Below, one piece after another: positions 1 to 64,000 of a stretch of DNA of 64,000 nucleotides; positions within the stretch are counted from its first letter, which is position 1, and each line of letters begins with the position of its first letter. The translations under genes were made by a program, and so were the position numbers. The DNA is taken from positions 32,001 to 96,000 of the forward strand of contig JBHLOY010000001.1 in the NCBI GenBank assembly GCA_048939995.1, read 5' to 3'. This stretch comes from Promethearchaeota archaeon. Its GTDB lineage: Archaea > Asgardarchaeota > Lokiarchaeia > Sigyniarchaeales > SOKP01. The notes under the pieces are model-generated. The model searched no databases. It was not told the DNA's origin and worked only from the letters and a program-made list of their open reading frames with translations.

Positions 1-984
1 ACAAACGGAATTTTTATGGTTTCTGCGATGTTTTTAAATCCAAATGAAACAATAATTTGCCCAAATAAACGATGGGAGAATTATGATAATATTTTTAACA
101 CCTTTTTAGGAGCCAATATCCAATCTTTTAAATTTTTTGCGGACGATAAATTAAACATTAATGCATTAAGTGAAGCGATTTATAAGGTTTCAGAAAAACA
201 AGATAAAATTATTATAATTCTAGGATTTCCAAACAATCCAACTGGGTTTATCCCTTCAAAAGAGGAGAGTGCTGAATTAATAGAAGTTTTAAAAAATATT
301 CAAATAGAACTTAAAAAGCCAATTTTAGTTCTTAATGATGATGCTTATGAACCCTATATTTTTAGCGAGAATGTAATTAATCGTTCTTTATTTTACGATC
401 TTCATCAACTCAATGAGAATATAGTTCCTATTAAATTGGACGGTATAACAAAAGAACTTTTATTGTATGGTGGTCGAATAGGTTTTGTCACTATAGGCTT
501 AAAGCCAGAATGGGTGAATAATGATATTGAGTTAGAGATGCTTAAAAAGCAAATTGACAATAAACTTTCTGGTTTTAATAGAACTACGATTTCAAATTGT
601 AATCATTTTTATCAAGCAGTAACTTCAAGAATCTTCAAGGAACATGGAATGGATGATATTTTAAAAACTAGAGGCTTTATTGAGAACATTCTTAGACGTA
701 GATTTGAAAAAATAAATGAAGAATTAAAGAAGATTGAAACTCATGATATATCTATTGATCCCCATGGCGGAGGTTTTTTTGTATTTTTAAATTTAAACCC
801 TAACAAAATTAGAGCAACTGAATTTGCGGATCATCTACTGAAAAACTATAAAGTAGGAATAATCCCAATTGAAAATAGAGGGGAAAATATCAATGGTATC
901 AGAATTGCTTTTTGTTCAATTGACATTAATCAAATTCCAGAAATTATAAATCGAATAAATCTGGCGTTAGGAGATTTTAAATAA
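1..984 (+). CDS. PLP-dependent class I/II aminotransferase (5'-truncated by window edge)
   Basis: Frame is open from base 1. Motifs FPNNPTG, DDAY, PLP-lysine region GITKE..YGGRIG and terminal RIAF. Confidence 0.85.
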   Translation, partial: TNGIFMVSAMFLNPNETIICPNKRWENYDNIFNTFLGANIQSFKFFADDKLNINALSEAIYKVSEKQDKIIIILGFPNNPTGFIPSKEESAELIEVLKNIQIELKKPILVLNDDAYEPYIFSENVINRSLFYDLHQLNENIVPIKLDGITKELLLYGGRIGFVTIGLKPEWVNNDIELEMLKKQIDNKLSGFNRTTISNCNHFYQAVTSRIFKEHGMDDILKTRGFIENILRRRFEKINEELKKIETHDISIDPHGGGFFVFLNLNPNKIRATEFADHLLKNYKVGIIPIENRGENINGIRIAFCSIDINQIPEIINRINLALGDFK

Positions 985-1107
985 TCGTTAATGTTTTTTC
1001 CATATTACTATAATATATATCAAATTGATTTAATGCGTGATTTTATATATTCTAACTTTTATAACATATATAAATTATTTAAGAATAAATTGAAGTGAAA
1101 TATCAAA

Positions 1108-2115
1108 ATGAAACTATATTTGGTCAATAAGGGGGAACTTAACGAGATTAATAATCCCGTTCTATCAAAAGGAGATGTTTACCTTCTTGATGACCAGAAA
1201 ACAATCTACGTTTGGATCGGGAGTAAGTGTTCAGTTGACGAGAAAACAAGTGGTGCTGCTCAAGCAAGAAAGTTGGATCAAGAAAGAGGAGGGGCTGCTA
1301 AGATAATTACTGTTGATGAGGGACTAGAATCAAATGATTTTCTTAAAGCTATCAGTTCTATGGGAACAATAAAAATAGTTGAAAAAAATATTGCCAAAAC
1401 GCTGTTAAAAGACGTGGCTACTGGTGATTGGGCTGGATTTACCGAACATGTTAATGTTTTATATAGGGTATCTTCAGAGGAATTTGAAGGTATAAACGCT
1501 ATGAAAATGGTTCAAGTACCGTTTTCTAAAAGTTCTTTAGACACAGAAGATTGTTTTCTAGCTGATCTGGGTACTAAAGTCTATATATGGCAAGGTTCAC
1601 AATGTAATGTCAAAGAAAAAGTAAAATCAGGTCAATGGGCGCGTCAAATTGACGCTGATCGTCCAGGCCTTCAAAATGAAACGATATTTGAAGAAGGAGA
1701 TGATACTGAATTTCTAGCTTCTTTAGAGCGAGGTGAACATTATAAAGAATCGGATGCTGTCCAATTGAGGGCAGAATCTGAGTTAGAACCCGAAATTGAA
1801 GCAGATAAAGTAGAAATTAAACCTGAAACAAAAGCAGTAATTAGAGAAGTAACACCTGAAGAAATTAAAGCAGATATTGCCGAATTAAAAGCAGCAAGTC
1901 CTTCTGGTGCAGCACCGGGAATTCCTGGTTCTTCTGATGATCTACTAACTATTGAGAAAATTGAAGGAAGAAGACGTTGTCCTAAATGTGGAAATGAAGA
2001 TAAAATGTTGATTCATGAGAGTGTTGATAAAGGAAATATAATTCTAGATTATCCAAGAATGTATGGTAAGAAATACCGCTGCGGGCAGTGTGGGATAGAA
2101 TGGCGTGAAAAGTAA
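1108..2115 (+). CDS. Two-domain gelsolin-like actin regulator with acidic linker and C-terminal Zn ribbon
   Basis: Two gelsolin repeats (LSKGDVYLLD..IYVWIGSKCSVDEK; LDTEDCFLAD..VYIWQGSQCNVKEK), then CPKC...CGQC. Confidence 0.9.
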   Translation: MKLYLVNKGELNEINNPVLSKGDVYLLDDQKTIYVWIGSKCSVDEKTSGAAQARKLDQERGGAAKIITVDEGLESNDFLKAISSMGTIKIVEKNIAKTLLKDVATGDWAGFTEHVNVLYRVSSEEFEGINAMKMVQVPFSKSSLDTEDCFLADLGTKVYIWQGSQCNVKEKVKSGQWARQIDADRPGLQNETIFEEGDDTEFLASLERGEHYKESDAVQLRAESELEPEIEADKVEIKPETKAVIREVTPEEIKADIAELKAASPSGAAPGIPGSSDDLLTIEKIEGRRRCPKCGNEDKMLIHESVDKGNIILDYPRMYGKKYRCGQCGIEWREK

Positions 2116-2214
2116 ATAAATATAATTTTATTTTAATCTTTTTTAAAGCTCTCTTTGGCAAGAGCCCTTAAGCTAAAGTGTTAAAAGTAAAATACTGGTT
2201 TAATTAAAGAAATT

Positions 2215-3489
2215 TTAAGGTTTTTGTAAATCCCTACGCATTAGTTTGATCTTTTTCTTTAGTTCAATTATTTCTATATCTTTTTTCTCAATTTCAGATT
2301 GAAGTTTTAATCTTGAATCCTTTATATTCTGCATTTCTCCTAAAATCCTGTCTTCAATTTGTTCAGCTTCATATAGTTTATTTTTCAAGGTAGCTTCTTG
2401 TTTTTTTAGATCTTTTATTTCATTAGTTTGTTCTTCAATAATATTACGTAAGCTTGCAATTTCTAATTCAACTTTTCCAATGATATTGCCAGATTTTTCT
2501 TGGGATTCTTCTAATTGCTTTTCTATTCGATTTATGTACTCTTCCCGTGTTTTATCCTTTTGAGTAAACTTCTCAATCTCTAAAACTAATTCTTTTATTC
2601 TTTCTTCTTTTTTCTCAAGATCTTTCTTTACTAAACTAAATGTTTCAACTTGCTGTTGTAGTTCTTTTAGTTTTTTATTCGCCGTTTCTAGGTTGTTTTC
2701 AGTTGAGAAAATAGTTTTTTCCTTTTCGGTTATTACTTCATCTTTTTTCTCTAAAAGAAGTTGAAGCTTATCAAATTTAGATTTTTGTACAGTATCTTTT
2801 TCGAGATATTGTACTTGTTCTAAGAGTTCTTTAAGTTTATTGTCTTTTTCATTTAATTTTTCAACTAGATCTTTATTTACCGATTGTTCAGAATTTAATT
2901 GCTCTAATTCTTTTGTTAATGTTTGATTTTCTTTGATTTGTTCTTGGATTTTATCATTTAATTTGTCTATTTTATTTGTATGGTCTTGCATTAGTTGGTT
3001 TTTCTCCTTTATCGATGAATTTAATTTTTCAATTTCTTGTCGAAATGATTCTAATTGTTCATTTAACTGGTTAATCTCTTGATTTTTACTCTCTACTATT
3101 TTATTCAATTCTACTTCGCTTTGAGTAGGCTCAGAAGTTACATCTATTTTCATTTCTAATTCCTTTATGAAGTCATCTTTCTTTACAATTGTCTGAAGTA
3201 AATTTTCTATGGTGGTATTATTTTGGTCCGCGAGTTGTTGAAGTTTATCATTTTCCTGTAAGAGGAATTCATAGTCGTTACCTCTTTTTTCCAATTCTTC
3301 TGATAATCTTACAATTTGTTCATTTAGTTTTCTATTTTGATCAATTAAATTATCTAATTGTTCTTGAAGATTTTCTTCCTCTGTTATAGGTTTTTCAGTT
3401 TCCTCCTTTTCCTCTACCCAACCAAGAGACGATAGTGCTTCCGAAATCGATTCATCTTCATCTTTTTGATTGTTAAGTTTATCTGGCAT
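2215..3489 (-). CDS. Long coiled-coil protein
   Basis: 424 aa, E/K/Q/L-rich heptads with almost no Pro/Gly; no catalytic motif. Confidence 0.75.
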   Translation of the reverse strand: MPDKLNNQKDEDESISEALSSLGWVEEKEETEKPITEEENLQEQLDNLIDQNRKLNEQIVRLSEELEKRGNDYEFLLQENDKLQQLADQNNTTIENLLQTIVKKDDFIKELEMKIDVTSEPTQSEVELNKIVESKNQEINQLNEQLESFRQEIEKLNSSIKEKNQLMQDHTNKIDKLNDKIQEQIKENQTLTKELEQLNSEQSVNKDLVEKLNEKDNKLKELLEQVQYLEKDTVQKSKFDKLQLLLEKKDEVITEKEKTIFSTENNLETANKKLKELQQQVETFSLVKKDLEKKEERIKELVLEIEKFTQKDKTREEYINRIEKQLEESQEKSGNIIGKVELEIASLRNIIEEQTNEIKDLKKQEATLKNKLYEAEQIEDRILGEMQNIKDSRLKLQSEIEKKDIEIIELKKKIKLMRRDLQKP

Positions 3490-3603
3490 AATATAAAAAA
3501 CAATTTTTGATCTATTAAATTTTTCTACTCTTAATAAATATTATATATTTTGCTATAAAATACCTAAAAATATTACAAAAGTAATCAGAAAATGCAGGAT
3601 ATA

Positions 3604-4086
3604 CTATTGTGAGTAATCTTGAGTGAATACGTATTTTCTATCAAGGAAAAATTTAGTAAGATAACCAATAGAAAGTGCTATAATAAAGCTTATTTCTAGT
3701 GGAGTATGTAAAAGATTAGTGAGAAGAAATTGTATTCCGATATTCTCTATAGTTGTTAATATAGCGAATAAAAAATACTTAAGGAATTCCTTGGAAGTTT
3801 CTTTTAATTTAGTTCCACTTTTTTTAAAAACAATATATTTATCTAAAAAGAATTTAATAATGTAGGTTATTCCGACAGCTAGAATTGAGCCGATTAACTC
3901 AGGCATGTTATAGGGAGTTTTTGAACAATATAACGAATAAATAATGGGGTTATGCCCAAAATTAATGCATATTAGCGGTTCGATTAAAATTTGATTAGTT
4001 TTCTGAATAAAATAATTTAAAAGAATCATACATGCCGCAAAAACAAAGTACAATATCATTTGATTTTTTATATTATTTTTACTCAT
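3604..4086 (-). CDS. GtrA-family membrane protein
   Basis: Four hydrophobic segments; duplicated KFFLD(K/R)..(I/Y)VF motif. Confidence 0.75.
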   Translation of the reverse strand: MSKNNIKNQMILYFVFAACMILLNYFIQKTNQILIEPLICINFGHNPIIYSLYCSKTPYNMPELIGSILAVGITYIIKFFLDKYIVFKKSGTKLKETSKEFLKYFLFAILTTIENIGIQFLLTNLLHTPLEISFIIALSIGYLTKFFLDRKYVFTQDYSQ

Positions 4087-4101
4087 GATATTTATGACCA
4101 G

Positions 4102-4425
4102 TTAAGTTTTAATTTTTTTTCCGCAGTGAGGACAGAATCTTAAGTTTTGTTCTAAAATTATTTTATTACAAAATACACATCTTTTTTCATCACTTTTTGT
4201 CATTTTTACTAAATTTTCTTGTTCATCTTCGTGGTTCTCCATATCTCCTGAATAATTAGAGGTTACGTCTCTTGTTTCTTCAACTCTTCTTCTAATCCCA
4301 CAAGAAAGAGGTAAAAAAAAGAAAAAGGGAAAAAAGATGAAAAATTCTCCCAAAATTAAGCTCAAGACTAAAAAGATTATTGAAAAAATTACTAAACCAA
4401 CAAATAATACTTTATAATACTTCAT
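4102..4425 (-). CDS. Small membrane protein with C-terminal double Zn ribbon motif
   Basis: N-terminal hydrophobic hairpin; CVFC...FCPHCG. Confidence 0.7.
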   Translation of the reverse strand: MKYYKVLFVGLVIFSIIFLVLSLILGEFFIFFPFFFFLPLSCGIRRRVEETRDVTSNYSGDMENHEDEQENLVKMTKSDEKRCVFCNKIILEQNLRFCPHCGKKIKT

Positions 4426-4465
4426 ACCTATATAGATTACAAATTAACTATTTTGGGATATTTAT

Positions 4466-5086
4466 CTATTCCTTTTTAATTCTATCTTTCCAAGAGTCCA
4501 ACTTTTCAGTTTTTTTTTCTTGTTCAGAATTCTGAAAGGATGATTGCAATGGTCTAGTTAGTTGAAAACCTGATCCAGTTTCCTCTGATCTTGGAGATAA
4601 TACATCCATTACTTCTTTTGAAATTCTAGCTTTAGGATCTGTTTTACCAGTTATCTTTCGATATAATCTTTTTATTCCATATGCTAATAGCGAAAAGCTG
4701 AGAGAAAAAAGGAAATACAAAGCGACCCAACCATCTCCAAGAAGGGGTATAAAGAAAGGTAATAGCCCAGATGCATAATTAGCATAAAATATTCCAATTA
4801 TGGCGAAAATTCCTAGAAATACTATGCATCTAAGACAAGTAGGTATCAACTGTTTTTTCATCATTTGTTTCATTAAAGAAGTAGATTCTTGCTGTAATTT
4901 GAGGAGTGCTTGAACGTCACCAGTTATTTGAGCTGTTCTCATACGTTCTTGAAGATTCAGCGCTTTTTCTCTCATTTCTTTCGCGGTGTTAAGATTTATA
5001 CCTAGAAGTCTATTAAGTAGTAAACTCAAAGCTACCATTCCCATACTGATAAGCATTATTTGAAGGATAATATCTACATTTGTCAA
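4466..5086 (-). CDS. DUF106 / EMC3-TMCO1 (Oxa1 superfamily) membrane insertase-like protein
   Basis: TM1, cytosolic coiled coil (LQER..QQE..LMKQMMK), TM2, then LPF...GWVALYFL TM3. Confidence 0.75.
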   Translation of the reverse strand: MTNVDIILQIMLISMGMVALSLLLNRLLGINLNTAKEMREKALNLQERMRTAQITGDVQALLKLQQESTSLMKQMMKKQLIPTCLRCIVFLGIFAIIGIFYANYASGLLPFFIPLLGDGWVALYFLFSLSFSLLAYGIKRLYRKITGKTDPKARISKEVMDVLSPRSEETGSGFQLTRPLQSSFQNSEQEKKTEKLDSWKDRIKKE

Positions 5087-5168
5087 ACTTTAATCACTAT
5101 AATTAGGAAGATTCAATTTCAATTAAATTTTTTTAAAAATCTTTAGCTGGATTTTGTATAAAATGAAT

Positions 5169-6266
5169 TCACTTTAAATTACCTTTAAAGTAACCTTGTA
5201 TGTATTTTGAAAAAAGAGCTCCCAAACTATTAGGTAAACTAGATACGAGAGCACATCCAAAATAACACCCATTACAAAATTGGAAATCATCTCGCCTACG
5301 TATTAATTCTTTTACCTCTTTTACATTGTAAATGAATGGTAACGGATACTTTAAAGCATCAATACTTAATAAAGGATGGATTTTGCATGGAAAAGCAATA
5401 TAACCATCCCATCTTACAAAAATATAGGTCTCCGACACATGGCAGCGCAAATACTTTTGTAGATACTTGGGAAAGCCTCCAAAGCCGCCACTTTCTACAA
5501 CTTTTATACTAAAGGGGTCAGTTAATACGTTTTTAAACTTTTTTCTTAAACTTCGAATCGTCTTCCCCCAGAATGATATATCTGGAATCACTTCTTGGAT
5601 GTTTTCAATAAAGTATTTCTCATTATAAAATTCTCTGATTATATCCTCACAGGGATATAATTCAATTGCGACATTAAGTTTCTCAGCTAGAGCACAGATT
5701 TTCTCAAGTGAATTGATGTTATCCTTCATAACAACAGTATTTATTATTACATTAATATCATTTTTATTCGCGATGTTTATGGTTTCAAGAGCTTTATCAT
5801 ATACTTTAATCCCTCGTTTTTTATCATGCAATTCTGCATTTGGATAATCAATTGAAAGTAATATGTAATCCAATCCCTTCAAACCTCCATTTTTTTTTAA
5901 TAATTTTGGCATTAAGTATCCATTTGTGGCGATTCCAATTGTGAGATCGTGTTTGATCCCAGTATAACGAATAAGTTCTGGTAAATCGTTCCTTAATGTG
6001 GGTTCACCACCAGTAAAAGAGATAACATTAACTCCCATTTCTGCTATTTGATCAATCAAATATTTTATTTGCATAGTATCCATTTCATTTTTTATTAAAA
6101 ATTCTGGTAATCGCGGGATTGAACAAAAAGAACAAGTTGCATTGCATCGTAAAGTGATTTCTATTTGCGCAGAGTATGGTATTTTGATGCTTGTAAATTT
6201 ATTCAAACTAAAATTTCTTATATATTTAAATACGTTTTTGGCTCTCGCTATAGTTATAGAATTCAA
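5169..6266 (-). CDS. Radical SAM protein with SPASM/twitch-like C-terminus
   Basis: CNATCSFC, FTGGEP, TNG; C-terminal C..PC..CNGCYFGC. Confidence 0.9.
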   Translation of the reverse strand: MNSITIARAKNVFKYIRNFSLNKFTSIKIPYSAQIEITLRCNATCSFCSIPRLPEFLIKNEMDTMQIKYLIDQIAEMGVNVISFTGGEPTLRNDLPELIRYTGIKHDLTIGIATNGYLMPKLLKKNGGLKGLDYILLSIDYPNAELHDKKRGIKVYDKALETINIANKNDINVIINTVVMKDNINSLEKICALAEKLNVAIELYPCEDIIREFYNEKYFIENIQEVIPDISFWGKTIRSLRKKFKNVLTDPFSIKVVESGGFGGFPKYLQKYLRCHVSETYIFVRWDGYIAFPCKIHPLLSIDALKYPLPFIYNVKEVKELIRRRDDFQFCNGCYFGCALVSSLPNSLGALFSKYIQGYFKGNLK

Positions 6267-6446
6267 CTTTGAAAGGTATATAAATAAGGGAATTAAAAAT
6301 TTAATCTATAATATATTATAGATTAACACTCTTAAGAATTTTTAAAGAGAGGATATTAAATTATTATCAAGATTTTATGACCCCACTGAAGGAGTTATTA
6401 AAATGGTGTATTTTTCAATAAAAAATTGAAAAGCATAAATTGAAAT

Positions 6447-6776
6447 TTACAATTCCTTACCACAGCGTTTACATATGTATTTTTTAGCGTAGATCTTAAT
6501 TCCACCCATTTGGTGTAATACCTGGTTTTTGTCTTCTTCGGTTCTAAAATCAGTACCTCCACAATCGGGACAGACTCTCCTACCCTCAACAGGTGGATGT
6601 TCCAATGCTTTTTCCTCCTCTTCTTGTTTTTCAACTACTGCAGATGGCTTAACAGCCCCCTCATTAACAATTTCATCGATTTTGGAATTTTGGGAATTAG
6701 AAGGATTCAGAAGTTGATCTAACTTACTATTAATTTGTTCTAGTAATGATATTACTTTTTCTTCAAATGATGACAT
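6447..6776 (-). CDS. Small protein: short N-terminal coiled coil plus C4 Zn ribbon paralogous to the gelsolin tail
   Basis: EGRRVCPDCG...YAKKYICKRCG matches the C-terminus of 1108..2115. Confidence 0.8.
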   Translation of the reverse strand: MSSFEEKVISLLEQINSKLDQLLNPSNSQNSKIDEIVNEGAVKPSAVVEKQEEEEKALEHPPVEGRRVCPDCGGTDFRTEEDKNQVLHQMGGIKIYAKKYICKRCGKEL

Positions 6777-6860
6777 CTTAATTTCTCTGGGCTAAATTCA
6801 TTTTAAATAACAGATCTAAAAATATTCTTAAAAATGTTTGTAAAAGAATAAATTTACTTC

Positions 6861-7316
6861 TTATATTTCTCGTCTTTTTCCTTCTATAGATTCAAAGTAA
6901 TCTAAAATAGATTGTTTAATTTCTCTTGCGGGATATACCAACCTAGATTGATTTACATAACTTAAAGCGTCCTTCCATGACCAGTTAGGGTGTACTTTCA
7001 TTAACCAAGCCACAACTATTCCTCCAGATCTACTTATTCCCATAGAGCAGTGAACAAAAACTTTTCCTTCTCGAATATTTATATCAATAAATTCTAAAAT
7101 CTCCTTGATAAACCTATGTGGAGGATACCAATCATCAGGAAATCCTTTATGTAAGTAAGTAAAACCTTGAGAGGTCGGGTTATATAGATTTTCTTCCATT
7201 AAATTAACTATGGCAGTGATACCTAGTTCTTTAAATTTCTCGAAATTTAATCTTGGCCAATAAGCTCCTATATATAGATTATCATCTATTCTATAAATTT
7301 GATCTAATTCTGCCAT
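6861..7316 (-). CDS. Dual-specificity protein phosphatase
   Basis: VFVHCSMGISRS (HCx5R) P-loop; IDDNLYIG N-terminus. Confidence 0.9.
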   Translation of the reverse strand: MAELDQIYRIDDNLYIGAYWPRLNFEKFKELGITAIVNLMEENLYNPTSQGFTYLHKGFPDDWYPPHRFIKEILEFIDINIREGKVFVHCSMGISRSGGIVVAWLMKVHPNWSWKDALSYVNQSRLVYPAREIKQSILDYFESIEGKRREI

Positions 7317-7386
7317 AGATAAGTAGGTTCCTAACTCTTTATTTAAGAAGAAGTTTTGTATTCAAAAAATTTTTTGTTTTTAGAAA

Positions 7387-8034
7387 CTAACAACCTTCAG
7401 AAACTTTCTTTATTTTAACAAAAAATCTACCGGTTTTTTTCATATAGTTAGCATAATCTTCTCCAAAATACTCTAAAAGGATTTTTTCTTCATCTATTGC
7501 TTGAAAATATAATCCTACTGCACCTAATAGGTATAATATTAATAAAAGCCAGTCTAATAAAATCATATTAAATCCTATACAAAATATGTTAAAAGAAAGA
7601 TATACTGGGTGCCTGATTTTTCCGTATATCCCTGTTCTTACAAAGTCTTTCTTTTTTTTCATACCATTAATAGGGTAAGACCAATATATACCCAATTTTC
7701 TGTAGGCTAACAATAAAGTGATATTACCTCCAATAACTAGAGTGAAACCAATAATCTGTACAATTTCACTAATTGAAAATAGATTAATTTTTGGAAATAT
7801 AAGAATCCAGTAATTATATATGAATATATTAAGACAACATAAAAATATGAATGTGTTTATAATATGGATGCTGATTCTCGCAAATAATCTGGCCTCTTTT
7901 AAACGATTGTTAATCCCATTATTAACATTTTCTTTTTTATGTCTTCTTTTAAAAAGAATAATATACGTAATATTATATCCAAAGATAAAGAAACTGATAA
8001 TGAGAAATAAACGTATAACAATTGAATTTAACAT
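7387..8034 (-). CDS. ICMT/PEMT-family membrane methyltransferase
   Basis: GIYGKIRHPVY; EEKILLEYFGEDYANY..TGRF. Confidence 0.85.
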   Translation of the reverse strand: MLNSIVIRLFLIISFFIFGYNITYIILFKRRHKKENVNNGINNRLKEARLFARISIHIINTFIFLCCLNIFIYNYWILIFPKINLFSISEIVQIIGFTLVIGGNITLLLAYRKLGIYWSYPINGMKKKKDFVRTGIYGKIRHPVYLSFNIFCIGFNMILLDWLLLILYLLGAVGLYFQAIDEEKILLEYFGEDYANYMKKTGRFFVKIKKVSEGC

Positions 8035-8132
8035 TATAGATCCAATTTTTGTATTATAAAAATATGAATTGAATAACTTTTAAAAAATATTTTGAAATAA
8101 AACAAATAAGTAAAAAGGATAATATAGTAAAT

Positions 8133-8522
8133 CTATTCTACTCTAATTAAGTCCCTACTTGCTATTACATTGGCTTCTAATCCAAGTACATTTTCAATTA
8201 GAATATCCCCCATTTTTATTGGGGCTTCTACTTTCAATATTGCTATTTCTCTTAGAACATCTTTTAATTTATCTTTAAGAATAGCTTTATCGGTTCTTAC
8301 GGGAATTATGGGTAAAAAACCATGCTCTATCCTTATTGTTGTAGTAAGAATTCTCTTAGGTTCATAGAATTCCTGTTGAGAATATTCCAAACCACGATCA
8401 CATGTATATCCTTCGAATGTTACTTTTTCATTAGAATCCTTCTTAACTTTTATTTCACAACCCGTTGGGCATACAATACATCGGATTATTCTTATTGTAC
8501 TTAATTCTGAAATTTTTTTCAC
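8133..8522 (-). CDS. DUF1667 protein (accessory subunit of the FAD oxidoreductase operon)
   Basis: CIVCPTGC, GYTCDRG..Y, PKRILTTT; third gene of a conserved trio. Confidence 0.85.
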   Translation of the reverse strand: MKKISELSTIRIIRCIVCPTGCEIKVKKDSNEKVTFEGYTCDRGLEYSQQEFYEPKRILTTTIRIEHGFLPIIPVRTDKAILKDKLKDVLREIAILKVEAPIKMGDILIENVLGLEANVIASRDLIRVE

Positions 8523-8528
8523 CTCATT

Positions 8529-9827
8529 TTAATCCTCTTCTATTAATACCTCTGGACGAGGAATTACTTCCACTGTAACCGTCTGACAGTTAGGACATAT
8601 TCCTTCTTTCTTTAGATTTATACTTAATTCTACCATTTCACTTGGAATCACATAAACTTTTTTACGCTTATATATAACGCTATTTTCTTCATCTTTAAAT
8701 TGTATGAGTACTCTTCTATCAGGATAACTAACTCTGAAAGTGAAAATTAAATCTTCTGATAGATCACTCTTATTTATTACATCAGGTTTAACGTAGTTCA
8801 CATTTTCTCCTGGGTTAAGTTTAATGATTTCACGAGTCTTGATTTCTTTCCCATATCTTTTTACAATATATTGAACAGCATTGAATCCAGTTCGTTTCGC
8901 TTCAGCTGAAACCAAATCAACCAAATCATGCACTTGTAATACGTTTCCACATGCAAAAATCCCTTCAATAGTAGTTTCTAAGTTATTATCAACAATAGGT
9001 CCACCATTTTTAGAAAGTTCCGCTCCTACTGATAATGTTAATTCATTTTCTGGAATTAGTCCGACTGATAAAAGTAAAGTATCACATTCGATGAACTTCT
9101 CAGACCCCACGATCCGATCAAAATTTCTATCGACTTTAGATATAGTAACTCCTTTAACTCTATCTCTTCCATGAATCTTGGTAACAGTATAACTGGTGAT
9201 CAAAGGGATTTCATAATCCTCCAAACATTGCACTTGATTTCTTAATAAACCACTAACATATGGTTGTATTTCAACTACAGCTTTTACTTTACACCCTTCC
9301 CATGTTAATCTACGTGCCATTATCATCCCAATATCTCCGCTCCCCAAGATCACAAAAGTAGTACCTGGTAGATAACCCTCAATATTTACAAATCGTTGAG
9401 CTTGCCCCGCTGTGTATATTCCTGAAGGCCTGAATCCAGGTATATTTATAGCACCCCTTGTTCTTTCTCTGCAACCCATAGCTAATATGATGGATTTTGC
9501 TCCAATTTCTATAAGACCTTCTTCTTTATTAACAGCGAATACTTTTTTATCCTTAGTTATCTCAATAACCATTGTATCTAATAAGTATGGGATTTTCAAA
9601 TCTTTTACTTGATTAATAAATCTCTGAATATATTCTGGTCCAGTTAATTCTTCTTTGAACTCTTTTAAACCAAATCCATTATGGATACATTGTAAAGTGA
9701 TTCCACCTAATTCTCGATCTCTTTCGACGATCAATACACTTAAATCTGCGTTCTTTACTTCAATAGCAGAGGCTAAACCTGCTGCTCCTGAACCTATAAT
9801 AACTACATCCGTATTATACTTTTTCAT
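8529..9827 (-). CDS. NAD(P)/FAD-dependent oxidoreductase (partner of G3P dehydrogenase-like subunit)
   Basis: GSGAAG, QCIHNGFG, MGCRERTRG, GSGDIG, GNVLQVHDLVD. Confidence 0.88.
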   Translation of the reverse strand: MKKYNTDVVIIGSGAAGLASAIEVKNADLSVLIVERDRELGGITLQCIHNGFGLKEFKEELTGPEYIQRFINQVKDLKIPYLLDTMVIEITKDKKVFAVNKEEGLIEIGAKSIILAMGCRERTRGAINIPGFRPSGIYTAGQAQRFVNIEGYLPGTTFVILGSGDIGMIMARRLTWEGCKVKAVVEIQPYVSGLLRNQVQCLEDYEIPLITSYTVTKIHGRDRVKGVTISKVDRNFDRIVGSEKFIECDTLLLSVGLIPENELTLSVGAELSKNGGPIVDNNLETTIEGIFACGNVLQVHDLVDLVSAEAKRTGFNAVQYIVKRYGKEIKTREIIKLNPGENVNYVKPDVINKSDLSEDLIFTFRVSYPDRRVLIQFKDEENSVIYKRKKVYVIPSEMVELSINLKKEGICPNCQTVTVEVIPRPEVLIEED

Positions 9828-11293
9828 TCATTTACACCTTCCTTTAGTTTTTCAAGTTGAAGATCCTTGGTTTTACCAATTAAGAAGTACGTATCTTCTC
9901 CTCTTTTTGTAACTTCCTCACAAGTTATTCCTAATTCTTTTGATAAGATTTCGATTACACGTGGACGGCAGAAACCACCTCCGCATCTTCCCATACCTGG
10001 ACGACAGCGAAATTTTACGCCATCAACAGTTGTAGCACCCACTTTCATGTGAATTGCATCAATAATTTCTTTTTCTGGGATCATTTCACACCGACAAATA
10101 ATTCTTGCCCAACGGGGATTTTCTTTTATCTTCGCATCTAATTCTGCTTTTGAAAAATCTTTAAATCTTTCTGGCTTAGGGCGTATTGGATTATAATCCT
10201 CTTTATCTTTAAGCTCAACTCCCAATAACTCAAGAAATTCTATGACTCTCTCGGCGATTGCATAACAAGAAGTAAGTCCTGGAGACAGAATCCCAGCAAC
10301 ATTTATAAAGCCGTAAATGTCCGTATTATCCACAATGAAATCATAAGTATCTGGTACTGCCCTTAAACCTGCAAAATTTCTTATTGATGCCCTTAGTGGT
10401 AAATTAGGTACTAAACTTCGCCCTCCTTCTATGATTTCTTTTAAGCCAGCCTCAGTCGTAGAGATATCCTTTTTATCGGTAATATTTTGAGCATTAGGTC
10501 CCACAAATGTATTCCCATGAATCGTTGGGCATACTAAAATCCCTTTGGATACTTTAGTAGGTATAGGAAATAAAATTTTATTCAAATGCATTGCATTACG
10601 ATCGAATAAAATGTACTCACCTTTTCGTGGCATTATCTCGAAATAATCTAGACCAACCATCTTTGAAACTTTAGCAGCATATAAACCTGCAGCATTAATC
10701 AAATTCCGAGTTTGGAATTCATCAGATTTTGTTTTTATTTTAAAAATGTAATCTTGATGCTTAATCTTTATAACTTTTTGGTTTCGGAAGAATTTTACCC
10801 CATTCGTTGCAGCATTTTCAGCAAGAGCAAAAGTCATTTCATAAGGGCTTACAATACCAGCGGTCGGGGCATGTAAAACTCCAATTACATCTTCAGTAAG
10901 GTTAGGTTCCATATATTTAATTTTTTCTTTATCTAGTATTAGTTCTAAACCCGGAATGCCATCTTCTATTCCACGCTTACGCTCTTCTTCAAGCACTTTT
11001 ATTTGATTATCTTCTAAAGCTACTACAAATGATCCAATTCTCTGAAATGGAAATTTCAATTCTTCTGCTGCTTGAGTATAAAGCTTATTTCCTCTTATAC
11101 AGAAATTTCGCCTTATATGCTCTCTTGGTGCACCATAACCTGCATGAACAACTCCTGAATTTGCCTTTGTTGTACCACAAGCAAGATCTGCCTCTTTTTC
11201 TAGTAAACAAATCTTTAAGTCGTACTTAGATAAAGTACGTGCAATGCAACATCCAGTTACTCCACCACCAATTATAATAACATCATATATCAA
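9824..11293 (-). CDS. FAD-dependent glycerol-3-phosphate/L-2-hydroxyglutarate dehydrogenase-like protein with BFD-like [2Fe-2S] domain
   Basis: GGGVTG, TKANSGVVHAG, SPGLT; ICRCE...GMGRCGGGFC. Confidence 0.85.
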   Translation of the reverse strand: MIYDVIIIGGGVTGCCIARTLSKYDLKICLLEKEADLACGTTKANSGVVHAGYGAPREHIRRNFCIRGNKLYTQAAEELKFPFQRIGSFVVALEDNQIKVLEEERKRGIEDGIPGLELILDKEKIKYMEPNLTEDVIGVLHAPTAGIVSPYEMTFALAENAATNGVKFFRNQKVIKIKHQDYIFKIKTKSDEFQTRNLINAAGLYAAKVSKMVGLDYFEIMPRKGEYILFDRNAMHLNKILFPIPTKVSKGILVCPTIHGNTFVGPNAQNITDKKDISTTEAGLKEIIEGGRSLVPNLPLRASIRNFAGLRAVPDTYDFIVDNTDIYGFINVAGILSPGLTSCYAIAERVIEFLELLGVELKDKEDYNPIRPKPERFKDFSKAELDAKIKENPRWARIICRCEMIPEKEIIDAIHMKVGATTVDGVKFRCRPGMGRCGGGFCRPRVIEILSKELGITCEEVTKRGEDTYFLIGKTKDLQLEKLKEGVNE

Positions 11294-11400
11294 TTTATAT
11301 TCCCTAACTAATATGTTAAATCAAGAACGCGATTTATGTTATAAATTGTATGATTTCTTTAAAATTTATTTAGAAAGAAGAAATTCTAAATAATTAAGAT

Positions 11401-11754
11401 TTAAAATAAGATAGTAAATAACCAAAATAAGTTAAAAATCAATGCAATTACTATTAAGGTAATTGTGATTGGATTAAACACCACGCCTCTCAAGGATTTT
11501 GAAAATTTTAATTGAATATCACCTTTTAGTAAATTTTCAATTGGTTTAAATTTAGGATTGATTGCTTCTTTGAGATGATAAGATCCTAGAAAGCTTGGTG
11601 TGGAAAGCCTTTTAATTACATTGTTGAAACCATTAGCAGTAAATGGATTTAATCCAGTTTTAGACTTAATGTTGAATTCTTCTTCATAATTGTGAATAAT
11701 CTTTGCTTCACTTAAAGATTCGTCATCATTCTTATAGGTTTTAGGTTTTGTCAT
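11401..11754 (-). CDS. Hypothetical tail-anchored membrane protein
   Basis: Single hydrophobic helix at the extreme C-terminus. Confidence 0.6.
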   Translation of the reverse strand: MTKPKTYKNDDESLSEAKIIHNYEEEFNIKSKTGLNPFTANGFNNVIKRLSTPSFLGSYHLKEAINPKFKPIENLLKGDIQLKFSKSLRGVVFNPITITLIVIALIFNLFWLFTILF

Positions 11755-11855
11755 AAATAACTCTTATAAAGTTTTAATTCATGAAATAAAAATATAAACA
11801 TTCTTAAAATTTTTACGTTTATATAGAATAAAGTTCTTTAAAATTACTATTTTTC

Positions 11856-12275
11856 TTACGACCAAAAAGCTTCCTTTAATTTATCTACAGGTTTTTCTAA
11901 AGAATTCTCAATAAATTGCCCAAAATTAGCAAAAATAGATACATCACCATCCCATTTAAGTAAATCTTCAGAAGAGTAGATATCAAAAAATTTATCACTT
12001 ATTACTTTTAATTCATCCACCACTTTTTTTTCCTTAGTCTTGTTTAAAGCAGTACCTACAAAAAGAAAGTCCCTACGTCTTACAATTGTAAATCTTATGT
12101 TGCTCATTTCAAAATTAGAGATACCTCCATTAGAGAGTTTTTCTGCAAAAGTATTTAAAGCAGACATTAGCGCGCCAAATAATTGAGGATTAATTTTTTC
12201 ATGATCTGCAACTCTAGAAAACAGAGTAACTCCAGTAGATGTAAGAATCCATAAGTCTTTAACTATTTTTGCCAC
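11856..12275 (-). CDS. Longin-like domain protein
   Basis: LWILTSTGVTLFSR, QLFGALMSALNTFA, F..Y...WDGDVSIF pattern of Asgard longins. Confidence 0.75.
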   Translation of the reverse strand: MAKIVKDLWILTSTGVTLFSRVADHEKINPQLFGALMSALNTFAEKLSNGGISNFEMSNIRFTIVRRRDFLFVGTALNKTKEKKVVDELKVISDKFFDIYSSEDLLKWDGDVSIFANFGQFIENSLEKPVDKLKEAFWS

Positions 12276-12440
12276 AATTATCCCTATATCTTTGAATCAA
12301 TGTCAAAAATCTTGGTAAAAATATAAAAAATTTTTATGCTTATCTCTTTAAGAAGATATATCTATTTATTATAATATAAATTATTACCTCTTTAAAATTG
12401 CATTTTTTTTCAATTTAGTCAAAGTAAGGGATTTACACTT

Positions 12441-13325
12441 ATGGAATGGAGAACCAAATTAACTCAAATGACGGGCATAGAATTTCCCATAATAATGGGT
12501 GCTTTTGCTGGTGTAGGTAGAGCAAAGTTTGCAGCTGCTTTTTCGAATGCTGGTGGTTTAGGTATTATCACCGCATTAAATTTTGATACAGTTGACCAGT
12601 TTTTAAATGAATTAAATCTTATAAATACCTTAACAAACAAGCCATTTGGAATCAATTTTTCCATAATGCCCCCTCAGATGGCAAAAAAAGTTCCAAAGCC
12701 AAGATCAGAAGATTTTTACATAGCTTTTCTAGATATGGCTTTAGATCATGGAGTTAAAATTTTTACAACCTCAGCATATCAGGCTCCTCATATTGGAAAA
12801 AAAATACAAGATAATGGAGGATTATGGTTTCATAAATGCACGACTTTGAAACATGCTCTATCTGCTGAGAAGTTAGGAGCTGATGCAGTGACCTTAGTCG
12901 GATTGGAAGGGACAGGTTTTAAGAATCCTTTGCAGAATACTACTCTTGTAAATATTACAATGGCTAAGAAACTTTTAAAAATACCGGTTATTGCAGCCGG
13001 AGGGATCGGTAACGCACGTGGTTTTCTAGCAGCTCTTGCGATGGGAGCTGAAGCAGTGTGTTTCGGTACAGCTATTTTAGCAACCAAAGAATGTACTATA
13101 CCATCTAGTTATAAAATGAAACTTATTAACCAAGATATTTTTGATGAAAAATTTTACAAGCAGATTTATCATTTTCAATTAAAAGATAAAAGCATCTGGA
13201 GTCCAGCAGCCGGACATATTGAGAAGGTTGTTCCCGTGAAAACTTTTATTGAAAATATTATTTCTGAAGCTGAGACAATTTTAAAATCATGGGGTTATCG
13301 TGGAAATGAATTTAACACAATCTAG
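12441..13325 (+). CDS. Nitronate monooxygenase / FabK-like FMN oxidoreductase
   Basis: PIIMGAF, NAGGLG, KPFGIN, PVIAAGGIG, GAEAVCFGT. Confidence 0.88.
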   Translation: MEWRTKLTQMTGIEFPIIMGAFAGVGRAKFAAAFSNAGGLGIITALNFDTVDQFLNELNLINTLTNKPFGINFSIMPPQMAKKVPKPRSEDFYIAFLDMALDHGVKIFTTSAYQAPHIGKKIQDNGGLWFHKCTTLKHALSAEKLGADAVTLVGLEGTGFKNPLQNTTLVNITMAKKLLKIPVIAAGGIGNARGFLAALAMGAEAVCFGTAILATKECTIPSSYKMKLINQDIFDEKFYKQIYHFQLKDKSIWSPAAGHIEKVVPVKTFIENIISEAETILKSWGYRGNEFNTI

Positions 13326-13333
13326 TAGAGAAG

Positions 13334-14626
13334 GTGAATCAAATACAATTTGATTATGGTACAAAAGGATTAGAAATTCATTTACACCTAGATTGGAACA
13401 CAACTATAATTAGAGCAAAGAAACAGGAAATATTTAAAAATCCTTTAGAACTCATCAAAGACTGGATTAACAACCCTATTGGTACAATGCCTTTGCGAGA
13501 GATCCTCAAGCAGAAGAAAAAAATAAAACAAGTTTGTATTGTGGTTTCAGATGCTACACGACCAGTTCCTTCCCAGATTATTCTTAAGGCTATTATAGCT
13601 GAACTAAATGAATATGGAATTACAGACGATAAAATTTTAATATTAATTGCTACAGGACTTCATCGAACTTCTTATGAAAATGAAATAGATAGGATTTTGG
13701 GAGACAATCTAAAAAAAAGAGTAAGATATGTAGATCATAACGCAAAAGATAAGAAAATTCTTATTTTTTTGGGTCAAACTAAAGATGATACACCAATTTT
13801 TATCAATAAACGATATCTTGATAGTGACTTAAAAATTTTAACAGGCTATGTTGAACCACATTTCTTTTTTGGATTTTCTGGTGGCAAAAAATCGATAGTA
13901 CCTGGGATTGCGGGTATAGAAACAATTCAAGCGAATCATTCACCGAATAATATTGATTCTCAGTATGCTAGATTTGGGATTTATAAGGACAATCCAATGG
14001 CTAAAAATTCAACTGAAATTGCTCATTTAGCAGGTGTAGACTTTATGGTGAATGTTTGTATTAATGAGAATCATGAGATCACTCAAGTGGCCGCGGGAGA
14101 TTTGGAAGAAGTCCATAAAAGATTAGTAAATTATCAATTAAACTATATTTTTGAAGAATTGGATAATCCATTTGATATTGTAATTTGCGGTAATGGTGGT
14201 TATCCATTAGACCTCAACTTATATCAAGCCGTAAAAAGTATGGCAATAGGAGAAATAGCTGTTAAAGAAGGAGGTACTATTATTTCTGTAAATGAATGCA
14301 TAGATGGAATTGGAAAGGGACACGAGAAATTCAAAGAGTTACTTTTCTCTAATAAAGAACCAAGTGAACTTTATAATGAAATATTGAATAGTGACATAGA
14401 AATCCTTGATCAATGGGAAATTCAAATATTAGCGCGAATCATGATGAAAGCTGAAATCTATGTTGTATCTACCTTAAAAGAAACAGAATTAGGAAATATT
14501 GGCTTGAAATATGCAAAATCTGTTGAGAGTGCTATAAAATCCTCTTTGTTAAAACATGGGAAAAATGCTAAAATATTAATCTTACCTAATGGACCCCAAA
14601 TTATTCCCAAATTAAAAAATTCATGA
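13334..14626 (+). CDS. larA: Nickel-pincer-dependent lactate racemase (LarA) family protein
   Basis: SDATRPVP, ATGLHR, EPHFFFGFSGGKKS, GGYPLDLNLYQAVK. Confidence 0.9.
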   Translation: MNQIQFDYGTKGLEIHLHLDWNTTIIRAKKQEIFKNPLELIKDWINNPIGTMPLREILKQKKKIKQVCIVVSDATRPVPSQIILKAIIAELNEYGITDDKILILIATGLHRTSYENEIDRILGDNLKKRVRYVDHNAKDKKILIFLGQTKDDTPIFINKRYLDSDLKILTGYVEPHFFFGFSGGKKSIVPGIAGIETIQANHSPNNIDSQYARFGIYKDNPMAKNSTEIAHLAGVDFMVNVCINENHEITQVAAGDLEEVHKRLVNYQLNYIFEELDNPFDIVICGNGGYPLDLNLYQAVKSMAIGEIAVKEGGTIISVNECIDGIGKGHEKFKELLFSNKEPSELYNEILNSDIEILDQWEIQILARIMMKAEIYVVSTLKETELGNIGLKYAKSVESAIKSSLLKHGKNAKILILPNGPQIIPKLKNS

Positions 14627-14895
14627 TTTAACGACGAAAACAGCTTCTTTACTAGGGTTTTAAAATTATTAATTAGATTTTTTCCACCTTTTTTCGATCT
14701 ATCATGTAAAATGGGTTTGTTGCCCCACAGAATACTATGATGATGGATAAAATTTTTAAATATTAGAGTTACTTACTACATCATTGGATAGATTTAAATT
14801 ATATGATTTCAATGGGAGATATTATCATTTATATTTTAAAAGGATTAAATTTTATTATCCTTATTTTGATATTATCATTGAATTAATACAAAAAA

Positions 14896-15837
14896 GTGAA
14901 AAACATGAGTTACAAAGATAGACTCCGGAACTATTCGGGACGATCTACCAGTTCAGATGAGGCTAGTTGCAGTGATGGATGTTGCGACAATCCATGTATT
15001 GAATCAAGAGATGGAGATATTGTTTGTTTAAATTGCGGTATGATTCAAAGCCGAAATCTAGTTGGTAATGAAAGAAGGGCATATACTGTAGAAGAAGTTA
15101 ATAAAAGGAGAAGGACTGAACCACGATGGAGGGAATTTGGTCCTAGGACTATGCTTCCCAACACCAAGATCGATTCAAAAGGACGGTTGATTAATGCGAA
15201 AGGAAAGACACTATTTTCAAGGTTATCCAAGATCCAGAATTCATTGATTTCAAGTATTGAACGGAACTTTTGGGAAGCAAAACCAAAATTAAAAATGCTT
15301 ACTTCCAAAATGAATATCCCCGAATATATCAAAGAAACTGCATGGAAAATTTATTCGGTTGTGGCTAAAAAGAAGCTAACAATGGGTCGATCAATTGACG
15401 GTTTTATCGCTGCTTCACTATATGCAGCAATAAGAGTTCATGAATTTCCAAGATTATTAGAAGAAGTTTGTGATGCTTCCATGACTCCAAGAAGAACTGT
15501 CCATCGAAGTTTAGGGATGGTAGTAAAAGAAGTATTACCAGAGCTTAATTTGAGGTATAAGCCGATTACCGCTGAACAATTAGTGTTTCGATTTGGTAAC
15601 GACTTAGGTTTGCCTATGGAGGTACAGAAGAAAGCAATTAATATGCTTACTCAAGCTTCTAAAAACGGGTTATTGCGTACAGGAAAAGATCCAAAAGGTT
15701 TAGCTGCAAGTGTTATTTATATGGCTGCAAAACAAAGCAACTGCCGAAAAACTCAAGCTGAAGTTTCAGAGATAGCAAAGGTCACCGAAGTCACACTAAG
15801 GAGTAGATCAAAACAGATAAAAAGCAAACTTGGTTAA
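14896..15837 (+). CDS. tfb: Transcription initiation factor IIB (TFB paralogue)
   Basis: Zn ribbon ..VCLNCG; two cyclin repeats (GRSIDGFIAASLY; GKDPKGLAASVIY; TQAEVSEIAKVTEVTLR). Confidence 0.93.
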   Translation: MKNMSYKDRLRNYSGRSTSSDEASCSDGCCDNPCIESRDGDIVCLNCGMIQSRNLVGNERRAYTVEEVNKRRRTEPRWREFGPRTMLPNTKIDSKGRLINAKGKTLFSRLSKIQNSLISSIERNFWEAKPKLKMLTSKMNIPEYIKETAWKIYSVVAKKKLTMGRSIDGFIAASLYAAIRVHEFPRLLEEVCDASMTPRRTVHRSLGMVVKEVLPELNLRYKPITAEQLVFRFGNDLGLPMEVQKKAINMLTQASKNGLLRTGKDPKGLAASVIYMAAKQSNCRKTQAEVSEIAKVTEVTLRSRSKQIKSKLG

Positions 15838-16022
15838 TCCTAGTAAGATAAATCAAATTTGAGTTAATTGGAGAGTATTTTATTTTTCTTTTTTTTAATA
15901 TTTTTCCTTATTCTAAATACCATTTTTAGTAAATCCTATTAATTCAAAAAAGAAATGCATAAATATATGTCTAAAACACATTTATAAACGATAGAATATT
16001 ATCATAAATCGGTGAGAACTCG

Positions 16023-17240
16023 TTGGATGCTTTTATTCTATTAATGAGTATCATTAGCGTATTTATTGGTTACATAATTGGAACTATTAATCCAGGGTAC
16101 TTTTTTGGACGCCTTAAAAAGATTGATATTCGGGAAGTAGGTACTCGAAATGCTGGCACTTCAAATGTGTATAAGATATTAGGTATTGCTTACGCGGTTC
16201 CGACCGCTATTTATGATACTCTTAAGGGATTGTTATCTATGTTTATCGCATATCTTCTTGGAGCAGATTATGTATTCATACAAATTAGTGGACTTGTGGC
16301 TATATTAGGGCATATTTTTCCCTTCTATCTACGTTTTCGAGGAGGTCAGGGAATGGCAACTTCTACCGGGATTTTATTGTATTACCTTGTTAATTATTTT
16401 ACTTATAGTATAGAAATTCTCTTTATCTTGTTATTCTTGTTAATAATTGTTGCGATATTTGGGTATGTTACTAAAGTTGGAGAAATTATTGGTATTATGG
16501 TCATTCCAGTACTTGCTTACGCGCTTTTTATTTATTACCCAGAAGTCCCCTATACAATCTACCTCACGATAATACTAGCTTATATTGTCTTCATAGGTCT
16601 TTACAATACAATCACTAAAAAAAAGATGGTTATTGAAGATGAAACTTTTAAGCTTCATTGGTGGAGAACTGCAACTAGACCATTTGCAGTGTTATTTATT
16701 TTATTTTATGTTTTTCTTTCCAAAGGAATAGCAATTACAATAATAGGTATTGTTGGATTATGTTTTATTATTTTAGATATTACCAGATTTATACATAAAC
16801 AAACAAATTTGTTAATAACAACTAAAGTAAAAGCCTTCTTTAGGAAAGGTGAAGAAAAGAAGTTTTCTTCAATGACGTTATTTCTTGTCGCAGCTTTTAT
16901 TACCATGCTTCTTTTTGATGAATCGATAGCAATAACAGCATTAATTTTTTTGATTTTTGGTGATATTTTCTCTAAAATTTTTGGGCTAGCATTTGGAAGA
17001 CATACTATTTTTGAAAAAACACTTGAGGGAACTCTTGCTTATTATGGAGCGGTATTAATCACTGGATTCTTCCTATTTACAACATTACATATTCACCCTG
17101 CAATTTTAATAATTGGAGGTATTTCAGCACCTTTAGTAGAATTATTCTCATTTCAACTAAATGATAATTTTACGGTTTCCCTTATTTGCGGTACAATTAT
17201 GACAGTAGGAACTTTTTTTGGGGTACCAAAAACCCTCTAA
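16023..17240 (+). CDS. PlsY-like acyltransferase domain fused to CTP-dependent lipid kinase/cytidylyltransferase-family domain
   Basis: DIREVGTRNAGTSN, DTLKG, GHIFP..FRGGQG; C-terminal GDIFSKIFG..FGRH..KTLEG and DNFTV. GGTGA SD precedes the TTG start. Confidence 0.82.
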   Translation: MDAFILLMSIISVFIGYIIGTINPGYFFGRLKKIDIREVGTRNAGTSNVYKILGIAYAVPTAIYDTLKGLLSMFIAYLLGADYVFIQISGLVAILGHIFPFYLRFRGGQGMATSTGILLYYLVNYFTYSIEILFILLFLLIIVAIFGYVTKVGEIIGIMVIPVLAYALFIYYPEVPYTIYLTIILAYIVFIGLYNTITKKKMVIEDETFKLHWWRTATRPFAVLFILFYVFLSKGIAITIIGIVGLCFIILDITRFIHKQTNLLITTKVKAFFRKGEEKKFSSMTLFLVAAFITMLLFDESIAITALIFLIFGDIFSKIFGLAFGRHTIFEKTLEGTLAYYGAVLITGFFLFTTLHIHPAILIIGGISAPLVELFSFQLNDNFTVSLICGTIMTVGTFFGVPKTL

Positions 17241-17307
17241 GAGATAATTATAGGGTCTTTAATTAAAAGGATAACATTTTAAATTCTTACTTTGTCTTCT
17301 TTTTAAC

Positions 17308-18048
17308 ATGGCTTATATTGAGAAAAAATATAAAAGGAAGATTGCAGAGATCTTTGAGGGTCTAATTGAATTAGATAATGAAGTACTTAGCCAGTTCAAT
17401 AAAAAATCAATTACCTGTGTAGACGATATAGCGAAATTATGTGCTCAATGTAATAGAAAGATTAACAAGATTTTAAAACAATATTATCCCGAAATAAAGA
17501 ATCTTGAAGATAAGTTAAAGATTAAAGCTTCATTAAAGTTTTATTTTGAATTAATTAATAAATTGACTGATTTTGTTAAGAATGTAGAACAATTTCTGAA
17601 AATGGATGATAAATATTATGATAGTTTAATCAAATTTATGGAAGAAAAGGAAAATTTGATATCGGGAAAGTTTGCATATATTTCAGCACAAGAATTGACT
17701 GCTTTTTACGATAAGAAAACAAGAGATAATTTGGAAAAAATATTAGCTGAAAAACTTGAAAGAAAAGAAAGAGAATATTTTGTAATCGGTCCATTAGAGC
17801 AAGAAATAAGAAAAATAGGTAAAACATCGGGTGCAAAATTAATCTCCATTACTCGACCTGAAAGAAGTCATAAAATTATTTTAAACAATGTAGAATCAGT
17901 TATTAATTATTCAGAAGGCCTGCTAGACGAGCAAATAGAAAAAATAGGAAATGCTATCAAAAATTATTTAGAATCAAAAAAGTTCGATGTGCTTATTCAA
18001 AAGGGCTCAATTTTAACAAATGCCAGACTATTACCAGATAATAATTAA
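17308..18048 (+). CDS. Hypothetical helical protein
   Basis: 246-aa ORF, no recognised motif. Confidence 0.65.
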   Translation: MAYIEKKYKRKIAEIFEGLIELDNEVLSQFNKKSITCVDDIAKLCAQCNRKINKILKQYYPEIKNLEDKLKIKASLKFYFELINKLTDFVKNVEQFLKMDDKYYDSLIKFMEEKENLISGKFAYISAQELTAFYDKKTRDNLEKILAEKLERKEREYFVIGPLEQEIRKIGKTSGAKLISITRPERSHKIILNNVESVINYSEGLLDEQIEKIGNAIKNYLESKKFDVLIQKGSILTNARLLPDNN

Positions 18049-18101
18049 TCTCATTTTTACTCATAAAATATTTAAAATTTCATGAATTTTTTAAATAGAT
18101 T

Positions 18102-19577
18102 ATGGCAAAAAAGAAAAATGAAGCTCCTTTAACTGGGATAACTGTATCTAAAGATAAAGATTTTTCTGCTTGGTATACTGAGTTAATCAATAAAGCAGAA
18201 TTAGCAGATATTAGATACAATATTAAAGGTTTTGTTGTTTATAGAGAATGGGCAACAATCACTATCAGAAAAATGTATAAAAAAACAGAGGATTTGCTAG
18301 ATAAAAAGGGTCATCTTCCCTTGACTATGCCTTCCCTTATTCCCGAATCTAATTTCCTATTAGAAATGCAACATGTGGAAGGTTTTTCTCCCGAAGTATT
18401 TTGGGTTACTGAAGCAGGAAGTTCAGGTAAACTATCAGAACGTTTGGCACTACGACCTACAAGTGAGACTGCACTTTACAAAATGTACGCTTTATGGATA
18501 AGGAGTTATAAAGATTTACCGTTTAAGAGATATTTATCATGCCAAGTTTGGAGATATGAGGGCAAAATGACAAGACCATTCTTTAGAGGTAGAGAATTCC
18601 ATTGGATTGAATCGCATAATGTTTTTGCTACTATGGAAGATGCAATGAAACAGGTTAAAGAAGATATGGAAACAACCTATGAAATACTCCAGGATGAATG
18701 CTGTATCCCTATTATCTTTTTTCAGAGACCAGAATGGGATAAATTTCCAGGAGCAGTTCATACCTACGCCGCCGATGCATTAATGGGTTCTGGAAAAGTT
18801 TTACAACTGCCTTCGACACATTTATTGGGACAGAATTTTGCTAAACCCTTTGAAGTAAAATTTGTAGATAAGGATGGAGAAGAAAAATACGCTTATCAGA
18901 CTTGTTACGGACCCGCTCAAAGCAGGAATTATGGAGCAATGATTGCATATTTAGGTGATGATAAAGGCTTAATATTACCATTTGATTTGGCACCAGTTCA
19001 AATTATTATAATTCCCATTATTTATAAAGGAAAAGAGGAAATTGTCAAAAAGAAAGCTTATGAAATATATACTAAATTAAAAGATTATTATGGGGTTAAG
19101 ATCGACGACTCAGATGAATCTGTCGGAAATAAATATTATTTCTGGGAACTTAAGGGTGTCCCTCTCAGAATAGAAATTGGTCCAAAAGATATTGAAAAAA
19201 AGCAGATAGAAATTGTTAAACGTCATGACAATAAGAGATTTACTATAAAGGAAAGCGATTTACAATCTAAGATAAAGGAACTGACTGAAAGTTATACAAA
19301 AGAAATCAAGAAGAAGTCTTTGATTGATTTTGAGTCTCAAGTTGAGTGTGTTTACGAAAAAGACGCAGCAATTGAAGCAATTAATAATGGTAAAATTGTG
19401 TGTTGTGGATTTTGCTCAATTGATATGGATGGATATAAATGTGCTGAAGTAGTTGAAAAGGATATTCAAGGATTTGTTCGTGGTAAAAGGGTTGATGAAG
19501 AAAAACATGAATTTGCTACATGTTTAATATGTGGAAAGCCAGCTGGATGCACTGTTTATATAGCCAAAAGTTATTAA
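18102..19577 (+). CDS. proS: Proline--tRNA ligase (archaeal/eukaryotic type)
   Basis: LALRPTSET, RGREFHWIESH, HLLGQNFAKPF, GVPLRIEIGPKD, C-terminal Zn domain ending AKSY. Confidence 0.97.
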   Translation: MAKKKNEAPLTGITVSKDKDFSAWYTELINKAELADIRYNIKGFVVYREWATITIRKMYKKTEDLLDKKGHLPLTMPSLIPESNFLLEMQHVEGFSPEVFWVTEAGSSGKLSERLALRPTSETALYKMYALWIRSYKDLPFKRYLSCQVWRYEGKMTRPFFRGREFHWIESHNVFATMEDAMKQVKEDMETTYEILQDECCIPIIFFQRPEWDKFPGAVHTYAADALMGSGKVLQLPSTHLLGQNFAKPFEVKFVDKDGEEKYAYQTCYGPAQSRNYGAMIAYLGDDKGLILPFDLAPVQIIIIPIIYKGKEEIVKKKAYEIYTKLKDYYGVKIDDSDESVGNKYYFWELKGVPLRIEIGPKDIEKKQIEIVKRHDNKRFTIKESDLQSKIKELTESYTKEIKKKSLIDFESQVECVYEKDAAIEAINNGKIVCCGFCSIDMDGYKCAEVVEKDIQGFVRGKRVDEEKHEFATCLICGKPAGCTVYIAKSY

Positions 19578-19627
19578 GTAATTGGAATTTAAATAATCAT
19601 AAAGCATTATTTTTAAAATGATTAAAT

Positions 19628-19804
19628 ATGTCAGAAAAGGAAAGAGTTATCGAAATATTTAAAAATTCTGGAAAACCATTACGTCCAGGTGATATTGCAT
19701 CGGAATTAGGAATAGACTCTAAGGAAGTTTCTAAAATAATTAAGGAATTAAAAGATGAAGGAAAAGTACATTCCCCTAAGCGTTGTTATTATGCTTTAAA
19801 ATAA
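19628..19804 (+). CDS. 58-aa winged-helix protein (not in ORF track)
   Basis: Read from sequence: MSEKERVIEIFKNSGKPLRPGDIASELGIDSKEVSKIIKELKDEGKVHSPKRCYYALK. Confidence 0.85.
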   Translation: MSEKERVIEIFKNSGKPLRPGDIASELGIDSKEVSKIIKELKDEGKVHSPKRCYYALK

Positions 19805-20023
19805 ATAATCACTACTTTTCTTTATTTTTACAAAATCTTTTTCCGAAAGTTAATAAACTATTTAAATTAAAGTCAGTTTTTCTATATATTTAAATATAAA
19901 AAAGATTATTTATCCCATAACTGTTTATTTCTTTTAGAATGCTAAATAGATTAAATATACATAAACATTTTCTTAATTTATAAATTTAATTTTTGCTATA
20001 ATAAATGAATAGAGGTAAGGTTT

Positions 20024-20494
20024 ATGAACTCTCAAAAAATTGAATGGAAAAATAGTTTAATAAAAAGTATAATTTATAGAGGAATAACATTAGTATTAGG
20101 TACATTAACTGCTTATCTACTTACTGGGAGCATAGCTATTGCCACTGGTACAGCCCTTTTAACAGAAGCTGTACAAGCAGTAAACTATTTTATTTATGAA
20201 TTAATCTGGAGCAACATTGCCAGAAGAAAGTTGGAGAAAAAGATTCTTCAACAAATAAAAAATAAAGAAATTAATTTAAAAATTGACTATACCTCAATTC
20301 TCGATTTAGCATATCATATTTCTCAAATAGACACATTTGTTCCTAAACTTTATCTTTCGGGTTTAAATATTTTTAAAAGCATGTTGGAGAATCAAGATTT
20401 AGAAGAAGTGCATGATGAGATTGAAAAATATAAGAATCATTATGTGAAAGTCCATACAGGAAGAAAAATGTTCTTCTTAAGTGAAGAGCAATGA
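20024..20494 (+). CDS. DUF2061-like membrane protein with soluble C-terminal extension
   Basis: SLIKSIIYR..T...AYLLTG...YFIYELIW. Confidence 0.7.
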   Translation: MNSQKIEWKNSLIKSIIYRGITLVLGTLTAYLLTGSIAIATGTALLTEAVQAVNYFIYELIWSNIARRKLEKKILQQIKNKEINLKIDYTSILDLAYHISQIDTFVPKLYLSGLNIFKSMLENQDLEEVHDEIEKYKNHYVKVHTGRKMFFLSEEQ

Positions 20495-20549
20495 TTTTTT
20501 GTTCTAAATAATTAGGAAAAAATAATAAAATTATAAAAAACCCTACTTT

Positions 20550-20705
20550 CTAAGAGATGGCAAGAATTTGAGACTTCTCTTTTTGTATGAATTTTTGTTC
20601 TGAATCTTCATACTCACAATCTAAACATTGAACAATTACGGGAGGAAAATACTTGATAATTCGGGGTTTTTTCATGCTAGAACAATTTGGACAATTATAG
20701 TACAT
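20550..20705 (-). CDS. Small C4 Zn-finger protein (likely ATG start at 20705)
   Basis: MYYNCPNC...CLDCEY. Confidence 0.6.
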   Translation of the reverse strand: MYYNCPNCSSMKKPRIIKYFPPVIVQCLDCEYEDSEQKFIQKEKSQILAIS

Positions 20706-20863
20706 TTTTGTCTCCAAAATTACAGTAAGTCCAACTGTGATATTTTTAGAGAATAATAAAAAGTTCAATATTTTTTAAAAATATGTCATTAATTCTTAAA
20801 GTAGGTAAGATTTAAGATTTGTAAAGTGTTTTTCTTATCAAACAATTTTAAGTTATATTTAAT

Positions 20864-21766
20864 ATGCAAGACTTTTTTAATGTGATTTCAGAAGATTTTC
20901 CTGAAATTTATTTTGTAGAGGGAGCAAGAAAGGGTAAATATCCTTATTCACATTCTTTGCTTGTTCAAGATTACTTATTTGATACAGGAATATCATCCAG
21001 ATTGTTAAGAAAGTTAAAAAGAGAGTTTAAAATCAATTTTGTGTTATTATCTCATTGGCATGAGGACCATATATCAGGAAATAGAATTTTAACTGATTGT
21101 AAATTTTTTATACATCCAAAAGATAAAAAGTTCGTTGAAAATGTTGATAAATTTAATGATTATTATGGATTGACAGATTCTCCAGCCGTAGAATTATTTA
21201 GTTGGCTAGAAGATGCTTTAAAACTAAAAAATACTGAAATTGAAAAAGTTATTCAGGATAATGAACTCATAAAATTGAATAATAAATATACTATAAAAGT
21301 GATTCATACCCCAGGACATACTGCTGGTCATTGTTCCTTCTATGAATTAAATTCTAATATCGCATTTTTAGCCGATATAGATTTAACTAATTTTGTATTT
21401 TATGCTGGTATTGATTCCAATTTACTTGAATTTGAAGATTCAATTAAAAAACTTGAGAATCTAGATATTGATATAGCTGTGACAGGCCACCGAGGTATCA
21501 TTGAAGGTAAAAAAGAGATAAGGGAAGGACTGAAAAATTATCAATCAATTATTTACAAGCGAGATGAACGAATTCTTTCAAAATTTTCAGAATCTAACCC
21601 CATTAGGGTGGAGGATTTTAAAAAAAAAAACTATATCTATAAATATTATAGTGAGTTTAAAGAATATGAGATCATAGCTGAATTGATAATGATTCAAAAG
21701 CATTTTGATAAATTTTTAACACAAAAACTTATTTCTCCAAAAAATAATGGGTTTATACTAATTTGA
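20864..21766 (+). CDS. Metallo-beta-lactamase-fold hydrolase
   Basis: SHWHEDH, HTPGHTAGH, AD, GH. Confidence 0.9.
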   Translation: MQDFFNVISEDFPEIYFVEGARKGKYPYSHSLLVQDYLFDTGISSRLLRKLKREFKINFVLLSHWHEDHISGNRILTDCKFFIHPKDKKFVENVDKFNDYYGLTDSPAVELFSWLEDALKLKNTEIEKVIQDNELIKLNNKYTIKVIHTPGHTAGHCSFYELNSNIAFLADIDLTNFVFYAGIDSNLLEFEDSIKKLENLDIDIAVTGHRGIIEGKKEIREGLKNYQSIIYKRDERILSKFSESNPIRVEDFKKKNYIYKYYSEFKEYEIIAELIMIQKHFDKFLTQKLISPKNNGFILI

Positions 21767-21924
21767 AAATTTAAAAAAAGAGTGAATTTAATCTTTTTCT
21801 TTAGCTAATTTATCAACTTTACTTGGAATTCGCAAAATGCAAGTTATCTGAACAAGAACAATCAGAAATAAAGGAACAGTTAGATAAAGTAATTACTTTA
21901 GAAGAGGCTTAGACTTTTTAAAAG

Positions 21925-23448
21925 TCAATTTTCGATTGTACATATATTCCTTATTATCTCTAATAAAACTTCATATATAATGCCAACATCATCAATTTTT
22001 AACATTTCATTAGGAGTGTGTTCTCCAATAACCGTGGGCCCAATTGAAATTAATTCTAACTCGGGTAACTTTTGACTAATCATACCTGTCTCTAAGCCCC
22101 CATGTACTAAATTTGTTTTGACAGGTTTTTGATATACTAATTCATATTGTTTCCTTGCATAATGCAAAAATTTGGACTTGGGTTTTGGTATCCATTCTGG
22201 TAAAATGGATCTTAAATCCATTTGCCACCCTCCAAGCTCACCTAGCTGAACCATAGAACGCCTAAATGAATTTAGTTCAGATCTCACTATACTTCGAGGA
22301 TAAAGACGCATTATAATGCGATCTTCTTTTGTCCATACAATAGCAAAATTATTAGAAGATTCAGGAAAATCTTCATAAAAAGGTGAATATCTTAAGACTC
22401 CTTGAGGAAAAAGGCTCGTTGTATATAAAATAGTCCGTGTATCCTTAATCGATAAAAATCTATCAGGTTTTGACTTTTTCCAGGTGATATTTATATCAGG
22501 TTCTATTATCAAATGCCCTTCTTTGGAAGACTTATAATAATCATAGATAAATGATATCTCATCCTTAAGTTGTTTTTCAAAATTTTCTTCATCCTTTGAG
22601 TTAATAGCAAACTTAACTTCTGCATTTCTAGTTATTACATTTGACACTGTTCCCCCATTCCAGTAACATAAATAGATATTGAAATTTTGGAAAATGTTTG
22701 ATAAAATTTTACTAATCAACTTATTTGCATTTGCTCGAGGTAAATGAATATCAGCTCCAGAATGGCCTCCTAAAAGACCATTGATATTTAACTCAAAAAA
22801 TGAGAGATCTTTAATTGAATCAGCTTTTAGCCATTCAAATTCTTTTATAAATATAGTTCTTCCTCCACAAACTGATCCAATTGTGATTTCTCCGATAGGT
22901 CCACTGTCTAAATTTATCATATATTTACTTTGAATATCAAATTCCTTTGGATCTAGATTTGTAGCTCCATCAAAGCCATCTTCTTCATTAACAGTAAAGA
23001 GTACTTCAATAGGTCCATGAGAGTTCAATCTTTTATTGTCAACTAATAAAGCTAATGCGAATGCTAGACCAATTCCATCATCTGCGCCTAACGTAGTTCC
23101 ATCAGCATCAATCCATTCGTTATTTTCTTGTATTCTAATAGGAATTCCTTCCTCATCAAAATTGAATCCATCAAGTCTGCTAGTTTCACAAACCATATCT
23201 AAGTGAGCTTGAAGTAACAATGTTGGGCAATGTTCCATTCCAAGTGTAGCAGCTTTTTTAATCATTATACTTCCAGTAGTATCCTCTGATATTTTAATTT
23301 TCAAATCTTTTAATTCTGCTTGTTCTTTTAACCAAGTTTTAATTTTAGAACGGATTTTTTCTTCATGTTTAGATTTTCGAGGAGTTTTCGTAATAATATC
23401 CTCAAAAATTTTCCATACAATTTGTGGTTCTAATTTTTCCAACACCAT
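21925..23448 (-). CDS. pepD: Aminoacyl-histidine dipeptidase (M20C, PepD-like)
   Basis: QAHLDMVCE, GTTLGADDGIG, NEEDG, GGHSG.DIH..RANA, HGGLE, HTPNE. Confidence 0.9.
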   Translation of the reverse strand: MVLEKLEPQIVWKIFEDIITKTPRKSKHEEKIRSKIKTWLKEQAELKDLKIKISEDTTGSIMIKKAATLGMEHCPTLLLQAHLDMVCETSRLDGFNFDEEGIPIRIQENNEWIDADGTTLGADDGIGLAFALALLVDNKRLNSHGPIEVLFTVNEEDGFDGATNLDPKEFDIQSKYMINLDSGPIGEITIGSVCGGRTIFIKEFEWLKADSIKDLSFFELNINGLLGGHSGADIHLPRANANKLISKILSNIFQNFNIYLCYWNGGTVSNVITRNAEVKFAINSKDEENFEKQLKDEISFIYDYYKSSKEGHLIIEPDINITWKKSKPDRFLSIKDTRTILYTTSLFPQGVLRYSPFYEDFPESSNNFAIVWTKEDRIIMRLYPRSIVRSELNSFRRSMVQLGELGGWQMDLRSILPEWIPKPKSKFLHYARKQYELVYQKPVKTNLVHGGLETGMISQKLPELELISIGPTVIGEHTPNEMLKIDDVGIIYEVLLEIIRNICTIEN

Positions 23449-23523
23449 AATTATTACCTAAATTCAATAATATTTTAATATTAATCAAAATTAAGAAAAT
23501 TTCAATTTTAATAGGTTTAAGAC

Positions 23524-24288
23524 ATGAATGAAATTGTGTTATATGAAAAAGAAGGAGATATTGGAAAAATAACTCTAAATAAACCAGAACAACGAAATGC
23601 AATAGATTTAGCAACACTTAATAAATTGATTGAATGTTTTAGGACAAGTGCTAAAAATAATGATGTTTGTTTAATATACGGGGCTAATGGAAAGAATTTT
23701 ACTGTGGGTGCTGATTTAAAATATGGATTTGATTTATTGAGTTCGAGCCAAAGACTAGCAGAAGCAATTGAGTTCTTAGAGTCGTGGCAAGTATTAACTA
23801 GAGCAATGTTAGCACATCCTGGAATAATAATAGCAGGACTTCATGGATGGGTTATTGGTGGTGGATTTGAGCATACACTAATATGTGATTTAAGAATAGC
23901 TGCAACAGATACCCGAATCATGCTTCCTGAAGTTGGTATTGGACTTTTCTTTTCAAATGCATCTACTAAGCTTTTACCTAGTATCATAGGGCAAGCTCGA
24001 GCGAAAGAGTTAATGTTATTAGGCAATGAAATCTCAGCTGAAGAAGCCTTTAAAATAGGCTTAGTAAATCAGATATGTCCTGAGGCTAGTTTGGACAGAA
24101 TCTTGAAGAAAACGGCAAACATAATTGTATCTAAAGATCATCTTGCTTTAAGATATACTAAATCATTTATTAATGAAAACCATGATTTAAATATTGAAGC
24201 TGTTTTGGCTCGCGAATCAATTGCAATGATTACTACAGGTCAATCGGATGAACTTAAGAAAAGACTTCAAAAATTTGTGAGAAAATAG
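23524..24288 (+). CDS. Enoyl-CoA hydratase/isomerase
   Basis: FTVGADL, GGGFE, PEVGIG. Confidence 0.92.
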   Translation: MNEIVLYEKEGDIGKITLNKPEQRNAIDLATLNKLIECFRTSAKNNDVCLIYGANGKNFTVGADLKYGFDLLSSSQRLAEAIEFLESWQVLTRAMLAHPGIIIAGLHGWVIGGGFEHTLICDLRIAATDTRIMLPEVGIGLFFSNASTKLLPSIIGQARAKELMLLGNEISAEEAFKIGLVNQICPEASLDRILKKTANIIVSKDHLALRYTKSFINENHDLNIEAVLARESIAMITTGQSDELKKRLQKFVRK

Positions 24289-24350
24289 AAATTTTTTCCA
24301 AATAATTAACTAAATAATTTTTTAAATAGAACAAAATAGAAGGAATTAAT

Positions 24351-25505
24351 ATGAAAGCTATAAAATCACCTCCTGATAAAACCGAATTAGATAATAGGTT
24401 AGAAAAAGTTAAAGAATTAATGGAAAAAGAAAAATTAGACTATTATATCTCTTGTGATCCTGTGAATATCTATTATTTAACTAATTTTACATTTTATATC
24501 CACGAGCGCCCTTTTATTTTAATTATTCCTATAAATGAAACACCAATAATGTTACTCCCTTTATTGGAAAAAGGACATTTTGAAGAAAGAACAATTATTA
24601 AACCTCAAATAATCACTTATTATGAATTCCCCGCTCTTAAAGGCAAAAATTGGTTTGATTGTTACAAAAACTTAATTCCCGAGAATGTTAATGTCGGCAT
24701 AGAATCTTCTATGCCAGTAGGCATAGTAGAGAAAACAGCCGGTGAAAAATTCATTATCGACATAATCGAAGAAGTTAGAATCATTAAAACAGAGTATGAA
24801 ATTGGTAGGATTATTCATGCTTGCAAAATAGTGAATAAAGGTCATAAAGTATTACTTAAGAAATGTCGACCAAAAGTTTTGGAATTTGCGCTCTATAAAG
24901 AAGTGACAGATGCCATAACATCCAAGATTGTACAAGATATTCCCAAGGCTAATTTTAAAGCTACACAAGCTACTGCTGTAGTTTGGCCACCTTCAATTTC
25001 TCATGATCCCCATCTAGTTCCACATATCTTTGCCGAAATGAAACAAGGAGGACCTCATATATCGATGGTTCAAGTCCAAGTAGATGGTTATGGTGTTGAG
25101 TTAGAACGAACGTTTTTCTTAGGATATGTACCAGAAAAAGCAAAACAACCCTTTAACACTATGATTAAAGCTAGAGATTTAGCATTTAGCCTTTTAAAAC
25201 CCGGAACGCTTATGAGCGATATAGATAAAAAAGTGCGAGAATTTATAGCTGAGAAAGGATATAGTGATAATATTATCCATCGTACTGGACATGGTTTTGG
25301 AATAACAGGTCATGAAGCTCCTTATATTGCTGAAGGATATGATAGACAACTTGAAGCAAATATGGTAATTAGCATCGAACCGGGAATATACATTCCAGAT
25401 TTAGGAGGATTCCGCCATTCGGATACAGTATTAATAAATGATAAGGGGTATCAGAAATTAACAGAAGCCCCAGAAACACTTGAAGATCTGACACTATCAA
25501 TATAA
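24351..25505 (+). CDS. M24 family (Xaa-Pro peptidase/creatinase-like) protein
   Basis: Creatinase_N domain, RIIKTEYEI, HRTGHGFG, HEAP, EPGIY. Confidence 0.88.
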   Translation: MKAIKSPPDKTELDNRLEKVKELMEKEKLDYYISCDPVNIYYLTNFTFYIHERPFILIIPINETPIMLLPLLEKGHFEERTIIKPQIITYYEFPALKGKNWFDCYKNLIPENVNVGIESSMPVGIVEKTAGEKFIIDIIEEVRIIKTEYEIGRIIHACKIVNKGHKVLLKKCRPKVLEFALYKEVTDAITSKIVQDIPKANFKATQATAVVWPPSISHDPHLVPHIFAEMKQGGPHISMVQVQVDGYGVELERTFFLGYVPEKAKQPFNTMIKARDLAFSLLKPGTLMSDIDKKVREFIAEKGYSDNIIHRTGHGFGITGHEAPYIAEGYDRQLEANMVISIEPGIYIPDLGGFRHSDTVLINDKGYQKLTEAPETLEDLTLSI

Positions 25506-25516
25506 AAATGTTAATT

Positions 25517-26029
25517 TTATATTTCCTTAGTGATTTTTTCTAATATTTTTCTATTCGTAGGTTCTGGAATTTCCCCTTCAAAATAGCCCATTGGTAACAA
25601 GGTGAGAACATAATCATTTTTTCCAAGTTCAAGGATTTGTTTCGCCTTATCACGGTCCATTGAGCCAATCCAGCATGTACCTATCCCTAAAGCCCAAGCC
25701 ATAAGCATCATATTCATTGAAACTAACGAAGTGTCTTGAATGTACCATTTTGGACTTTGGTTTACTTTACCGATAATAGCGACTAATATCGGAGCTGTTG
25801 CTGTAAATTTACCATAAGTAGCTGTTTTTGTTAATGCTGCTTTTTTAGATTTACTCTTAACAACTATAAATTCCCACGGTTGCCTATTTGATGCACTTGG
25901 AGCCCATCTACCTGCTTCTAAAATCATTTCTAATTGTTTATCAGGTATTTCCTTTTCTTGGAAATTTCTAATACTACGTCTACTTTTCAAAAATTCTAAA
26001 AAATCTTCTGAGTTAATCATTTTTATCAA
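25517..26029 (-). CDS. Nitroreductase family protein
   Basis: RRSIRNF, APSASNRQPWEF, GIGTCWIG. Confidence 0.92.
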   Translation of the reverse strand: MIKMINSEDFLEFLKSRRSIRNFQEKEIPDKQLEMILEAGRWAPSASNRQPWEFIVVKSKSKKAALTKTATYGKFTATAPILVAIIGKVNQSPKWYIQDTSLVSMNMMLMAWALGIGTCWIGSMDRDKAKQILELGKNDYVLTLLPMGYFEGEIPEPTNRKILEKITKEI

Positions 26030-26172
26030 TAAAAAAGACTCAAACTTAATTTTATAATTATTATTAACCTTTAAATGTATTTCTAATGCTGCTTTAGGAG
26101 ATTTTTAGATTCAAAATACATAAACTATATTTTAATTCTTGCTTTGCTCATAAACGATTGGTTAATAAGTAT

Positions 26173-27432
26173 TTAATCTGATTTATTGTTATTAAAATAC
26201 TCTGATTCCAAATTAGGGTATATTTTTTTCTTTCTACCATCCTTTCTAAAATTAATCAGTCCGAGTTCTTTTAGTTTATTTACATGATATTGAATAGTTT
26301 TATGATCCACTTTCAGACGTTTAGTAATTAAGTTATTCCAGAGACCAGGTTCTTTTTCTATCATCTCTAAGACTTCTAACGTTAATTTGCTCTTACTTAG
26401 TTCTACATCTAAATTCGAAATTGGATTTTTTTGATAATATGGAAAATATGTTATAAACTTGCCTATTCTTTTTTTTCCTATGACCTTATACGTTTCTAAT
26501 ATATCTAAATGCCAAACAAGGTTCCCAGCAGCAATTCCCATTTCTCTTAAAAGTTCATTAAAATGAATACCAGGGTTTTTAAGAATTAGATCTATAATAG
26601 CATTTCTATTTTCATTTTCTAAAACTTCCTCTAAACTTAATCGATGTGCACCTTTTTGTATTGGGGTCTGTCTTGTCCTAAGGTAATGAAAGTAGTCCTT
26701 TTTTGATATTAATATCACTATAGAGCCAAAAGCAGCTGCTAAAATTATGATTAGAACTACCCAAAACCATCCATCAAAAATCTCAGTGATTTCAAAAAAT
26801 GTAACAAAGTATTCAGTGTTTGCTTCAATACTCGAAATAGAACTTTCTAAATAACTCTCAGAGCTAGTCTCGTTCAATATTTCATTAGTATCAATTAATT
26901 GCCATGATTCTTGAGTAGGATTATAAAATCCCATTGTATATTGAATACCCGGATTTAATCCATAAAAAGCATTTTTTATACTGCGAAAAACAAGATTTTC
27001 AATAGTTACATTGGATCTAATTCGATAAATACAGTTATATCGATATTGATATTGATTATTTCCTCTTCCTGGGTTTTCAGGTTGTCTAGTTAAGTTAAAT
27101 TCACCTATATCTACTCTAATTGTGACATTCAAGTATATGGGAATGCTATTATTAACAATTATGAAAATTTGACGATTTGAAATTCTATTTTCGTAATTAA
27201 TGTCAATATCTATAATTGTATCTGTAGAAATTCCAAAAATTATGTCATTTGGAAATCTATAGATCACCGTTTCATTTGGATGAATTCTATCTTGATGAGA
27301 AAAAGTGGGAATATCTTCACTTCTTGCTGACACTTGATACATAAAAAAAGTAAATTGAAGGATTACCATAATTGTTATTAATATACTAAATTTCTGTTGA
27401 TTTTTTCTAAAGAAAATGTGAATAAGCCTCAA
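26173..27432 (-). CDS. Membrane-spanning transcription regulator: signal peptide, ectodomain, TM, tandem winged HTH
   Basis: TM WFWVVLIIILAAAFGSIVILI; PGIHFNELLRE..GNLVWHL and PGLW..IQYHVNKL. Confidence 0.85.
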   Translation of the reverse strand: MRLIHIFFRKNQQKFSILITIMVILQFTFFMYQVSARSEDIPTFSHQDRIHPNETVIYRFPNDIIFGISTDTIIDIDINYENRISNRQIFIIVNNSIPIYLNVTIRVDIGEFNLTRQPENPGRGNNQYQYRYNCIYRIRSNVTIENLVFRSIKNAFYGLNPGIQYTMGFYNPTQESWQLIDTNEILNETSSESYLESSISSIEANTEYFVTFFEITEIFDGWFWVVLIIILAAAFGSIVILISKKDYFHYLRTRQTPIQKGAHRLSLEEVLENENRNAIIDLILKNPGIHFNELLREMGIAAGNLVWHLDILETYKVIGKKRIGKFITYFPYYQKNPISNLDVELSKSKLTLEVLEMIEKEPGLWNNLITKRLKVDHKTIQYHVNKLKELGLINFRKDGRKKKIYPNLESEYFNNNKSD

Positions 27433-27501
27433 TTTTTTGTTATTCTATAATTATATAAAAATTTAAAAAAAAATAATATTTTCAATTAGATTTCTAAACG
27501 A

Positions 27502-28188
27502 TTATTTCCTTCTTTTAAGATATACAATTCCTATTACTATGACTGCCGCTACAATAGCTATACTAACGCCAATAATGATATATAAAGTAGTATTCTCTGG
27601 AATTAATATTGTCCAATATGAAAAATGAGTAATAGTGGCTGTTAGATATTCATCCTCAATAGTCGTTGGAACTGAAACCCATTCACTTGTAGCTTCATCG
27701 TAATAAGCCCAAGTCCCTACTCTGTTTTGATTGGTTGCTTGGATCCTTATTCTTGCTTGTGTGAAAGTTCCATTACATTCAATATAACAACAAAAACCTT
27801 CTTGATATTGATACGTATTTCTATTTCTTATCCTGTATGTATTACCCATTTGTAATCCTAGTTGCTCTTCTTCACGTGTACAAGTCATATTCATTTGTAA
27901 ATCATGAACTCCATCAATTTCGACTACAAAATCTTTAACACCAATCTGTAATGCTTCACAGTCCATGTTTAAATCTAAATTAACATTAGCTTGAAATGTT
28001 AATTGAGTCCTATCTCGAAAGCGAAACATCGTTCTAATATTTGCTTCTACCGTTTGTTGTCTTGTATCAACTGAAACGTTAACCGTGTCATCAGGGGGAT
28101 CCATAGCCACAACATTTAATGACGCAAACGTAGAAAAAAGCATCATCAAAAGAAATGTACTTAAAAGAATTTTACTTAATTTTCTCAT
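27502..28188 (-). CDS. Secreted, C-terminally anchored protein; ectodomain paralogous to that of 26173..27432
   Basis: Signal peptide, beta-rich domain ending THFSYW, TM, KRRK stop-transfer. Confidence 0.8.
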   Translation of the reverse strand: MRKLSKILLSTFLLMMLFSTFASLNVVAMDPPDDTVNVSVDTRQQTVEANIRTMFRFRDRTQLTFQANVNLDLNMDCEALQIGVKDFVVEIDGVHDLQMNMTCTREEEQLGLQMGNTYRIRNRNTYQYQEGFCCYIECNGTFTQARIRIQATNQNRVGTWAYYDEATSEWVSVPTTIEDEYLTATITHFSYWTILIPENTTLYIIIGVSIAIVAAVIVIGIVYLKRRK

Positions 28189-28287
28189 TTTTTATCTCTC
28201 AATTATTTTTAAGAAATACAAATCAAATCTATATAAAAAGGATTGAGGAATGATTCTTCCCAATTGAATTAAGTTCATTTTGGAATA

Positions 28288-29259
28288 TTAATCTAATAAT
28301 ATAGTATCAATCTTTTGTACTAAGTCAGAGGATAAAGGCCCTAATTCCAATGTTCTAGCATTTTCTTCAATTTGTGCAATTGTTTTAGCCCCCGGGATCG
28401 GGATTATAGTATCACTAATAGTCATGAGGTAACAAAGTTGGGCTTGAATTATTGTTATTCCTTCTTGATCTATCATATTTTTTAATTCTTGAAGCATTTT
28501 GTTAATTTTTTTGTATCGTTCTTGAGAAAAGTTAACTCCAGCAAGCATATGATCAGCTTCAATCTTAGATTGCTCATTGTATTTACCGGTTAGAATACCA
28601 GAAGCTAAAGGACTTCTTATTAATCCAATTAAATTGAATTTTTCGCAAAGTTGTATCATTTGTTCGTTTTTTAAAGTTAGGTTCATTGCGAATTGTACTG
28701 AATTGCAATTTTTACTTTTTGCGAATATCTGCATTCGATTTGGGTCGTCTGTACTCCATCCATAGCCGCCTATAATTCCCTCTTCTACTAAATCTTCTAA
28801 GATTAATTGTACTTCTTTAGCGTCATTAGGGTCATGCTGACTGGAATGGAATTGGTAAATATCAATATAATCGGTTTGAAGCCGCTCCATACTGGCTTCA
28901 ATAGCACTACGAATATACTCAGGACTAGTATTTTTCTTATCTGGAGTTAAAAGATTACCTTCCTCAAAAATACTTCCGAATTTTGTAGCGACTACAAGAT
29001 CATCTCTATATTCTTTTATGGCTTCTCCGAGAACTTTTTCACTTCTCCCTACTCCATATATATCTGCTGTATCAAAAAGATTAATTCCAAGCTCTATAGC
29101 CCTATGAATAGTTTTGATTGATTCTTGATCATTTACTTTTCCATACGCCAGATAAGTTCCATCAGAGCGCTTGAACGGTCCACCAAGAGCAAAGCATCCC
29201 ATTCCAAGAGCATTTATAGTTTTTTTACTTCCTTTAAGTTTTCTTTTTAACATAATCAC
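28288..29259 (-). CDS. Aldo/keto reductase
   Basis: LGMGC, FDTADIYG, ATKFG, TDYIDIYQFH, PIPGAK. Confidence 0.93.
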   Translation of the reverse strand: MIMLKRKLKGSKKTINALGMGCFALGGPFKRSDGTYLAYGKVNDQESIKTIHRAIELGINLFDTADIYGVGRSEKVLGEAIKEYRDDLVVATKFGSIFEEGNLLTPDKKNTSPEYIRSAIEASMERLQTDYIDIYQFHSSQHDPNDAKEVQLILEDLVEEGIIGGYGWSTDDPNRMQIFAKSKNCNSVQFAMNLTLKNEQMIQLCEKFNLIGLIRSPLASGILTGKYNEQSKIEADHMLAGVNFSQERYKKINKMLQELKNMIDQEGITIIQAQLCYLMTISDTIIPIPGAKTIAQIEENARTLELGPLSSDLVQKIDTILLD

Positions 29260-29588
29260 TAATTTTTAAAAAATAAGTGTAACTTAATATAGCACTAATT
29301 ACTAACACTGTTTTACGTTCTATTAAAGAAATCTGCTGATATATAGTTTGAAATATTGAACTTCACTTGAAGTTTAATCTTAATAAAGTTTTATGATATT
29401 TCCCTTCTTGTTTATTTTGAATGATTTGGATACTGAAAATAAAGAAATCCTTAAAATTAAAAATAATAAATATTATATTTTAGCATATAATTTGAAAATA
29501 TTATTATAGACTTTAAAATATAATAAAATTATTGAAAAGGAATTAATTTATAATAATATAACAGAATTTAAAAATTGGAGAAATACTT

Positions 29589-31844
29589 ATGACACTAAAA
29601 GAAATTACTAAGGAAATTTTCACGAGATATGGATTTACTGAGGAGCAAATCCTTATTTATCTAGTATATTTGAGAGTACCAAGAGCTACAGCTTCCGAAG
29701 TTTATCTAACATTAATGGATGGTCATGAAGAACTCACTTATGATAGTGTTTTAGAAATCACAGAATGGTTAGTTGATAAGGGATTTCTTAAAAAAATTAC
29801 TGGAATCGTGGATAGATTTATTCCACTTGAACCTTATTTTGAACTATACATTGGAGAGTCAGAGGGTTTTAGAGATGAAATTGCAAAAATTAAAGATCAT
29901 ATACTAGCTGATCAAGCTAAAAGGTTTGAAAAGCTAGAAGCAATTCAAGATAAAAGTATCAATGAAGTCGAAACTGCTGTTGATAACCAAATCAAAGCTT
30001 TCTTTTCGGATTCTGATACAAAAAATAATGATAAAAGGGAAAAGATTAATAACGCTCGAAATAGATTTACAGATACTTCCAAAACATTGGAAGAAAATCT
30101 CCATAACATTTTAGATACATTAAATATAGATTTAAAGGAAATTTCCGATTCTAAAATCAAGGAAAATGAGGATGGTGTTAATAAAACTAAAGATAATTTA
30201 ACTAATCTTATCTCTGATTTATTAAGTGATTTTTCAAAACGCGTTAATGATCTAGAAAAAGAACTAAAAAATGATTTAGATAATCATGTAGAGAGACACA
30301 AAACTATAGCTAGCGATTTAAAACCAAGAATGGAACAAATACTAGAAAAGTATTTAGAAAGAATGGATAAAATTGTTACCGATTTAAAAGAAAGAATTTC
30401 TCGTCTCTTAAAAGAACATCTTAATCATTTAAAGAACACCACCGATACACTTTCTACTAATTTGAAAGCAACTGTAGATGATAGACACCGAATCTTAACT
30501 GAACAAACAAATGAATTTAAAAGCATGACATTAACACTTATAGACAATCTTTTAGAGCATGCCAATCGATTTACTGATTTTTCAGCAGATATGGCTAAAA
30601 AAGGATTCTTCTGGATGGGTAAAAAGAAAAAGTATAAAGCGCGCCATGAAACCACAATCCAAAATATTTTAATATATACGGAGCCAATGAAAGATGGATT
30701 CATAGACGTAAGTGAGAATTATATCAAAGATACAAGGGATACAAACGAGACTCTAAAAGGTGAAATTACTGATATAATGATTAAGGAAAATGATAATGTA
30801 GTAACTGAAACTACAGATCTTGACCAGAAGGCTCAAGAAACCATTAACGTTCAACTAGAAACCTTAGCCACCGATATGGCTGGTGAAATCAATAATACCC
30901 TTACAAGTGGTGTAAAAGACTGTTCAGACACTACAATAAAGTTGAAGGATGGTTTAGAAAATGCACTCAAACAACACCACCGCCAATATGATGATGCAAT
31001 TAATAAACATAAGGATCTTTCATTAAAGCATTACACAGACTTTGATAGTGAAGTAAAACAAACAAAAGCGAATTGGATTAGAGAAGTGGATGATAAATTC
31101 ATTGCTGGAAAAGCAGATACATCCGAAAAAATTACGAATGAGATTAGTTTATGGGGGGATGAGTCAGCAGATTTAGATAGAAATTTAAGTCAAATGCTCA
31201 CAGATCATAAATCTAAATATGAACAAAACGCTAAGTCTCTTGAAAGTAGCTTATCTAACACGACGCAAGATACAACTCAAAATGTTAAAGATGTAATAGC
31301 TGATTTCACTCTTCAGTTTATGAATTCTATTGATGATGCAACTGAACTAGCAGAAAAGAATGAAGCTAAATTAAAGGATATATATAACGCTTCAGCAGCA
31401 ATCCCAGAGTTAGCTGAAGTAACAACTTGGCCAATAGTAGGAAAGGAAGCTATGATCGCTGCTATTAAGGATGCTGTCTTTAGAACTAAATCCTCGATAA
31501 TTGTTGTCATGCCATCTGTTATTCCTGAAGTTCTACAAGTTGTAAGTGAATATGCTTACCAGAAAAAAGCGGCGAGGTTTCTACTCACTAGTCATTGGGA
31601 TATGAGTCAATACGGTGATATTATAAGAAAAATGATGGCTCTTGGAAATATTCAGTTTAGACAACTTAGTAGCACAGGAGAATTTTTTGCTGTAACCCGT
31701 GATGCCGAGGAGGTAATTATAGGGCCTGCAACTGATAAAGAAAGTGAGATGATATCAATTGTATCAAACCAAATGCAGTATAGTATTTTGTATTCACAGT
31801 TCATCGGTCCTATTTTCCAGGCGAATAGCCGCCCTATTAAATAG
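29589..31844 (+). CDS. TrmB-like wHTH, ~520-aa helical insert, TrmB/PLD-like C-terminal domain
   Basis: GFTEEQILIYLVYL...TASEV...LVDKGF..FIPLEP; C-terminal TWPIVGKEAM..SIIVVMP..RDAEEVIIG. Confidence 0.72.
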   Translation: MTLKEITKEIFTRYGFTEEQILIYLVYLRVPRATASEVYLTLMDGHEELTYDSVLEITEWLVDKGFLKKITGIVDRFIPLEPYFELYIGESEGFRDEIAKIKDHILADQAKRFEKLEAIQDKSINEVETAVDNQIKAFFSDSDTKNNDKREKINNARNRFTDTSKTLEENLHNILDTLNIDLKEISDSKIKENEDGVNKTKDNLTNLISDLLSDFSKRVNDLEKELKNDLDNHVERHKTIASDLKPRMEQILEKYLERMDKIVTDLKERISRLLKEHLNHLKNTTDTLSTNLKATVDDRHRILTEQTNEFKSMTLTLIDNLLEHANRFTDFSADMAKKGFFWMGKKKKYKARHETTIQNILIYTEPMKDGFIDVSENYIKDTRDTNETLKGEITDIMIKENDNVVTETTDLDQKAQETINVQLETLATDMAGEINNTLTSGVKDCSDTTIKLKDGLENALKQHHRQYDDAINKHKDLSLKHYTDFDSEVKQTKANWIREVDDKFIAGKADTSEKITNEISLWGDESADLDRNLSQMLTDHKSKYEQNAKSLESSLSNTTQDTTQNVKDVIADFTLQFMNSIDDATELAEKNEAKLKDIYNASAAIPELAEVTTWPIVGKEAMIAAIKDAVFRTKSSIIVVMPSVIPEVLQVVSEYAYQKKAARFLLTSHWDMSQYGDIIRKMMALGNIQFRQLSSTGEFFAVTRDAEEVIIGPATDKESEMISIVSNQMQYSILYSQFIGPIFQANSRPIK

Positions 31845-32213
31845 AATTGGGAACTAATGATCTACGAGAATTAAAAACTGGAGCAATATGAGAAAACTAA
31901 GATAATCTATTGCTAAAAATTTATTTTTTCTTCTTATTTTTTATTATTATGAATTAATTTATTTATCAATCAATAAAATTTTGATATTTCTCCTTTAATA
32001 TAAACTCTACAAACATAATTATTAATTTTTCGTAAGATATTGGTTCCGTTTTATCAATTCTATTCCAATTTAGTATTCAATATAACTTTTTATAGGAGAA
32101 GGAACAATTCTCCAATCAGTATACACAAAAACTTAAAGATTTTATCATCTTCAGCTTAGAATTTGAAGAGAAAATCTAAGGTAAACTTAATATATAGGTA
32201 TGACATAAATAAT

Positions 32214-32251
32214 ATTTGAATCTAAGTAGCTTAAAATACTTAAATTCAAAT
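32214..32251. promoter_or_regulatory. 15-bp imperfect inverted repeat (operator or 5'-UTR hairpin)
   Basis: ATTTGAATCTAAGTA-N8-TACTTAAATTCAAAT (14/15 match), between a TATA-like tract (~32188) and a GGTGA SD-like motif. Confidence 0.5.
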
Positions 32252-32283
32252 TTAGTAAGAGTGGTGATTAAAAAAAAAGCATA

Positions 32284-33018
32284 GTGAGTAAACCCATGAA
32301 AATAGATAGAGTTAAGTTGGATCTCTCTATCGTTGCGGGGATTCTGTTAACGTTGGTTGTATCTATTCTTCTGGGATTTGTATTGGTTGGGGGCTTTCTA
32401 ATAAATACCGATAATATACATGCTCCGCTTAACTTGGGATACCAAACATCTCAAGTAAATATAATAGGCGCTGATAAATACATATCGGGAAATAACACGA
32501 TCGTGTCTGTAGCTCAAGATACCAGTTGTTCGATGGATACCGAAAAGGGTTCAATCGTAATTTATGATTATTACTTGCCTGATGTACTTCCATTGTGCAT
32601 CACTCAAGAAGTCTTAAGTAATTATTACGTCGTGGTCGCCGTAACCGGTGGTTATGAACCAATTGACGGGTCTATCACACTCTACCAGAAAGGAGAACTG
32701 AAAGGTGTTATTGATGTTGATTGGACATATCGTGGTCATGAGCCATGCTATACAGACTACTGGCTTGCTACATTCGTACTCCCTGACGGAGTCGATTCGA
32801 TCGAATTAGAAAGCAATCAGTGGCCTGATGGCGCAAAACCATTATTCCCAGAATATTGTACCATACCTGGTAAAAAAGTATGTCTTGATATTGATACTTT
32901 ATGGCAAGGTTGTACCCTTGAGGAAAAACAACGGTTTGAGTTAATACAGATACATCAACTAGTATTGAACAAGTCCCCAACTCCCCATGAGGTTTTTAAA
33001 AGTCTCATCGCCAGTTAA
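32284..33018 (+). CDS. Hypothetical exported/membrane-anchored protein, elevated GC
   Basis: N-terminal TM and beta-rich soluble part; two sampled 60-mers are each 28/60 GC. Confidence 0.65.
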   Translation: MSKPMKIDRVKLDLSIVAGILLTLVVSILLGFVLVGGFLINTDNIHAPLNLGYQTSQVNIIGADKYISGNNTIVSVAQDTSCSMDTEKGSIVIYDYYLPDVLPLCITQEVLSNYYVVVAVTGGYEPIDGSITLYQKGELKGVIDVDWTYRGHEPCYTDYWLATFVLPDGVDSIELESNQWPDGAKPLFPEYCTIPGKKVCLDIDTLWQGCTLEEKQRFELIQIHQLVLNKSPTPHEVFKSLIAS

Positions 33019-33102
33019 CTATGCGACGATTAATCTTTACTCTTTTTTTTTTTTCTTTTATTTTAATATAAAGTAAAATATTTATTTTACTAGCAATAAT
33101 AA

Positions 33103-33636
33103 ATGATGATAATATTGGCAGGTCAAAAAAGTAAAAAGGCAGAGGATATGATTGTTCGATATCTTGATGAAGAGGACTTATTAAATAAAAAAGTATCAGA
33201 CTCTAAGGTCGAATTTGGATACATATTCAGGTTTCCTCCAAATCAACAACGACAATCAATGCAAGTAGTTCACCCTATTAACAGTGATTATGTTGTTATT
33301 TCCTTAGGGATACGAATACCAGATGTTTTTGTACAAGCACTTAATGCTATAGAACCTCATAAGAAAGTACAATTTTATATCGATATAAGAAAATTTTTAT
33401 TTACACAAAATTTCTTATTCCGATTTGAATTAGCATTAAATCGCTTTCATATTAGTGATCAACTATATTTTAAAGAAGGAGGGCAAATTTCCAAGAATAA
33501 ATTTTTTAAGACTGTAAGAAAAATCTATAATGCATCTCAGTATTGCATCCTCCTTTTAGAAGAATATTGCATGGATAAGATTGATAAAAAGTATTTGGAA
33601 CCCAGTGATTTGGCGGATCCACAATTTTATTCATGA
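33103..33636 (+). CDS. DUF2299-like protein
   Basis: YLDEEDL...FPP..MQVVHP..VISLGIRI...IYF..ISKNKFFKTVRKI pattern. Confidence 0.6.
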   Translation: MMIILAGQKSKKAEDMIVRYLDEEDLLNKKVSDSKVEFGYIFRFPPNQQRQSMQVVHPINSDYVVISLGIRIPDVFVQALNAIEPHKKVQFYIDIRKFLFTQNFLFRFELALNRFHISDQLYFKEGGQISKNKFFKTVRKIYNASQYCILLLEEYCMDKIDKKYLEPSDLADPQFYS

Positions 33637-33646
33637 ATCTTTTAAA

Positions 33647-36600
33647 TTAAGTAATGAACATTGCTACAGTGATTAATGTTAATAGTACTATAATCAGTAG
33701 CATGACCCTTTTAATTATATTCTTCTGTTTTTTATCACCAGAGCTATAGTATCTACTTTTCTTCATTATAAGAGGAAATGTTATTGCAACACCTCCCAAA
33801 CATCCTAAAAAGATTAGATCTGTAATCTCAAATGGAAGTGGGATTGGTGTAAAGGGTAAAGTTGGGACATATTTTATTACAACCAATTCACTAAAATTAC
33901 GATTGTTCATTCTATCCTCAGCATAGAAACGAATTGTAATATTACCATTTATAGTTGTATTATCCCATATGGATTCCCATAATGTTTGGTCAATTCTACC
34001 ATACCTCCCAACGAAAGAAACATTCACATTTATCCCAATGATATTATACCAGCTGTAAAATAAATTCCCATCTGTGATATCGACCTCAAAGAACGGTGGA
34101 TCTCTCTCTACATTTTGATTCTGAGCAGGAGATAATATCGATATGGACGGAGCAATAATATCTTTTCGAACCGTTACAGGAGTAGTACGTTGGTTACCTA
34201 TGATATCAAATACATATAAATAGATTGTAATAGACCCATTACTAAATTGATTCCATAAGGATTGATCGATTTCAATTACATGATTATCTATATCATTCCA
34301 GTCGATTATTGATGATGTATTTGATTCACTCGTTAGTCGATAAGATATCTCTGAAACACCACTACCATCATCAATATAGACATAGAGAATAGGGCGTTCA
34401 TGACCGTATAACTCATTTGTGTCAGGATAATATATTAAAACTTCGGGAGCGATGATATCTTTTCTAACGGAAAGGTTTGCATAGGCTAAATTCCCAACAA
34501 TGTCTTCAGCACAAAACATAATTATAACTGTACCATTCCCAATAGTGTTCCAATCTGTCGATAAAATTGATCCTGTCCAAATTCTTGAAGGCGTTATTAG
34601 AACATTGAATAATTGATAAGAAATTGAGAAAATTGAATTTTCATCGTAACAGGTAATACTTACTCCTGGAGGAGTTGTTCCAAATAAAGTAAAAGGAATT
34701 GGAGAGTTAATTAGAAGAGTTGGCGATATAGTATCTTTTCTCAATGAAATAGTATTAAATCCGACATTTCCAAGAGTATCGTTAATATAAAAGACTATAC
34801 TTAGTGTTCCATTTCTAAAAGCTTCCCAAGCGATAGGATCTACGGATCCATCCCAGATTATATTTGATGTCGAAAAAGTAGTGTTATATAATTGATACCA
34901 AATTGTATCTATAGAAGCAGAGCTAATATAAAGAGTAATATTGGGTCGGTTTAATCCAAATAAATCATTATCACTAGGATCTAAAATTATAATGATGGGA
35001 TCGAATAAGTTTTTTCTTAAATTTAGTGTTGCTGAGGCTAAATTATTAACCGAATCATAGGCAATAAATCGGATGATTACACTTCCATTTCCTATTTGAT
35101 CCCAATCTTCTTGATAGATAAAACCTAACCATTCTTGATATGGTGTTATTACAGACCCATTATCCAATTGATACCACACACTTTCAAGATGGGCGTCGCT
35201 TACAGTTACATTAATTATTGGTGCGGTGATTCCATATAATTGACCATCTTGTGGATCATGGATAATAATTATGGGTGAAATGCTATCTTTATATATACTA
35301 ATATTAACTGAAATCATATTATCAAGCGTATCGTTAGCGAAGAAAACAATAAACACAGTTCCATTCGGCATTGTATTCCAATCACTTGTATAGATAAAAC
35401 CGCTCCATTCTCGTAGGGGAGTCGTGATAATACCATTAGTTAATTGAGACCATTTAGAATCTACTCCATTAATATCATAAAAAGTAACTATGCAACTAGG
35501 AACAGGCTTTCCCAGTACTCTATGTGGAGTAGGACTGATTATATTAATATCTGGACCAATTACATCCTTGTAGATTGACACATTGCTCATTCCAATATTA
35601 CTAACTGTATCATTAGCATAAAAAACAATGGTGACTGATCCATTGGACATCATGTTCCAATCATCTAGTTGTATCGATCCAGCCCAGATTCTTCCATTTG
35701 TAGTGGTTATACCATCTGTTAATTGGTACCAAGTTTCATTAACGCCATTTATATCAGTAAATATTACTGTACATGGAGGTGGATTTATTCCAAATACACT
35801 ATGGGGAAGTGGTTCCGCAATGTTAATTTCTGGTCCATAAATGTCTTTATAGATAGATATACTTAGTGCTTCTTTATTTCCCAATGTATCATTAGCATAA
35901 AAGAAAATAGTCACTGTTCCATTAGACATGGCTTTCCAGTCATCAATGTGAATAAAGCCTGTCCATTCACGAATAGGAGTAGAAATTATGCCATCTGTTA
36001 ATTCATACCATACATAATCAATAGAGTTTCTATCATATAGTGTTAAATTACACATAGGAGGAATTTGACCAAAAATTTCGTAAGCTTGAGGGTTATTAAT
36101 GACGATAACTGGAGATCGAATGTCTTTATATAAATTAATTGTGTCAAAATTTAAGTTTCCAACACTGTCATTTGCATATAATATGATAATGAGAGATCCA
36201 TTTCCTATCATACTCCAATCATTAATATCAATTGATCCAGTCCATACTTGTGAATTCGTAGTAATTGTTCCATTAGTCAATTGATACCAGGTGGTATTAA
36301 CTCCATTGGTATCATAGAAAGTCACATCACACATAGGTGGAATAGTCCCCGCGAGATCATACGGATGTGGTTCATTGATATTGATACTAGGTGCAATTAT
36401 ATCCTTATAGATTGATACATTAGATGTTCCAATATTACCTAATGTATCATTAGCATAAAAAATAAGAGTCAATGTTCCATTAGACATAGCATTCCAGTCA
36501 TCAGCGTGAAGAAAACCTGTCCATTCACGAATAGTAGTAGTAAAGGTGCCATTAGTTAATTTATACCATACGTAATCAATAGAATTCCTATCATACAGGG

Positions 36601-39600
36601 TTAAATCACAGTTAGGGGCAATGTGCCCAAATATCTCCTGAAAATTTGGTTCATTAATCGTTATGGAAGGAGATATGATATCTTTATAAACTGAAACATT
36701 AGTGGTTGCTATATTCCCTAACGTATCGTTTGCATAAAAGATAATGAACACAGTTCCATTAGCCATATTTATCCAATCATCAATTTGAATAGTACCAGTC
36801 CAATCACGAACATTAGTAGTTGTTGTTCCATCAGTTAATTCATACCATATATAATCAATGAAATTTATGTCATATAGAGTTAAATTACAATTGGGGGGAT
36901 CTTGACCATATAGATCATGAGCTAATGGTTCATTAATAATTATTGTAGGAGAAATAATGTCTTTATACACTGAAACGTTAGTAGATGCTGTATTACCTAA
37001 AGTATCGTTGGCATAGAAAATGATAATAATCGAACCATTGCCTAATATAGACCAATTATCGAAATCAATTATTCCAATCCATTCCCGTAAAGCGGTACTG
37101 ACTGTTCCATCAGTTAATTGATACCATTTGGCATCTACTCCGCTTATATCGTAAAATGATACATTACATTCGGGCTGCAAAGTTCCGAATACTTCATAAG
37201 AATTAGGATTAATAATAGTAATGATAGGAGCGATGATATCCTTATACAATGATAAATCAGCGGTTGCTATATTACCTAAGGTATCATTCGCATAGAAAAT
37301 GATGGTAACAGAACCATTGCCTAATATAGTCCAATCATTGAAATCAATCATTCCAATCCATTCCCGTAAAGTTGTGCTAACTGTTCCATCAGTTAACTGA
37401 TACCATTTGGTATCTACTCCATTTATATCATAAAATGATACATTACATTCAGGCTGCAGAGTACCGAATACCTCATAAGGATTAGGCTCATTAATGTTAA
37501 TAATAGGAGCGATCACATCTTTGTACACAGAAACATTAGTTGTAGCTATATTACCCAAAGTATCATTTGCGTAAAATATAATAGTAACAGAGCCATTACT
37601 CATAGCAGCCCAATCATTGAGATCAATTGTACCACTCCATTCGCGAAAGCTAGATGTAGTGATTCCGTCAGTTAACTTATACCATACAGTATCAATAGAA
37701 TTAATATCATATAAGGTTATATTGCAATCTGGTGGATTTTGACCAAATAAGTCATGTAATTTTGGCTCATTAATAGTAATATAAGGAGAAATTATGTCCT
37801 TGTAAATGATAACATTTTCAGAATTAATATTTCCTATACTATCATTTGCAAAAAACATGATGGTGACTGTGCCATTTCCCATTATATTCCAATCACTAAT
37901 GTCAATTGATCCTGTCCAAATCCGTGAATTTGTGGTAAAGGTTCCATTAGTTAATTGGTACCAAGTTTCATTAACTCCATTAATATCATAAAAAGACACA
38001 TCACATATAGGAGGGGTAACACTAAATAGATTGTATGGTTTTGGTTCATTAATCAGAATATTGGGTGCAATAATGTCCTTGTAGATTGATATATTAATCA
38101 TCCCTATGTTGCTTATAGTGTCATTTGCATAAAAGAAAATAGTCACTGTTCCATTAGACATTGTGTCCCAGTCATCTGAATGTATAGTACCTGTCCATTC
38201 TCTCTTAGGAGTTATAGTGATTCCATCAGTCAAGTAATACCAAGTTGTATTCACTCCATTTATGTCGTAAAATGACACATTACATTCGGGAGGGGAAATT
38301 CCAAAGATTTCATACTCAGCTGGTCTATTAATTTGAATAGTAGGTGGAATAATATCTTTATATATAGTAACGTTATTCTTTCCTAAATTGCCCATAGTAT
38401 CATTAGCAAAGAAATTGATGATTATAGTTCCATTAGATTGCAGTTCCCATTCACTTTCAGAGATTATTCCATCATTTTGGCCAGAGATTCCATTAAAGTA
38501 AATTGGAGTCCCATTATTTACTGTATACCAAGTTGAATTGAGATTAGACTCAAGGATAATAATAGTAAAATTACAAGTATCATTTCCAAAAATAGAGAGA
38601 AGTCCTGGAAATATAATATCAATGGAAGGAGTTTCAATATCCTTATAAACAATAATTGCTCTGGAATCCTCATATCCTCTACTATCATTTACATAAAAAA
38701 AGATAGTATGTGATCCATTTACTAATAAGCTCCAGACTAAAGCATTAATAGATCCATTTGTATTGAAATGATTTTTGGTTGGATCACTATCAATCATATA
38801 CCACCAACTATGACTCACTCCTTCTTCTAGAGAAACACTGAAATTAAGAGACGAAGATCCATATAACGAATAAGGGATGGGGGATATTATAGTAATTAGG
38901 GGGGCATCCCACCAAACTGGAGAATAATCTTGACTTCCTGCCAAACCAGAAATGATGTATGGAGTATCACCAATTCCATTATCATCAGTATCTTTTCCTA
39001 CATAATCATCCCAAGAATTGCCTTGATCTCCGATATTCCAAGCATTATTCATGCCTGAATCATTAGCATGTATTGTATTATTAATAAAAGTATTACTATA
39101 AATGTTGTTATTGTTAGAATTAGCAACATTAACTCCTTGCAATAAGTTGTCAAAAATATTATTCTCATAAATTATATTTTCACTACTACTCTGGTTTAAA
39201 TAGATTCCATAATTATTTGAAAAAATGTCATTTCCTTCAATCGATGAGTTATGGCTATCAATTAACATGATCCCTACTGAATTGTGATAACATGATATAT
39301 CCATTATCCTGCCATTCTCACTATTTTCCAATCTTATTCCTGCGCTGAAAGAGTCTGTAGAATTGTTGGATAAAATACAATCTCTAATTATAAAGTGAAC
39401 ACTTTGCGAATTATTAATGAAAATAGCTGCAATTGTAGCATTTGTGAAAATATCCACATCTTCTATAATAAAGGGATCATTCCAAGAGCCAGAACCGCTA
39501 CACCAATCATAATTAGCAGCAGTCTCTGTCCAATTATTATCTATATGAATGAATATTTTATTTATATCAGAAAGATTTGGGATAAAATTATCGTGAATTT

Positions 39601-39721
39601 TATTTTTAATTACTCCTTTGGGGATTATATATGGTAGAATTGGAGTGAAATTAAAAATTAAGAATAGAACGACAAGTAAAACGGTTTTAACCGACTTTTT
39701 TCGATATTTTTCCATTTTCAT
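33647..39721 (-). CDS. Giant cell-surface glycoprotein: right-handed beta-helix (NosD/CASH-like), 18 Ig-like repeats, C-terminal TM hairpin
   Basis: Signal peptide, GSGSWNDPFIIE, N-rich beta-helix, GIGDTPY.I; 93-aa repeats D..P.I.I..P...WY...W..NGT..FYANDT.GN. Confidence 0.9.
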   Translation of the reverse strand: MKMEKYRKKSVKTVLLVVLFLIFNFTPILPYIIPKGVIKNKIHDNFIPNLSDINKIFIHIDNNWTETAANYDWCSGSGSWNDPFIIEDVDIFTNATIAAIFINNSQSVHFIIRDCILSNNSTDSFSAGIRLENSENGRIMDISCYHNSVGIMLIDSHNSSIEGNDIFSNNYGIYLNQSSSENIIYENNIFDNLLQGVNVANSNNNNIYSNTFINNTIHANDSGMNNAWNIGDQGNSWDDYVGKDTDDNGIGDTPYIISGLAGSQDYSPVWWDAPLITIISPIPYSLYGSSSLNFSVSLEEGVSHSWWYMIDSDPTKNHFNTNGSINALVWSLLVNGSHTIFFYVNDSRGYEDSRAIIVYKDIETPSIDIIFPGLLSIFGNDTCNFTIIILESNLNSTWYTVNNGTPIYFNGISGQNDGIISESEWELQSNGTIIINFFANDTMGNLGKNNVTIYKDIIPPTIQINRPAEYEIFGISPPECNVSFYDINGVNTTWYYLTDGITITPKREWTGTIHSDDWDTMSNGTVTIFFYANDTISNIGMINISIYKDIIAPNILINEPKPYNLFSVTPPICDVSFYDINGVNETWYQLTNGTFTTNSRIWTGSIDISDWNIMGNGTVTIMFFANDSIGNINSENVIIYKDIISPYITINEPKLHDLFGQNPPDCNITLYDINSIDTVWYKLTDGITTSSFREWSGTIDLNDWAAMSNGSVTIIFYANDTLGNIATTNVSVYKDVIAPIININEPNPYEVFGTLQPECNVSFYDINGVDTKWYQLTDGTVSTTLREWIGMIDFNDWTILGNGSVTIIFYANDTLGNIATADLSLYKDIIAPIITIINPNSYEVFGTLQPECNVSFYDISGVDAKWYQLTDGTVSTALREWIGIIDFDNWSILGNGSIIIIFYANDTLGNTASTNVSVYKDIISPTIIINEPLAHDLYGQDPPNCNLTLYDINFIDYIWYELTDGTTTTNVRDWTGTIQIDDWINMANGTVFIIFYANDTLGNIATTNVSVYKDIISPSITINEPNFQEIFGHIAPNCDLTLYDRNSIDYVWYKLTNGTFTTTIREWTGFLHADDWNAMSNGTLTLIFYANDTLGNIGTSNVSIYKDIIAPSININEPHPYDLAGTIPPMCDVTFYDTNGVNTTWYQLTNGTITTNSQVWTGSIDINDWSMIGNGSLIIILYANDSVGNLNFDTINLYKDIRSPVIVINNPQAYEIFGQIPPMCNLTLYDRNSIDYVWYELTDGIISTPIREWTGFIHIDDWKAMSNGTVTIFFYANDTLGNKEALSISIYKDIYGPEINIAEPLPHSVFGINPPPCTVIFTDINGVNETWYQLTDGITTTNGRIWAGSIQLDDWNMMSNGSVTIVFYANDTVSNIGMSNVSIYKDVIGPDINIISPTPHRVLGKPVPSCIVTFYDINGVDSKWSQLTNGIITTPLREWSGFIYTSDWNTMPNGTVFIVFFANDTLDNMISVNISIYKDSISPIIIIHDPQDGQLYGITAPIINVTVSDAHLESVWYQLDNGSVITPYQEWLGFIYQEDWDQIGNGSVIIRFIAYDSVNNLASATLNLRKNLFDPIIIILDPSDNDLFGLNRPNITLYISSASIDTIWYQLYNTTFSTSNIIWDGSVDPIAWEAFRNGTLSIVFYINDTLGNVGFNTISLRKDTISPTLLINSPIPFTLFGTTPPGVSITCYDENSIFSISYQLFNVLITPSRIWTGSILSTDWNTIGNGTVIIMFCAEDIVGNLAYANLSVRKDIIAPEVLIYYPDTNELYGHERPILYVYIDDGSGVSEISYRLTSESNTSSIIDWNDIDNHVIEIDQSLWNQFSNGSITIYLYVFDIIGNQRTTPVTVRKDIIAPSISILSPAQNQNVERDPPFFEVDITDGNLFYSWYNIIGINVNVSFVGRYGRIDQTLWESIWDNTTINGNITIRFYAEDRMNNRNFSELVVIKYVPTLPFTPIPLPFEITDLIFLGCLGGVAITFPLIMKKSRYYSSGDKKQKNIIKRVMLLIIVLLTLITVAMFIT
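33875..38908 (-). repeat. Intragenic tandem array of 18 degenerate ~279-bp units
   Basis: ATAGGAGCGAT at 37224 and 37503 gives a 279-nt period; units 6 and 7 are the most similar pair. Confidence 0.88.
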
Positions 39722-39867
39722 TTATATCCTTAACCTTGATCGTGAATTAAATATAAATTAAATAATAAAACATACCATTCTAACTTCTTAACCACTTAAA
39801 AATAAAAAAAATTTGGATATTGAACTAAATGAATGCACAATATAAAAAGATTTAAGTGCGGGAATTC

Positions 39868-39889
39868 CCTTTTTTCACGGGAAAAAAGG
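39868..39889. promoter_or_regulatory. 9-bp perfect stem-loop in divergent intergenic region
   Basis: CCTTTTTTC-ACGG-GAAAAAAGG. Confidence 0.35.
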
Positions 39890-39971
39890 AAAGATAGTTT
39901 AAAAAGTGACCTTACCTATATTATTCATACGAATAATTTAATATCTCTTTTACAAACTTCGAGGCTCAACT

Positions 39972-41498
39972 ATGTTTATAGAAGAATTGAGTGGTATAAG
40001 TAAAGAAGGAGCAAAATCTTTAAAGTCGGCGGGAATTACTACTGTGGAACAATTAGCATGTTCAAAAGTTGATGAATTGCGTCTTATTAGTGGGATTAAC
40101 CAATCTCTTGCTTTAGATTATATTGCAAGAGCTAAGATGCTTTTAAATGTGAAAAAGAGGCCAAAAAAGGTTAAACCACTTCCCACACCTGAGCTTAAAC
40201 CTTTCTTTTCTGAAGAACATATGCAACAAATCCGAAACTGTTATCATAAGATAAAAAAACTAGAGGAGAAATTAAAAGATGATACATCAATAATTACTAT
40301 GGAAAATATCAATGATGTATATAAATATATCACTTTACTAAATGTGAATTATAAACTCTATAGCCAAATAAAAATCTTTAAGGATTTAGACATCTATCCA
40401 ACATTTTATGATACTATTGAAGAAAGAGATATAAAGATTTGGGACTTAAATTTCGAATGTGCTCGTGCTCTTTGGATTCTAGCTCAAGCCTATTCATTTA
40501 TGTCTAAAAACTATGAGGAGGAAAATATGATTCAAAATGCCGTATTATGCATGGTACAGTGCAGTAAGGCTTATAAGACAGCATCTTATTTTAGTACAGC
40601 TCATACTCGTCAAGAAGATATCGGTGTTTGCCTGTCTGCTGAATACCTTGAATTAAAATCGGAGGAATCACGATTCTTAGCTCAACATCTAGCTATTAGG
40701 ATTGAAGAGGAAGATAATAGAGATTATGGTCTTACTTCCAAGATGTATTCAGGATTGGTTGCTTTACTAAAACGTTTTTATTACTTAAAGCAACACGAAC
40801 CGAAGAAAATACAACAACTACAAGGTTTAATAAATTATTATTATGGAAAAGCTTGCTTAATGAGAGCACGTTCATTATCAAATTCTTCATTTAATCGAAA
40901 GTATTCCGAAGAGACTCAATTATTTCTTCAAAAAGCAAATTATTATTTTCTTAAAGCAGAAGGTATATGGGAGGATTTAGTTACTCAGTCAGAAGAGATA
41001 TCCGATGAACGTAGAAGGCAATTAATTGGTTATTTATCCTTAGTTAATAAAGAAATTATTGAGAATGACGTTCCTGCCATTAATGCCGCCGATGCTAAGA
41101 TGATAGAGAATCCCGAACCGATAATCATTATTCCAGAAAACGTACCTTTCATCGCTCCAAAGTCTACAATGTACCTAACAAAGTTTCCCTCAACCAAGCT
41201 TGAACAAAATGAATTACAAGAATTATTAAAATTCAATACAGATACAAAATTTAGAATAAATGAATTTGAATCACTTCGTAATGAAAAAGCTGCGATAGGA
41301 CGAGTAATCAAACAATTACAGTTTTTATATGATAATAGGGACATTGATATTAGCACTTTTTCTGAACTATTTGAAAAATATTCAAAAAAGGAAAAAATTG
41401 TTGAAGAAGCTTTACAAAAAGTCAAAAAAAGTCAAAAAAAGTCGAAAAATTCTCCTTTAAGTCAAAAATTTAAGACAACAAGTCCGGTTACTCGATAA
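39972..41498 (+). CDS. HhH + Bro1/ALIX-like domain + putative ESCRT-I steadiness-box hairpin
   Basis: IEELSGIS..LKSAGITTVEQLA (HhH); KYITLL..PTFYD..DLNFECARALWILAQAYS..LAQH..DNR..END; C-terminal AIGRVIKQLQFLYDNRDIDISTFSEL. Confidence 0.7.
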   Translation: MFIEELSGISKEGAKSLKSAGITTVEQLACSKVDELRLISGINQSLALDYIARAKMLLNVKKRPKKVKPLPTPELKPFFSEEHMQQIRNCYHKIKKLEEKLKDDTSIITMENINDVYKYITLLNVNYKLYSQIKIFKDLDIYPTFYDTIEERDIKIWDLNFECARALWILAQAYSFMSKNYEEENMIQNAVLCMVQCSKAYKTASYFSTAHTRQEDIGVCLSAEYLELKSEESRFLAQHLAIRIEEEDNRDYGLTSKMYSGLVALLKRFYYLKQHEPKKIQQLQGLINYYYGKACLMRARSLSNSSFNRKYSEETQLFLQKANYYFLKAEGIWEDLVTQSEEISDERRRQLIGYLSLVNKEIIENDVPAINAADAKMIENPEPIIIIPENVPFIAPKSTMYLTKFPSTKLEQNELQELLKFNTDTKFRINEFESLRNEKAAIGRVIKQLQFLYDNRDIDISTFSELFEKYSKKEKIVEEALQKVKKSQKKSKNSPLSQKFKTTSPVTR

Positions 41499-41578
41499 GA
41501 GTTAAAATTTTATGTTACTTTTATAAATGGTTTTTTATTACTATAATATACCATTAGAATGAGAACGGCGTAGTAATT

Positions 41579-42127
41579 GTGGACTGGGCTAATAAAGTAA
41601 TATCTATTATGAAGCAATATTGGTTTTATCTTATACTAATCCCAATCATTATATTATTTTTTTATAATAATATAATTTCAATTGTTTTAATTATTATCTT
41701 CTTATTTTTACTTATCATTTATTATTTCTTTTTTCTTAGTTTTAAAAAGAAAATGCTCCCTTTCATGAAAGAATATAAAGTAATTGAAGATCGAGCAATT
41801 GCCCAGGAACTAAATTGCACTTTACAACAAGTTAAGAATACAATGAAGAATCTCATCAATAAACAAGATAAGGAGCAATGGGTTATAATCTCAAATAATG
41901 ATCATTATATTTTTTTTAATGAGGAAATAGTTACTGATTTTATAATATTATATAAACAGGGCAAGAATGAAAAAGAAATATTTGAAGCTTTAAATCAAAA
42001 GGAAGAAATTTTTAAATCTAGGAGAGAAATTAAGATTTTGGCAGAGGAGTTAATGCGGCAGCATAAAATCTTCCAAAAAAAAAGAAGAGGCTCTGAAGAT
42101 AGGGTAACTACAGAAGTAATGGATTAA
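41579..42127 (+). CDS. Two-TM membrane protein with possible tandem winged-helix cytosolic region
   Basis: Hydrophobic hairpin, then IAQELNCTLQQVKNTMKNL and EKEIFEAL..SRREIKILAEEL. Confidence 0.6.
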   Translation: MDWANKVISIMKQYWFYLILIPIIILFFYNNIISIVLIIIFLFLLIIYYFFFLSFKKKMLPFMKEYKVIEDRAIAQELNCTLQQVKNTMKNLINKQDKEQWVIISNNDHYIFFNEEIVTDFIILYKQGKNEKEIFEALNQKEEIFKSRREIKILAEELMRQHKIFQKKRRGSEDRVTTEVMD

Positions 42128-42209
42128 TTAAACTTATAATCAAGAAAGTTTAAAAGTTTAAATAATCTGAGTTGAACTTTAAATACATCTCTCATATTAA
42201 GGGATATTT

Positions 42210-42935
42210 ATGGTGCTAAGCGGATTAGATATTTTACATAGTAGTTTTACTTTAGTCGCGGTTGTTATCTCAATTATAATTGGTTTAATTATTAGTTCGA
42301 AATATGTTAAAGTTAAACAAATCAATGTTCTTTTGATCGGTTTATTCTGGACAGGTTTAACATTTCCTTGGTTACCCACAGTAATTACTTTCATAATGCT
42401 ATGGTTTTCTGAAACTGGACTTACTGTTGAAGGATATATTGTTATTGGAATTATTATACTCCCTTTTACAGTTTTATGTGGATTGGCAGCGTTTACTAAT
42501 CTCTTAGGAGTAAAAAAGAAAGAACGACAATTAATTTTACTTTTGGTCCTAGTCTTCAATCTTGCGTTTGAAATAATTATCTTTTACTTTCTATTTACTA
42601 ATGTTTCTATAATTGCTACTTTAGTTCCTCCTTTTAACATTCAATGGAGTCCTATAAGTCAAGTGTATTTTATTATTAATTTAGCGTTTTTCTTAATGTT
42701 TGGTATCCTTTTTTCTCGCAGATCGATGAAATCAGAAAATCGAGAAATTAAATTCAAAGGAAAATTACTTTTTCTAGCATTCATCTCGTTCACAGTAGGC
42801 ACTGTTTTAGATTTTGCCATCTCAACGACTCCTACCTACATAATTGCTAGGTTAATATTACTGTCTAGTTCTATAGAATTTTATATAGGATTTCTATTAC
42901 CTGAACGAATTAAAAAACTAATTTTCAAAGAATAG
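42210..42935 (+). CDS. Stand-alone 7-TM membrane protein
   Basis: Seven hydrophobic segments; ends Y.GFLLPERIKKL. Confidence 0.7.
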   Translation: MVLSGLDILHSSFTLVAVVISIIIGLIISSKYVKVKQINVLLIGLFWTGLTFPWLPTVITFIMLWFSETGLTVEGYIVIGIIILPFTVLCGLAAFTNLLGVKKKERQLILLLVLVFNLAFEIIIFYFLFTNVSIIATLVPPFNIQWSPISQVYFIINLAFFLMFGILFSRRSMKSENREIKFKGKLLFLAFISFTVGTVLDFAISTTPTYIIARLILLSSSIEFYIGFLLPERIKKLIFKE

Positions 42936-43033
42936 CAATATTTTTTTCTTTCTTTTAATATTGAAGATTCTCTCTAAATTTGAGTTGCATAAAAATGTAA
43001 ACTGATAAAGAGATTTAAATAAGGATTAAAAAA

Positions 43034-44326
43034 TTAATCCCATTTTGAAGCTGCTTTTTGATTTACTGAACTATCATCATCTTCGGTATGGATTCTCTTT
43101 AAGTCTATATCTGAATAACCAGGTATCATATTAAGTAGTTGTCTTGTTGAATTTTTGATATCCTTAGATGAAGTTATATATCGTCCAATGATTAGTATAT
43201 CTGCTCCCATTTCGAGAGCATATCTTCCAGTAGAAGGTTCAATTCCTCCAGCAACAGCAATGAGTACACGATCTTTTCCTGAGGCTAATTTTTTATCTTT
43301 ATACAATTGCTTTATTTCAGGTACTAATGCCCATCTAGCTCGTTGTTCTGCATCTGGTGACTTTGATTCTGTAGCAAGTTCCACATCAATAGCTCTATGG
43401 AGAATTACTACATCAGGTATCTGCTTTAATAGTTTCAATTTACTAACTGGATCCGCAACTTCCATTGTATCTATAAAAGCATAAATTCCAAGTCTTTGAG
43501 CTTCCAAAATAAATTTGTCAAGAGAAGAGGCGGAAGCTAATCCACTAGCGACAACTGCATCTGCGGTAGCATCAAATGCAAAATCAACCTCTAATTTTCC
43601 AACATCTAGTGTTTTTAAATCAGCAACAATAAATTTATCAGTCTCTAGTTCTCGAATTTTTTTAATTGCTTCTACACCATATTTTTTTAAGAAAGGTGTT
43701 CCTATTTCCAAGAGGATCCTGTCACTTTTAGGTAATTGTTGTACCACTTTCATTTGATGGGAGAGTTCTGGATGATCTAGGGCGATTTGAAGATAGGGGG
43801 GTCTCCACAATCTTGGAACTCGTAGCCCAGCAACAGGATGCTTAGCACGATCTTTATCATAAAAGATTTTTTCTATAGGGGGATAATTTTTTAATGCTCT
43901 TTGGATAGCTAATTTTGTCGCCCCATAGTTATACTGATAAATCTTTCGATAATCAGTTGCGTCAGGGTGGATAAATACGCTTACAATTAACAACCAGTCA
44001 TCGAGTTTATTCATCGGAATTAGGTTTTCCTCAACAGCGTCAGCTATAGCTTTTGCCACAGCTGCTTGTGCAGGTCCAAATATTTTATTTGCTTCTTCCA
44101 TTTTAGAAACGGTGACTTTTGGGATAACAAGACTAACAGGTTTAGATAATAAATTTGGTCTTATGCATGCTAATAGTCCACCATGTCCAACGGAAGGCGA
44201 ACTCAATGCATTCGCAAAAGAAACTCCAACAGGGCCATCTTTTGAGCCGATAATTAAATCAATATGAGCGAGATCAGGAGCCTCTCCAATTAGAGCCTCT
44301 CCGATAAAATATTCCGGTTTTGCCAT
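43034..44326 (-). CDS. fae-hps: Bifunctional formaldehyde-activating enzyme / 3-hexulose-6-phosphate synthase
   Basis: GEALIG..AHIDLIIG, FGPAQAAVAKA, YNYGATK; LQIALD, EIGTP, ADLKTLD, HRAIDVE, AVAGG. Confidence 0.95.
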   Translation of the reverse strand: MAKPEYFIGEALIGEAPDLAHIDLIIGSKDGPVGVSFANALSSPSVGHGGLLACIRPNLLSKPVSLVIPKVTVSKMEEANKIFGPAQAAVAKAIADAVEENLIPMNKLDDWLLIVSVFIHPDATDYRKIYQYNYGATKLAIQRALKNYPPIEKIFYDKDRAKHPVAGLRVPRLWRPPYLQIALDHPELSHQMKVVQQLPKSDRILLEIGTPFLKKYGVEAIKKIRELETDKFIVADLKTLDVGKLEVDFAFDATADAVVASGLASASSLDKFILEAQRLGIYAFIDTMEVADPVSKLKLLKQIPDVVILHRAIDVELATESKSPDAEQRARWALVPEIKQLYKDKKLASGKDRVLIAVAGGIEPSTGRYALEMGADILIIGRYITSSKDIKNSTRQLLNMIPGYSDIDLKRIHTEDDDSSVNQKAASKWD

Positions 44327-44558
44327 ACAAAAACACTGTGCTTATCTTCTTTTTATTTTATTGTATTTTATGGATAATATGATTAATCCAATATCCACAT
44401 TAAATGAGAGTTAATTCTCTCTTAATAAAATTATGTAACGAATCATCTTAAAAATAGTATTAATAATCAATTTTGATGAGTATAATAAATTATAAATAGC
44501 GAAATTTTTTTATACATTAAGGTAGAAAATTTTTAAAACATAATTAGGGTGAGAAAAA

Positions 44559-44873
44559 ATTAGTAAAGTAACACTAAAAAGATATTCAATATCTCAAGGA
44601 AAAGATCCAAAAGATCCAAGAGAAGGCAATTTTTTAGAGATTTGCAATAAAGATTTTAGGAATTTTAAAGAGAAAGACGGAGATCAGATTATAAAACTGT
44701 TAGATAAGTTGATCAAAGCCCGCGAGATTAGAGGCAATAAATTAGAACCATTCAAGCAACAGAAGATCAATTTAATGAATGTAAAACATTTGATTCATGA
44801 GGGCAAAGAAAGAGAGGCTTTTACAAGTTTCTATAGGGCATTTCCATATTGTATGCCATATAGATCTCTCTGA
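44559..44873 (+). CDS. Hypothetical 104-aa protein with apparent ATT start (not in ORF track)
   Basis: Open frame SKVTLKRYSISQGKDPKDPREGNF...PYRSL fills the gap. GGTGA (44548-52) lies 6 nt before ATT, with an in-frame TGA just upstream. Confidence 0.55.
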   Translation: MSKVTLKRYSISQGKDPKDPREGNFLEICNKDFRNFKEKDGDQIIKLLDKLIKAREIRGNKLEPFKQQKINLMNVKHLIHEGKEREAFTSFYRAFPYCMPYRSL

Positions 44874-44879
44874 ACTTTT

Positions 44880-46202
44880 TTAATTTTTAAAATTTAATTC
44901 AATGTCTTTAGCTTTTTGATATAATACTTGAAGGAGATCTTTGTTTAGATCAGGGGTTTCAAAAATAATGTGCTGACAATCATACTTTGTAAAATCATTT
45001 TCGATAATCTTTATGTTAAACTCCTCTTTTTTTTCCCATAATCTCGAGCCTGGATAAGGAGTTGCTATAAAATAGTTAATTTTATCGTCTCTATTAAACG
45101 GTAAATTCTTAATATATTCAATAGTCTCTTTAAATGTTTCATTAGTTTCTCCAGGCAGTCCCAACACAAAATAAGCTTGGATAGGAATTTTGTATTTTTT
45201 TAAAGATATAATCCCTTTCCTCACATCATCCGGATTCTGATATTTCAAGTTTTGTTTTAAGATTTTGATGCTTGCCGATTCAATACCGGTAGCTACTAAA
45301 CAGCAACCTGCTTTTTTTAAAAAGTAAGCCTCATCTTCAGTTATATTATCTACTCTTAATTCACATCCCCAAGGAATATTTATGTTATTTTCAATGAACA
45401 TATTAAGGAATTTTTTGAAGAATTCTCTTGTAATATTGATATTGTCGTAAAAGTTAATATAATCATAATTTTGATATGAAATTATATCTCTTATTTCCGA
45501 AAGTATTGAATCTATGCTTCTAATCCTCACTTGTTTAAATAGATTTTGTCGTGAGCAAAAAGAACATTGATAAGGACATCCTCGATTTATAATGATATTA
45601 GCAACCTTATAATAGTTGAAAGAATTTTTTAATTTATATCGCGCTGGCGGGGGAATTCTTTCGAGATCAATTGGGTCTGGATGACCTGTAAAGATTAATT
45701 TACCATTTGAATTAATAAAGGCTAATCCTTTAATACCTTGTATCTTAGATTCGTAAAACATTGGTTTTTTTCTATTAAATTCTAATAAGAATTGCGTTAA
45801 TTGCAAAAATGATTCCTCCGCCTCTCCTATGCATATATAGTCAATATTTTTCTTGGAATGCAAAATTTCTTTATAAAGGAATGAAACATGTGGACCTCCT
45901 AATACAATGAATTTTTCATCACTATAATTCTTGATAATATCAACAATTCTAAGTACTAGGTTAAAAGTATTTGTCAGGGAAGTTATTCCGATTATAGTTT
46001 TATCCTTAATGTTTTCGATTATTAGATCTCTTAAACTAATATCATTCAAATCAGAAAATTGCTCTAAATCTAAAATATCTACATCTAATCCATATTTATC
46101 TAAAACAGCAGCTATGTAAAGAAGACCCAAGCTGGGTTCTCTAAAGAATTCAGTCTGATATTCTGAAGGTTTAGTTGTTTTAGGATTAATGAGTAAAATC
46201 AT
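44880..46202 (-). CDS. B12-binding radical SAM protein
   Basis: PSLGLLYIAA, VLGGPH, GEAE, RGCPYQCSFC, GIES, GLPGET, PYPGS. Confidence 0.92.
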   Translation of the reverse strand: MILLINPKTTKPSEYQTEFFREPSLGLLYIAAVLDKYGLDVDILDLEQFSDLNDISLRDLIIENIKDKTIIGITSLTNTFNLVLRIVDIIKNYSDEKFIVLGGPHVSFLYKEILHSKKNIDYICIGEAEESFLQLTQFLLEFNRKKPMFYESKIQGIKGLAFINSNGKLIFTGHPDPIDLERIPPPARYKLKNSFNYYKVANIIINRGCPYQCSFCSRQNLFKQVRIRSIDSILSEIRDIISYQNYDYINFYDNINITREFFKKFLNMFIENNINIPWGCELRVDNITEDEAYFLKKAGCCLVATGIESASIKILKQNLKYQNPDDVRKGIISLKKYKIPIQAYFVLGLPGETNETFKETIEYIKNLPFNRDDKINYFIATPYPGSRLWEKKEEFNIKIIENDFTKYDCQHIIFETPDLNKDLLQVLYQKAKDIELNFKN

Positions 46203-46203
46203 A

Positions 46204-47004
46204 TTAATCTACACTATGATTTTCATCGGTTATTTTCTCAGGAATATTAAATGATTTAATTAAAGAATTAATTTTACCTTCTTTACTAAACTTCTCTTCA
46301 GTAATTATAGGGATATTTAATACTATAGCTTCGTACTTTTCATAATTAGGAATAAAAAGCTCCAATCCTTGTATAGCACGATCCTTTACAACAAAACGTA
46401 TAGAATAATTACGATCATTAAAAAATGTAAATCCATTATTAAGACGTCCCATTTTTACAAATTCTTTATTTATGGTTTCTTCCTTTAGAAAAGTTTCTGT
46501 AACTTCTTCTTCTGAATATAAGATACCACCTATTATTACAAATATTCTTTTAAAATCCTTAGGGAGATGATAATTTTTTATGGTTTCAATTGCATTTTTT
46601 AATCGTGGGTTGTGTATTATTAAATCTCCCGTAGTAGAACTGGATTTAGTTTCAATAAAATCACTTTTCTCAATAATTCTAGCTCTTCCTTCTCCCAATG
46701 GTTTGTTTAAGATTTCTTGATACTCTATATCTTCTGTTGTATACATGTTTAAAGGATATATTCGATAAAAAAGTCTAAGTTGTTTCCGAAGCATATTAGC
46801 GAGGATTCCACCAAAAATTTGCAGTTTTAAGGCACTATTTGGGCCATTATAACTCCAAATTCTTTTAGTGTCATGATCTACTAACAAATAGACCTTATAA
46901 CTGTTATATTCAGTTAATATATCTCTTACAGTTTCTCCTTCTGTAACGTCTACGGTCAGAAAAAATGGGCTCTCTCGCAATTCAAGAACTTCAAAAATTT
47001 GCAT
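46204..47004 (-). CDS. Single gelsolin-like domain plus Asgard-specific C-terminal domain (1DGelX-like)
   Basis: KVYLLVDHDTKRIWSYNG..S; C-terminal KRIFVIIGG.LY...YSIRFVV..IQGLELF. Confidence 0.65.
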   Translation of the reverse strand: MQIFEVLELRESPFFLTVDVTEGETVRDILTEYNSYKVYLLVDHDTKRIWSYNGPNSALKLQIFGGILANMLRKQLRLFYRIYPLNMYTTEDIEYQEILNKPLGEGRARIIEKSDFIETKSSSTTGDLIIHNPRLKNAIETIKNYHLPKDFKRIFVIIGGILYSEEEVTETFLKEETINKEFVKMGRLNNGFTFFNDRNYSIRFVVKDRAIQGLELFIPNYEKYEAIVLNIPIITEEKFSKEGKINSLIKSFNIPEKITDENHSVD

Positions 47005-47163
47005 TTAACCAAATCCTAAATATTCTATAATTTTATAGGTAATGATCGTTAAAATAAATTTTATTATTTTTATTAAAATGAAAGAAAACGTTGCGAAATC
47101 AATAAAATTTTTAAATTTTAGGATATTTTTCATAGTAGTTCTCTCTTTAAAAGTTTGATATAT

Positions 47164-47571
47164 ATGAGTTCAGAGAAAAGAACATATAAGCTGAATATTT
47201 CTGGTGGAAAGACCGGTCCCGGAAAAGGTTTATCTAAATTAGTTGAAATTGATGAAAAAAAATTTAGATTTGAAGGAATGAAAATTGGAGATACGATTAA
47301 TGGAGGTCTAATAGGTTTCCCGAACTATGAATTTAGAATCACAGGTGGTTCTGATTCAAGTGGATTTCCAATGAGGAAAGATGTGCACGGTCCAGTTAAA
47401 AAAAAGATATTGGCTACTAAACGTGGAACAGGATATAAGCCTAAAAGAAAGGGCCAAAAGCGGAGAAAAATGGTACGGGGAAATGAAATTACTTTTGACA
47501 TGACTTTGATAAATCTTAGCGTCGTTACCTATGGAGATGTTGAACTGTTTAAAGCTAAAGAGGAAGAATAA
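47164..47571 (+). CDS. rps6e: Ribosomal protein eS6
   Basis: ITGGSDSSGFPMRKDV, GQKRRKMVRGN. Confidence 0.96.
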   Translation: MSSEKRTYKLNISGGKTGPGKGLSKLVEIDEKKFRFEGMKIGDTINGGLIGFPNYEFRITGGSDSSGFPMRKDVHGPVKKKILATKRGTGYKPKRKGQKRRKMVRGNEITFDMTLINLSVVTYGDVELFKAKEEE

Positions 47572-47601
47572 ACTTTTTAACTAATCTGAGATGATATAAC
47601 G

Positions 47602-47784
47602 ATGGTAAAGGTAAAGAAATGTTCTTTTTGTGGTTACGATATCCCTATTGGAAGAGGACATATGTATGTGAAACGTGATGGGACTATTTTAAATTTTTGT
47701 ACGCCAAAATGTCGTAAGGCAATGTTAAAATATAATAAAAACCCACGAAAAACTCGATGGACCTCATTTTATGGAAAACAATAA
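47602..47784 (+). CDS. rpl24e: Ribosomal protein eL24
   Basis: CSFCG.DI..GRG.MYV..DG..FC..KC..PRKTRWT. Confidence 0.96.
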   Translation: MVKVKKCSFCGYDIPIGRGHMYVKRDGTILNFCTPKCRKAMLKYNKNPRKTRWTSFYGKQ

Positions 47785-47937
47785 ACTGATTATTAAGATC
47801 AGTAAGGAAAATTTCCTTTACATCTCAAAAAAGCAATAAAGCTTATTGGAATCGTGAAAATTTTAATAAAACCATAAACTATCTTTTTAAGACGATTAAA
47901 CAAAAGAATTTTATAGTTTCTTTCCCCTCTAAATAAT

Positions 47938-48447
47938 GTGAAAAAACGATATTTCTTCTACATATTTTTGATAGTTACCTTAAGTCTTGAATTATTAATA
48001 ATTAAAGGGTATGCTAATCCAGTGGTAGGAGGATGGTCAGAAGATCCCATTACACGAACTATCTTATTAACTGGATTTTTCCTTATAGGTACTTCTATTG
48101 AATATTCAATATTTAAAATCCGTATAATATATAAGCAAAAAAACCGTAGGTTACTATTTTCTTGCTTTAAGATTAACATTATAACTTTTCCTCTCACTCA
48201 AATTCTTGCTTATATTATTTATCGATATTTATTTTATTTTTTCTGGATTTACATTTTAGTAATAGAAATTTTGGTGATATTTCTAGAATGGTCTCTGTTT
48301 AGAATTGAATTAAATAAAATTTTTCAAAACTCAATAATAAATCGTAATATTTTAGAAACAACGATAATAGCTAATATTGCTTCATTTTTGCTTGGACTTT
48401 TGGCTCTATTTTTTCCGTTATATCCTTTGTTTCAGATTTTTTTTTAA
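47938..48447 (+). CDS. Hypothetical multi-TM membrane protein
   Basis: IEY, N.ITFPL, EILVIFLEW, ANIASFLLG hydrophobic segments. Confidence 0.65.
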   Translation: MKKRYFFYIFLIVTLSLELLIIKGYANPVVGGWSEDPITRTILLTGFFLIGTSIEYSIFKIRIIYKQKNRRLLFSCFKINIITFPLTQILAYIIYRYLFYFFWIYILVIEILVIFLEWSLFRIELNKIFQNSIINRNILETTIIANIASFLLGLLALFFPLYPLFQIFF

Positions 48448-49839
48448 TTTTGGTTTTAAAATTAAAAATAGAGATATTATTGAAATGGCGCTTACTATTC
48501 CTAAAAATATAAATATGTAATAATCACGAAAACCATAACTTAGATATGGAGGAGGTTCTCCATTTGGTAGAGGATTCTTAATTAATACTGTATACGTTAC
48601 AGGCTCTGTCCAAACATGGTAATATTCAGCTTGGCATATTATAAATAAATTATCGCCTAAATCTATGTCAAATGCGCTAGTCGTATCATCATAAGGACCA
48701 CCCCAAAAGTACATTTCTGTCATTTGTCCTGAACTATTGAGTGTTAGAACACCAATATCACTACCATTCCTTTCAGCATCATAAATAAAAATAATATCTT
48801 GTTGAGAATCTAACCTTAGATTAACGTAAACAGAGATAATATTTGCAAAGTTCAGATTCATAGTAATATTCCAATGAAGGCTTAAATTAATATCATATTT
48901 TAATAGAAGAGGACTTCTAGTTTGAAAAAAAACATAAATATCATTAAGAAACCATATATAAAGGTCCTGACCAGTAGTAAAATCTATCTCACAAATTTTA
49001 GTTTTTTCAAAAACAAAACCTGAAGTATTAAGCTTCATAATCCATGTGGCCAGATCATGCCATGTATCAAGAGTATCAAAATATACCGCCAGAATGATAT
49101 TATCATTATATAATTCCAACTCAACTACACTTTCATTTATAGTCCATAAGAGTGATCCCGATTTATTATATTTTGATAAAGGGGTGTTAGATCCATAAAG
49201 ATATATATTACCTTCTCCATCAATTTTTGTACTTCCATAATCCATATTAAATTCTTTAATCCATAAAAGATTACCAGAACTATTTAGCTTCAACAAAATT
49301 GTCTTTCTATTTAATTGGCTGTAGCCTTTAATATACAAAGTAAGATTGTTGCCTAATTGAATTCCAGATGTTTCAAAAAAATCGTATAAATCTAATAATT
49401 TTGACCAAATTAATTCTCCTGAAGGACTGATTTTTAACAAAGAGGGATACGAACCATAATCGTAATTAAAGGCATTTCCTATTAAATAAAGATTTTCGTT
49501 AGAGTCAAATTCAACATAATAATAAATAGAGGATATCTCCTGATTAATCAAATCCCAGATTTTTATGCCTGAGGTATTGTATTTAGCTATGTACATGTAA
49601 TACTCGTGAATACTAAATGAATACACTAATCCTATGACATAAATGCTATTATTTATTAATTTTATAGTAGGCTCAGTTAACTGACGTTCTGGGGTTATTA
49701 TTTTTGACCATGAGTCTACATTGGTTAAATCCTGGTTTATAGTTTGATTATAATAGAATGCAAAAACTGGTTGTAGGAGAGGATTTAAATATAACATTAA
49801 GACGACAAGGACAAGACAGGTAGTTTTAAAGTTTCGCAT
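48418..49839 (-). CDS. Membrane-anchored beta-propeller surface protein
   Basis: Signal peptide; repeated D..NIY..G / K(Y/L)N.SG.L.W blades; C-terminal TM and basic tail. Confidence 0.8.
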   Translation of the reverse strand: MRNFKTTCLVLVVLMLYLNPLLQPVFAFYYNQTINQDLTNVDSWSKIITPERQLTEPTIKLINNSIYVIGLVYSFSIHEYYMYIAKYNTSGIKIWDLINQEISSIYYYVEFDSNENLYLIGNAFNYDYGSYPSLLKISPSGELIWSKLLDLYDFFETSGIQLGNNLTLYIKGYSQLNRKTILLKLNSSGNLLWIKEFNMDYGSTKIDGEGNIYLYGSNTPLSKYNKSGSLLWTINESVVELELYNDNIILAVYFDTLDTWHDLATWIMKLNTSGFVFEKTKICEIDFTTGQDLYIWFLNDIYVFFQTRSPLLLKYDINLSLHWNITMNLNFANIISVYVNLRLDSQQDIIFIYDAERNGSDIGVLTLNSSGQMTEMYFWGGPYDDTTSAFDIDLGDNLFIICQAEYYHVWTEPVTYTVLIKNPLPNGEPPPYLSYGFRDYYIFIFLGIVSAISIISLFLILKPKLKKNLKQRI

Positions 49840-49917
49840 TAATTTTGAATTAATTCATTCTAGTAGTAGAATTATTAGTATATGGATCTTTAAATTTCTT
49901 TTTCTTTTTTGATTTTC

Positions 49918-50118
49918 TTACTGGAGCCGAGAAAACTTTAATAAATCATCCATTAGATCTACATGGCTAACAATCATTCTGCGACAACAAAACCTCTTAA
50001 TTCCAAGTTGATTAAAAGCATCGTCTGAATTTTCTCCCTTCTCAATAAGTTCAAGATAGGGTTTATATACATGAGCAATAAGTTTCCCGCAAGAAAAACA
50101 TCGAATTGGTATTATTAT
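49918..50118 (-). CDS. rpoN: RNA polymerase subunit N (Rpo10); probable ATA start at 50118
   Basis: IIPIRCFSCGK...RFCCRRM..HVD; GGTGA 7 nt upstream of ATA. Confidence 0.93.
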   Translation of the reverse strand: MIIPIRCFSCGKLIAHVYKPYLELIEKGENSDDAFNQLGIKRFCCRRMIVSHVDLMDDLLKFSRLQ

Positions 50119-50302
50119 AATAAATTCACCTTTAAGAATATGCAAATGAAATAATGTTTAGGATAAAAAAAATTTTTCGAAAATATTCAAAAATTTTTTG
50201 AAAATATCCAAAAATTTTTTTTACACCGTCTATTTTGTATCCTATCACAAATCGATGAATTATGATAATATATTAAAAATCATATATTTGAAGGAGAAAA
50301 AT

Positions 50303-50674
50303 ATGAGTTATGTAAAATTTAAAGTTCCTGATGACATAAAGAATGAATTAAAAAACGCATTGGGCGCTATAGCAGAAGCAAGAGACTCTAAAATAAGGAA
50401 AGGAATGAATGAGGTCACTAAATCTATTGAAAGAAGTAATGCTAGGATTGTTGTAATGGCTGAAGATGTAACTCCTCCTGAAATTCTTTTTCATGTACCA
50501 TTATTATGTGAAGAGAAATCAATCCCTTATGGGTATCTTTCTACAAAAAAAGAATTAGGGAATACCGTTAGGATTAATGTAGGAGCCTCTGCGATTGCAA
50601 TTGAGAATTTAGGAACTGGAAATGATAATATCTTAGATAATATAATTAAAAAGTTAGAAAGCTTGAAGAAGTAA
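50303..50674 (+). CDS. rpl7ae: Ribosomal protein L7Ae (eL8)
   Basis: RKGMNEVTKSIER, AEDVTPPEI..HVPLLCEEK; GGAG SD before ATG 50303. Confidence 0.96.
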   Translation: MSYVKFKVPDDIKNELKNALGAIAEARDSKIRKGMNEVTKSIERSNARIVVMAEDVTPPEILFHVPLLCEEKSIPYGYLSTKKELGNTVRINVGASAIAIENLGTGNDNILDNIIKKLESLKK

Positions 50675-50687
50675 ATTGGTGAGATAG

Positions 50688-50933
50688 TTGGTTAAGTTAG
50701 ATAAGTCAAAAGGAGCTCAGGTTGATGATGATTCTATTCCAGCAGAAGTAATACAAATTGTTGGAAGAACTGGTTTAACAGGTGAAATTAGCCAGATTAA
50801 GGTAAGAATTTTAGACGGTCCAGATAAAAATCGAATTTTGACAAGAAATGTTAAAGGTCCTGTAAGAGAAAATGATATTGTAATATTAAGAGAAGTTGAA
50901 AGAGAAGCTAGAAAAATCAGAAAAAGAAGGTAA
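50688..50933 (+). CDS. rps28e: Ribosomal protein eS28
   Basis: [25 protein letters not shown]. Confidence 0.96.
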
Positions 50934-50948
50934 AATTAAAGAACCAAT

Positions 50949-51149
50949 TCATTCATCAAAATATCCTAATAATTTCAAATTTTTATATTCATTATGTAAG
51001 AATTCTCGTAACGCTGTTCTTATTGCTTCAGAGCGGCTTGGTATAATTTTCATCTCGATTAATTTTTGTATATTTTTATCATAGCATTCTGGAATATTAA
51101 TTGTTATATTCTGCATTGAAGGTTTTTTCTTTTTTTTTTTATCTGACAA
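50949..51149 (-). CDS. Ribbon-helix-helix (CopG-like) regulator
   Basis: ITINIPE...SRSEAIRTALREFL. Confidence 0.85.
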   Translation of the reverse strand: MSDKKKKKKPSMQNITINIPECYDKNIQKLIEMKIIPSRSEAIRTALREFLHNEYKNLKLLGYFDE

Positions 51150-51412
51150 AGCTGCTTACTCTCGTCTTGTTATTTTTTTGCGATAATGACAGATAGATAT
51201 TTTAGAGTAAAAGGGATAACAAAAATAATTGGTGCCCTTAACATGTTCCATCTTTTTAATAATAAATTATAAGTAAAACTTGTTTATAAAATTATCTCTC
51301 CCTATATAAAGTATTTAAAGCATTCTAAATCAGATGTAAATTATTTCGATAAATTTAATTAGAATTTGAACGATTATTAATGGATATATATACCTTGGAT
51401 GAAAATGTTTTA

Positions 51413-52090
51413 TCATAATAATCGATGTTCTTTTTTTACATATCGCCCTCTAGTTTCTATAATGGAGATATTCTTTATTATCTCATTACAATTTCCTAAT
51501 CCTCTTTTTCTATACTCTGAACGATAACCATCTATAAAGGCTCTAAAACATAACTTAAAGTTATCTCCGTGCGAGGAAATTAGGACTCTTTTTAAAAGAT
51601 GTAAATCAACGCTTTTATCTTCTATAGAATCTGAGTACTCATGAAGGCCAAAATCAATAAGAAAAATCTCCCCAGATTGTGTTACAATTACATTACTTGT
51701 TGTTATATCACCATGAATATGGCCATTAATATGTAAGATAGCAATGATATGTCCAAGTTTAGAGAATATATCTTTTTGTTCTTTGAGATTTAGAGATGTG
51801 ATTAAATTTTTCAGTTTAATGCCCCTGATATACTTCATGATGATTGTTGAGTTTTTTACATCAATTTCATACACTTGTGGAGTGTTCACTCCGTATTCTT
51901 TTACTTTGATAAGAGCACGTGATTCATTTAAGATTCTCGTTGTACGAATTCTGCTATCAAGTAATTCTATTCGGTACTTTTTAGGAATACGTTGCTTAAA
52001 TATTACTTCTTTATCAAACCAATGACCATAAAATAAACTCGCCTCTGCCCCTTTATGAATCAACTTCTCTTTACTAATATTAAAAGCCAT
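51413..52090 (-). CDS. bud32: KEOPS kinase/ATPase Bud32
   Basis: KGAEA, K.R.PK.YR, HGDITTSN, IDFGL, EDKSVDL, RGRY. Confidence 0.95.
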   Translation of the reverse strand: MAFNISKEKLIHKGAEASLFYGHWFDKEVIFKQRIPKKYRIELLDSRIRTTRILNESRALIKVKEYGVNTPQVYEIDVKNSTIIMKYIRGIKLKNLITSLNLKEQKDIFSKLGHIIAILHINGHIHGDITTSNVIVTQSGEIFLIDFGLHEYSDSIEDKSVDLHLLKRVLISSHGDNFKLCFRAFIDGYRSEYRKRGLGNCNEIIKNISIIETRGRYVKKEHRLL

Positions 52091-52104
52091 TTTTATCAGA
52101 CCTC

Positions 52105-53121
52105 TTAGTCTCTCCTCCAAGGAATGGTAATATTATCCATCCGTTCTTTAGGATTAATTATTGTTTCTGAAATTTTTTGCTCTCCACTATTTTTATATTT
52201 TAAAATACCTGTCCATGCGATCATTGCTCCATTATCCCCAGCAAACTTCAATGGAACTACCTCAAATCTGGCATTATGATCATCACTAATAATTTTTATC
52301 ATTTCTTGTAACCTTTTATTTGCTGCTACACCTCCAGTGAGTAAGACTTCTTCCTTTTCTGTGTGAGCAAGAGCTCTCTCTGTGACTTCTGTAAGCATTG
52401 AGAAGGCGGTTTCTTGTAAGGAAAAAGAAATATCTTTTAAGAAATAGTCCTTATTATAATCTTTCGAATCTAAAAGCCGTTTAGCGGCGGTAAATAAACC
52501 GGAAAAGGATAAATCCATTCCTTTAACAATATAAGGCAGAGGAAGGTATTTTTCTGAAGTTCTTGCAAGTTCCTCTATTTTAGGGCCACCTGGATGAGCT
52601 ATACCTGCTTCCCTTGCAAATGAATCAAGTAAGTTACCTATAGGAATATCTAACGTCTCTCCGAAAACTTGATATTTCCCAGATTCATAAGCACTAACTA
52701 TTGTATTTCCACCTGACACATAAAGAGTAAGTGGGTCCTTAATATCACACATTAGTCTTCCGATCTCTATATGTGCAATACAGTGGTTAACTCCAACAAT
52801 GGGTATACCTAGACTCTGACTTAGTAAACGTGCTACAAGGGCTCCTATTTTTAATATAGGCCCAAGACCTGGACTTTGACTAAAAGTGATTAGATCAATA
52901 TCTTTTATCGAACATCTAGCTTGAATTAGAGCCTCATTCAAAACACTCATAAAATTATTTAAATGTTGCTCCCGAACTAATGCAGGATGCAATCCACCTC
53001 TTTTAGGTATAAACGTGTCATTAACTGAACTTAAAACTTGTCCGTCATAATCAACGATTCCAACACCCCATGTGTGAGCAGTAGATTCAATACCTAGGCA
53101 AAGCTTTTTACTTAATTTCAT
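52105..53121 (-). CDS. kae1: tRNA N6-threonylcarbamoyltransferase Kae1
   Basis: GIESTAHT, VNHCIAHIEIG, VSGGNT, GDNGAMIA. Confidence 0.97.
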   Translation of the reverse strand: MKLSKKLCLGIESTAHTWGVGIVDYDGQVLSSVNDTFIPKRGGLHPALVREQHLNNFMSVLNEALIQARCSIKDIDLITFSQSPGLGPILKIGALVARLLSQSLGIPIVGVNHCIAHIEIGRLMCDIKDPLTLYVSGGNTIVSAYESGKYQVFGETLDIPIGNLLDSFAREAGIAHPGGPKIEELARTSEKYLPLPYIVKGMDLSFSGLFTAAKRLLDSKDYNKDYFLKDISFSLQETAFSMLTEVTERALAHTEKEEVLLTGGVAANKRLQEMIKIISDDHNARFEVVPLKFAGDNGAMIAWTGILKYKNSGEQKISETIINPKERMDNITIPWRRD

Positions 53122-53190
53122 TATAGTCGCCAAATACATTTATTAGCGAAATTTAGAAAAAATAGATAAAGAGCAAAAGAAAATTATACC

Positions 53191-53412
53191 TTACTCCTTT
53201 GATTTCATACGTTTTCTGGGAGTCCGTCTAGAAGCAACCTTAGCAGCTCCTTTAGTTCCTTTTCTTTTGAATACAGTGTAACCACACTTCCCACAAGAAG
53301 ACCGATCATAATGGTCAGCAAGAAAATAGGCAGGTCCGCATTTAGGACATGTTCTATGAGTTCTAATTAGTTTGTTTCCTTCAATTTTATATAAGTTTGA
53401 TGCATTAGCCAT
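53191..53412 (-). CDS. rps27ae: Ribosomal protein eS31 (S27ae) with basic C-terminal extension
   Basis: CPKCG..FLADH.DR..CGKCGYT. Confidence 0.95.
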
Positions 53413-53431
53413 AATAATTTCAGTTTATTCA

Positions 53432-53785
53432 TTAATATTCAAATAAATGCTTAAAAGGTTCATTTCTCTTTTTTAATTTATATATTTCTGTCCGTTTTTC
53501 TTTTTCTAAATTCCTTGTTTGAATGAAAAATGGCTCAAAATATTGTAATTCATTAGCATTCTCATATATATGTGCTATACCTATATCATAAGCTGAACCA
53601 AAATGGGTTTTAACATTTCTAATAATTGTTAATTTTTCCTTTGATTTTTTCATACTAGCAATCTTTTTCTTTAATTCTAGCCTGCTTGGAGTTCCTGATC
53701 CGAAATGATCGATTTGAAATTTCACTTCGGTTCTATCAATTAAAGGGTTTTTTTTTTCTTCGATAATTTTAATATCAAATGACAT
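53432..53785 (-). CDS. rps24e: Ribosomal protein eS24
   Basis: NPLIDR.E, TPSR, THFG, IY, EP..I..RN. Confidence 0.93.
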   Translation of the reverse strand: MSFDIKIIEEKKNPLIDRTEVKFQIDHFGSGTPSRLELKKKIASMKKSKEKLTIIRNVKTHFGSAYDIGIAHIYENANELQYFEPFFIQTRNLEKEKRTEIYKLKKRNEPFKHLFEY

Positions 53786-53906
53786 TATGAACCTTTTTTG
53801 ATCAGTTAATTTAAATAATGTTATTAAACATTAAAGAACAATAAGAAATAAAATTTTGTTTTTTAGATATTTTTAATGAAATTTAGAACAAGAATCAATA
53901 TAAGAA

Positions 53907-54494
53907 ATGACTGAAAGAATACATTTACCCGAAAAGGAGAGACACAAATTTACCACACCGTTAGGGAAATTAATTTCTGGTAATAGGTCAGAAACTATTC
54001 CTAAAGTTGAGAAAATTGTTAGAAATTTTTTAGATTCTGGCTTTAAGGTCAATATATACCTTGTAGGAGATATTGTATCTAATGATTTTATTGAAAATAA
54101 CTTTTTGAAGAATTACGTTCGCGTATGTGTTGTTGATGAAAAAACTCAGAGAAATCAAATTATTATTAAATCTCAAGAGCAATTTGAGGAGATAATTGAA
54201 TTGAAGAATCCAAAAGCTACGATCAATAAAGTAAGTTTCAGTCTATTCAAGAAGATTATACTTTCAAAAAGAAAAACTTTAGTAAAAATTATTGAAGGAG
54301 AAGAGGATCTTTTAGTACTCCCACTCATTTTTGAATTAGAATATGACAAAAACTTAAAAAATTTAATATTTTATGGACAACCTCCTATCACAGATGCAAA
54401 GCAACCGATTCCAGAAGGAATAGTGATGGTGGAATTAAATAGGAGAACTAAAAAAGCCGTTAAAAAGTTTTTGTCAATATTGCAAAAAAGCTAA
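53907..54494 (+). CDS. GTP-dependent dephospho-CoA kinase (DUF359)
   Basis: PLG, VGDIVS, VDEKTQR, NP, GEEDLLVLP, YGQP, EG.V. Confidence 0.9.
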   Translation: MTERIHLPEKERHKFTTPLGKLISGNRSETIPKVEKIVRNFLDSGFKVNIYLVGDIVSNDFIENNFLKNYVRVCVVDEKTQRNQIIIKSQEQFEEIIELKNPKATINKVSFSLFKKIILSKRKTLVKIIEGEEDLLVLPLIFELEYDKNLKNLIFYGQPPITDAKQPIPEGIVMVELNRRTKKAVKKFLSILQKS

Positions 54495-54512
54495 TTTTTT
54501 AGTTTAACCATA

Positions 54513-54704
54513 TTAGCGTACTCTTAATGCATATTTACCAGGAAAATGAATTTTCAAATATTCTGCAAATTTTGACTCTTGAGGTTGTATAATTATAACT
54601 TCTCCGGTAAAATCATCACTTAAACTGTGTGTTTTACATTTAGGGCAAATTTGTTCATTTTTTGTTATTAAGTGACAATTCTTACATGCTCGTTCTTTTG
54701 AAAT
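54513..54704 (-). CDS. spt4: Transcription elongation factor Spt4 (RpoE''); ATT/ATC start, not in ORF track
   Basis: SKERACKNCHLI..QICPKC..LSDDFTGEVIII.P..S..A...PGKYALRVR. Confidence 0.93.
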   Translation of the reverse strand: MSKERACKNCHLITKNEQICPKCKTHSLSDDFTGEVIIIQPQESKFAEYLKIHFPGKYALRVR

Positions 54705-54718
54705 GATGATACACTTCC

Positions 54719-55306
54719 TTATTTTTCATTATCATCTACCTTCTTTTCCTCTTTTTTCATAAACTCATCATCAATATCTTGTTCTATCCATTCTTCCTTC
54801 CCTAAGAATTTTTGCCTCATAGTCAATCCTAATTTACCACTTCTACCTGTGCCAAGTGAGACAGCAATAATTTTAGACCTTACTACATCATTAACTTCAA
54901 GAATTTTTCCCGTTTCCTTACCTATAAATCGATTTCCCACTTGTTCATATGAAATATAATCATCACAGATTTGAGACACATGTACTAATCCATCTAATGG
55001 GCCTAATCTTATGAAGGCTCCGAAATCAACAACTTCTACAACCTCTCCTTCTACAACTTCAGAGATAACAGGTTTAAAAGCGAGAATTGTAAACTCTACC
55101 TCATGAAATGTGTTAGCGTTTCCAGGGATTATTATTCCAGGCCCAACATCAACAACATCAACAATTGCGATTATGAATCCATAATCTTTGGTGATTATTC
55201 CTTCATAATCCTCAGATAGAATTATACGAGCCGATACTTCCTTAGGTTGGTCAAATAAAAATGGAGGAATCTCAATTTTACCTTGAATTTGAAAGAGTTT
55301 AAAAAT
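54719..55306 (-). CDS. rpoE1: RNA polymerase subunit E' (Rpo7); full gene starts at ATT 55306
   Basis: FKLFQIQGKIEIPP...EVVEGEVVEVVDFGAFIRLGPLDGLVHVSQI...LTMRQKFLGK; the ORF track caught only the last 86 aa. Confidence 0.95.
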   Translation of the reverse strand: MFKLFQIQGKIEIPPFLFDQPKEVSARIILSEDYEGIITKDYGFIIAIVDVVDVGPGIIIPGNANTFHEVEFTILAFKPVISEVVEGEVVEVVDFGAFIRLGPLDGLVHVSQICDDYISYEQVGNRFIGKETGKILEVNDVVRSKIIAVSLGTGRSGKLGLTMRQKFLGKEEWIEQDIDDEFMKKEEKKVDDNEK

Positions 55307-55706
55307 TGTGGGACACCAGATAAAAAGATTAAATATAATTATCCTATAAAATATACCATAAAATTAATAATTTTTGGTTTTCCTCCAAAAAGAGAGAAAT
55401 AAATGCGAATATTTAAACATCACCAAAATACGGGTATAAAATTATTATTTTAAGAAATTATGAGTATTTTAAGAAATGAGCGCAATTGGATTGGCAAAAA
55501 GCAAAATCCAAATTTCATATGTTTTAAAAGAAAACAAACTAATAATTAAGCTTAGAATTCCGTATGAAATAATCAATATCCATAAAGCTAGGAATGATGT
55601 AGCTACTAAAGTTACTTTCATAAAAATTTCCTTTATAGCAATAAAAAATTGAGTGTTTTTGGTAATTAAATTTTGATGATTAATAAATTAGAAAAAAAAA
55701 GTATTA

Positions 55707-56456
55707 TTATTCTTTTATCCTCCTTATAAGCCATTTAGGCATCACAAGTGATAAATAAGTCAAAATATAAAAAGCTACAGCAAAAATCCAAGCAATATAT
55801 ACGAATATAGAATATCCAGGATGATCCAATAAAACAATCATTAAGGTATCTCCTATAAACATTAGAAAAAATAGAATCATGCAAATCATTGCATAAAATA
55901 ATAATTTTAAACCAGTTAAAGCTATTTTATCCTTGGTCTCTTTTATAGCTCTTCTACAAGTCAAAGCAATAGAGATATAGACTAAGTATGAATATAGAAC
56001 CAAGCTTAATGTAGAATATAATCGGATATTTAATTGACCTGCGTAATCTCCCGGTGGAACACCCCACCAATTCCAAGGTAAAAATAGTAATATAATTATT
56101 GATATTCCTATTAAAATCAATGGGATGAATAACCTCTTCCCTTTATTTGTAATTTGACTGACAAACTTATATAGGAAAATATCTGCTAAAATGACCATGG
56201 AATAAGCGAATGGTAAAGAAAAACGATATATTTCTTTAAAATAGTTTGTAATAATTGCTTCAGCTAAACCTATTGCTAACATTATTAACGCTAAGGTAAA
56301 AAATGTAAAAGAGATCGAAAGATAAAGTGGAGGATCAACTTTTCTCTCACGCCATTTAAAGTACATCTTTAAAGTTAATATAATCCCAAAAACAGAAAGA
56401 ATAATGTAATAAGGAAATATAGGTAAAATTCGAATCTCAAATGGAGTGTATGTCAT
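55707..56456 (-). CDS. Stand-alone 7-TM membrane protein
   Basis: Seven hydrophobic segments; ends YLSLVMPKWLIRRI. Confidence 0.7.
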   Translation of the reverse strand: MTYTPFEIRILPIFPYYIILSVFGIILTLKMYFKWRERKVDPPLYLSISFTFFTLALIMLAIGLAEAIITNYFKEIYRFSLPFAYSMVILADIFLYKFVSQITNKGKRLFIPLILIGISIIILLFLPWNWWGVPPGDYAGQLNIRLYSTLSLVLYSYLVYISIALTCRRAIKETKDKIALTGLKLLFYAMICMILFFLMFIGDTLMIVLLDHPGYSIFVYIAWIFAVAFYILTYLSLVMPKWLIRRIKE

Positions 56457-56561
56457 AAAGCATTAATAAAATTAGTTATTTTTAAATCTTCTTAGAAGAA
56501 AATGTTTTTTTGTTTTGGATGAAAATTTGAACCTAAACTAAGTTAAGAATTTTGCTTTTAT

Positions 56562-56954
56562 CTAAATTAATTGAGCTATTTTTTCACACGTTCTTCTACA
56601 ATCTAATAAGATTAACCCAAGTCGTACATCCTTATCTGCAGATACAGTTAAGACGGCATTCGGGCCAGCTTGTAGGATTAAGAGATAACCGTCACTTCCT
56701 TTAATGTATAATTGGTCAAAATCTCCTTTATTCATTTCGATAATAGCTCTTTCAGATAAGGAGAGCAAAGCAGCAGTCATCGCGGCTATTCGTGTTTCGT
56801 CTACATCTCGGGGTAGAGCTGATGCAATGGGGAGCCCTTCAGCAGAAACGATTGCTGCCGCTTTTACTTCGGGAATAGCTGCTAAAAGTCTTTTTAAAAG
56901 ATCGTCAAGATTTTCAGGCGTACTTGGATCCATTTCGCTCAATTTCTCCTTCAC
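56562..56954 (-). CDS. Roadblock/LC7 (MglB-like) protein
   Basis: AAIVSAEGLPIAS, RIAAMTAALLSLSER, LYIKGSDGY, LGLILLD. Confidence 0.92.
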   Translation of the reverse strand: MKEKLSEMDPSTPENLDDLLKRLLAAIPEVKAAAIVSAEGLPIASALPRDVDETRIAAMTAALLSLSERAIIEMNKGDFDQLYIKGSDGYLLILQAGPNAVLTVSADKDVRLGLILLDCRRTCEKIAQLI

Positions 56955-57212
56955 TTTTAGTTATCTTAAAGAAACTTGATAATTTATTAGATAATAATTA
57001 TCTTAAACCATATTTATATTTAAAGTAGATTGTGTTATTTATTTTTTTTTATTCGTTTTATATATAAAAATGTTCTTTATTATTAGTTTATTAAGTTGTA
57101 TAATATCTGGATAAATTTACTTAAAATTTCTTCCTAATTATTTAATATAGAGAATCAACAGATTTTTTCAAATATAAATAATCTAGTATTAGTACAAATC
57201 TGAATAAGTAAT

Positions 57213-57368
57213 ATGAGAAATAATTCAATATCACTAATTAATTATATGAAAGAATATCTACTAGAGGATGAAAAAATCTTATGGAAACAGGTTAAGATTC
57301 TAAATCTTAATATGTTTAGACTTTTCACCCTTCTTTCGGTTTTAATAATAATTATACCACCCATTTAA
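57213..57368 (+). pseudogene. Short ORF or remnant resembling the N-terminus of a membrane protein
   Basis: YLLEDEKILWK plus one TM, stopping 5 nt before the convergent gene. Confidence 0.3.
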
Positions 57369-57372
57369 TTTA

Positions 57373-58437
57373 CTATAAATCAAAATTATAAGATTTAGTA
57401 GTATCAATCATAATTTTAATATTTTCAGGGATGACTTTCGCGTTTATTTGTTGAGTTGGGCTAATAATCAGAGATACATTACTTTCCCTTGCTTTTTTTA
57501 TTAATTTTGAAACATAAGTTTTAACTTTGTTTTCAATTCCATATGTTAAGTGAATAGTATTATCAAGATTGCCAATAAAACACATTTTGTTTACAAATTT
57601 CTCAAAGAGCTGAAAAATGTTAACGTCTGCACTTGGCTCTAAGCTTTGGATCGCATCGAATCCAATTTCTACAAATATCTCCATTAGGTTTGAAATATAA
57701 CCATCAGAGTGGAGAATGATCAAATTTTTCCTATTATGAATGTTTGCAACTATTTCTTGGTAATGCTCAAAAAATAATTTTTTCCATAGTTTAACTGATA
57801 TAAATTCATTTTTTTTATATCCACAATCATCAGCTACTAGGAAAAGATCGACTCCCACTTTATTAAGAATTGAAATTAATTTCTTTAAATATTCTGAAAA
57901 GAAATCTATGACGCTATAAATAAGAGAAAAGTTTTCATTTTTTAAGCATTTTGAAAAATAAATAAATCCCATTGATTGCCATGTTTTTTCAAATAATCCC
58001 GGCAATGATAAAACAATATCTAACCTTTTTTTAATTTTAGGTAACATTTTTTCTAATAAAGCTAAATCTTCATTTGAAGGAGGCTGCAAATGCTCCCAGT
58101 TATCAATTGTATTCTCATCTTTGAAAACACCATCCCATAGGTACCAATCGTCCTTATAGACTCTTCCCCACCCATCCACTCTTATTTGCTCATTTACTTG
58201 ATAACCCCCTTTTCCTCTTCTGAATTCCCATAAAGAAAGAGCATCAAATCCTATTCTTTTTATTACATCTAAATTCTTTTGATTTAAAGTAAGATCTGAG
58301 GGTTTGACATCAACTTTATATAAATCGATATATTTATTTAAGAATTCAATTTCAGGGTATCCAGGGCAATATAATGGAACGATGGATGTCGCTTTTCTTT
58401 TTAATACTTTAATGAAATCAGTTTCTAATTGACCCAT
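57373..58437 (-). CDS. Uroporphyrinogen decarboxylase / MtaA-CmuA family protein
   Basis: DGWGR, ADDCG, LHSDG, QSLEP, FIGNLD. Confidence 0.85.
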   Translation of the reverse strand: MGQLETDFIKVLKRKATSIVPLYCPGYPEIEFLNKYIDLYKVDVKPSDLTLNQKNLDVIKRIGFDALSLWEFRRGKGGYQVNEQIRVDGWGRVYKDDWYLWDGVFKDENTIDNWEHLQPPSNEDLALLEKMLPKIKKRLDIVLSLPGLFEKTWQSMGFIYFSKCLKNENFSLIYSVIDFFSEYLKKLISILNKVGVDLFLVADDCGYKKNEFISVKLWKKLFFEHYQEIVANIHNRKNLIILHSDGYISNLMEIFVEIGFDAIQSLEPSADVNIFQLFEKFVNKMCFIGNLDNTIHLTYGIENKVKTYVSKLIKKARESNVSLIISPTQQINAKVIPENIKIMIDTTKSYNFDL

Positions 58438-58509
58438 ATCAAGTATCTTTAGAAACCAAAGTATAATTATTTGATTATTAATTATTAAAATAATTAGATT
58501 GTTGTTTAA

Positions 58510-59649
58510 ATGATAAATATGGACTTCTGGGATCTTATTAATTTTTCATACAATTTAGCATTATCATCGATTCTATTTGTTTTTGCATTTTTAATGGTTT
58601 TTATTGGGTATGGGGGACATAAGGCAAAAAATCGATATGGGGCAATTTCTACTGTTCTCAATGGAGCTTGCTTGGTAGCTTTTGGATTATACAATCTTTT
58701 TTTCAGATTTTTTCCTTATCCTTATAATGGTTTCATGGTCTGGTGGATAGGTTTAAATCTACTTCTCAATGGTATCTTTATTATAGTTATTAAGCTAAAA
58801 ATAAAGAAATATGATCTAAAATCCAAGAATGCTGATAACATTCAAGAATCTATGGAAAAGAAGTCTCGCTTAAGAAAATTTATCGAGAAAATGACAATAG
58901 AAGATCCTTATAAAGAGGATATTCCTTTCAAGATGGAGTTAATAAGAAAAAGTTTTCATTTAATGGGATTGCTTGTAGTATTTGCTCCAACTCTTACTTT
59001 ACTCATTAGTGATGGAGTAATCATGTTAATAAATCAAGTACAACCATCATATGAGCTCCTTTGGGGTAGTGTCTCCCTTTTTCCTTACGTAATAGGTGAC
59101 CAACAAGCAATTATAGGTCTTACTATGATGGGTTTATTAGGTGCGTTAATATTTACGCTTATATCTGATTTAATCCGAGTATTAAAAGGTCCAGAATATT
59201 CACTTTTTAATTTTATAAGTCGTTCAATTCTTAGAAATAAAGAAAAAAATGCACTAGGTCCGCAGATTTATATCATTACTGGCATTGTATTTTCTTATAT
59301 GTTATATATGGCAGGAATTCTTGAGATTAGGGCTTTCTATGCAGGGATTCTGATTGCCTGCTTTTCTGATGCGGCCGCTGCTCTAATAGGTAGAAAATTT
59401 GGAAAACATAAGGTTATTTTAAGAAGTAAAGAGACAAAATCTGTTGAAGGTTTCATAGCTGGAACCGTTGTAGCATATATAATTGGACTAATCTTTGTGG
59501 GACCCATCTATGCAATAGTGGGAACTTTAATCTTTTTCATAACAGATTACTTACCCGCTGTTACAGCAGATAACATATTAAATCCAATTTTTATTCCAAT
59601 AGGAATTCAATTTTTTATTTTACTATTAGGTTTACCTGTAGGATGGTAA
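58510..59649 (+). CDS. Dolichol/phytol/diacylglycerol kinase-like (CTP-dependent) membrane protein
   Basis: ELIRKSFH, LRNKE, FSDAAAALIGRKFGKH, KSVEG, DNILNP. Confidence 0.82.
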   Translation: MINMDFWDLINFSYNLALSSILFVFAFLMVFIGYGGHKAKNRYGAISTVLNGACLVAFGLYNLFFRFFPYPYNGFMVWWIGLNLLLNGIFIIVIKLKIKKYDLKSKNADNIQESMEKKSRLRKFIEKMTIEDPYKEDIPFKMELIRKSFHLMGLLVVFAPTLTLLISDGVIMLINQVQPSYELLWGSVSLFPYVIGDQQAIIGLTMMGLLGALIFTLISDLIRVLKGPEYSLFNFISRSILRNKEKNALGPQIYIITGIVFSYMLYMAGILEIRAFYAGILIACFSDAAAALIGRKFGKHKVILRSKETKSVEGFIAGTVVAYIIGLIFVGPIYAIVGTLIFFITDYLPAVTADNILNPIFIPIGIQFFILLLGLPVGW

Positions 59650-59656
59650 GTTAATA

Positions 59657-60496
59657 ATGCCTGATTTAATTAAAGAACTTAAGGGTATTCAATTAGCGAT
59701 TTTTGATTTAGATGGAGTTATTTATAGAGGTAATGAATTAATTCCTGGCACTGATAAAGTTATTCAACAATTGAAGCAAATTTTAGTAAAAATAGTCTAT
59801 AATTCAAACAATTCCACAGCTTCCCGGCAGATGTATGTTGATAGATTGAAAAGTTTTAATATTACTAGTCAGATTAGTGACTTCTATACTAGTGCTTCAA
59901 TTGCAGCCACTGAAATTTCAAAATTAAAGGATAAAGCAAAAATCTTTGTAATTGGTGAAATTGGGTTAAAAGAAGAATTAAGAGCTTATGGACATGAAAT
60001 AGTAAATATAACACCAGAATATAGAGATGTAGATTATGTAATTGTTGGATTAGATCGTGATTTTAATTATAAAAATCTTGCATTTGCACAAAAGTGTATT
60101 TTAGAAGGAAAAGCTCAATTTTATGCCACAAATGCAGATGCTACATTGCCAATTGCGGATGGATTTTTACCAGGTGCAGGAGTAATGGTAAATGCTGTTG
60201 AAGTTTGTACTGGAATTAAACCAATAAAAACTTTTGGAAAACCTGAGCCAACTGGCATTCAACTAATTCTAAAAGAAGCTGAAGTTGACCCTAATAATGC
60301 TGTTATCTTTGGTGACCGCTTAAATACTGATATTCTAGCAGGAAATTTAGCACACATAAAGACAGTATTGGTATTAACTGGTGTTACTTCACGAAATGAA
60401 TTAAATCAGAAAAAATTAAAGAAAGTAAAAGATTTTGACAAGAATCTATTACCAGATATTGTTTTGGAAAAATTAACAGATATTTTTATACCATAA
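59657..60496 (+). CDS. HAD-IIA (NagD-like) phosphatase
   Basis: FDLDGVIY, SNNS, ATNAD, GKP, GDRLNTDI, VLTGV. Confidence 0.92.
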   Translation: MPDLIKELKGIQLAIFDLDGVIYRGNELIPGTDKVIQQLKQILVKIVYNSNNSTASRQMYVDRLKSFNITSQISDFYTSASIAATEISKLKDKAKIFVIGEIGLKEELRAYGHEIVNITPEYRDVDYVIVGLDRDFNYKNLAFAQKCILEGKAQFYATNADATLPIADGFLPGAGVMVNAVEVCTGIKPIKTFGKPEPTGIQLILKEAEVDPNNAVIFGDRLNTDILAGNLAHIKTVLVLTGVTSRNELNQKKLKKVKDFDKNLLPDIVLEKLTDIFIP

Positions 60497-60625
60497 TCTC
60501 TACTTGATCAAGAGAATTTAATATTATTTTATTGAAAGTTTAGGTATATCTAATTATCTAAAAGAGAATTTTTTTAATCTAGAATTTTTATTATATAGGT
60601 GCATTAAGCTTTTGAGGTTATAGGT

Positions 60626-60955
60626 ATGGAGAAATATGACATAGAGGATGTAGAAGAATCAGATATAATTGGGGAATTAAATATAATTGTAAAAGATAAT
60701 TGTACCTCTTTTTCGAAAGAATTAGAACATGTAATAGAAACAGCTCGTACTCATCAAAAAAGAGTTGAATATTATTCTGATAACGTAATAGTTTATTCTT
60801 ATAAGAAAAATTTAAATTTAGGACAAGAAATTTTAATATTTGAAACGATTTATCGAAATGAAAATAGAGTCGAGTTATCTTATATCGCCAATAAAAGCAT
60901 GTATGGATCCCATTTACTTTATTTAATTAACAGAGCGGAAATAAAATCGAAATAA
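60626..60955 (+). CDS. Hypothetical protein
   Basis: 109-aa ORF with GAGGT SD-like motif. Confidence 0.55.
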   Translation: MEKYDIEDVEESDIIGELNIIVKDNCTSFSKELEHVIETARTHQKRVEYYSDNVIVYSYKKNLNLGQEILIFETIYRNENRVELSYIANKSMYGSHLLYLINRAEIKSK

Positions 60956-61017
60956 TAAACAGTAATTATAGGAAGCGCATAAGGAATAGTATGAGTTAAT
61001 TCCCAATATGGTCTAGT

Positions 61018-61569
61018 TCATGAAATTCCAGATCTATGCAACATAATTTTACCAATTTCAGTAAAAATTTCTTCTACATTACGCCCATCCTTAGATGAAC
61101 ATTCAATATACCCATATAAGTTATAACTTCTTGCAAGATCATAAGCGTCTTGGGTAGATACTGTTCTTTTGTACTGTAAATCTAATTTACCACCAACCAT
61201 AATGACAGGCAACTGTCTTTTATCTCCAATAAATCCCCTTTTGAAAATTTCTATCCAATCTTTAAAGTTTTTTAAGCTTGAATAACGTGTGATATCATAC
61301 ATGAAAATCCCCCCAGAAGAGCCCAAAACATAGCTTGGTAATAGAAATCTGAAGCGATCCTCACCAGCAAAATCCCATATTTGTAAACTCACTTTTTTGC
61401 CTTCCACTTTAATTTTCTTTATGTGGAAATCAACACCAATAGTCATCGTAGAGTTTCCTGTAAAGACACCTGTAAGGTATCTAGTTATCAAAGTTGTTTT
61501 ACCTACACCTCCGTCCCCAAACAGGCAAATTTTGTACATCGCATCACTTTCCATTTTCCCATACCTCAT
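61018..61569 (-). CDS. Rab-like small GTPase
   Basis: GDGGVGKT, TIGVDF, LQIWDFAG, RFR, YDIT, ECSSK. Confidence 0.93.
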   Translation of the reverse strand: MRYGKMESDAMYKICLFGDGGVGKTTLITRYLTGVFTGNSTMTIGVDFHIKKIKVEGKKVSLQIWDFAGEDRFRFLLPSYVLGSSGGIFMYDITRYSSLKNFKDWIEIFKRGFIGDKRQLPVIMVGGKLDLQYKRTVSTQDAYDLARSYNLYGYIECSSKDGRNVEEIFTEIGKIMLHRSGIS

Positions 61570-61717
61570 ATAAGAGATTATTGAAGATTAGTGTTTTCTT
61601 CAAAAATTTAACAACTATAACTTTATAGTCAAAAAATGTATTTTAAATTAAATAATTTATACTTAATTCTCAATTTTTTAATTTAGATCAAGTTAATTTT
61701 ATTTTAAAAATTTGTTT

Positions 61718-63115
61718 TTAAAAACTTTTAGTATAATAATTCAAAAAATAGTAATAAGAAAGACGCATATTCAATATTGAATCGACTTGAATGAATTCAT
61801 TAGGAGAATGAGCATAACCACCAACTCCTAAACCACCAGTTATAAAATCTAAGCCCAATTCTTTCTGGATTTCGCTTAATGGTGCTGCTGCTGCACTTAA
61901 AGGCCAGACTTCGGGTTCAACTTTTAGTTTTTCGAAACTTCTGACTAAACTTTGTATGAGTTTTGAATTTAGACCTACTCGAGAACCTTCATAACTAATA
62001 TTTTTAGTTAATTTGATTTCTAATTTCGAATTTTCAGCAAATTTCTCAACAATATTTTTTATTTCATTATAAATTTTAATAAGAGAAACTTTATGAGCAA
62101 CTCGAATATCTATATTACATTCTGCATTATTAGGAACTATATTTTTTATACCTTCTCCTAAATAGCCCGATTTTAAAGTGGAAATATTAAATGTTGGTTC
62201 AAATAGAAGATCTGTAAATGCTTGTCTTGCATTTTCTTTTAGAGTTTGAATTATGCCTGCTTTCATTTTGATTTTATTGATATCGAGTTGATTGCCTAGA
62301 GTTTCAATCATCATTTCTTCTTGATTATTTAATCTATATTTATTTTTTAATGAGGGAACATTGAATTTATTCTCGCTATAAATAAGATTTATCAAACTGA
62401 CTAGTTCAACTGCTGGATTTGGTATGAATGAACTATATGCTGAGTGGGTTTCTTCATTGTCAGAAAATAGCTTAATATTGATTGATAGGATACCCTTATA
62501 TCCTAATTTAAGTACGGCTTTACCTTCTAAGTCTTGTTTAGCTGCAGGATAATATGCACTGACACAATTTTTAAATACTTCTTTATTAGTCTTCAAATGG
62601 TTTATTAATGTGGGGGAACCAACCTCTTCCTCTCCATCAAATATTAAGATTAAAGAAATTGGCAATTTTTCATATTCTTGTAGTATCTTTATTACATTCA
62701 AAAAACAGATAAGAGGAGTTTTTGAGTTGTAAGCCCCTCTTGAGATAATGCATTTCCCTAACACGTTTAATGGTTCTGGCAAATATCGCAGTTCAGCAGC
62801 AAAAGGATTAGAAATCCATTTAGAAGCATCATTAACAGGTTGAGTATCATACATCATGTAAATTAGCAGAGGGGTCCTACTTTGACCTTCTATCTTTGCT
62901 AAGACGAGTGGGTTGATTTTACCCTCAATTTCTTCAATTTTTTGGCAAAATGGTGATAGATATTTGATTATGTATTCTATTGTTTGTTCTATCCCTCTTT
63001 TATTGAGAGTATTGCTCGGGATTTTTAAGAAATTAATTAAATCTTCTTCTATAAATCTACTGTTTGATTCTGTTAATAATCTCTCTATTTCTTCGTCATC
63101 CTTATCATTCTCCAT
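61718..63115 (-). CDS. M20/DapE-ArgE family metallohydrolase
   Basis: YDTQP, W..NPF, GEEEVGS, GYKG, HS..NP, AHSPNE. Confidence 0.87.
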   Translation of the reverse strand: MENDKDDEEIERLLTESNSRFIEEDLINFLKIPSNTLNKRGIEQTIEYIIKYLSPFCQKIEEIEGKINPLVLAKIEGQSRTPLLIYMMYDTQPVNDASKWISNPFAAELRYLPEPLNVLGKCIISRGAYNSKTPLICFLNVIKILQEYEKLPISLILIFDGEEEVGSPTLINHLKTNKEVFKNCVSAYYPAAKQDLEGKAVLKLGYKGILSINIKLFSDNEETHSAYSSFIPNPAVELVSLINLIYSENKFNVPSLKNKYRLNNQEEMMIETLGNQLDINKIKMKAGIIQTLKENARQAFTDLLFEPTFNISTLKSGYLGEGIKNIVPNNAECNIDIRVAHKVSLIKIYNEIKNIVEKFAENSKLEIKLTKNISYEGSRVGLNSKLIQSLVRSFEKLKVEPEVWPLSAAAAPLSEIQKELGLDFITGGLGVGGYAHSPNEFIQVDSILNMRLSYYYFLNYYTKSF

Positions 63116-63178
63116 ATATTAAAAATTTATAGAAGGATTAATTAATTTATTTATTAGAAATATTCTCCATTAGGAAAA

Positions 63179-63574
63179 ATGAATGATACTGAACCAACAA
63201 ATGAACAAAAATCGAAAATTTTAACCCAGATCTTAAAAGAAATAAAAACTGAAGGTAACTTAAAAGGAATAATATTCTCATTCAGAGAAGGAAACATTAT
63301 TGCCGAAAATTTAGCTGAAGAATTTCCACAATTTAACGCTGAAGAATATTCCTCCATGTCTGCCTCTGTAATAGAAAGTATAATAGGTTTAGGAAAAACA
63401 ATAGGAGAAAAAACAATTAATAAAACGATTGCAGAATTAGAAAATTTTACTATAATTCTTATTGAGTGCGACGAAAAAACCTTTATCTCATTCATTTTAG
63501 ATGAAAAGTCAAAACCCAATTCATTTTTTACCAAAATTGAAGATTATATTAAAAAATTTAAATTATTATATTAA
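63179..63574 (+). CDS. Divergent roadblock/LC7 domain protein
   Basis: LKGIIFSFREGNIIA, SSMSASVI, IAELE..IILI. Confidence 0.72.
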   Translation: MNDTEPTNEQKSKILTQILKEIKTEGNLKGIIFSFREGNIIAENLAEEFPQFNAEEYSSMSASVIESIIGLGKTIGEKTINKTIAELENFTIILIECDEKTFISFILDEKSKPNSFFTKIEDYIKKFKLLY

Positions 63575-63585
63575 AAGTTATATGA

Positions 63586-64000
63586 TCAGTTCTGGTTTTT
63601 TGAATCTATTAGGCTTAAATATTCTATACCTATTTGGACTGCTTGACCTAATGCTTCTTCTTCAATAACTTCGGGTTTATCTTTTCTGGTATGGTAATAA
63701 GGAGCAAGTTCTTCTTTTAAATTTAGACCAAGGATCGAAGTAGCAGGAATCCCTTTTTTGCTAAATGCAGCAGCATCAGTCGCTCCAAAAGGAAGTGGTC
63801 CAATTTTTGCATTTTTATTAATACTTTTGGCAATGTTAAATAAAGGCATAAAGGTGTTAGGATCATGTTTCGCACCAATTCCAGGTTCTTTATCTATGCA
63901 TAAAAGAATATCTTTTTCAGCTATACTATCGTAGTTAATCACAATTGTTTTATTCTCTTTTAACTCTTGAAAGTGCGATTTGATATATCTTTTGGATCCT
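63586..64000 (-). CDS. M28 family peptidase, C-terminal part (truncated by window edge)
   Basis: INYDSI, GATDAAAF..GIPA, YYHTRKD. Confidence 0.82.
   Translation of the reverse strand, partial: GSKRYIKSHFQELKENKTIVINYDSIAEKDILLCIDKEPGIGAKHDPNTFMPLFNIAKSINKNAKIGPLPFGATDAAAFSKKGIPATSILGLNLKEELAPYYHTRKDKPEVIEEEALGQAVQIGIEYLSLIDSKNQN

Follow-up and report, generated by a model that had tools for sequence, protein, structure and literature searches.

Within the window analysed here (64,000 nucleotides of a Promethearchaeota contig), two neighbouring genes, which we call A and B, are both open reading frames of the minus strand, co-oriented as originally predicted and separated by a spacer of 69 nt (Table 1). 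Both proteins combine a hydrophobic N-terminus, an extracellular domain and one transmembrane (TM) helix. A ends after its TM helix and a KRRK tail, whereas B goes on into a tandem winged-helix region (wHTH; PF24266 and HTH_24), as the original prediction had it. The N-terminus of A is modelled as a helix (residues 2-24, low pLDDT) and is presumably cleaved off as a signal peptide; that of B is a signal peptide or a signal anchor.

Table 1. Features of the A-B locus, with positions in the window and residue numbers of the encoded proteins
Feature	Positions	Strand	Remarks
Conserved promoter box ATTGGGAAGAATCATTCCTCAATCC	28240-28264	minus	contains inverted repeat GGGAA-N6-TTCC
TATA-like box TTTTTATATA	28230-28239	minus	~41 nt before the A ATG; read from sequence
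Gene A	27502-28188	minus	ORF, 228 aa; signal peptide, MAIN/GAIN-like domain, C-terminal TM, KRRK tail
A signal peptide, residues 1-28	28105-28188	minus	hydrophobic N-terminus, ends ...LNVVA
A MAIN/GAIN_B/ZU5-like beta-sandwich, residues 29-197	27598-28104	minus	AF2 pLDDT ~90-95
A H188-F189-S190	27619-27627	minus	predicted cis-autoproteolysis site (cut F189/S190)
A TM anchor, residues 202-224, then KRRK	27517-27585	minus	hydrophobic stretch, model helix 202-227
T9 run in A-B spacer	27465-27473	minus	sequence
Gene B	26173-27432	minus	ORF, 419 aa, TTG start; signal peptide, HFS-less MAIN-like ectodomain, TM, tandem wHTH
B N-terminal hydrophobic segment, residues 15-36	27325-27390	minus	ends ...YQVSA; kept in orthologues; model helix 2-33
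B ectodomain, residues 37-218	26779-27324	minus	paralogous to A domain, without H-x-S/T; pLDDT ~95
B TM helix, residues 222-242	26707-26769	minus	basic stretch SKKDYFHYLRTR then on cytoplasmic side
B juxtamembrane linker, residues 243-265	26638-26706	minus	SKKDYF..KGAHRL; highly conserved
B winged helix 1, residues 266-333	26434-26637	minus	HVO_0163_N / ArsR type
B winged helix 2, residues 346-408	26209-26397	minus	HTH_24 / MarR-ArsR type

A has 205 homologues at E <= 0.01. Close homologues carry the source names Promethearchaeota or Lokiarchaeota, consistent with an Asgard origin. Queries with A and with the B ectodomain each find a match in 124 of the 151 genomes of the class, and in more than 65 genomes, from families f1, f2 and f4, the A and B matches have concordant coordinates. 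A synteny survey found the pair conserved together, as the original prediction required. B lies directly downstream of A in 49/49 genome loci (fetched via A alone), and a separate A lies upstream of B in 61/61 metagenome loci (fetched via the B part, counting those with enough room upstream of B). That is, the pair is kept with A first in 110/110 informative loci, and the pairing spans four families of the order. The spacer is 34-138 nt long (median 79, n = 46), and most of these 46 orthologous spacers have a run of ~7-13 T, which is possibly a partial terminator setting the amount of A above that of B.

The homology of the two extracellular domains, the core of the original prediction, is well supported. 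Direct BLASTP comparison of A and B gives a weak match (19% identity over 158 aa, E 0.011), and local hhalign of the ectodomain profiles (131 A against 51 B sequences) gives a probability of 98.1% and E 9.8e-14 over 152 columns. Moreover, with the B ectodomain as query, A orthologues from other genomes are matched at E values as low as 3e-9, and the A profile matches its own neighbour B at this locus at E 1.8e-9. All five motif pairs quoted earlier are in register in both the BLASTP and the profile alignments. The AF2 models of the ectodomains (pLDDT ~90-95) have an identical strand order, which together with the homology argues against unrelated folds. Judged by these alignments, the similarity is above chance and the domains are paralogous.

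Naming the fold of A required structural comparison. Pfam and NCBIfam gave nothing significant for A, including no Pfam match to GPS, GAIN, ZU5 or FIIND; a profile search of PDB sequences found no match, Foldseek with the A model found none at E <= 0.001, and the ESM Atlas returned the protein's own clusters alone. With VIA-align, the only tool with which GAIN and ZU5 matches to A surfaced, the best whole-domain match of the model is the GAIN domain of BAI3 (Z 7.2, rmsd 3.7 Å, 130 aligned), and further matches are CELSR1 (Z 6.8), rat NLRP1 FIIND (6.1), ankyrin ZU5 (6.0) and CD97 (6.0). The ten best rows of a second structural comparison are all GAIN, FIIND or ZU5 domains at Z 5.4-7.2, a range that the tool also gives to models without true relatives. 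These rows align 114-132 residues (model residues 31-205), and other beta-sandwiches align ~80-95 residues. Because the Z scores are modest, the fold is called from the agreement among the hits and from the motif described below; on this basis the model is that of a beta-sandwich of the GAIN_B/ZU5/MAIN type. Two other identities were rejected. DUF5803 gives weak matches in 19/53 members of the family (best E 0.0033), its family model matches nothing in this genome, and in the literature no paper uses DUF5803 in the sense of the A family. The second is a generic carbohydrate-binding beta-sandwich: the C-terminal domains of glycosidases match no more than half of the domain and have no such motif.

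The most conserved stretch of A is HFSxWT. H is found in 167/169 members of the family and F and S each in 169/169, and the remainder of the domain is down to 28% identity. The HFS triad occupies the turn that joins strands 181-186 and 191-197, directly before the last strand, and the TM helix starts 4 residues past that strand, so that the domain is directly N-terminal to its anchor. Structural alignments of A to already-cleaved N-terminal fragments end at model residue 189, with partner end points at residue 1212 of NLRP1 and 382 of GPR56; the cut sites of these proteins are F1212/S1213 (PMC9700037) and H381-L382/T383 (PMC13123842). The motif recurs in most of the best 150 of 227 A-profile matches (E <= 0.001), and among the matches listed it is always immediately N-terminal to a TM or SLH anchor. 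For example, the profile reaches SLH-anchored bacterial adhesins with HFT or HLT next to the anchor. Bacterial MAIN (Microbial Autoproteolysis INducing) domains, GAIN-like domains such as that of B. subtilis YfkN, cut between the F and S of HFS, as shown by Edman degradation and an S-to-A mutant (Brogan & Rudner, bioRxiv 10.64898/2026.05.12.724683). By analogy, self-cleavage of A at F189/S190 is most likely.

Not every GAIN domain with an intact motif cleaves; that of BAI2 was crystallised uncleaved (8oek). In the 228 aa of A, the signal peptide is followed directly by the domain, and A has no large N-terminal adhesion or enzyme passenger of the kind typical of, though not strictly defining for, the MAIN/GAIN_B/ZU5 superfamily. 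A shared-word search for longer relatives of A (at least 400 aa) found none. Typical MAIN proteins have a mean size of 158 kDa (10.64898/2026.05.12.724683), and A, unlike them, lacks any adhesion or enzyme module through which a pulling force could act.

In B, the turn at the motif position is longer and reads SIEANTEY. The H-x-S/T cleavage motif is absent from the ectodomain, which has no His among its invariant or near-invariant columns, and by its sequence this domain is an uncuttable copy of that of A. Conservation is concentrated on the cytoplasmic side: in family f1 this part is 65-82% identical, compared with 29-50% for the ectodomain. In the linker, R254 and L265 are invariant and S243, K244, Y247, G261, H263 and R264 near-invariant. 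PF24266 matches B at 273-331 (59.8 bits, cut-off 31, E 2.8e-16) and HTH_24 (PF13412) at 349-393 (42.3 bits, cut-off 21.9, E 5.3e-11); all Pfam and NCBIfam matches of B are to DNA-binding HTH families. The modelled winged helices reach Z 11-12 to ArsR, Phr and MarR, with winged helix 1 at Z 12.0 to Rv0081 and 11.7 to the Pyrococcus Phr regulator (rmsd 1.3 Å) and winged helix 2 at Z 11.6 to ArsR. The recognition helix of winged helix 1 (G303-L312) is invariant, as are K378, T379, Y382, H383, K386 and L387 of winged helix 2. With curated HTH models above cut-off and a wHTH fold in the model, residues 266-408 are of the ArsR/MarR winged-helix type, and this make-up supports B as a putative membrane-bound transcription factor. 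In a structural search with the whole B model, the winged helices fill the match list.

In the regions that precede A orthologues, a regular expression finds the conserved box in 41/51, each time immediately before the TATA box. Orthologous loci keep TTTTTATA or TTTAAATA at the TATA position, and the TATA-like box probably acts as a promoter element. A whole-genome PWM scan scores 36.3 at the A promoter box and 18.8 at the next best site, and the full box occurs once in this genome. A regulon search of this genome with the relaxed core and regular expressions returned only intragenic sites or poor matches; because the full box is unique, no regulon backs its assignment to B. The box is a candidate operator of B. 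Of the roles first offered for A (decoy, co-receptor or target gene) any may apply, and the position of the box at the A promoter suggests autoregulation, with A and probably B as likely targets. The box may bind a factor other than B.

Rare natural fusions join the motif-bearing domain directly to the regulator. In one (L075, a single 2.5-kb metagenome contig), the ectodomain and TM helix of A are joined to the cytoplasmic part of B in an unchanged gene context. A second (P0197) is a distant one-polypeptide form with motif, TM helix and tandem wHTH, for which no relative was found among the genome contigs. In addition, paralogues of B (B2) pair with a 190-aa partner unrelated to the A/B fold (hhalign probability 0.1%); regulators of this type can therefore do without a homologous partner. 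Their operons have a related box at the same place.

Most likely, the pair couples a surface protein that cleaves itself to a transcription factor that is tethered to the membrane and regulates its own expression. We favour, with moderate confidence, the reading that A and B work as a single module, which signals across the membrane and controls its own promoter. A is exported and held by its C-terminal helix, with the MAIN domain as its sole extracellular part. It would cut itself at F189/S190 via an N-to-O acyl shift, as in GAIN, FIIND and bacterial MAIN domains; the ~160-residue fragment would then stay attached, by non-covalent contacts, to a stub consisting of one strand, the TM helix and KRRK. 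B has the same topology, with an ectodomain lacking H-x-S outside and two ArsR/MarR-type winged helices inside. The two ectodomains would act jointly, presumably in contact, at the cell surface, and the putative signal would be loss, capture or displacement of the A fragment (by force, ligand or envelope damage), changing the state of B. Either while still in the membrane or once freed by intramembrane proteolysis, as happens in RsgI/SEAL systems, B would then target the GGGAA-N6-TTCC box, which adjoins the BRE/TATA of the A-B promoter on its upstream side. No S2P or rhomboid gene lies near the A-B locus. The two-gene module, the paralogous ectodomains and the build of B as a membrane-bound transcription factor all stand from the earlier interpretation, which had not named the fold as an autoproteolytic beta-sandwich of the GAIN/ZU5/MAIN type. 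Since A, and not the regulator B, bears the HFS motif, the likely mechanism differs from the one first put forward.

The locus could instead be a release module only, in which the A fragment is shed, B is an independent membrane sensor-regulator of A expression, and the shared fold is the mark of an old duplication, with no A-B contact. For bacterial MAIN proteins, the preprint proposes shedding and not signalling as the role (10.64898/2026.05.12.724683), the box upstream of A fits A as the target gene, and the unrelated partner of the B2 paralogues points the same way. We nevertheless find this unlikely, since A has no passenger domain worth shedding, the order and adjacency of A and B are kept in every informative locus, and the fusions place the cleavable domain on the regulator itself. 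Slightly less probable is a structural role for HFS, with A uncleaved and the pair forming a co-receptor/receptor heterodimer of two non-catalytic beta-sandwiches with ToxR/ToxS-type stabilisation. It has to account for a triad that is kept in 167-169/169 members against 28% identity elsewhere in the domain, recurs ahead of the anchor in distant relatives, bacterial as well as archaeal, and is the proven cut site of bacterial MAIN domains (10.64898/2026.05.12.724683); the modest Z scores of A, the existence of uncleaved GAIN domains (8oek) and the fact that B works without the motif would fit it.

It is highly improbable that B is not a transcription factor and that its tandem winged helices bind protein at the membrane, as in ESCRT-II, ScpB or RPC34-type proteins. 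This idea draws on Foldseek with the whole B model, where RPC34, TFIIIC, ESCRT-II and ScpB are among the best matches. Each winged helix alone, however, best matches ArsR, Phr or MarR repressors (rmsd 1.1-1.3 Å, up to 30% identity), and the family matches are all to DNA-binding HTH models; an ESCRT-II-like role was rejected. The invariant recognition helices and the conserved palindromic box also speak against protein binding.

The preferred reading, a module that signals across the membrane, extends to a more tentative one: in Asgard archaea, dissociation of the cleavage products of A would be sensed by the motif-less paralogue on B and passed to a membrane-tethered transcription factor, linking a GAIN-like self-cleaving domain to gene expression. 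This could be a prokaryotic counterpart, possibly a forerunner, of adhesion-GPCR/Notch-style cleavage-dependent signalling, with the fused forms as a simpler one-protein version. Animal adhesion GPCRs sense mechanical force by means of their GAIN domains. The first description of microbial counterparts dates from as late as 2026; it presents them as domains that serve release and not transmembrane signalling, with no signalling role known for the anchored fragment (10.64898/2026.05.12.724683). Because the preprint rules out that use for MAIN domains, the A-B pair is a new variant, and the locus may be the first link of a microbial MAIN/GAIN-like domain to signalling into the cell. As a minimal two-protein system (228 + 419 aa) with a predicted cut site, a predicted operator and natural fusions, found in the archaeal lineage nearest eukaryotes, it is a concrete candidate for a signalling role of MAIN domains. 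If true, it would be a new class of archaeal signal transduction and bear on the origin of cleavage-dependent surface receptors.

Among the closest known systems, MAIN proteins resemble A: they are secreted, with a GAIN_B-like beta-sandwich, H-hydrophobic-S/T in the turn before the last strand, and the domain directly before a surface anchor. A differs in being a bare domain without adhesion, enzyme or toxin passenger, in its anchoring by a TM helix in an archaeal membrane, and in being syntenic with, and rarely fused to, a transmembrane transcription factor that bears a motif-less copy. HTH and Asgard proteins go unmentioned in the MAIN preprint, which also gives no link of MAIN domains to signalling (10.64898/2026.05.12.724683). 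The ZU5 superfamily of Zhang et al. 2012 (PMC3482391), with the GAIN domain of adhesion GPCRs and ZU5/FIIND, provides the best structural matches and the cleavage triad at the equivalent turn. Moreover, in A as in adhesion GPCRs, the strand after the cut (predicted in A) runs straight into a membrane span, as the tethered agonist does. Unlike these proteins, A has no helical GAIN_A, Cys-rich GPS motif, 7TM or UPA/CARD, and a separate polypeptide carries the output, a winged-helix DNA-binding domain.

RsgI anti-sigma factors, which bear autoproteolytic SEAL domains (PMC10556640, PMC10328401), likewise couple a self-cleaving extracytoplasmic domain beside a single TM helix to transcription control (for A, cleavage is predicted), and in both cases the proposed trigger is dissociation of the cleavage products. 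The SEAL fold is SEA-like and not GAIN-like, and the bacterial RsgI acts through anti-sigma/sigma-I. Its cleaving domain is part of the regulator itself, whereas in the A-B pair the predicted cleaving domain belongs to the partner A; only the rare fused forms L075 and P0197, and not B, have the predicted self-cleaving ectodomain on the regulator polypeptide.

ToxR/CadC-type regulators have an N-terminal cytoplasmic OmpR-type wHTH, one TM helix and a C-terminal periplasmic sensor. In B, unlike ToxR and CadC, the sensor is N-terminal and outside, and the tandem ArsR/MarR-type wHTH is C-terminal and inside. To our knowledge, ToxS is not a paralogue of the ToxR sensor, whereas A is a paralogue of its regulator's sensor domain and bears a self-cleavage motif. 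The original comparison with ToxR/ToxS and CadC therefore holds as an analogy only, with topology, wHTH type and origin of the partner all different. What the systems have in common, as in other transmembrane transcription regulators (survey PMC10269533), is a DNA-binding domain and a TM helix in one polypeptide, with a small membrane partner encoded adjacent.

Gene A encodes a small membrane protein: a signal peptide (residues 1-28) precedes an all-beta ectodomain (29-197), after which a TM helix (202-224) leads into a KRRK tail. Gene B encodes a membrane-bound regulator in which a hydrophobic signal (15-36, ...YQVSA) is followed by an all-beta ectodomain (37-218), a TM helix (222-242), a strongly conserved basic linker (243-265) and, at the C-terminal end, two winged helices. 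Each TM helix is followed by basic residues, and the ectodomains have N-x-S/T sequons (four in A, six in B); these features fit an outside-N, inside-C topology for both proteins. Their close homologues are labelled Promethearchaeota or Lokiarchaeota by the source records.

Features of the A-B locus and its neighbours in the window
Feature	Position	Strand	Description
Nitroreductase gene	25517-26029	-	directly downstream of B
Gene B	26173-27432	-	419 aa, TTG start; 69 nt downstream of A
A-B spacer	27433-27501		T9 run, then TATA-like TTTTTATATAA
Gene A	27502-28188	-	228 aa
Promoter box	28240-28264	-	ATTGGGAAGAATCATTCCTCAATCC; has inverted repeat GGGAA-N6-TTCC
Aldo/keto reductase gene	28288-29259		inserted between A and the TrmB-like gene
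TrmB-like coiled-coil gene	29589-31844	+	751 aa; TrmB-like N-terminus, very long coiled coil

The original prediction held that A and B share a homologous extracellular domain, citing five motif pairs. Direct BLASTP aligns the two only weakly (E 0.011; 158 residues at 19% identity), with all five pairs in register. Profile comparison of 131 A with 51 B ectodomains using hhalign gives 98.1% probability (E 9.8e-14, 152 columns). The B ectodomain as query retrieves A orthologues in other genomes with E down to 3e-9, and an A-only profile retrieves the window's own B (E 1.8e-9) and, from a 1.84-billion-protein library, B-type regulators too (P0266, E 6.1e-7; P0197, E 4.5e-20). AlphaFold2 predicts both ectodomains with confidence (pLDDT ~90-95) and gives them an identical succession of strands. 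The similarity is real, and the predicted homology is borne out by the hhalign result, the cross-genome profile matches and the common strand order.

Foldseek returned no significant match for the A model; in full structural alignment against 48,161 PDB representatives the best matches were GAIN domains (BAI3, Z 6.9; CELSR1, 6.8; CD97, 6.0), then the CARD8 FIIND (6.1) and ankyrin ZU5 (5.5), values that are modest and no proof taken alone. In a second structural comparison the ten top rows were all GAIN, FIIND or ZU5, spanning 114-132 residues of the A domain; unrelated glycosidase beta-sandwiches span just ~80-95. The most conserved stretch of A is H188-F189-S190, followed by x-W-T: among 169 family members, H occurs in 167 and F and S in all, at overall identities as low as 28%. 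In the model this motif occupies a tight turn joining the last two strands, four residues ahead of the TM helix, and alignments to already cleaved N-terminal PDB fragments (NLRP1 ZU5 ..1212, GPR56 ..382, GPR110 ..566, GPR97 ..249) end exactly at residue 189. NLRP1 is cut at F1212|S1213 (PMC9700037), and GPR56 at H381-L382/T383, where the P2 His and P1' Thr are needed (PMC13123842). ZU5, GPS and Nup98 domains form one autopeptidase superfamily that includes bacterial surface members (Zhang et al. 2012, PMC3482391). Recently, Brogan and Rudner (May 2026, 10.64898/2026.05.12.724683) described MAIN (Microbial Autoproteolysis INducing) domains, which are GAIN-like, occur in bacteria and archaea and carry an HX(S/T) motif; Edman degradation and S-to-A/T mutants placed the cut in B. 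subtilis YfkN between F and S of HFS, and the products remain associated. The A profile finds proteins of that very kind: large SLH-anchored adhesins have HLTQFAVLA or HFTKYAVFA immediately ahead of the anchor, and in many others, with a single TM, H[FL]SxW[TA] stands immediately ahead of the TM. On the conservation and position of HFS, the cleaved-fragment alignments, the known cut sites and the profile matches, we class A among the MAIN domain proteins, as a minimal one. In four archaeal or metagenomic proteins (P0137, P0181, P0195, P0207) a string of 2-4 MAIN-like repeats precedes a single TM, and every repeat has an HFS-type motif of its own.

In B the equivalent turn is longer (SIEANTEY), with T-E-Y standing where A has H-F-S when the register is set by a shared Thr in the last strand, and no invariant or near-invariant ectodomain column of the B family alignment is a His. 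By its sequence, the B ectodomain is a dead copy of A's domain, without the cleavage motif. The winged-helix region matches PF24266 HVO_0163_N (59.8 bits vs a cut-off of 31) and PF13412 HTH_24 (42.3 vs 21.9), and each winged helix alone leads by structure to ArsR, SmtB, Phr and MarR repressors (Z 10-12, rmsd 1.1-1.3 Å, at most 30% identity). Identity in the cytoplasmic part (65-82% inside family f1, ~53% between families) is far above that of either ectodomain.

A and the B ectodomain were each found in 124 of 151 genomes of the class; families f1-f4 have the two, and the seven genomes of f5-f7 have neither. A comes first and B second on one contig and strand (>65 genomes with coordinates compared), and B lies directly downstream in 49 of 49 loci fetched via A alone. 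Among 80 metagenome loci fetched via the B part, A stands upstream as a separate gene in 61, and a single locus is a fusion; the remaining 18 are uninformative on A, as B lies within 300 nt of a contig end, leaving no room for it. The pairing is strictly conserved. The original prediction was to fall if the ectodomains had unrelated folds or the pair was never conserved together; with homology and synteny both found, neither objection therefore holds. A orthologues proper are restricted to this order, and weaker MAIN-like proteins are present in four further Asgard families. In one relative (L052, G105:C1:2677675-2680640), two tandem A genes precede B.

The promoter box lies directly upstream of a TATA-like box, itself ~41 nt ahead of A's ATG. 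By regular expression it is present in 41 of 51 upstream regions of A orthologues, in otherwise diverged flanks, and degenerate forms persist in f2-f4. Its position matrix scores 36.3 at the A-B box and at most 18.8 elsewhere across the 3.75-Mb genome, where relaxed scans gave only intragenic sites or poor matches. Operons of B2, a paralogous regulator in relatives, have a related box, GGnAAAAAnTTATACCTCAAT, at the same position adjoining the TATA box. The conservation, the genome-wide score and the B2 box point to autoregulation of A-B, for which we infer binding by B; the inverted repeat adjoins the BRE position and suits an activator as well as a repressor. In orthologous loci the spacer nearly always has a run of ~7-13 T, which may be a partial terminator keeping A in excess over B, and its TATA-like sequence suggests that B may have its own promoter as well.

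Of 20 diverse loci, 10 keep the nitroreductase gene downstream of B; it may be co-regulated with B or reflect mere local gene order. The TrmB-like gene lies next to A in divergent orientation in L076 and in 9 of the 20 loci, often with a common intergenic region containing the box. Relatives (L065-L068) have a second A-like paralogue with a metallothionein-like, 60-170-residue CxCxC-repeat insertion in one ectodomain loop; the window's own genome (G000) has only a start-less fragment of it (C31:14702-15001; L002 1453-1827), with RMLS replacing HFS, probably a pseudogene. B2 (L069-L074, 411-421 aa) has the architecture of B without HFS and always follows an unrelated, N-terminally anchored protein of ~190 aa (SKK.IGG...LIPVFMYGF). 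The own genome also encodes a 252-aa paralogue of the TM and tandem-wHTH part of B (C13:207170-207769; L004 1387-2145; 36% identity), with two N-terminal TM helices and without an ectodomain, and soluble tandem-wHTH paralogues (C11:136980, C21:1637, C3:35748).

Our best reading, which we favour by a little when taken as a whole, is that A would cut itself and keep the fragment bound, that the A and B ectodomains would work together at the surface, that displacement of the fragment would alter B, and that B would then act on the box, either from the membrane or once freed by intramembrane release. Self-cleavage of A is predicted with fair confidence; that HFS is structural and A stays uncleaved, simply heterodimerising with B, seems distinctly doubtful. 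A offers only its own domain to pull on, which argues against its being purely a force sensor; binding that is homotypic or directed at B, or capture of a ligand by A's variable loop 105-130 (pLDDT ~68 in the AlphaFold2 model), may matter more than force.

Natural fusions bear on the coupling. On L075, a 2.5-kb contig of a marine sediment metagenome, one protein joins the signal peptide, HFS-bearing ectodomain and TM of A directly to the juxtamembrane linker and both winged helices of B; the same nitroreductase gene follows, and a sister contig from that sample carries A as an ordinary separate gene (84% identical). P0197 (481 aa, GC-rich) is a distant one-polypeptide form, with SHFSTFTLLA, then TM and tandem wHTH. 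Both forms are rare; they show that a cleavable-type domain wired directly to a B-type regulator is a viable design, and they favour a functional link between A and B. It is unlikely that A serves release only, with B an unrelated regulator of it. The recognition helices of both winged helices are invariant throughout the order, and that B is an adaptor without DNA binding is very improbable.

Intramembrane release, one proposed route for B, is where the module would resemble RsgI/SEAL systems. According to the MAIN preprint, such domains serve release and not transmembrane signalling; its text contains neither HTH domains nor Asgard archaea (10.64898/2026.05.12.724683). MAIN and GAIN domains, transmembrane transcription regulators and the autoproteolysis-coupled signalling of RsgI are known already; their combination in the A-B module is not a known one.

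Follow-up and report, generated by a model that had tools for sequence, protein, structure and literature searches.

The window analysed here is a 64,000-nucleotide stretch of a contig from a Promethearchaeota archaeon, in which an uninterrupted, single-copy reading frame at 29589–31844 on the forward strand encodes a protein of 751 residues plus a stop codon. A T-rich run lies ~75 nt downstream of the stop codon, Rfam gave no match within 28000–34000, and the gene appears to be monocistronic. From the N-terminus, the protein comprises a TrmB-type wHTH (aa 1–82, 29589–29834), a long predicted helix forming an N-arm (aa 83–337, 255 residues, ~38 nm, 29835–30599), a short aromatic and basic apex motif, KKGFFWMGKKKKYK (aa 337–350, 30597–30638; the loop proper is aa 338–345, 30600–30623), a second long predicted helix forming a C-arm (aa 346–603, 258 residues, 30624–31397), and a C-terminal, non-catalytic PLD-fold domain (aa 612–751, 31422–31841), all on the forward strand. 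The initial annotation had placed the end of the wHTH near aa 82, followed by a rod and a TrmB/PLD-like domain, and structure prediction agrees, with a helix from residue 83 on and the C-domain from 612–613.

The gene is core and single-copy in Lokiarchaeia, where it was detected in 111 of the 121 genomes of the class and in 37 of the 40 high-quality ones, and relatives occur in 139 of the 201 genomes of the phylum. The genes beside it have unrelated housekeeping functions and change from one genus to the next. When the Thor/Hod relative P0247 served as query, a homologue search yielded two proteins only, its candidate list being saturated by low-complexity words. We found no description of this TrmB-like rod family in a literature search, and a 2026 Asgard proteomics preprint provides only summed “TrmBL” abundances, which are not assignable to this protein.

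The globular domains at the base

The wHTH scored 12.3 bits against Pfam PF01978, below the cut-off of 25.6, and distant family members scored above it (44.6 and 30.5 bits). A profile built from the N-domains of the family matched Pyrococcus furiosus TrmB (3QPH, E 4.8e-5), and the fold matched the wHTH of Fur, PerR and MecI with Z scores of 11–12. The domain carries a net charge of -5, and its putative recognition helix is acidic. In TrmB, Tyr50 and Asp51 of the recognition helix are the DNA-recognition residues (PMC4158304); when aligned with 3QPH by HMMER, the present protein has L55 and E56 there instead, such that the recognition residues are not kept, and its own Y51-D52 pair falls opposite TrmB Y46-N47, four residues before. 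Judging from these features, the ability to bind DNA may have changed or disappeared. We put the chance that the base binds DNA at even.

Residues 612–751, the C-terminal domain, superpose on residues 110–242 of TrmB chain 2f5t_X (VIA-align; Z 17.1, rmsd 2.1 Å, 131 aligned residues), and the domain superposes on TrmBL2 chain 5bpi_C (VIA-align; Z 15.9, rmsd 2.5 Å, 136 residues), an assignment that also draws on Foldseek. It is thus the counterpart of the N-subdomain of the TrmB effector domain and of the C-domain of TrmBL2. The sugar-binding beta-barrel subdomain of TrmB is absent: the PLD-fold runs up to the last residue, 751, and the TrmB alignment stops at residue 242 of 2f5t. The PLD catalytic motif HxK(x)4D is found nowhere in the protein, the sole His of the C-domain, H669, lying outside any HKD context.

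TrmB (2F5T, 3QPH) provides the best structural match to the C-domain, yet it differs in having the beta-barrel, whereas the protein described here has a giant rod and no sugar-related neighbours. Because the sugar-binding subdomain is missing, this protein is not an ordinary sugar regulator, as had been proposed at the outset, and its closest architecture is that of the chromatin protein TrmBL2. TrmBL2 binds DNA non-specifically and forms fibres. Like the protein studied here, TrmBL2 (TK0471/PF0496; 5BPD, 5BPI, 5BOX) combines a wHTH, a helix and a PLD-fold domain and has no sugar-binding subdomain, but it is a 264-aa protein with a short helix instead of a hairpin of ~520 residues, identity between the two is ~10%, and Y50/D51 are not kept here.

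A long helical rod and the pairing of its arms

As in the TrmB family, where an amphipathic helix connects the wHTH to the effector domain, a helix follows the wHTH; here it starts at residue 83 and is expanded to a predicted hairpin of 255 plus 258 residues. AlphaFold2 (AF2; models are of monomers, mean pLDDT 79.5) predicted wHTH elements up to residue 79, a helix spanning 83–337, a loop at 338–345 with pLDDT below 50, a helix spanning 346–603, and an alpha/beta domain at 613–749. The two helices are unbroken and the low-confidence loop falls at the FFW apex, as the initial annotation had foreseen. Confidence dips occur at residues 251–270 and 411–430, the former adjoining Pro246 (30324–30326), which lies within the N-arm helix, is invariant in 48 of 48 orthologues and possibly introduces a kink. 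The insert (aa 83–604) was correctly described as nearly free of proline, with only two (246 and 366), and has a net charge of -27. In the N-arm, hydrophobic residues recur with a period of 3.65 in a constant 11/3 (hendecad) phase. Such residues make up only 26–29% of the rod, which indicates a narrow seam and not a wide lipid-facing surface. An Asgard relative with 21% identity yielded a similar AF2 model, with helices at 77–341 and 349–604 separated by a loop at 342–348 (GRRSFIG). The models of these two 21%-identical proteins, together with ten length classes among orthologues, uphold the proposal that both TrmB domains sit at one end of the rod and the aromatic/basic motif at the other. 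Overall, the rod is very probably ~38 nm long and consists of two helices folded back on each other, as modelled.

Arm lengths among orthologues fall into ten classes, from 200/188 to 350/338 residues, with a difference between arms of always exactly 12; modulo 11, the increments are all 0 or 7. Extra residues accumulate at two hot spots, one after ~aa 163 of the N-arm (30075–30080), with up to 150 additional residues in the longer orthologues, and one roughly opposite in the C-arm, after aa 510–513 (31116–31127); the position sums of 673–676 compare with a pairing sum of ~683. A rod-less Sigynarchaeota record, which retains approximately residues 1–120 and 560–751, is consistent with a cut at paired positions. 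Conservation along the two arms showed a mirror correlation peaking at i+j=682 (r 0.63), but a parallel shift of 200 residues scored higher (r 0.79), and this test was set aside as it does not discriminate between arrangements. Antiparallel pairing of the two arms is hence very strongly supported by length compensation, facing insertions, the rod-less variant and AF2. This part of the originally proposed antiparallel hairpin stands; whether the pairing is within or between chains is a separate matter, since a dimer predicts the same covariation.

In an extended antiparallel homodimer, two chains that do not fold back would lie side by side in opposite directions to form a rod of ~77 nm, so that a wHTH and a PLD domain from different chains would meet at each end and the aromatic/basic motif would lie in the centre. 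Such an arrangement predicts just as well that arm lengths compensate, that insertions face each other and that the i+j pairing rule holds, and TrmB has been described as a domain-swapped dimer formed via its coiled-coil helix (PMC4158304). Our preference for an intramolecular hairpin consequently comes down to the Gly/Pro turn and the AF2 models: a helix-breaking Gly/Pro is kept at the midpoint in every lineage, and a midpoint loop appears in two independent models. On this basis we regard the hairpin as highly probable and the extended dimer as improbable.

A candidate site linking the arms, newly noted here, is formed by a conserved HxxxH motif opposite the only Cys of the protein. H233 and H237 (30285–30299, N-arm) are each present in 47 of 48 orthologues and recur in relatives of ~20% identity. 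In the predicted hairpin, H237 faces C445 (237+445=682, for an apex sum of ~683), which together with D444 (30918–30923) lies in the C-arm. These residues may constitute a His2-Cys(-Asp/His) metal or redox site locking the two arms.

Long antiparallel hairpins that bring both ends to one pole and carry a conserved functional apex are also a feature of Rad50/SMC arms and chemoreceptor (MCP) hairpins. Foldseek produced a long alignment of 768 columns between the model and the Rad50 chain of 7zr1, and the chemoreceptor hairpin 2ch7 aligned across the apex of the model; the alignments to 7zr1 and to cohesin (7ogt) are long but loose. Arm lengths co-vary in SMC proteins as well. Unlike these systems, however, the protein has no ATPase head, hinge, zinc hook or signalling partners, its repeat is of 11 residues rather than 7, and there is no sequence relationship. 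Membership of the SMC/Rad50 group was rejected given that Pfam and NCBIfam identified no ATPase and that the protein begins with a wHTH and ends with a PLD-like domain. Sub-threshold PADLOC and NCBIfam matches to ZorA (Zorya) covered the ZorA tail region only, the MotA/ExbB membrane domain of ZorA being absent, and were discarded for a rod that has no transmembrane segment and is encoded by a core single-copy gene. These matches, and a sub-threshold Pfam match to ExoVII, reflect periodicity or composition.

The apex motif

The initial annotation had singled out an aromatic/basic patch at the exact midpoint of the insert as the only one in an otherwise acidic rod, and both points were borne out. 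The helical midpoint of the AF2 model, residue 343, falls within KKGFFWMGKKKKYK, which is the top 14-residue window of the protein by net charge (+7, with four aromatic and no acidic residues). Within it, GFFWMG has the best Wimley-White interfacial energy of all hexapeptides in the protein (-4.3 kcal/mol). More than 100 orthologues with 71–93% identity, all exactly 751 aa long without indels, carry the motif unchanged or almost unchanged, and in each of the 48 class-level orthologues examined a recognisable variant occupies the corresponding central position. Each of these 48 apices contains at least five hydrophobic and at least two aromatic residues. Net charge is more variable, reaching +8 in some orthologues and only +1 to +2 in several lineages; the expected conservation of the tip and of arm symmetry thus holds for the central position and for the constant difference of 12, but not for strong basicity. 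Basic, aromatic and Gly/Pro motifs also occur at the rod midpoint in ten distant Asgard lineages, although the apex sequence is strongly divergent between Asgard classes and only its physicochemical character is retained. Conservation extends ~30 residues on either side of the loop (LIDNLLEHANRFTDF ... ARHETTIQNIL), and some of the conserved hydrophobic residues (SAFKALF) could do no more than cap the coiled coil.

A Kyte-Doolittle scan of the family’s rods revealed no transmembrane segment, and therefore the tip would be at most a peripheral anchor. Likewise, no membrane partner gene was found to be conserved beside the rod gene across genera. The KKGFFW element presumably resembles the E. 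coli MinD sequence. In MinD, the membrane-targeting sequence is a weak anchor that works via multivalency, and, as in Noc, RacA, MatP and RicO, which are likewise DNA-organising proteins with peripheral membrane anchors, it is a short basic and hydrophobic element that is weak alone and multivalent in action (PMC8155659); the candidate tip differs in being an internal loop at the end of a rod instead of a terminal amphipathic helix, with a membrane role that is predicted. Judged solely from composition, membrane binding by the tip is a tentative proposal, for which we see slightly less than an even chance.

A possible spacer between DNA and membrane

The explanation we favour, with a probability of roughly 0.45 for the whole, is that the TrmB/TrmBL2 family gave rise to a structural protein with a membrane-anchored tip and a base cargo held at a fixed distance. 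In place of the short dimerising helix of ordinary family members, it would have a 520-residue antiparallel two-helix hairpin with an 11-residue repeat, giving a straight rod of ~38 nm with both globular domains at the base. We assume that the protein is at least dimeric, like its relatives. The exposed apex loop, GFFWMG flanked by seven Lys/Arg, would most likely act as a peripheral membrane anchor, its aromatic side chains inserting in the interface and its basic residues binding anionic lipid head groups, with membrane affinity arising from several tips together. Whatever the base carries would then be held at a set distance from the membrane, and DNA is the first candidate by analogy with TrmBL2. 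Within a clade, all rods agree in length to the residue, and length has changed only by whole helical repeats in both arms equally, which suggests a molecular spacer. The protein resembles a strut or tether of fixed length, which may run from DNA to membrane, and DNA–membrane links have precedents (PMC6538776; bioRxiv 10.64898/2026.03.06.710092).

Membrane contact is not needed if the protein is instead a chromatin architectural protein, with the base on DNA as in TrmBL2 and the polybasic apex on a second DNA or blocking loop extruders, the rod bridging or spacing DNA ~38 nm apart. Among its nearest solved relatives is indeed TrmBL2, a non-specific chromatin protein that acts as a roadblock for SMC (PMC4158304; PMC11840125), the apex carries a net charge of up to +8, and the gene is core and housekeeping-like. 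We nonetheless consider this reading unlikely, as the apex is conserved most in its hydrophobic and aromatic content rather than in charge, which would be unusual for a DNA-binding loop, and the DNA-recognition residues of TrmB are lost. Somewhat less likely still is an apex used for protein docking or self-association, as in the Rad50 hook or the chemoreceptor tip, by which rods would be joined tip to tip or docked on a cytoskeletal or envelope partner. Known hairpin rods with conserved functional tips (2ch7, 7zr1) speak for such a role, and so does the long conserved stretch flanking the loop, which exceeds the needs of a membrane anchor; yet no conserved neighbouring gene points to a partner, and the divergence of the apex between Asgard classes is more in keeping with a generic surface than with a specific partner.

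Two further readings seem very improbable. An apolipoprotein- or perilipin-like lipid binder, whose 11-residue-repeat helices open and spread on lipid, would account for weak matches to apolipoprotein A-I (26 bits in Pfam; E ~4e-3 in PDB) with the same periodicity. However, the match to the apolipoprotein A1/A4/E family (PF01442) was rejected, as its 26.1 bits are far below the cut-off of 90 and reflect that shared periodicity; in addition, the hydrophobic seam is narrow, and the exact compensation between the arms speaks for stably paired helices. Even harder to sustain is an ordinary ligand-responsive TrmB transcription factor with a long linker. Some databases do label orthologues “sugar-specific transcriptional regulator TrmB”, but this is at odds with the missing sugar-binding subdomain, the variable and unrelated gene neighbourhood, and a within-clade rod length fixed to the residue.

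Returning to the membrane-anchored spacer, a more specific and rather unlikely version would be a dedicated, fixed-length Asgard ruler, with its base on chromatin, its tip in the inner face of the cell membrane, and its arms maybe locked by the His/Cys site. If true, DNA would be held ~38 nm from the envelope, and up to ~60 nm in the longest Lokiarchaeia orthologues, making this protein a prokaryotic counterpart of lamina-type DNA–envelope tethers in the closest relatives of eukaryotes. The organisation of the Asgard cell interior is a central question for the origin of eukaryotic cells, and to our knowledge few lineage-wide Asgard structural proteins are known besides actin, ESCRT and histones. 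Even without a tether role, this family provides a clear natural case of indel compensation in a long hairpin; should the tip bind membrane and the base bind DNA, it would represent the first candidate DNA–envelope tether in Asgard archaea.

Domain anatomy and the TrmB-like base

The 751-aa protein under study (P0001) is encoded by a single open frame of 751 codons at window 29589-31844 (+), within which small antisense ORFs were without support. Its AlphaFold2 (AF2) model, built from a 32-sequence alignment (mean pLDDT 79.5), comprises a winged helix-turn-helix (wHTH) up to aa 79, two long single helices (N-arm, aa 83-337; C-arm, aa 346-603) joined by an apex loop (aa 338-345, pLDDT < 50), and an alpha/beta domain (aa 613-749). 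The loop coincides with the motif KKGFFWMGKKKKYK (aa 337-350; nt 30597-30638, +), which has a net charge of +7 and four aromatics and ranks first for positive charge among all 14-residue windows of the protein, while the insert as a whole (aa 83-604) has a net charge of -27 and two prolines. The initial annotation had placed this motif at the midpoint of a helical rod, and its coordinates, midpoint arithmetic and length estimate were all reproduced when the ORF, motif position and composition were recomputed.

In structural comparisons with VIA-align (Foldseek was also run), aa 612-751 matched the N-subdomain of the TrmB effector domain (2f5t_X; Z 17.1, rmsd 2.1 Å over 131 residues) and the C-domain of the chromatin protein TrmBL2 (5bpi_C; Z 15.9), with catalytic PLD enzymes scoring below both (Z 12-15.5); the HxK(x)4D motif was absent from a whole-protein scan. 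The N-domain of P0001 itself scores under the Pfam TrmB threshold. Since the family N-domain profile finds Pyrococcus furiosus TrmB (E 4.8e-5) and distant family members exceed the Pfam cut-off, the base, namely the wHTH and the PLD-like domain, appears to be a TrmBL2-like scaffold. The protein would be a TrmB/TrmBL2 scaffold bearing a giant hairpin. The key DNA-contacting residues of TrmB, Tyr50 and Asp51 (TrmB family review, PMC4158304), correspond in a HMMER alignment to L55 and E56, hence DNA binding by the base is not to be assumed, and we give this putative activity, suggested by analogy, an even chance. The PLD-like C-domain is a mobile module, found elsewhere alone (140-230 aa), fused to TPRs, or followed by transmembrane segments (protein records P0144, P0160, P0171, P0216, P0223).

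Antiparallel pairing of the arms

Arm lengths were measured with three HMMs (N-domain, apex region, C-domain) anchored on protein-database orthologues and 32 genomic loci. Ten N-arm/C-arm length classes were obtained (200/188, 211/199, 240/228, 244/232, 251/239, 262/250, 284/272, 295/283, 306/294, 350/338), and the N-arm exceeds the C-arm by 12 residues in every one. The nine length increments (11, 40, 44, 51, 62, 84, 95, 106, 150) are each 0 or 7 modulo 11, or whole hendecads with or without one added heptad, in agreement with a hydrophobic periodicity of 3.65 and an 11/3 phase that stays constant along both arms. Extra residues of longer orthologues are inserted after ~aa 163 in the N-arm and after aa 510-513 in the C-arm; these sites roughly face each other, their sums being 673-676 vs a loop-set pairing sum (i+j of facing residues) of ~683. 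A rod-less 323-aa Sigynarchaeota record in NCBI nr (P0133) retains aa 1 to ~120 and ~560 to 751, a gap consistent with the rod being cut where residues face each other (120+563=683), although this is a single record and possibly an assembly artefact. P0133 amounts to only the base of the hairpin, and its new turn reads SKAKKNMNN. An AF2 model of a 21%-identical relative from another family of the phylum, of lower confidence than that of P0001 (pLDDT 65.8), again contains two helices (77-341 and 349-604) around a loop (342-348; GRRSFIG within RGRRSFIGRFG).

Antiparallel pairing of the arms, as proposed in the initial annotation, is thus supported beyond the two AF2 models by the length classes, the modulo-11 increments, the facing insertion sites and the rod-less cut, and we put its probability at about 95%. 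An extended antiparallel homodimer of 77 nm would obey the same pairing rule, but conservation of Gly/Pro at the turn, together with the loops of both AF2 models, speaks for an intramolecular hairpin, which we regard as highly probable. Separately, the rod conservation profile (aa 90-600) self-correlates at a parallel shift of ~200 residues (r 0.79), which hints at an ancient internal duplication.

The apex loop and a candidate inter-arm His/Cys site

Apex sequences of Lokiarchaeia orthologues fall into three variants (AKKGFFW-MGKKKKYKA, xxGFFF-GKKKKxKF, SxRGSAFKALFxGKHKxY). Each of the 48 orthologues examined carries five or more hydrophobic and two or more aromatic residues at the apex, while net charge spans +8 to +1; greasy character is therefore better conserved than basic character, and of the tip first described as aromatic and basic, the former part holds throughout and the latter weakens to +1. 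Across ten distant Asgard lineages (proteins of ~720-770 aa), midpoint sequences differ and character is similar, most combining basic with aromatic or hydrophobic residues and Gly/Pro (RKKAFTG, KTSFFGSSG, KVGFRKPFP, TRGVWPFKKK, GRRLFSGKK, GVFKKP, LKKKKASP). In several longer relatives (~1000-1300 aa), which may be organised differently, the computed midpoint is plain helical sequence.

By the Wimley-White scale, GFFWMG seeks the interface more strongly than any other hexapeptide of the protein, and the rod lacks a transmembrane segment throughout the family. That the tip binds membrane is a tentative prediction, to which we give slightly less than even odds. It competes with DNA-DNA bridging through a DNA-binding apex, with a protein-docking or self-associating site, and with an apolipoprotein-like lipid binder.

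About 100 residues below the apex, H233 and H237 (HxxxH, window 30285-30299), which are separated by one helical turn of the N-arm and are each present in 47/48 orthologues, lie directly opposite D/H444 and C445 on the C-arm (window 30918-30923; 237+445=682), positions each kept in 46/48. C445 is the sole cysteine of P0001. Adjoining these residues are Pro246, which is invariant, and a pair of dips in AF2 confidence (251-270, 411-430). In the 21%-identical relative, HxxxH (241-245) faces Cys 450, with sums of 691-695 vs an apex sum of 690, and the pair recurs in other distant Asgard lineages (~20% identity). The sequence makes this a candidate for a metal or redox clamp between the arms; OxsR is described as a thiol-based regulator of the TrmB family (PMC9426492).

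Distribution, gene context and proposed function

The source genome has one copy of the rod gene, which is present in 111/121 genomes of the class (37/40 high-quality ones). Over 100 clusters (71-93% identity) all have a length of exactly 751 aa, with no indel. Phylum-wide, relatives at E <= 1e-6 occur in 139/201 genomes and 45/56 genera, with open frames of ~600 to ~1800 aa, and source names include Jord-, Hod-, Thor-, Heimdall- and Sigynarchaeota. The source genome also encodes a 654-aa paralogue (contig C28, L002:874-2838, -) in which a wHTH and ~250 helical residues precede a PLD-like domain (E 2.3e-15 against the C-domain profile); after this come a linker rich in Pro and Lys and an additional domain at the C-terminus.

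Neighbours vary between genera, and include Fae-Hps, an amidohydrolase, a GH2 glycosidase, aIF5B and an MFS transporter. The only recurring upstream genes, in closer genera, are divergent (window 26173-27432 and 27502-28188, both -), encoding a membrane-anchored double-wHTH protein (419 aa; a hydrophobic N-terminal stretch, a transmembrane segment at ~aa 222-245 and, at the C-terminus, two wHTH domains, HVO_0163-type and HTH_24) and a secreted 228-aa protein (signal peptide and C-terminal anchor). An aldo/keto reductase (28288-29259, -) sits between them and the rod gene, whose stop codon is followed 3' by a T-rich run; downstream on the opposite strand lies a 2024-aa ORF (33647-39721, -). The gene looks monocistronic and housekeeping-like, and does not look like a member of a sugar regulon or defence island. 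As for an ordinary regulator, the base is TrmB-like, but the protein stops at the point at which the sugar-binding subdomain of TrmB would start and no sugar regulon was found, which bears out the earlier view that this is not an ordinary sugar regulator.

The wHTH-rod-PLD architecture had no description in the literature searched; four findings are new here, namely the compensation of arm lengths across ten classes and the modulo-11 rule it follows, a predicted fold for a distant relative, the variant lacking the rod, and the candidate His/Cys site. The favoured reading of the protein is a fixed-length strut, in which a TrmBL2-like base, probably oligomeric, would bind DNA or some other ligand, a stiff, straight hairpin would project 38 nm, and several weak aromatic/basic tips would attach to the membrane at its anionic inner face. 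Relatives of ~1794 aa in one Asgard family (genomes G130, G140, G149, G156, G161; proteins P0208, P0250) carry helical inserts of ~1540 residues which, if hairpins, would exceed 100 nm in length.

Follow-up and report, generated by a model that had tools for sequence, protein, structure and literature searches.

Probable ATT start codons behind Shine-Dalgarno elements in rpoE' and spt4 of a Lokiarchaeal genome, and the probable use of ATT, ATA and ATC starts across its genus

We analyzed a 64-kb stretch of DNA (64,000 nucleotides, referred to here as the window) from a metagenome-assembled Loki-type Asgard genome (G000; 3.75 Mb, 30.5% GC, 98% complete, 5% estimated contamination). In this window, the adjacent genes rpoE' (rpo7) and spt4 (rpoE'') very probably start at ATT. 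They share this trait with many other genes of the lineage, in which ATT, ATA, and ATC (together, ATH) serve as starts behind strong Shine-Dalgarno (SD) elements. The positions of these codons, their conservation, their covariation with the SD, their genome-wide excess, and their lineage specificity are established by sequence. The features of the two genes are as follows.

54719..55306, minus strand: rpoE'/rpo7 coding sequence, ATT 55306-55304 to TAA 54721-54719, 195 aa; orthologues align from codon 1
55304..55306, minus strand: putative rpo7 start codon ATT, position-homologous to Met1 of the orthologues
55314..55317, minus strand: GGTG Shine-Dalgarno core of rpo7, with the 7-nt spacer TCCCACA to ATT
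54513..54704, minus strand: spt4 (rpoE'') coding sequence, ATT 54704-54702 to TAA 54515-54513, 63 aa
54702..54704, minus strand: putative spt4 start codon ATT; close relatives have ATG or ATT at the same codon
54712..54718, minus strand: SD-like GGAAGTG of spt4, 7 nt before ATT, abutting the rpo7 stop TAA 54721-54719

Reading frames and identity of rpoE' and spt4

The open frame of rpo7 runs from 55363 to 54719 on the minus strand, is closed upstream by TAA 55366-55364, and reaches its first ATG, GTG, or TTG only with a GTG 109 codons past the ATT (codon 110). Read from ATT, after which the residues are FKLFQIQGKIEIPP, the protein matches the Pfam models SHS2_Rpb7-N (PF03876, residues 10-62, 41.3 bits) and S1 (PF00575, residues 82-153, 44.3 bits). 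It thus has the N-terminal SHS2 domain followed by S1, in about 190 aa, that characterizes the Rpo7/RpoE' family, and the nearest public proteins carry the name DNA-directed RNA polymerase subunit E'. Frame reading and Pfam confirm the original prediction, according to which rpo7 has no canonical start and its conserved N terminus begins at ATT 55306, past a GGTG. A product begun at the first GTG would be 86 aa long, with no SHS2 domain and an incomplete S1 domain, and this fragment is all that an ORF caller restricted to ATG, GTG, and TTG returns. The genome holds one copy of rpo7. Its initiation region has no match among Rfam families and no stable fold (unstructured, z = +1.3).

The systematic misannotation that was expected to follow from such starts is found in part. 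Odd public N termini (MFNI-, VFNI-, and MFYLFIWCRAI-) and the 86-aa stump speak for it; against it, NCBI reads ATT as Met in the closest relative, protein P0003 matching exactly the G010 orthologue (locus L002) when the ATT of the latter is translated as Met1.

The spt4 frame is closed upstream by TGA 54728-54726 and then reads AAA ATA AGG AAG TGT ATC ATC ATT TCA, the protein reading across the start region being ..SKERACKNC. Its first canonical codon is a TTG at codon 57 of the open frame, which confirms the earlier reading of a TGA-bounded frame offering only ATA, ATC, ATC, and ATT before SKERACKNC. With the frame opened for the Pfam scan at ATC 54710, two codons ahead of the ATT, Spt4/RpoE2 (PF06093) matches residues 6-65 over profile positions 1-77 of 77 (53.7 bits). 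The zinc-ribbon CxxC...CxxC is present, and the gene starts 14 nt past the rpo7 stop, so that it has the traits by which Spt4/RpoE'' is recognized, namely, a small zinc ribbon, an end-to-end profile match, and a place next to rpoE'.

Probable ATT, ATA, and ATC starts across relatives and across the genome

The rpo7 locus was gathered from 40 relatives, and the codon aligned to residue 1 was read in 27 orthologues, G000 included. This codon is ATT, ATC, or ATA in 19 of the 27 and ATG or TTG in 8, showing that relatives do not uniformly use ATG, GTG, or TTG at this position, the tabulation that the original prediction had named as a check. Within the genus, 18 species (again counting G000) have ATT or ATC and 4 have ATG; beyond it, the codon is ATG, TTG, and, once, ATA. 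Of the ATH-type orthologues, all 17 whose upstream DNA can be read have GGTG 7-8 nt before the start; of the 8 of ATG/TTG type, none has it at 6-8 nt (one has GGTG at 10 nt). The significance of this table is overstated, since the relatives share ancestry. On a maximum-likelihood tree the start label changes at least six times. Each of the four ATG forms inside the genus branches separately, surrounded by ATH forms, and has a decayed or displaced SD. This suggests at least four reversions to ATG inside the genus, that is, several independent switches in the same direction.

In-frame stops upstream of the Rpo7 start lie 0-39 codons off, at unconserved positions. In G015, a TGA stands two codons ahead of the ATC, so that a longer conserved N terminus is impossible. 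In G022, whose orthologue is of ATT type, a GTG of the same frame lies three codons upstream and is a possible alternative start. The rpo7 start region of G002 (locus L016) is tandemly duplicated (ATG TTT AAG GTG ... ATAA ATG TTT AAA), which produces a small ORF upstream, overlapping with the true ATG start.

In front of spt4, the SD-like elements of relatives are GAAGGTG or GAGGTGA, with a spacing of 7-8 nt. The six closest species vary at the start codon, which is ATT also in G010, G021, and G018 and ATG in G019 and G013; ATT is the only choice in G021, where a TAA stands two codons upstream. Species farther away have ATG or TTG, shifted by one or two codons. The absence of a canonical codon, the homology to Met1, and the conserved SD spacing together fit SD-led AUH initiation. 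Such initiation at ATT had been proposed for both genes, and the Met1-aligned codons, the upstream stops, and the GGTG 7-8 nt before ATH starts argue strongly for it.

Two further features of the window are likely or candidate members of the same class.

49918..50118, minus strand: rpoN (Rpo10), most likely starting at ATA 50118-50116; GGTGA at 50130-50126, the ATA lying 8 nt past GGTG
44559..44873, plus strand: unnamed 104-codon candidate ORF, ATT 7 nt past GGGTGA; first canonical codon is codon 53

The rpoN start is ATA behind GGTGA in G000, G010, and G019, and ATG at the same codon, with GGTG absent, in G021, G007, and G016; in G019, a TAG eight codons upstream leaves no canonical start. 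A start at TTG 50145 would place the SD within the coding region. The unnamed ORF, which has an in-frame TGA inside its SD, is the fourth ATH candidate of the window.

Genome-wide, we counted the codons that follow GGTG after a spacer of 6-8 nt, at most six codons from an upstream stop; the ORFs counted had 150 codons or more. The results were as follows.

ATG: 37 at 6-8 nt; at control spacers, 6-7
ATT: 32 at 6-8 nt; at control spacers, 9-15
TTG: 23 at 6-8 nt; 6 at 1-3 nt, and outside the listed codons at 12-14 nt
ATA: 21 at 6-8 nt; at control spacers, 5-7
ATC: 7 at 6-8 nt; at control spacers, outside the listed codons
GTG: 5 at 6-8 nt; at control spacers, outside the listed codons

The ATH excess is confined to the 6-8 nt spacing, and the census found no ATH excess behind weak SD words. 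A stricter screen was limited to ORFs of 100 codons or more that had no canonical codon either upstream or in the next 20 codons; it gave 21 ATT, 9 ATA, and 6 ATC at 7-8 nt versus 0-2 for control codons. Among 2,823 non-overlapping long ORFs, 58 reach a canonical codon only after 40 codons or more, and 22 of these 58 have GGTG followed by ATH. From these counts we estimate at least 40-60 ATH-initiated genes, which would be about 40% of starts preceded by a perfect GGTG and ∼2% of all genes, the latter share being small because only ∼5% of clear ATG genes carry GGTG.

Some long ORFs of G000 without an early canonical start have CTG, ACG, or GTA 7-8 nt past GGTG, and other near-cognate codons, too, may act as initiators. 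These ORFs are C7, plus strand, 85993 (HdrA-like); C16, plus strand, 15499 (flavodoxin-like); C6, plus strand, 40025; C11, minus strand, 291269 (GcvT-like); and C13, plus strand, 243012 and 48029.

Twenty ATH candidates were scanned against Pfam. In about 12 of the 20, the family profile begins (position 1-4) at residues 2-22, whereas canonical codons do not appear until 22-130 codons in, as in the following families.

APS kinase: residue 4 at profile position 1; first canonical codon 34
ABCE1 Fer4_RLI: residue 2 at profile position 2; first canonical codon 96
SDR: residue 9 at profile position 1; first canonical codon 25
RagA-like: residue 4 at profile position 2; first canonical codon 35
AOR: residue 6 at profile position 2; first canonical codon 38
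Ras: residue 9 at profile position 1; first canonical codon 38
DsrE: residue 6 at profile position 1; first canonical codon 33
Alpha/beta hydrolase: residue 22 at profile position 1; first canonical codon 122
CbiA: residue 12 at profile position 4; first canonical codon 54
GCHY-1: residue 6 at profile position 2; first canonical codon 61

The XPD and Fer4_8 candidates follow the same pattern as these families. The other candidates of the 20 have either no Pfam match or a match past the first canonical codon and are neutral. The candidates with early profile matches span mutually unrelated functions.

Lineage specificity, initiation machinery, and other explanations

For comparison we used a 1.2-Mb sample of G032, a closed genome (31.2% GC) from a different Lokiarchaeal family, where the codons behind GGTG are ATG (24), TTG (4), GTG (3), ATT (3), and ATA (1), with ATH at background; the difference from G000 is significant by Fisher's test (p = 7e-5). 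AT-richness alone was rejected as the cause, given that G032 has no ATH excess at 31.2% GC. The ATH habit is thus lineage-specific, and its absence from an equally AT-rich Lokiarchaeon points to altered initiation machinery (aIF1, aIF2, initiator tRNA, or rRNA).

Neither a SUI1 search nor tblastn with genus-mate aIF1 found aIF1 in G000. It was likewise not found in 6 of 24 genus mates, and the 3-20 kb surrounding aIF1 in G019 and G021 have no counterpart in G000, the missing stretch amounting to at least 20 kb by comparison with G019. The absence is probably an assembly gap rather than a clean deletion, and we do not claim a loss. In six genus mates (among loci L035-L041), the aIF1 frame has no canonical start ahead of the zinc knuckle, making ATT its likely start in genus mates; the neighboring GTG belongs to a different frame, which ends at a TAA. 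In genus g2 (L032/L033), a conserved TTG occupies the start position. Some genus mates have two aIF1 paralogues. The original prediction had also suggested looking for altered fidelity residues in aIF1, and none were seen: the core motifs (loop 1, KRKWG; CASGGT; LQGDH) do not differ between the ATH-rich genus and other genera.

ARAGORN, run on G000 with and without introns, returned 9-20 tRNAs and no tRNA-Met at default thresholds, relaxed thresholds giving noise, and a pattern search of the same genome (GGG-CUCAUAA-CCC arm; A1:U72 acceptors) found no initiator tRNA either. An Rfam tRNA search of G000 gave only 21 matches above its threshold, many with long introns. A CAU tRNA at C28:237433-237538 (minus strand) has G1:C72 and is of elongator type, with an intron and an unusual T-loop (CTCATAT). 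The 3' end of the 16S rRNA was not found in the G000 assembly.

Lowered start stringency might itself be a regulated state of the genus, in which an ATT-started aIF1 would set the translation of the AUH-gene class, Rpo7, Spt4, and Rpo10 included. We regard this as conceivable though unlikely; if true, archaea closely related to eukaryotes would have their own version of the autoregulation known from IF3/infC and eIF1. More specific is a dedicated control that ties the supply of RNA polymerase subunits to start stringency, as suggested in the original prediction. In the version considered here, weak starts on RNA polymerase-associated genes (Rpo7, Spt4, and Rpo10) would make their synthesis depend on the stringency set by aIF1, in the manner of infC. 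That three transcription genes with ATH starts lie inside one 64-kb window, that ATH at Rpo7 is retained through the whole genus, and that genus-mate aIF1 most likely begins at ATT where genus g2 has a conserved TTG would all suit such a control. However, dozens of genes with other functions, among them transporters, kinases, GTPases, and redox enzymes, have ATH starts as well. Rpo6 and Rpo11 start at ATG, and the partners of Spt4 and Rpo7 do not share the feature, Spt5 starting at GTG or TTG and Rpo4 having an in-frame GTG that is probably its start. Moreover, Rpo7 has gone back to ATG in four lineages, the ATT of spt4 is recent and found in few species, and choosing three genes for their oddness introduces a selection bias. 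The dedicated control is not supported and is decidedly unlikely; the idea is viable only in a general form, in which all ATH genes alike might respond to the stringency of initiation.

To examine the leader of rpo7, we aligned the 110 nt upstream of the gene in 20 genus members.

55356..55378, minus strand: conserved promoter-like (BRE/TATA-like) block upstream of rpo7, ACCAAAAATTATTAATTTTATGG, with TTATTAAT at -64 to -57

The best-conserved noncoding stretch, AT-rich ACAAATTATTAATTTTATG, lies 55-75 nt before the start in 20 of 20 genus members, and the block is probably the BRE/TATA promoter of an rpoE'-spt4 operon. Between it and the SD there are indels of 8-20 nt, while the GGTG-to-start spacing is constant. 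The variable distance on one side and the fixed spacing on the other suggest a leader of ∼30 nt that carries the SD. A start elsewhere could mean a leaderless mRNA beginning near the ATT, with GGTG as promoter DNA, an internal canonical start, or another noncanonical codon upstream. An AT-rich, TATA-like word (ATATTTAA) at -30 to -23 of the ATT in G000 would favor the leaderless version, but it is not conserved and is displaced by the indels in relatives, in contrast to the distant promoter-like block and the invariant GGTG. Furthermore, the SD of spt4 sits within the operon, directly past the rpo7 stop. An internal start would remove the SHS2 domain of Rpo7, and the sequence upstream in its frame is unconserved, with stops 0-2 codons off in some relatives. 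A start elsewhere is thus very unlikely in any of its versions. The GTG within GGTG was also considered as the true start and rejected, being out of frame at both 7- and 8-nt spacers.

That the odd codon reflects a one-base assembly or consensus error, or decay into pseudogenes, has a negligible probability even for a metagenome-assembled genome with 5% estimated contamination, as ATT or ATC recurs in at least 17 independently assembled genomes and both core genes are intact, single-copy frames with 77-96% identity to their orthologues along the full length.

Proposed mechanism and relation to known systems

GGTG is presumed to be complementary to the general archaeal anti-SD. Under SD-led initiation at ATH, a GGUG-type SD in the mRNA would pair with the 3' end of the 16S rRNA, and this pairing would set the codon 7-8 nt downstream into the P site. 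There, AUU, AUC, or AUA presumably pairs, with a mismatch at the third base, with the CAU anticodon of the ordinary initiator Met-tRNA, so that the protein would begin with Met. ATT, ATA, and ATC would then be regular but probably weaker start codons in the genus, on genes of all kinds, the strong SD offsetting the weak codon and decaying once a lineage regains ATG. The tight covariation of codon and SD strength is a clean natural case of compensatory evolution in initiation signals. In practical terms, gene finders limited to ATG, GTG, and TTG will shorten, extend, or miss genes, as with the stump of Rpo7 here, and such miscalled starts skew Asgard marker-gene sets, protein families, and structural predictions.

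SD-led AUU starts are known from infC (IF3) and pcnB of Escherichia coli, and NCBI table 11 lists ATT, ATC, and ATA among possible initiators. AUU initiation is known from a few bacterial genes and is not known as a routine archaeal start; our search of the literature, with subscription journals outside its coverage, turned up no paper reporting ATH starts for Asgard archaea. The genes studied here resemble infC and pcnB: all are otherwise ordinary genes with an AUH codon, near-cognate to AUG, at the usual distance from the SD, and this codon is presumably decoded by the initiator tRNA and weaker than AUG. They differ in that infC and pcnB are isolated bacterial genes, whereas ATH starts here would concern ∼2% to a few percent of genes and ∼40% of strong-SD genes. 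The AUU of infC couples IF3 synthesis to IF3 activity; the fidelity factor is IF3 in bacteria and aIF1, the homologue of eIF1, in the archaeon. A possible likeness to the autoregulation of infC and eIF1 is that aIF1 of genus mates itself appears to be ATT-started.

In textbooks and reviews, archaea are described as using three start codons, AUG, GUG, and UUG (Schmitt et al. 2020, PMC7531240), a statement that counts against the present reading, and noncanonical codons are disfavored by aIF1 (Schmitt et al. 2020, PMC7531240; Monestier et al. 2018, PMC6237735). SD-assisted positioning is documented for Pyrococcus abyssi aEF1A mRNA, with GGAGGUGA-type elements 6-8 nt upstream, and SD sequences are not prevalent in the available Lokiarchaeon (PMC7531240; PMC6237735). 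The starts described here share with the reviewed archaeal initiation the assistance of the SD and the spacing of 6-8 nt, but differ in that the AUH starts of this genus are concentrated exactly in the strong-SD minority of genes. Ribosome profiling in Haloferax volcanii placed ∼30% of putative alternative initiation sites at codons near-cognate to AUG (Gelsinger et al. 2020, PMC7261190). Those sites are unvalidated minor or alternative ones, set aside by the authors (PMC7261190), whereas the near-cognate codon here is the sole possible start of essential, conserved genes.
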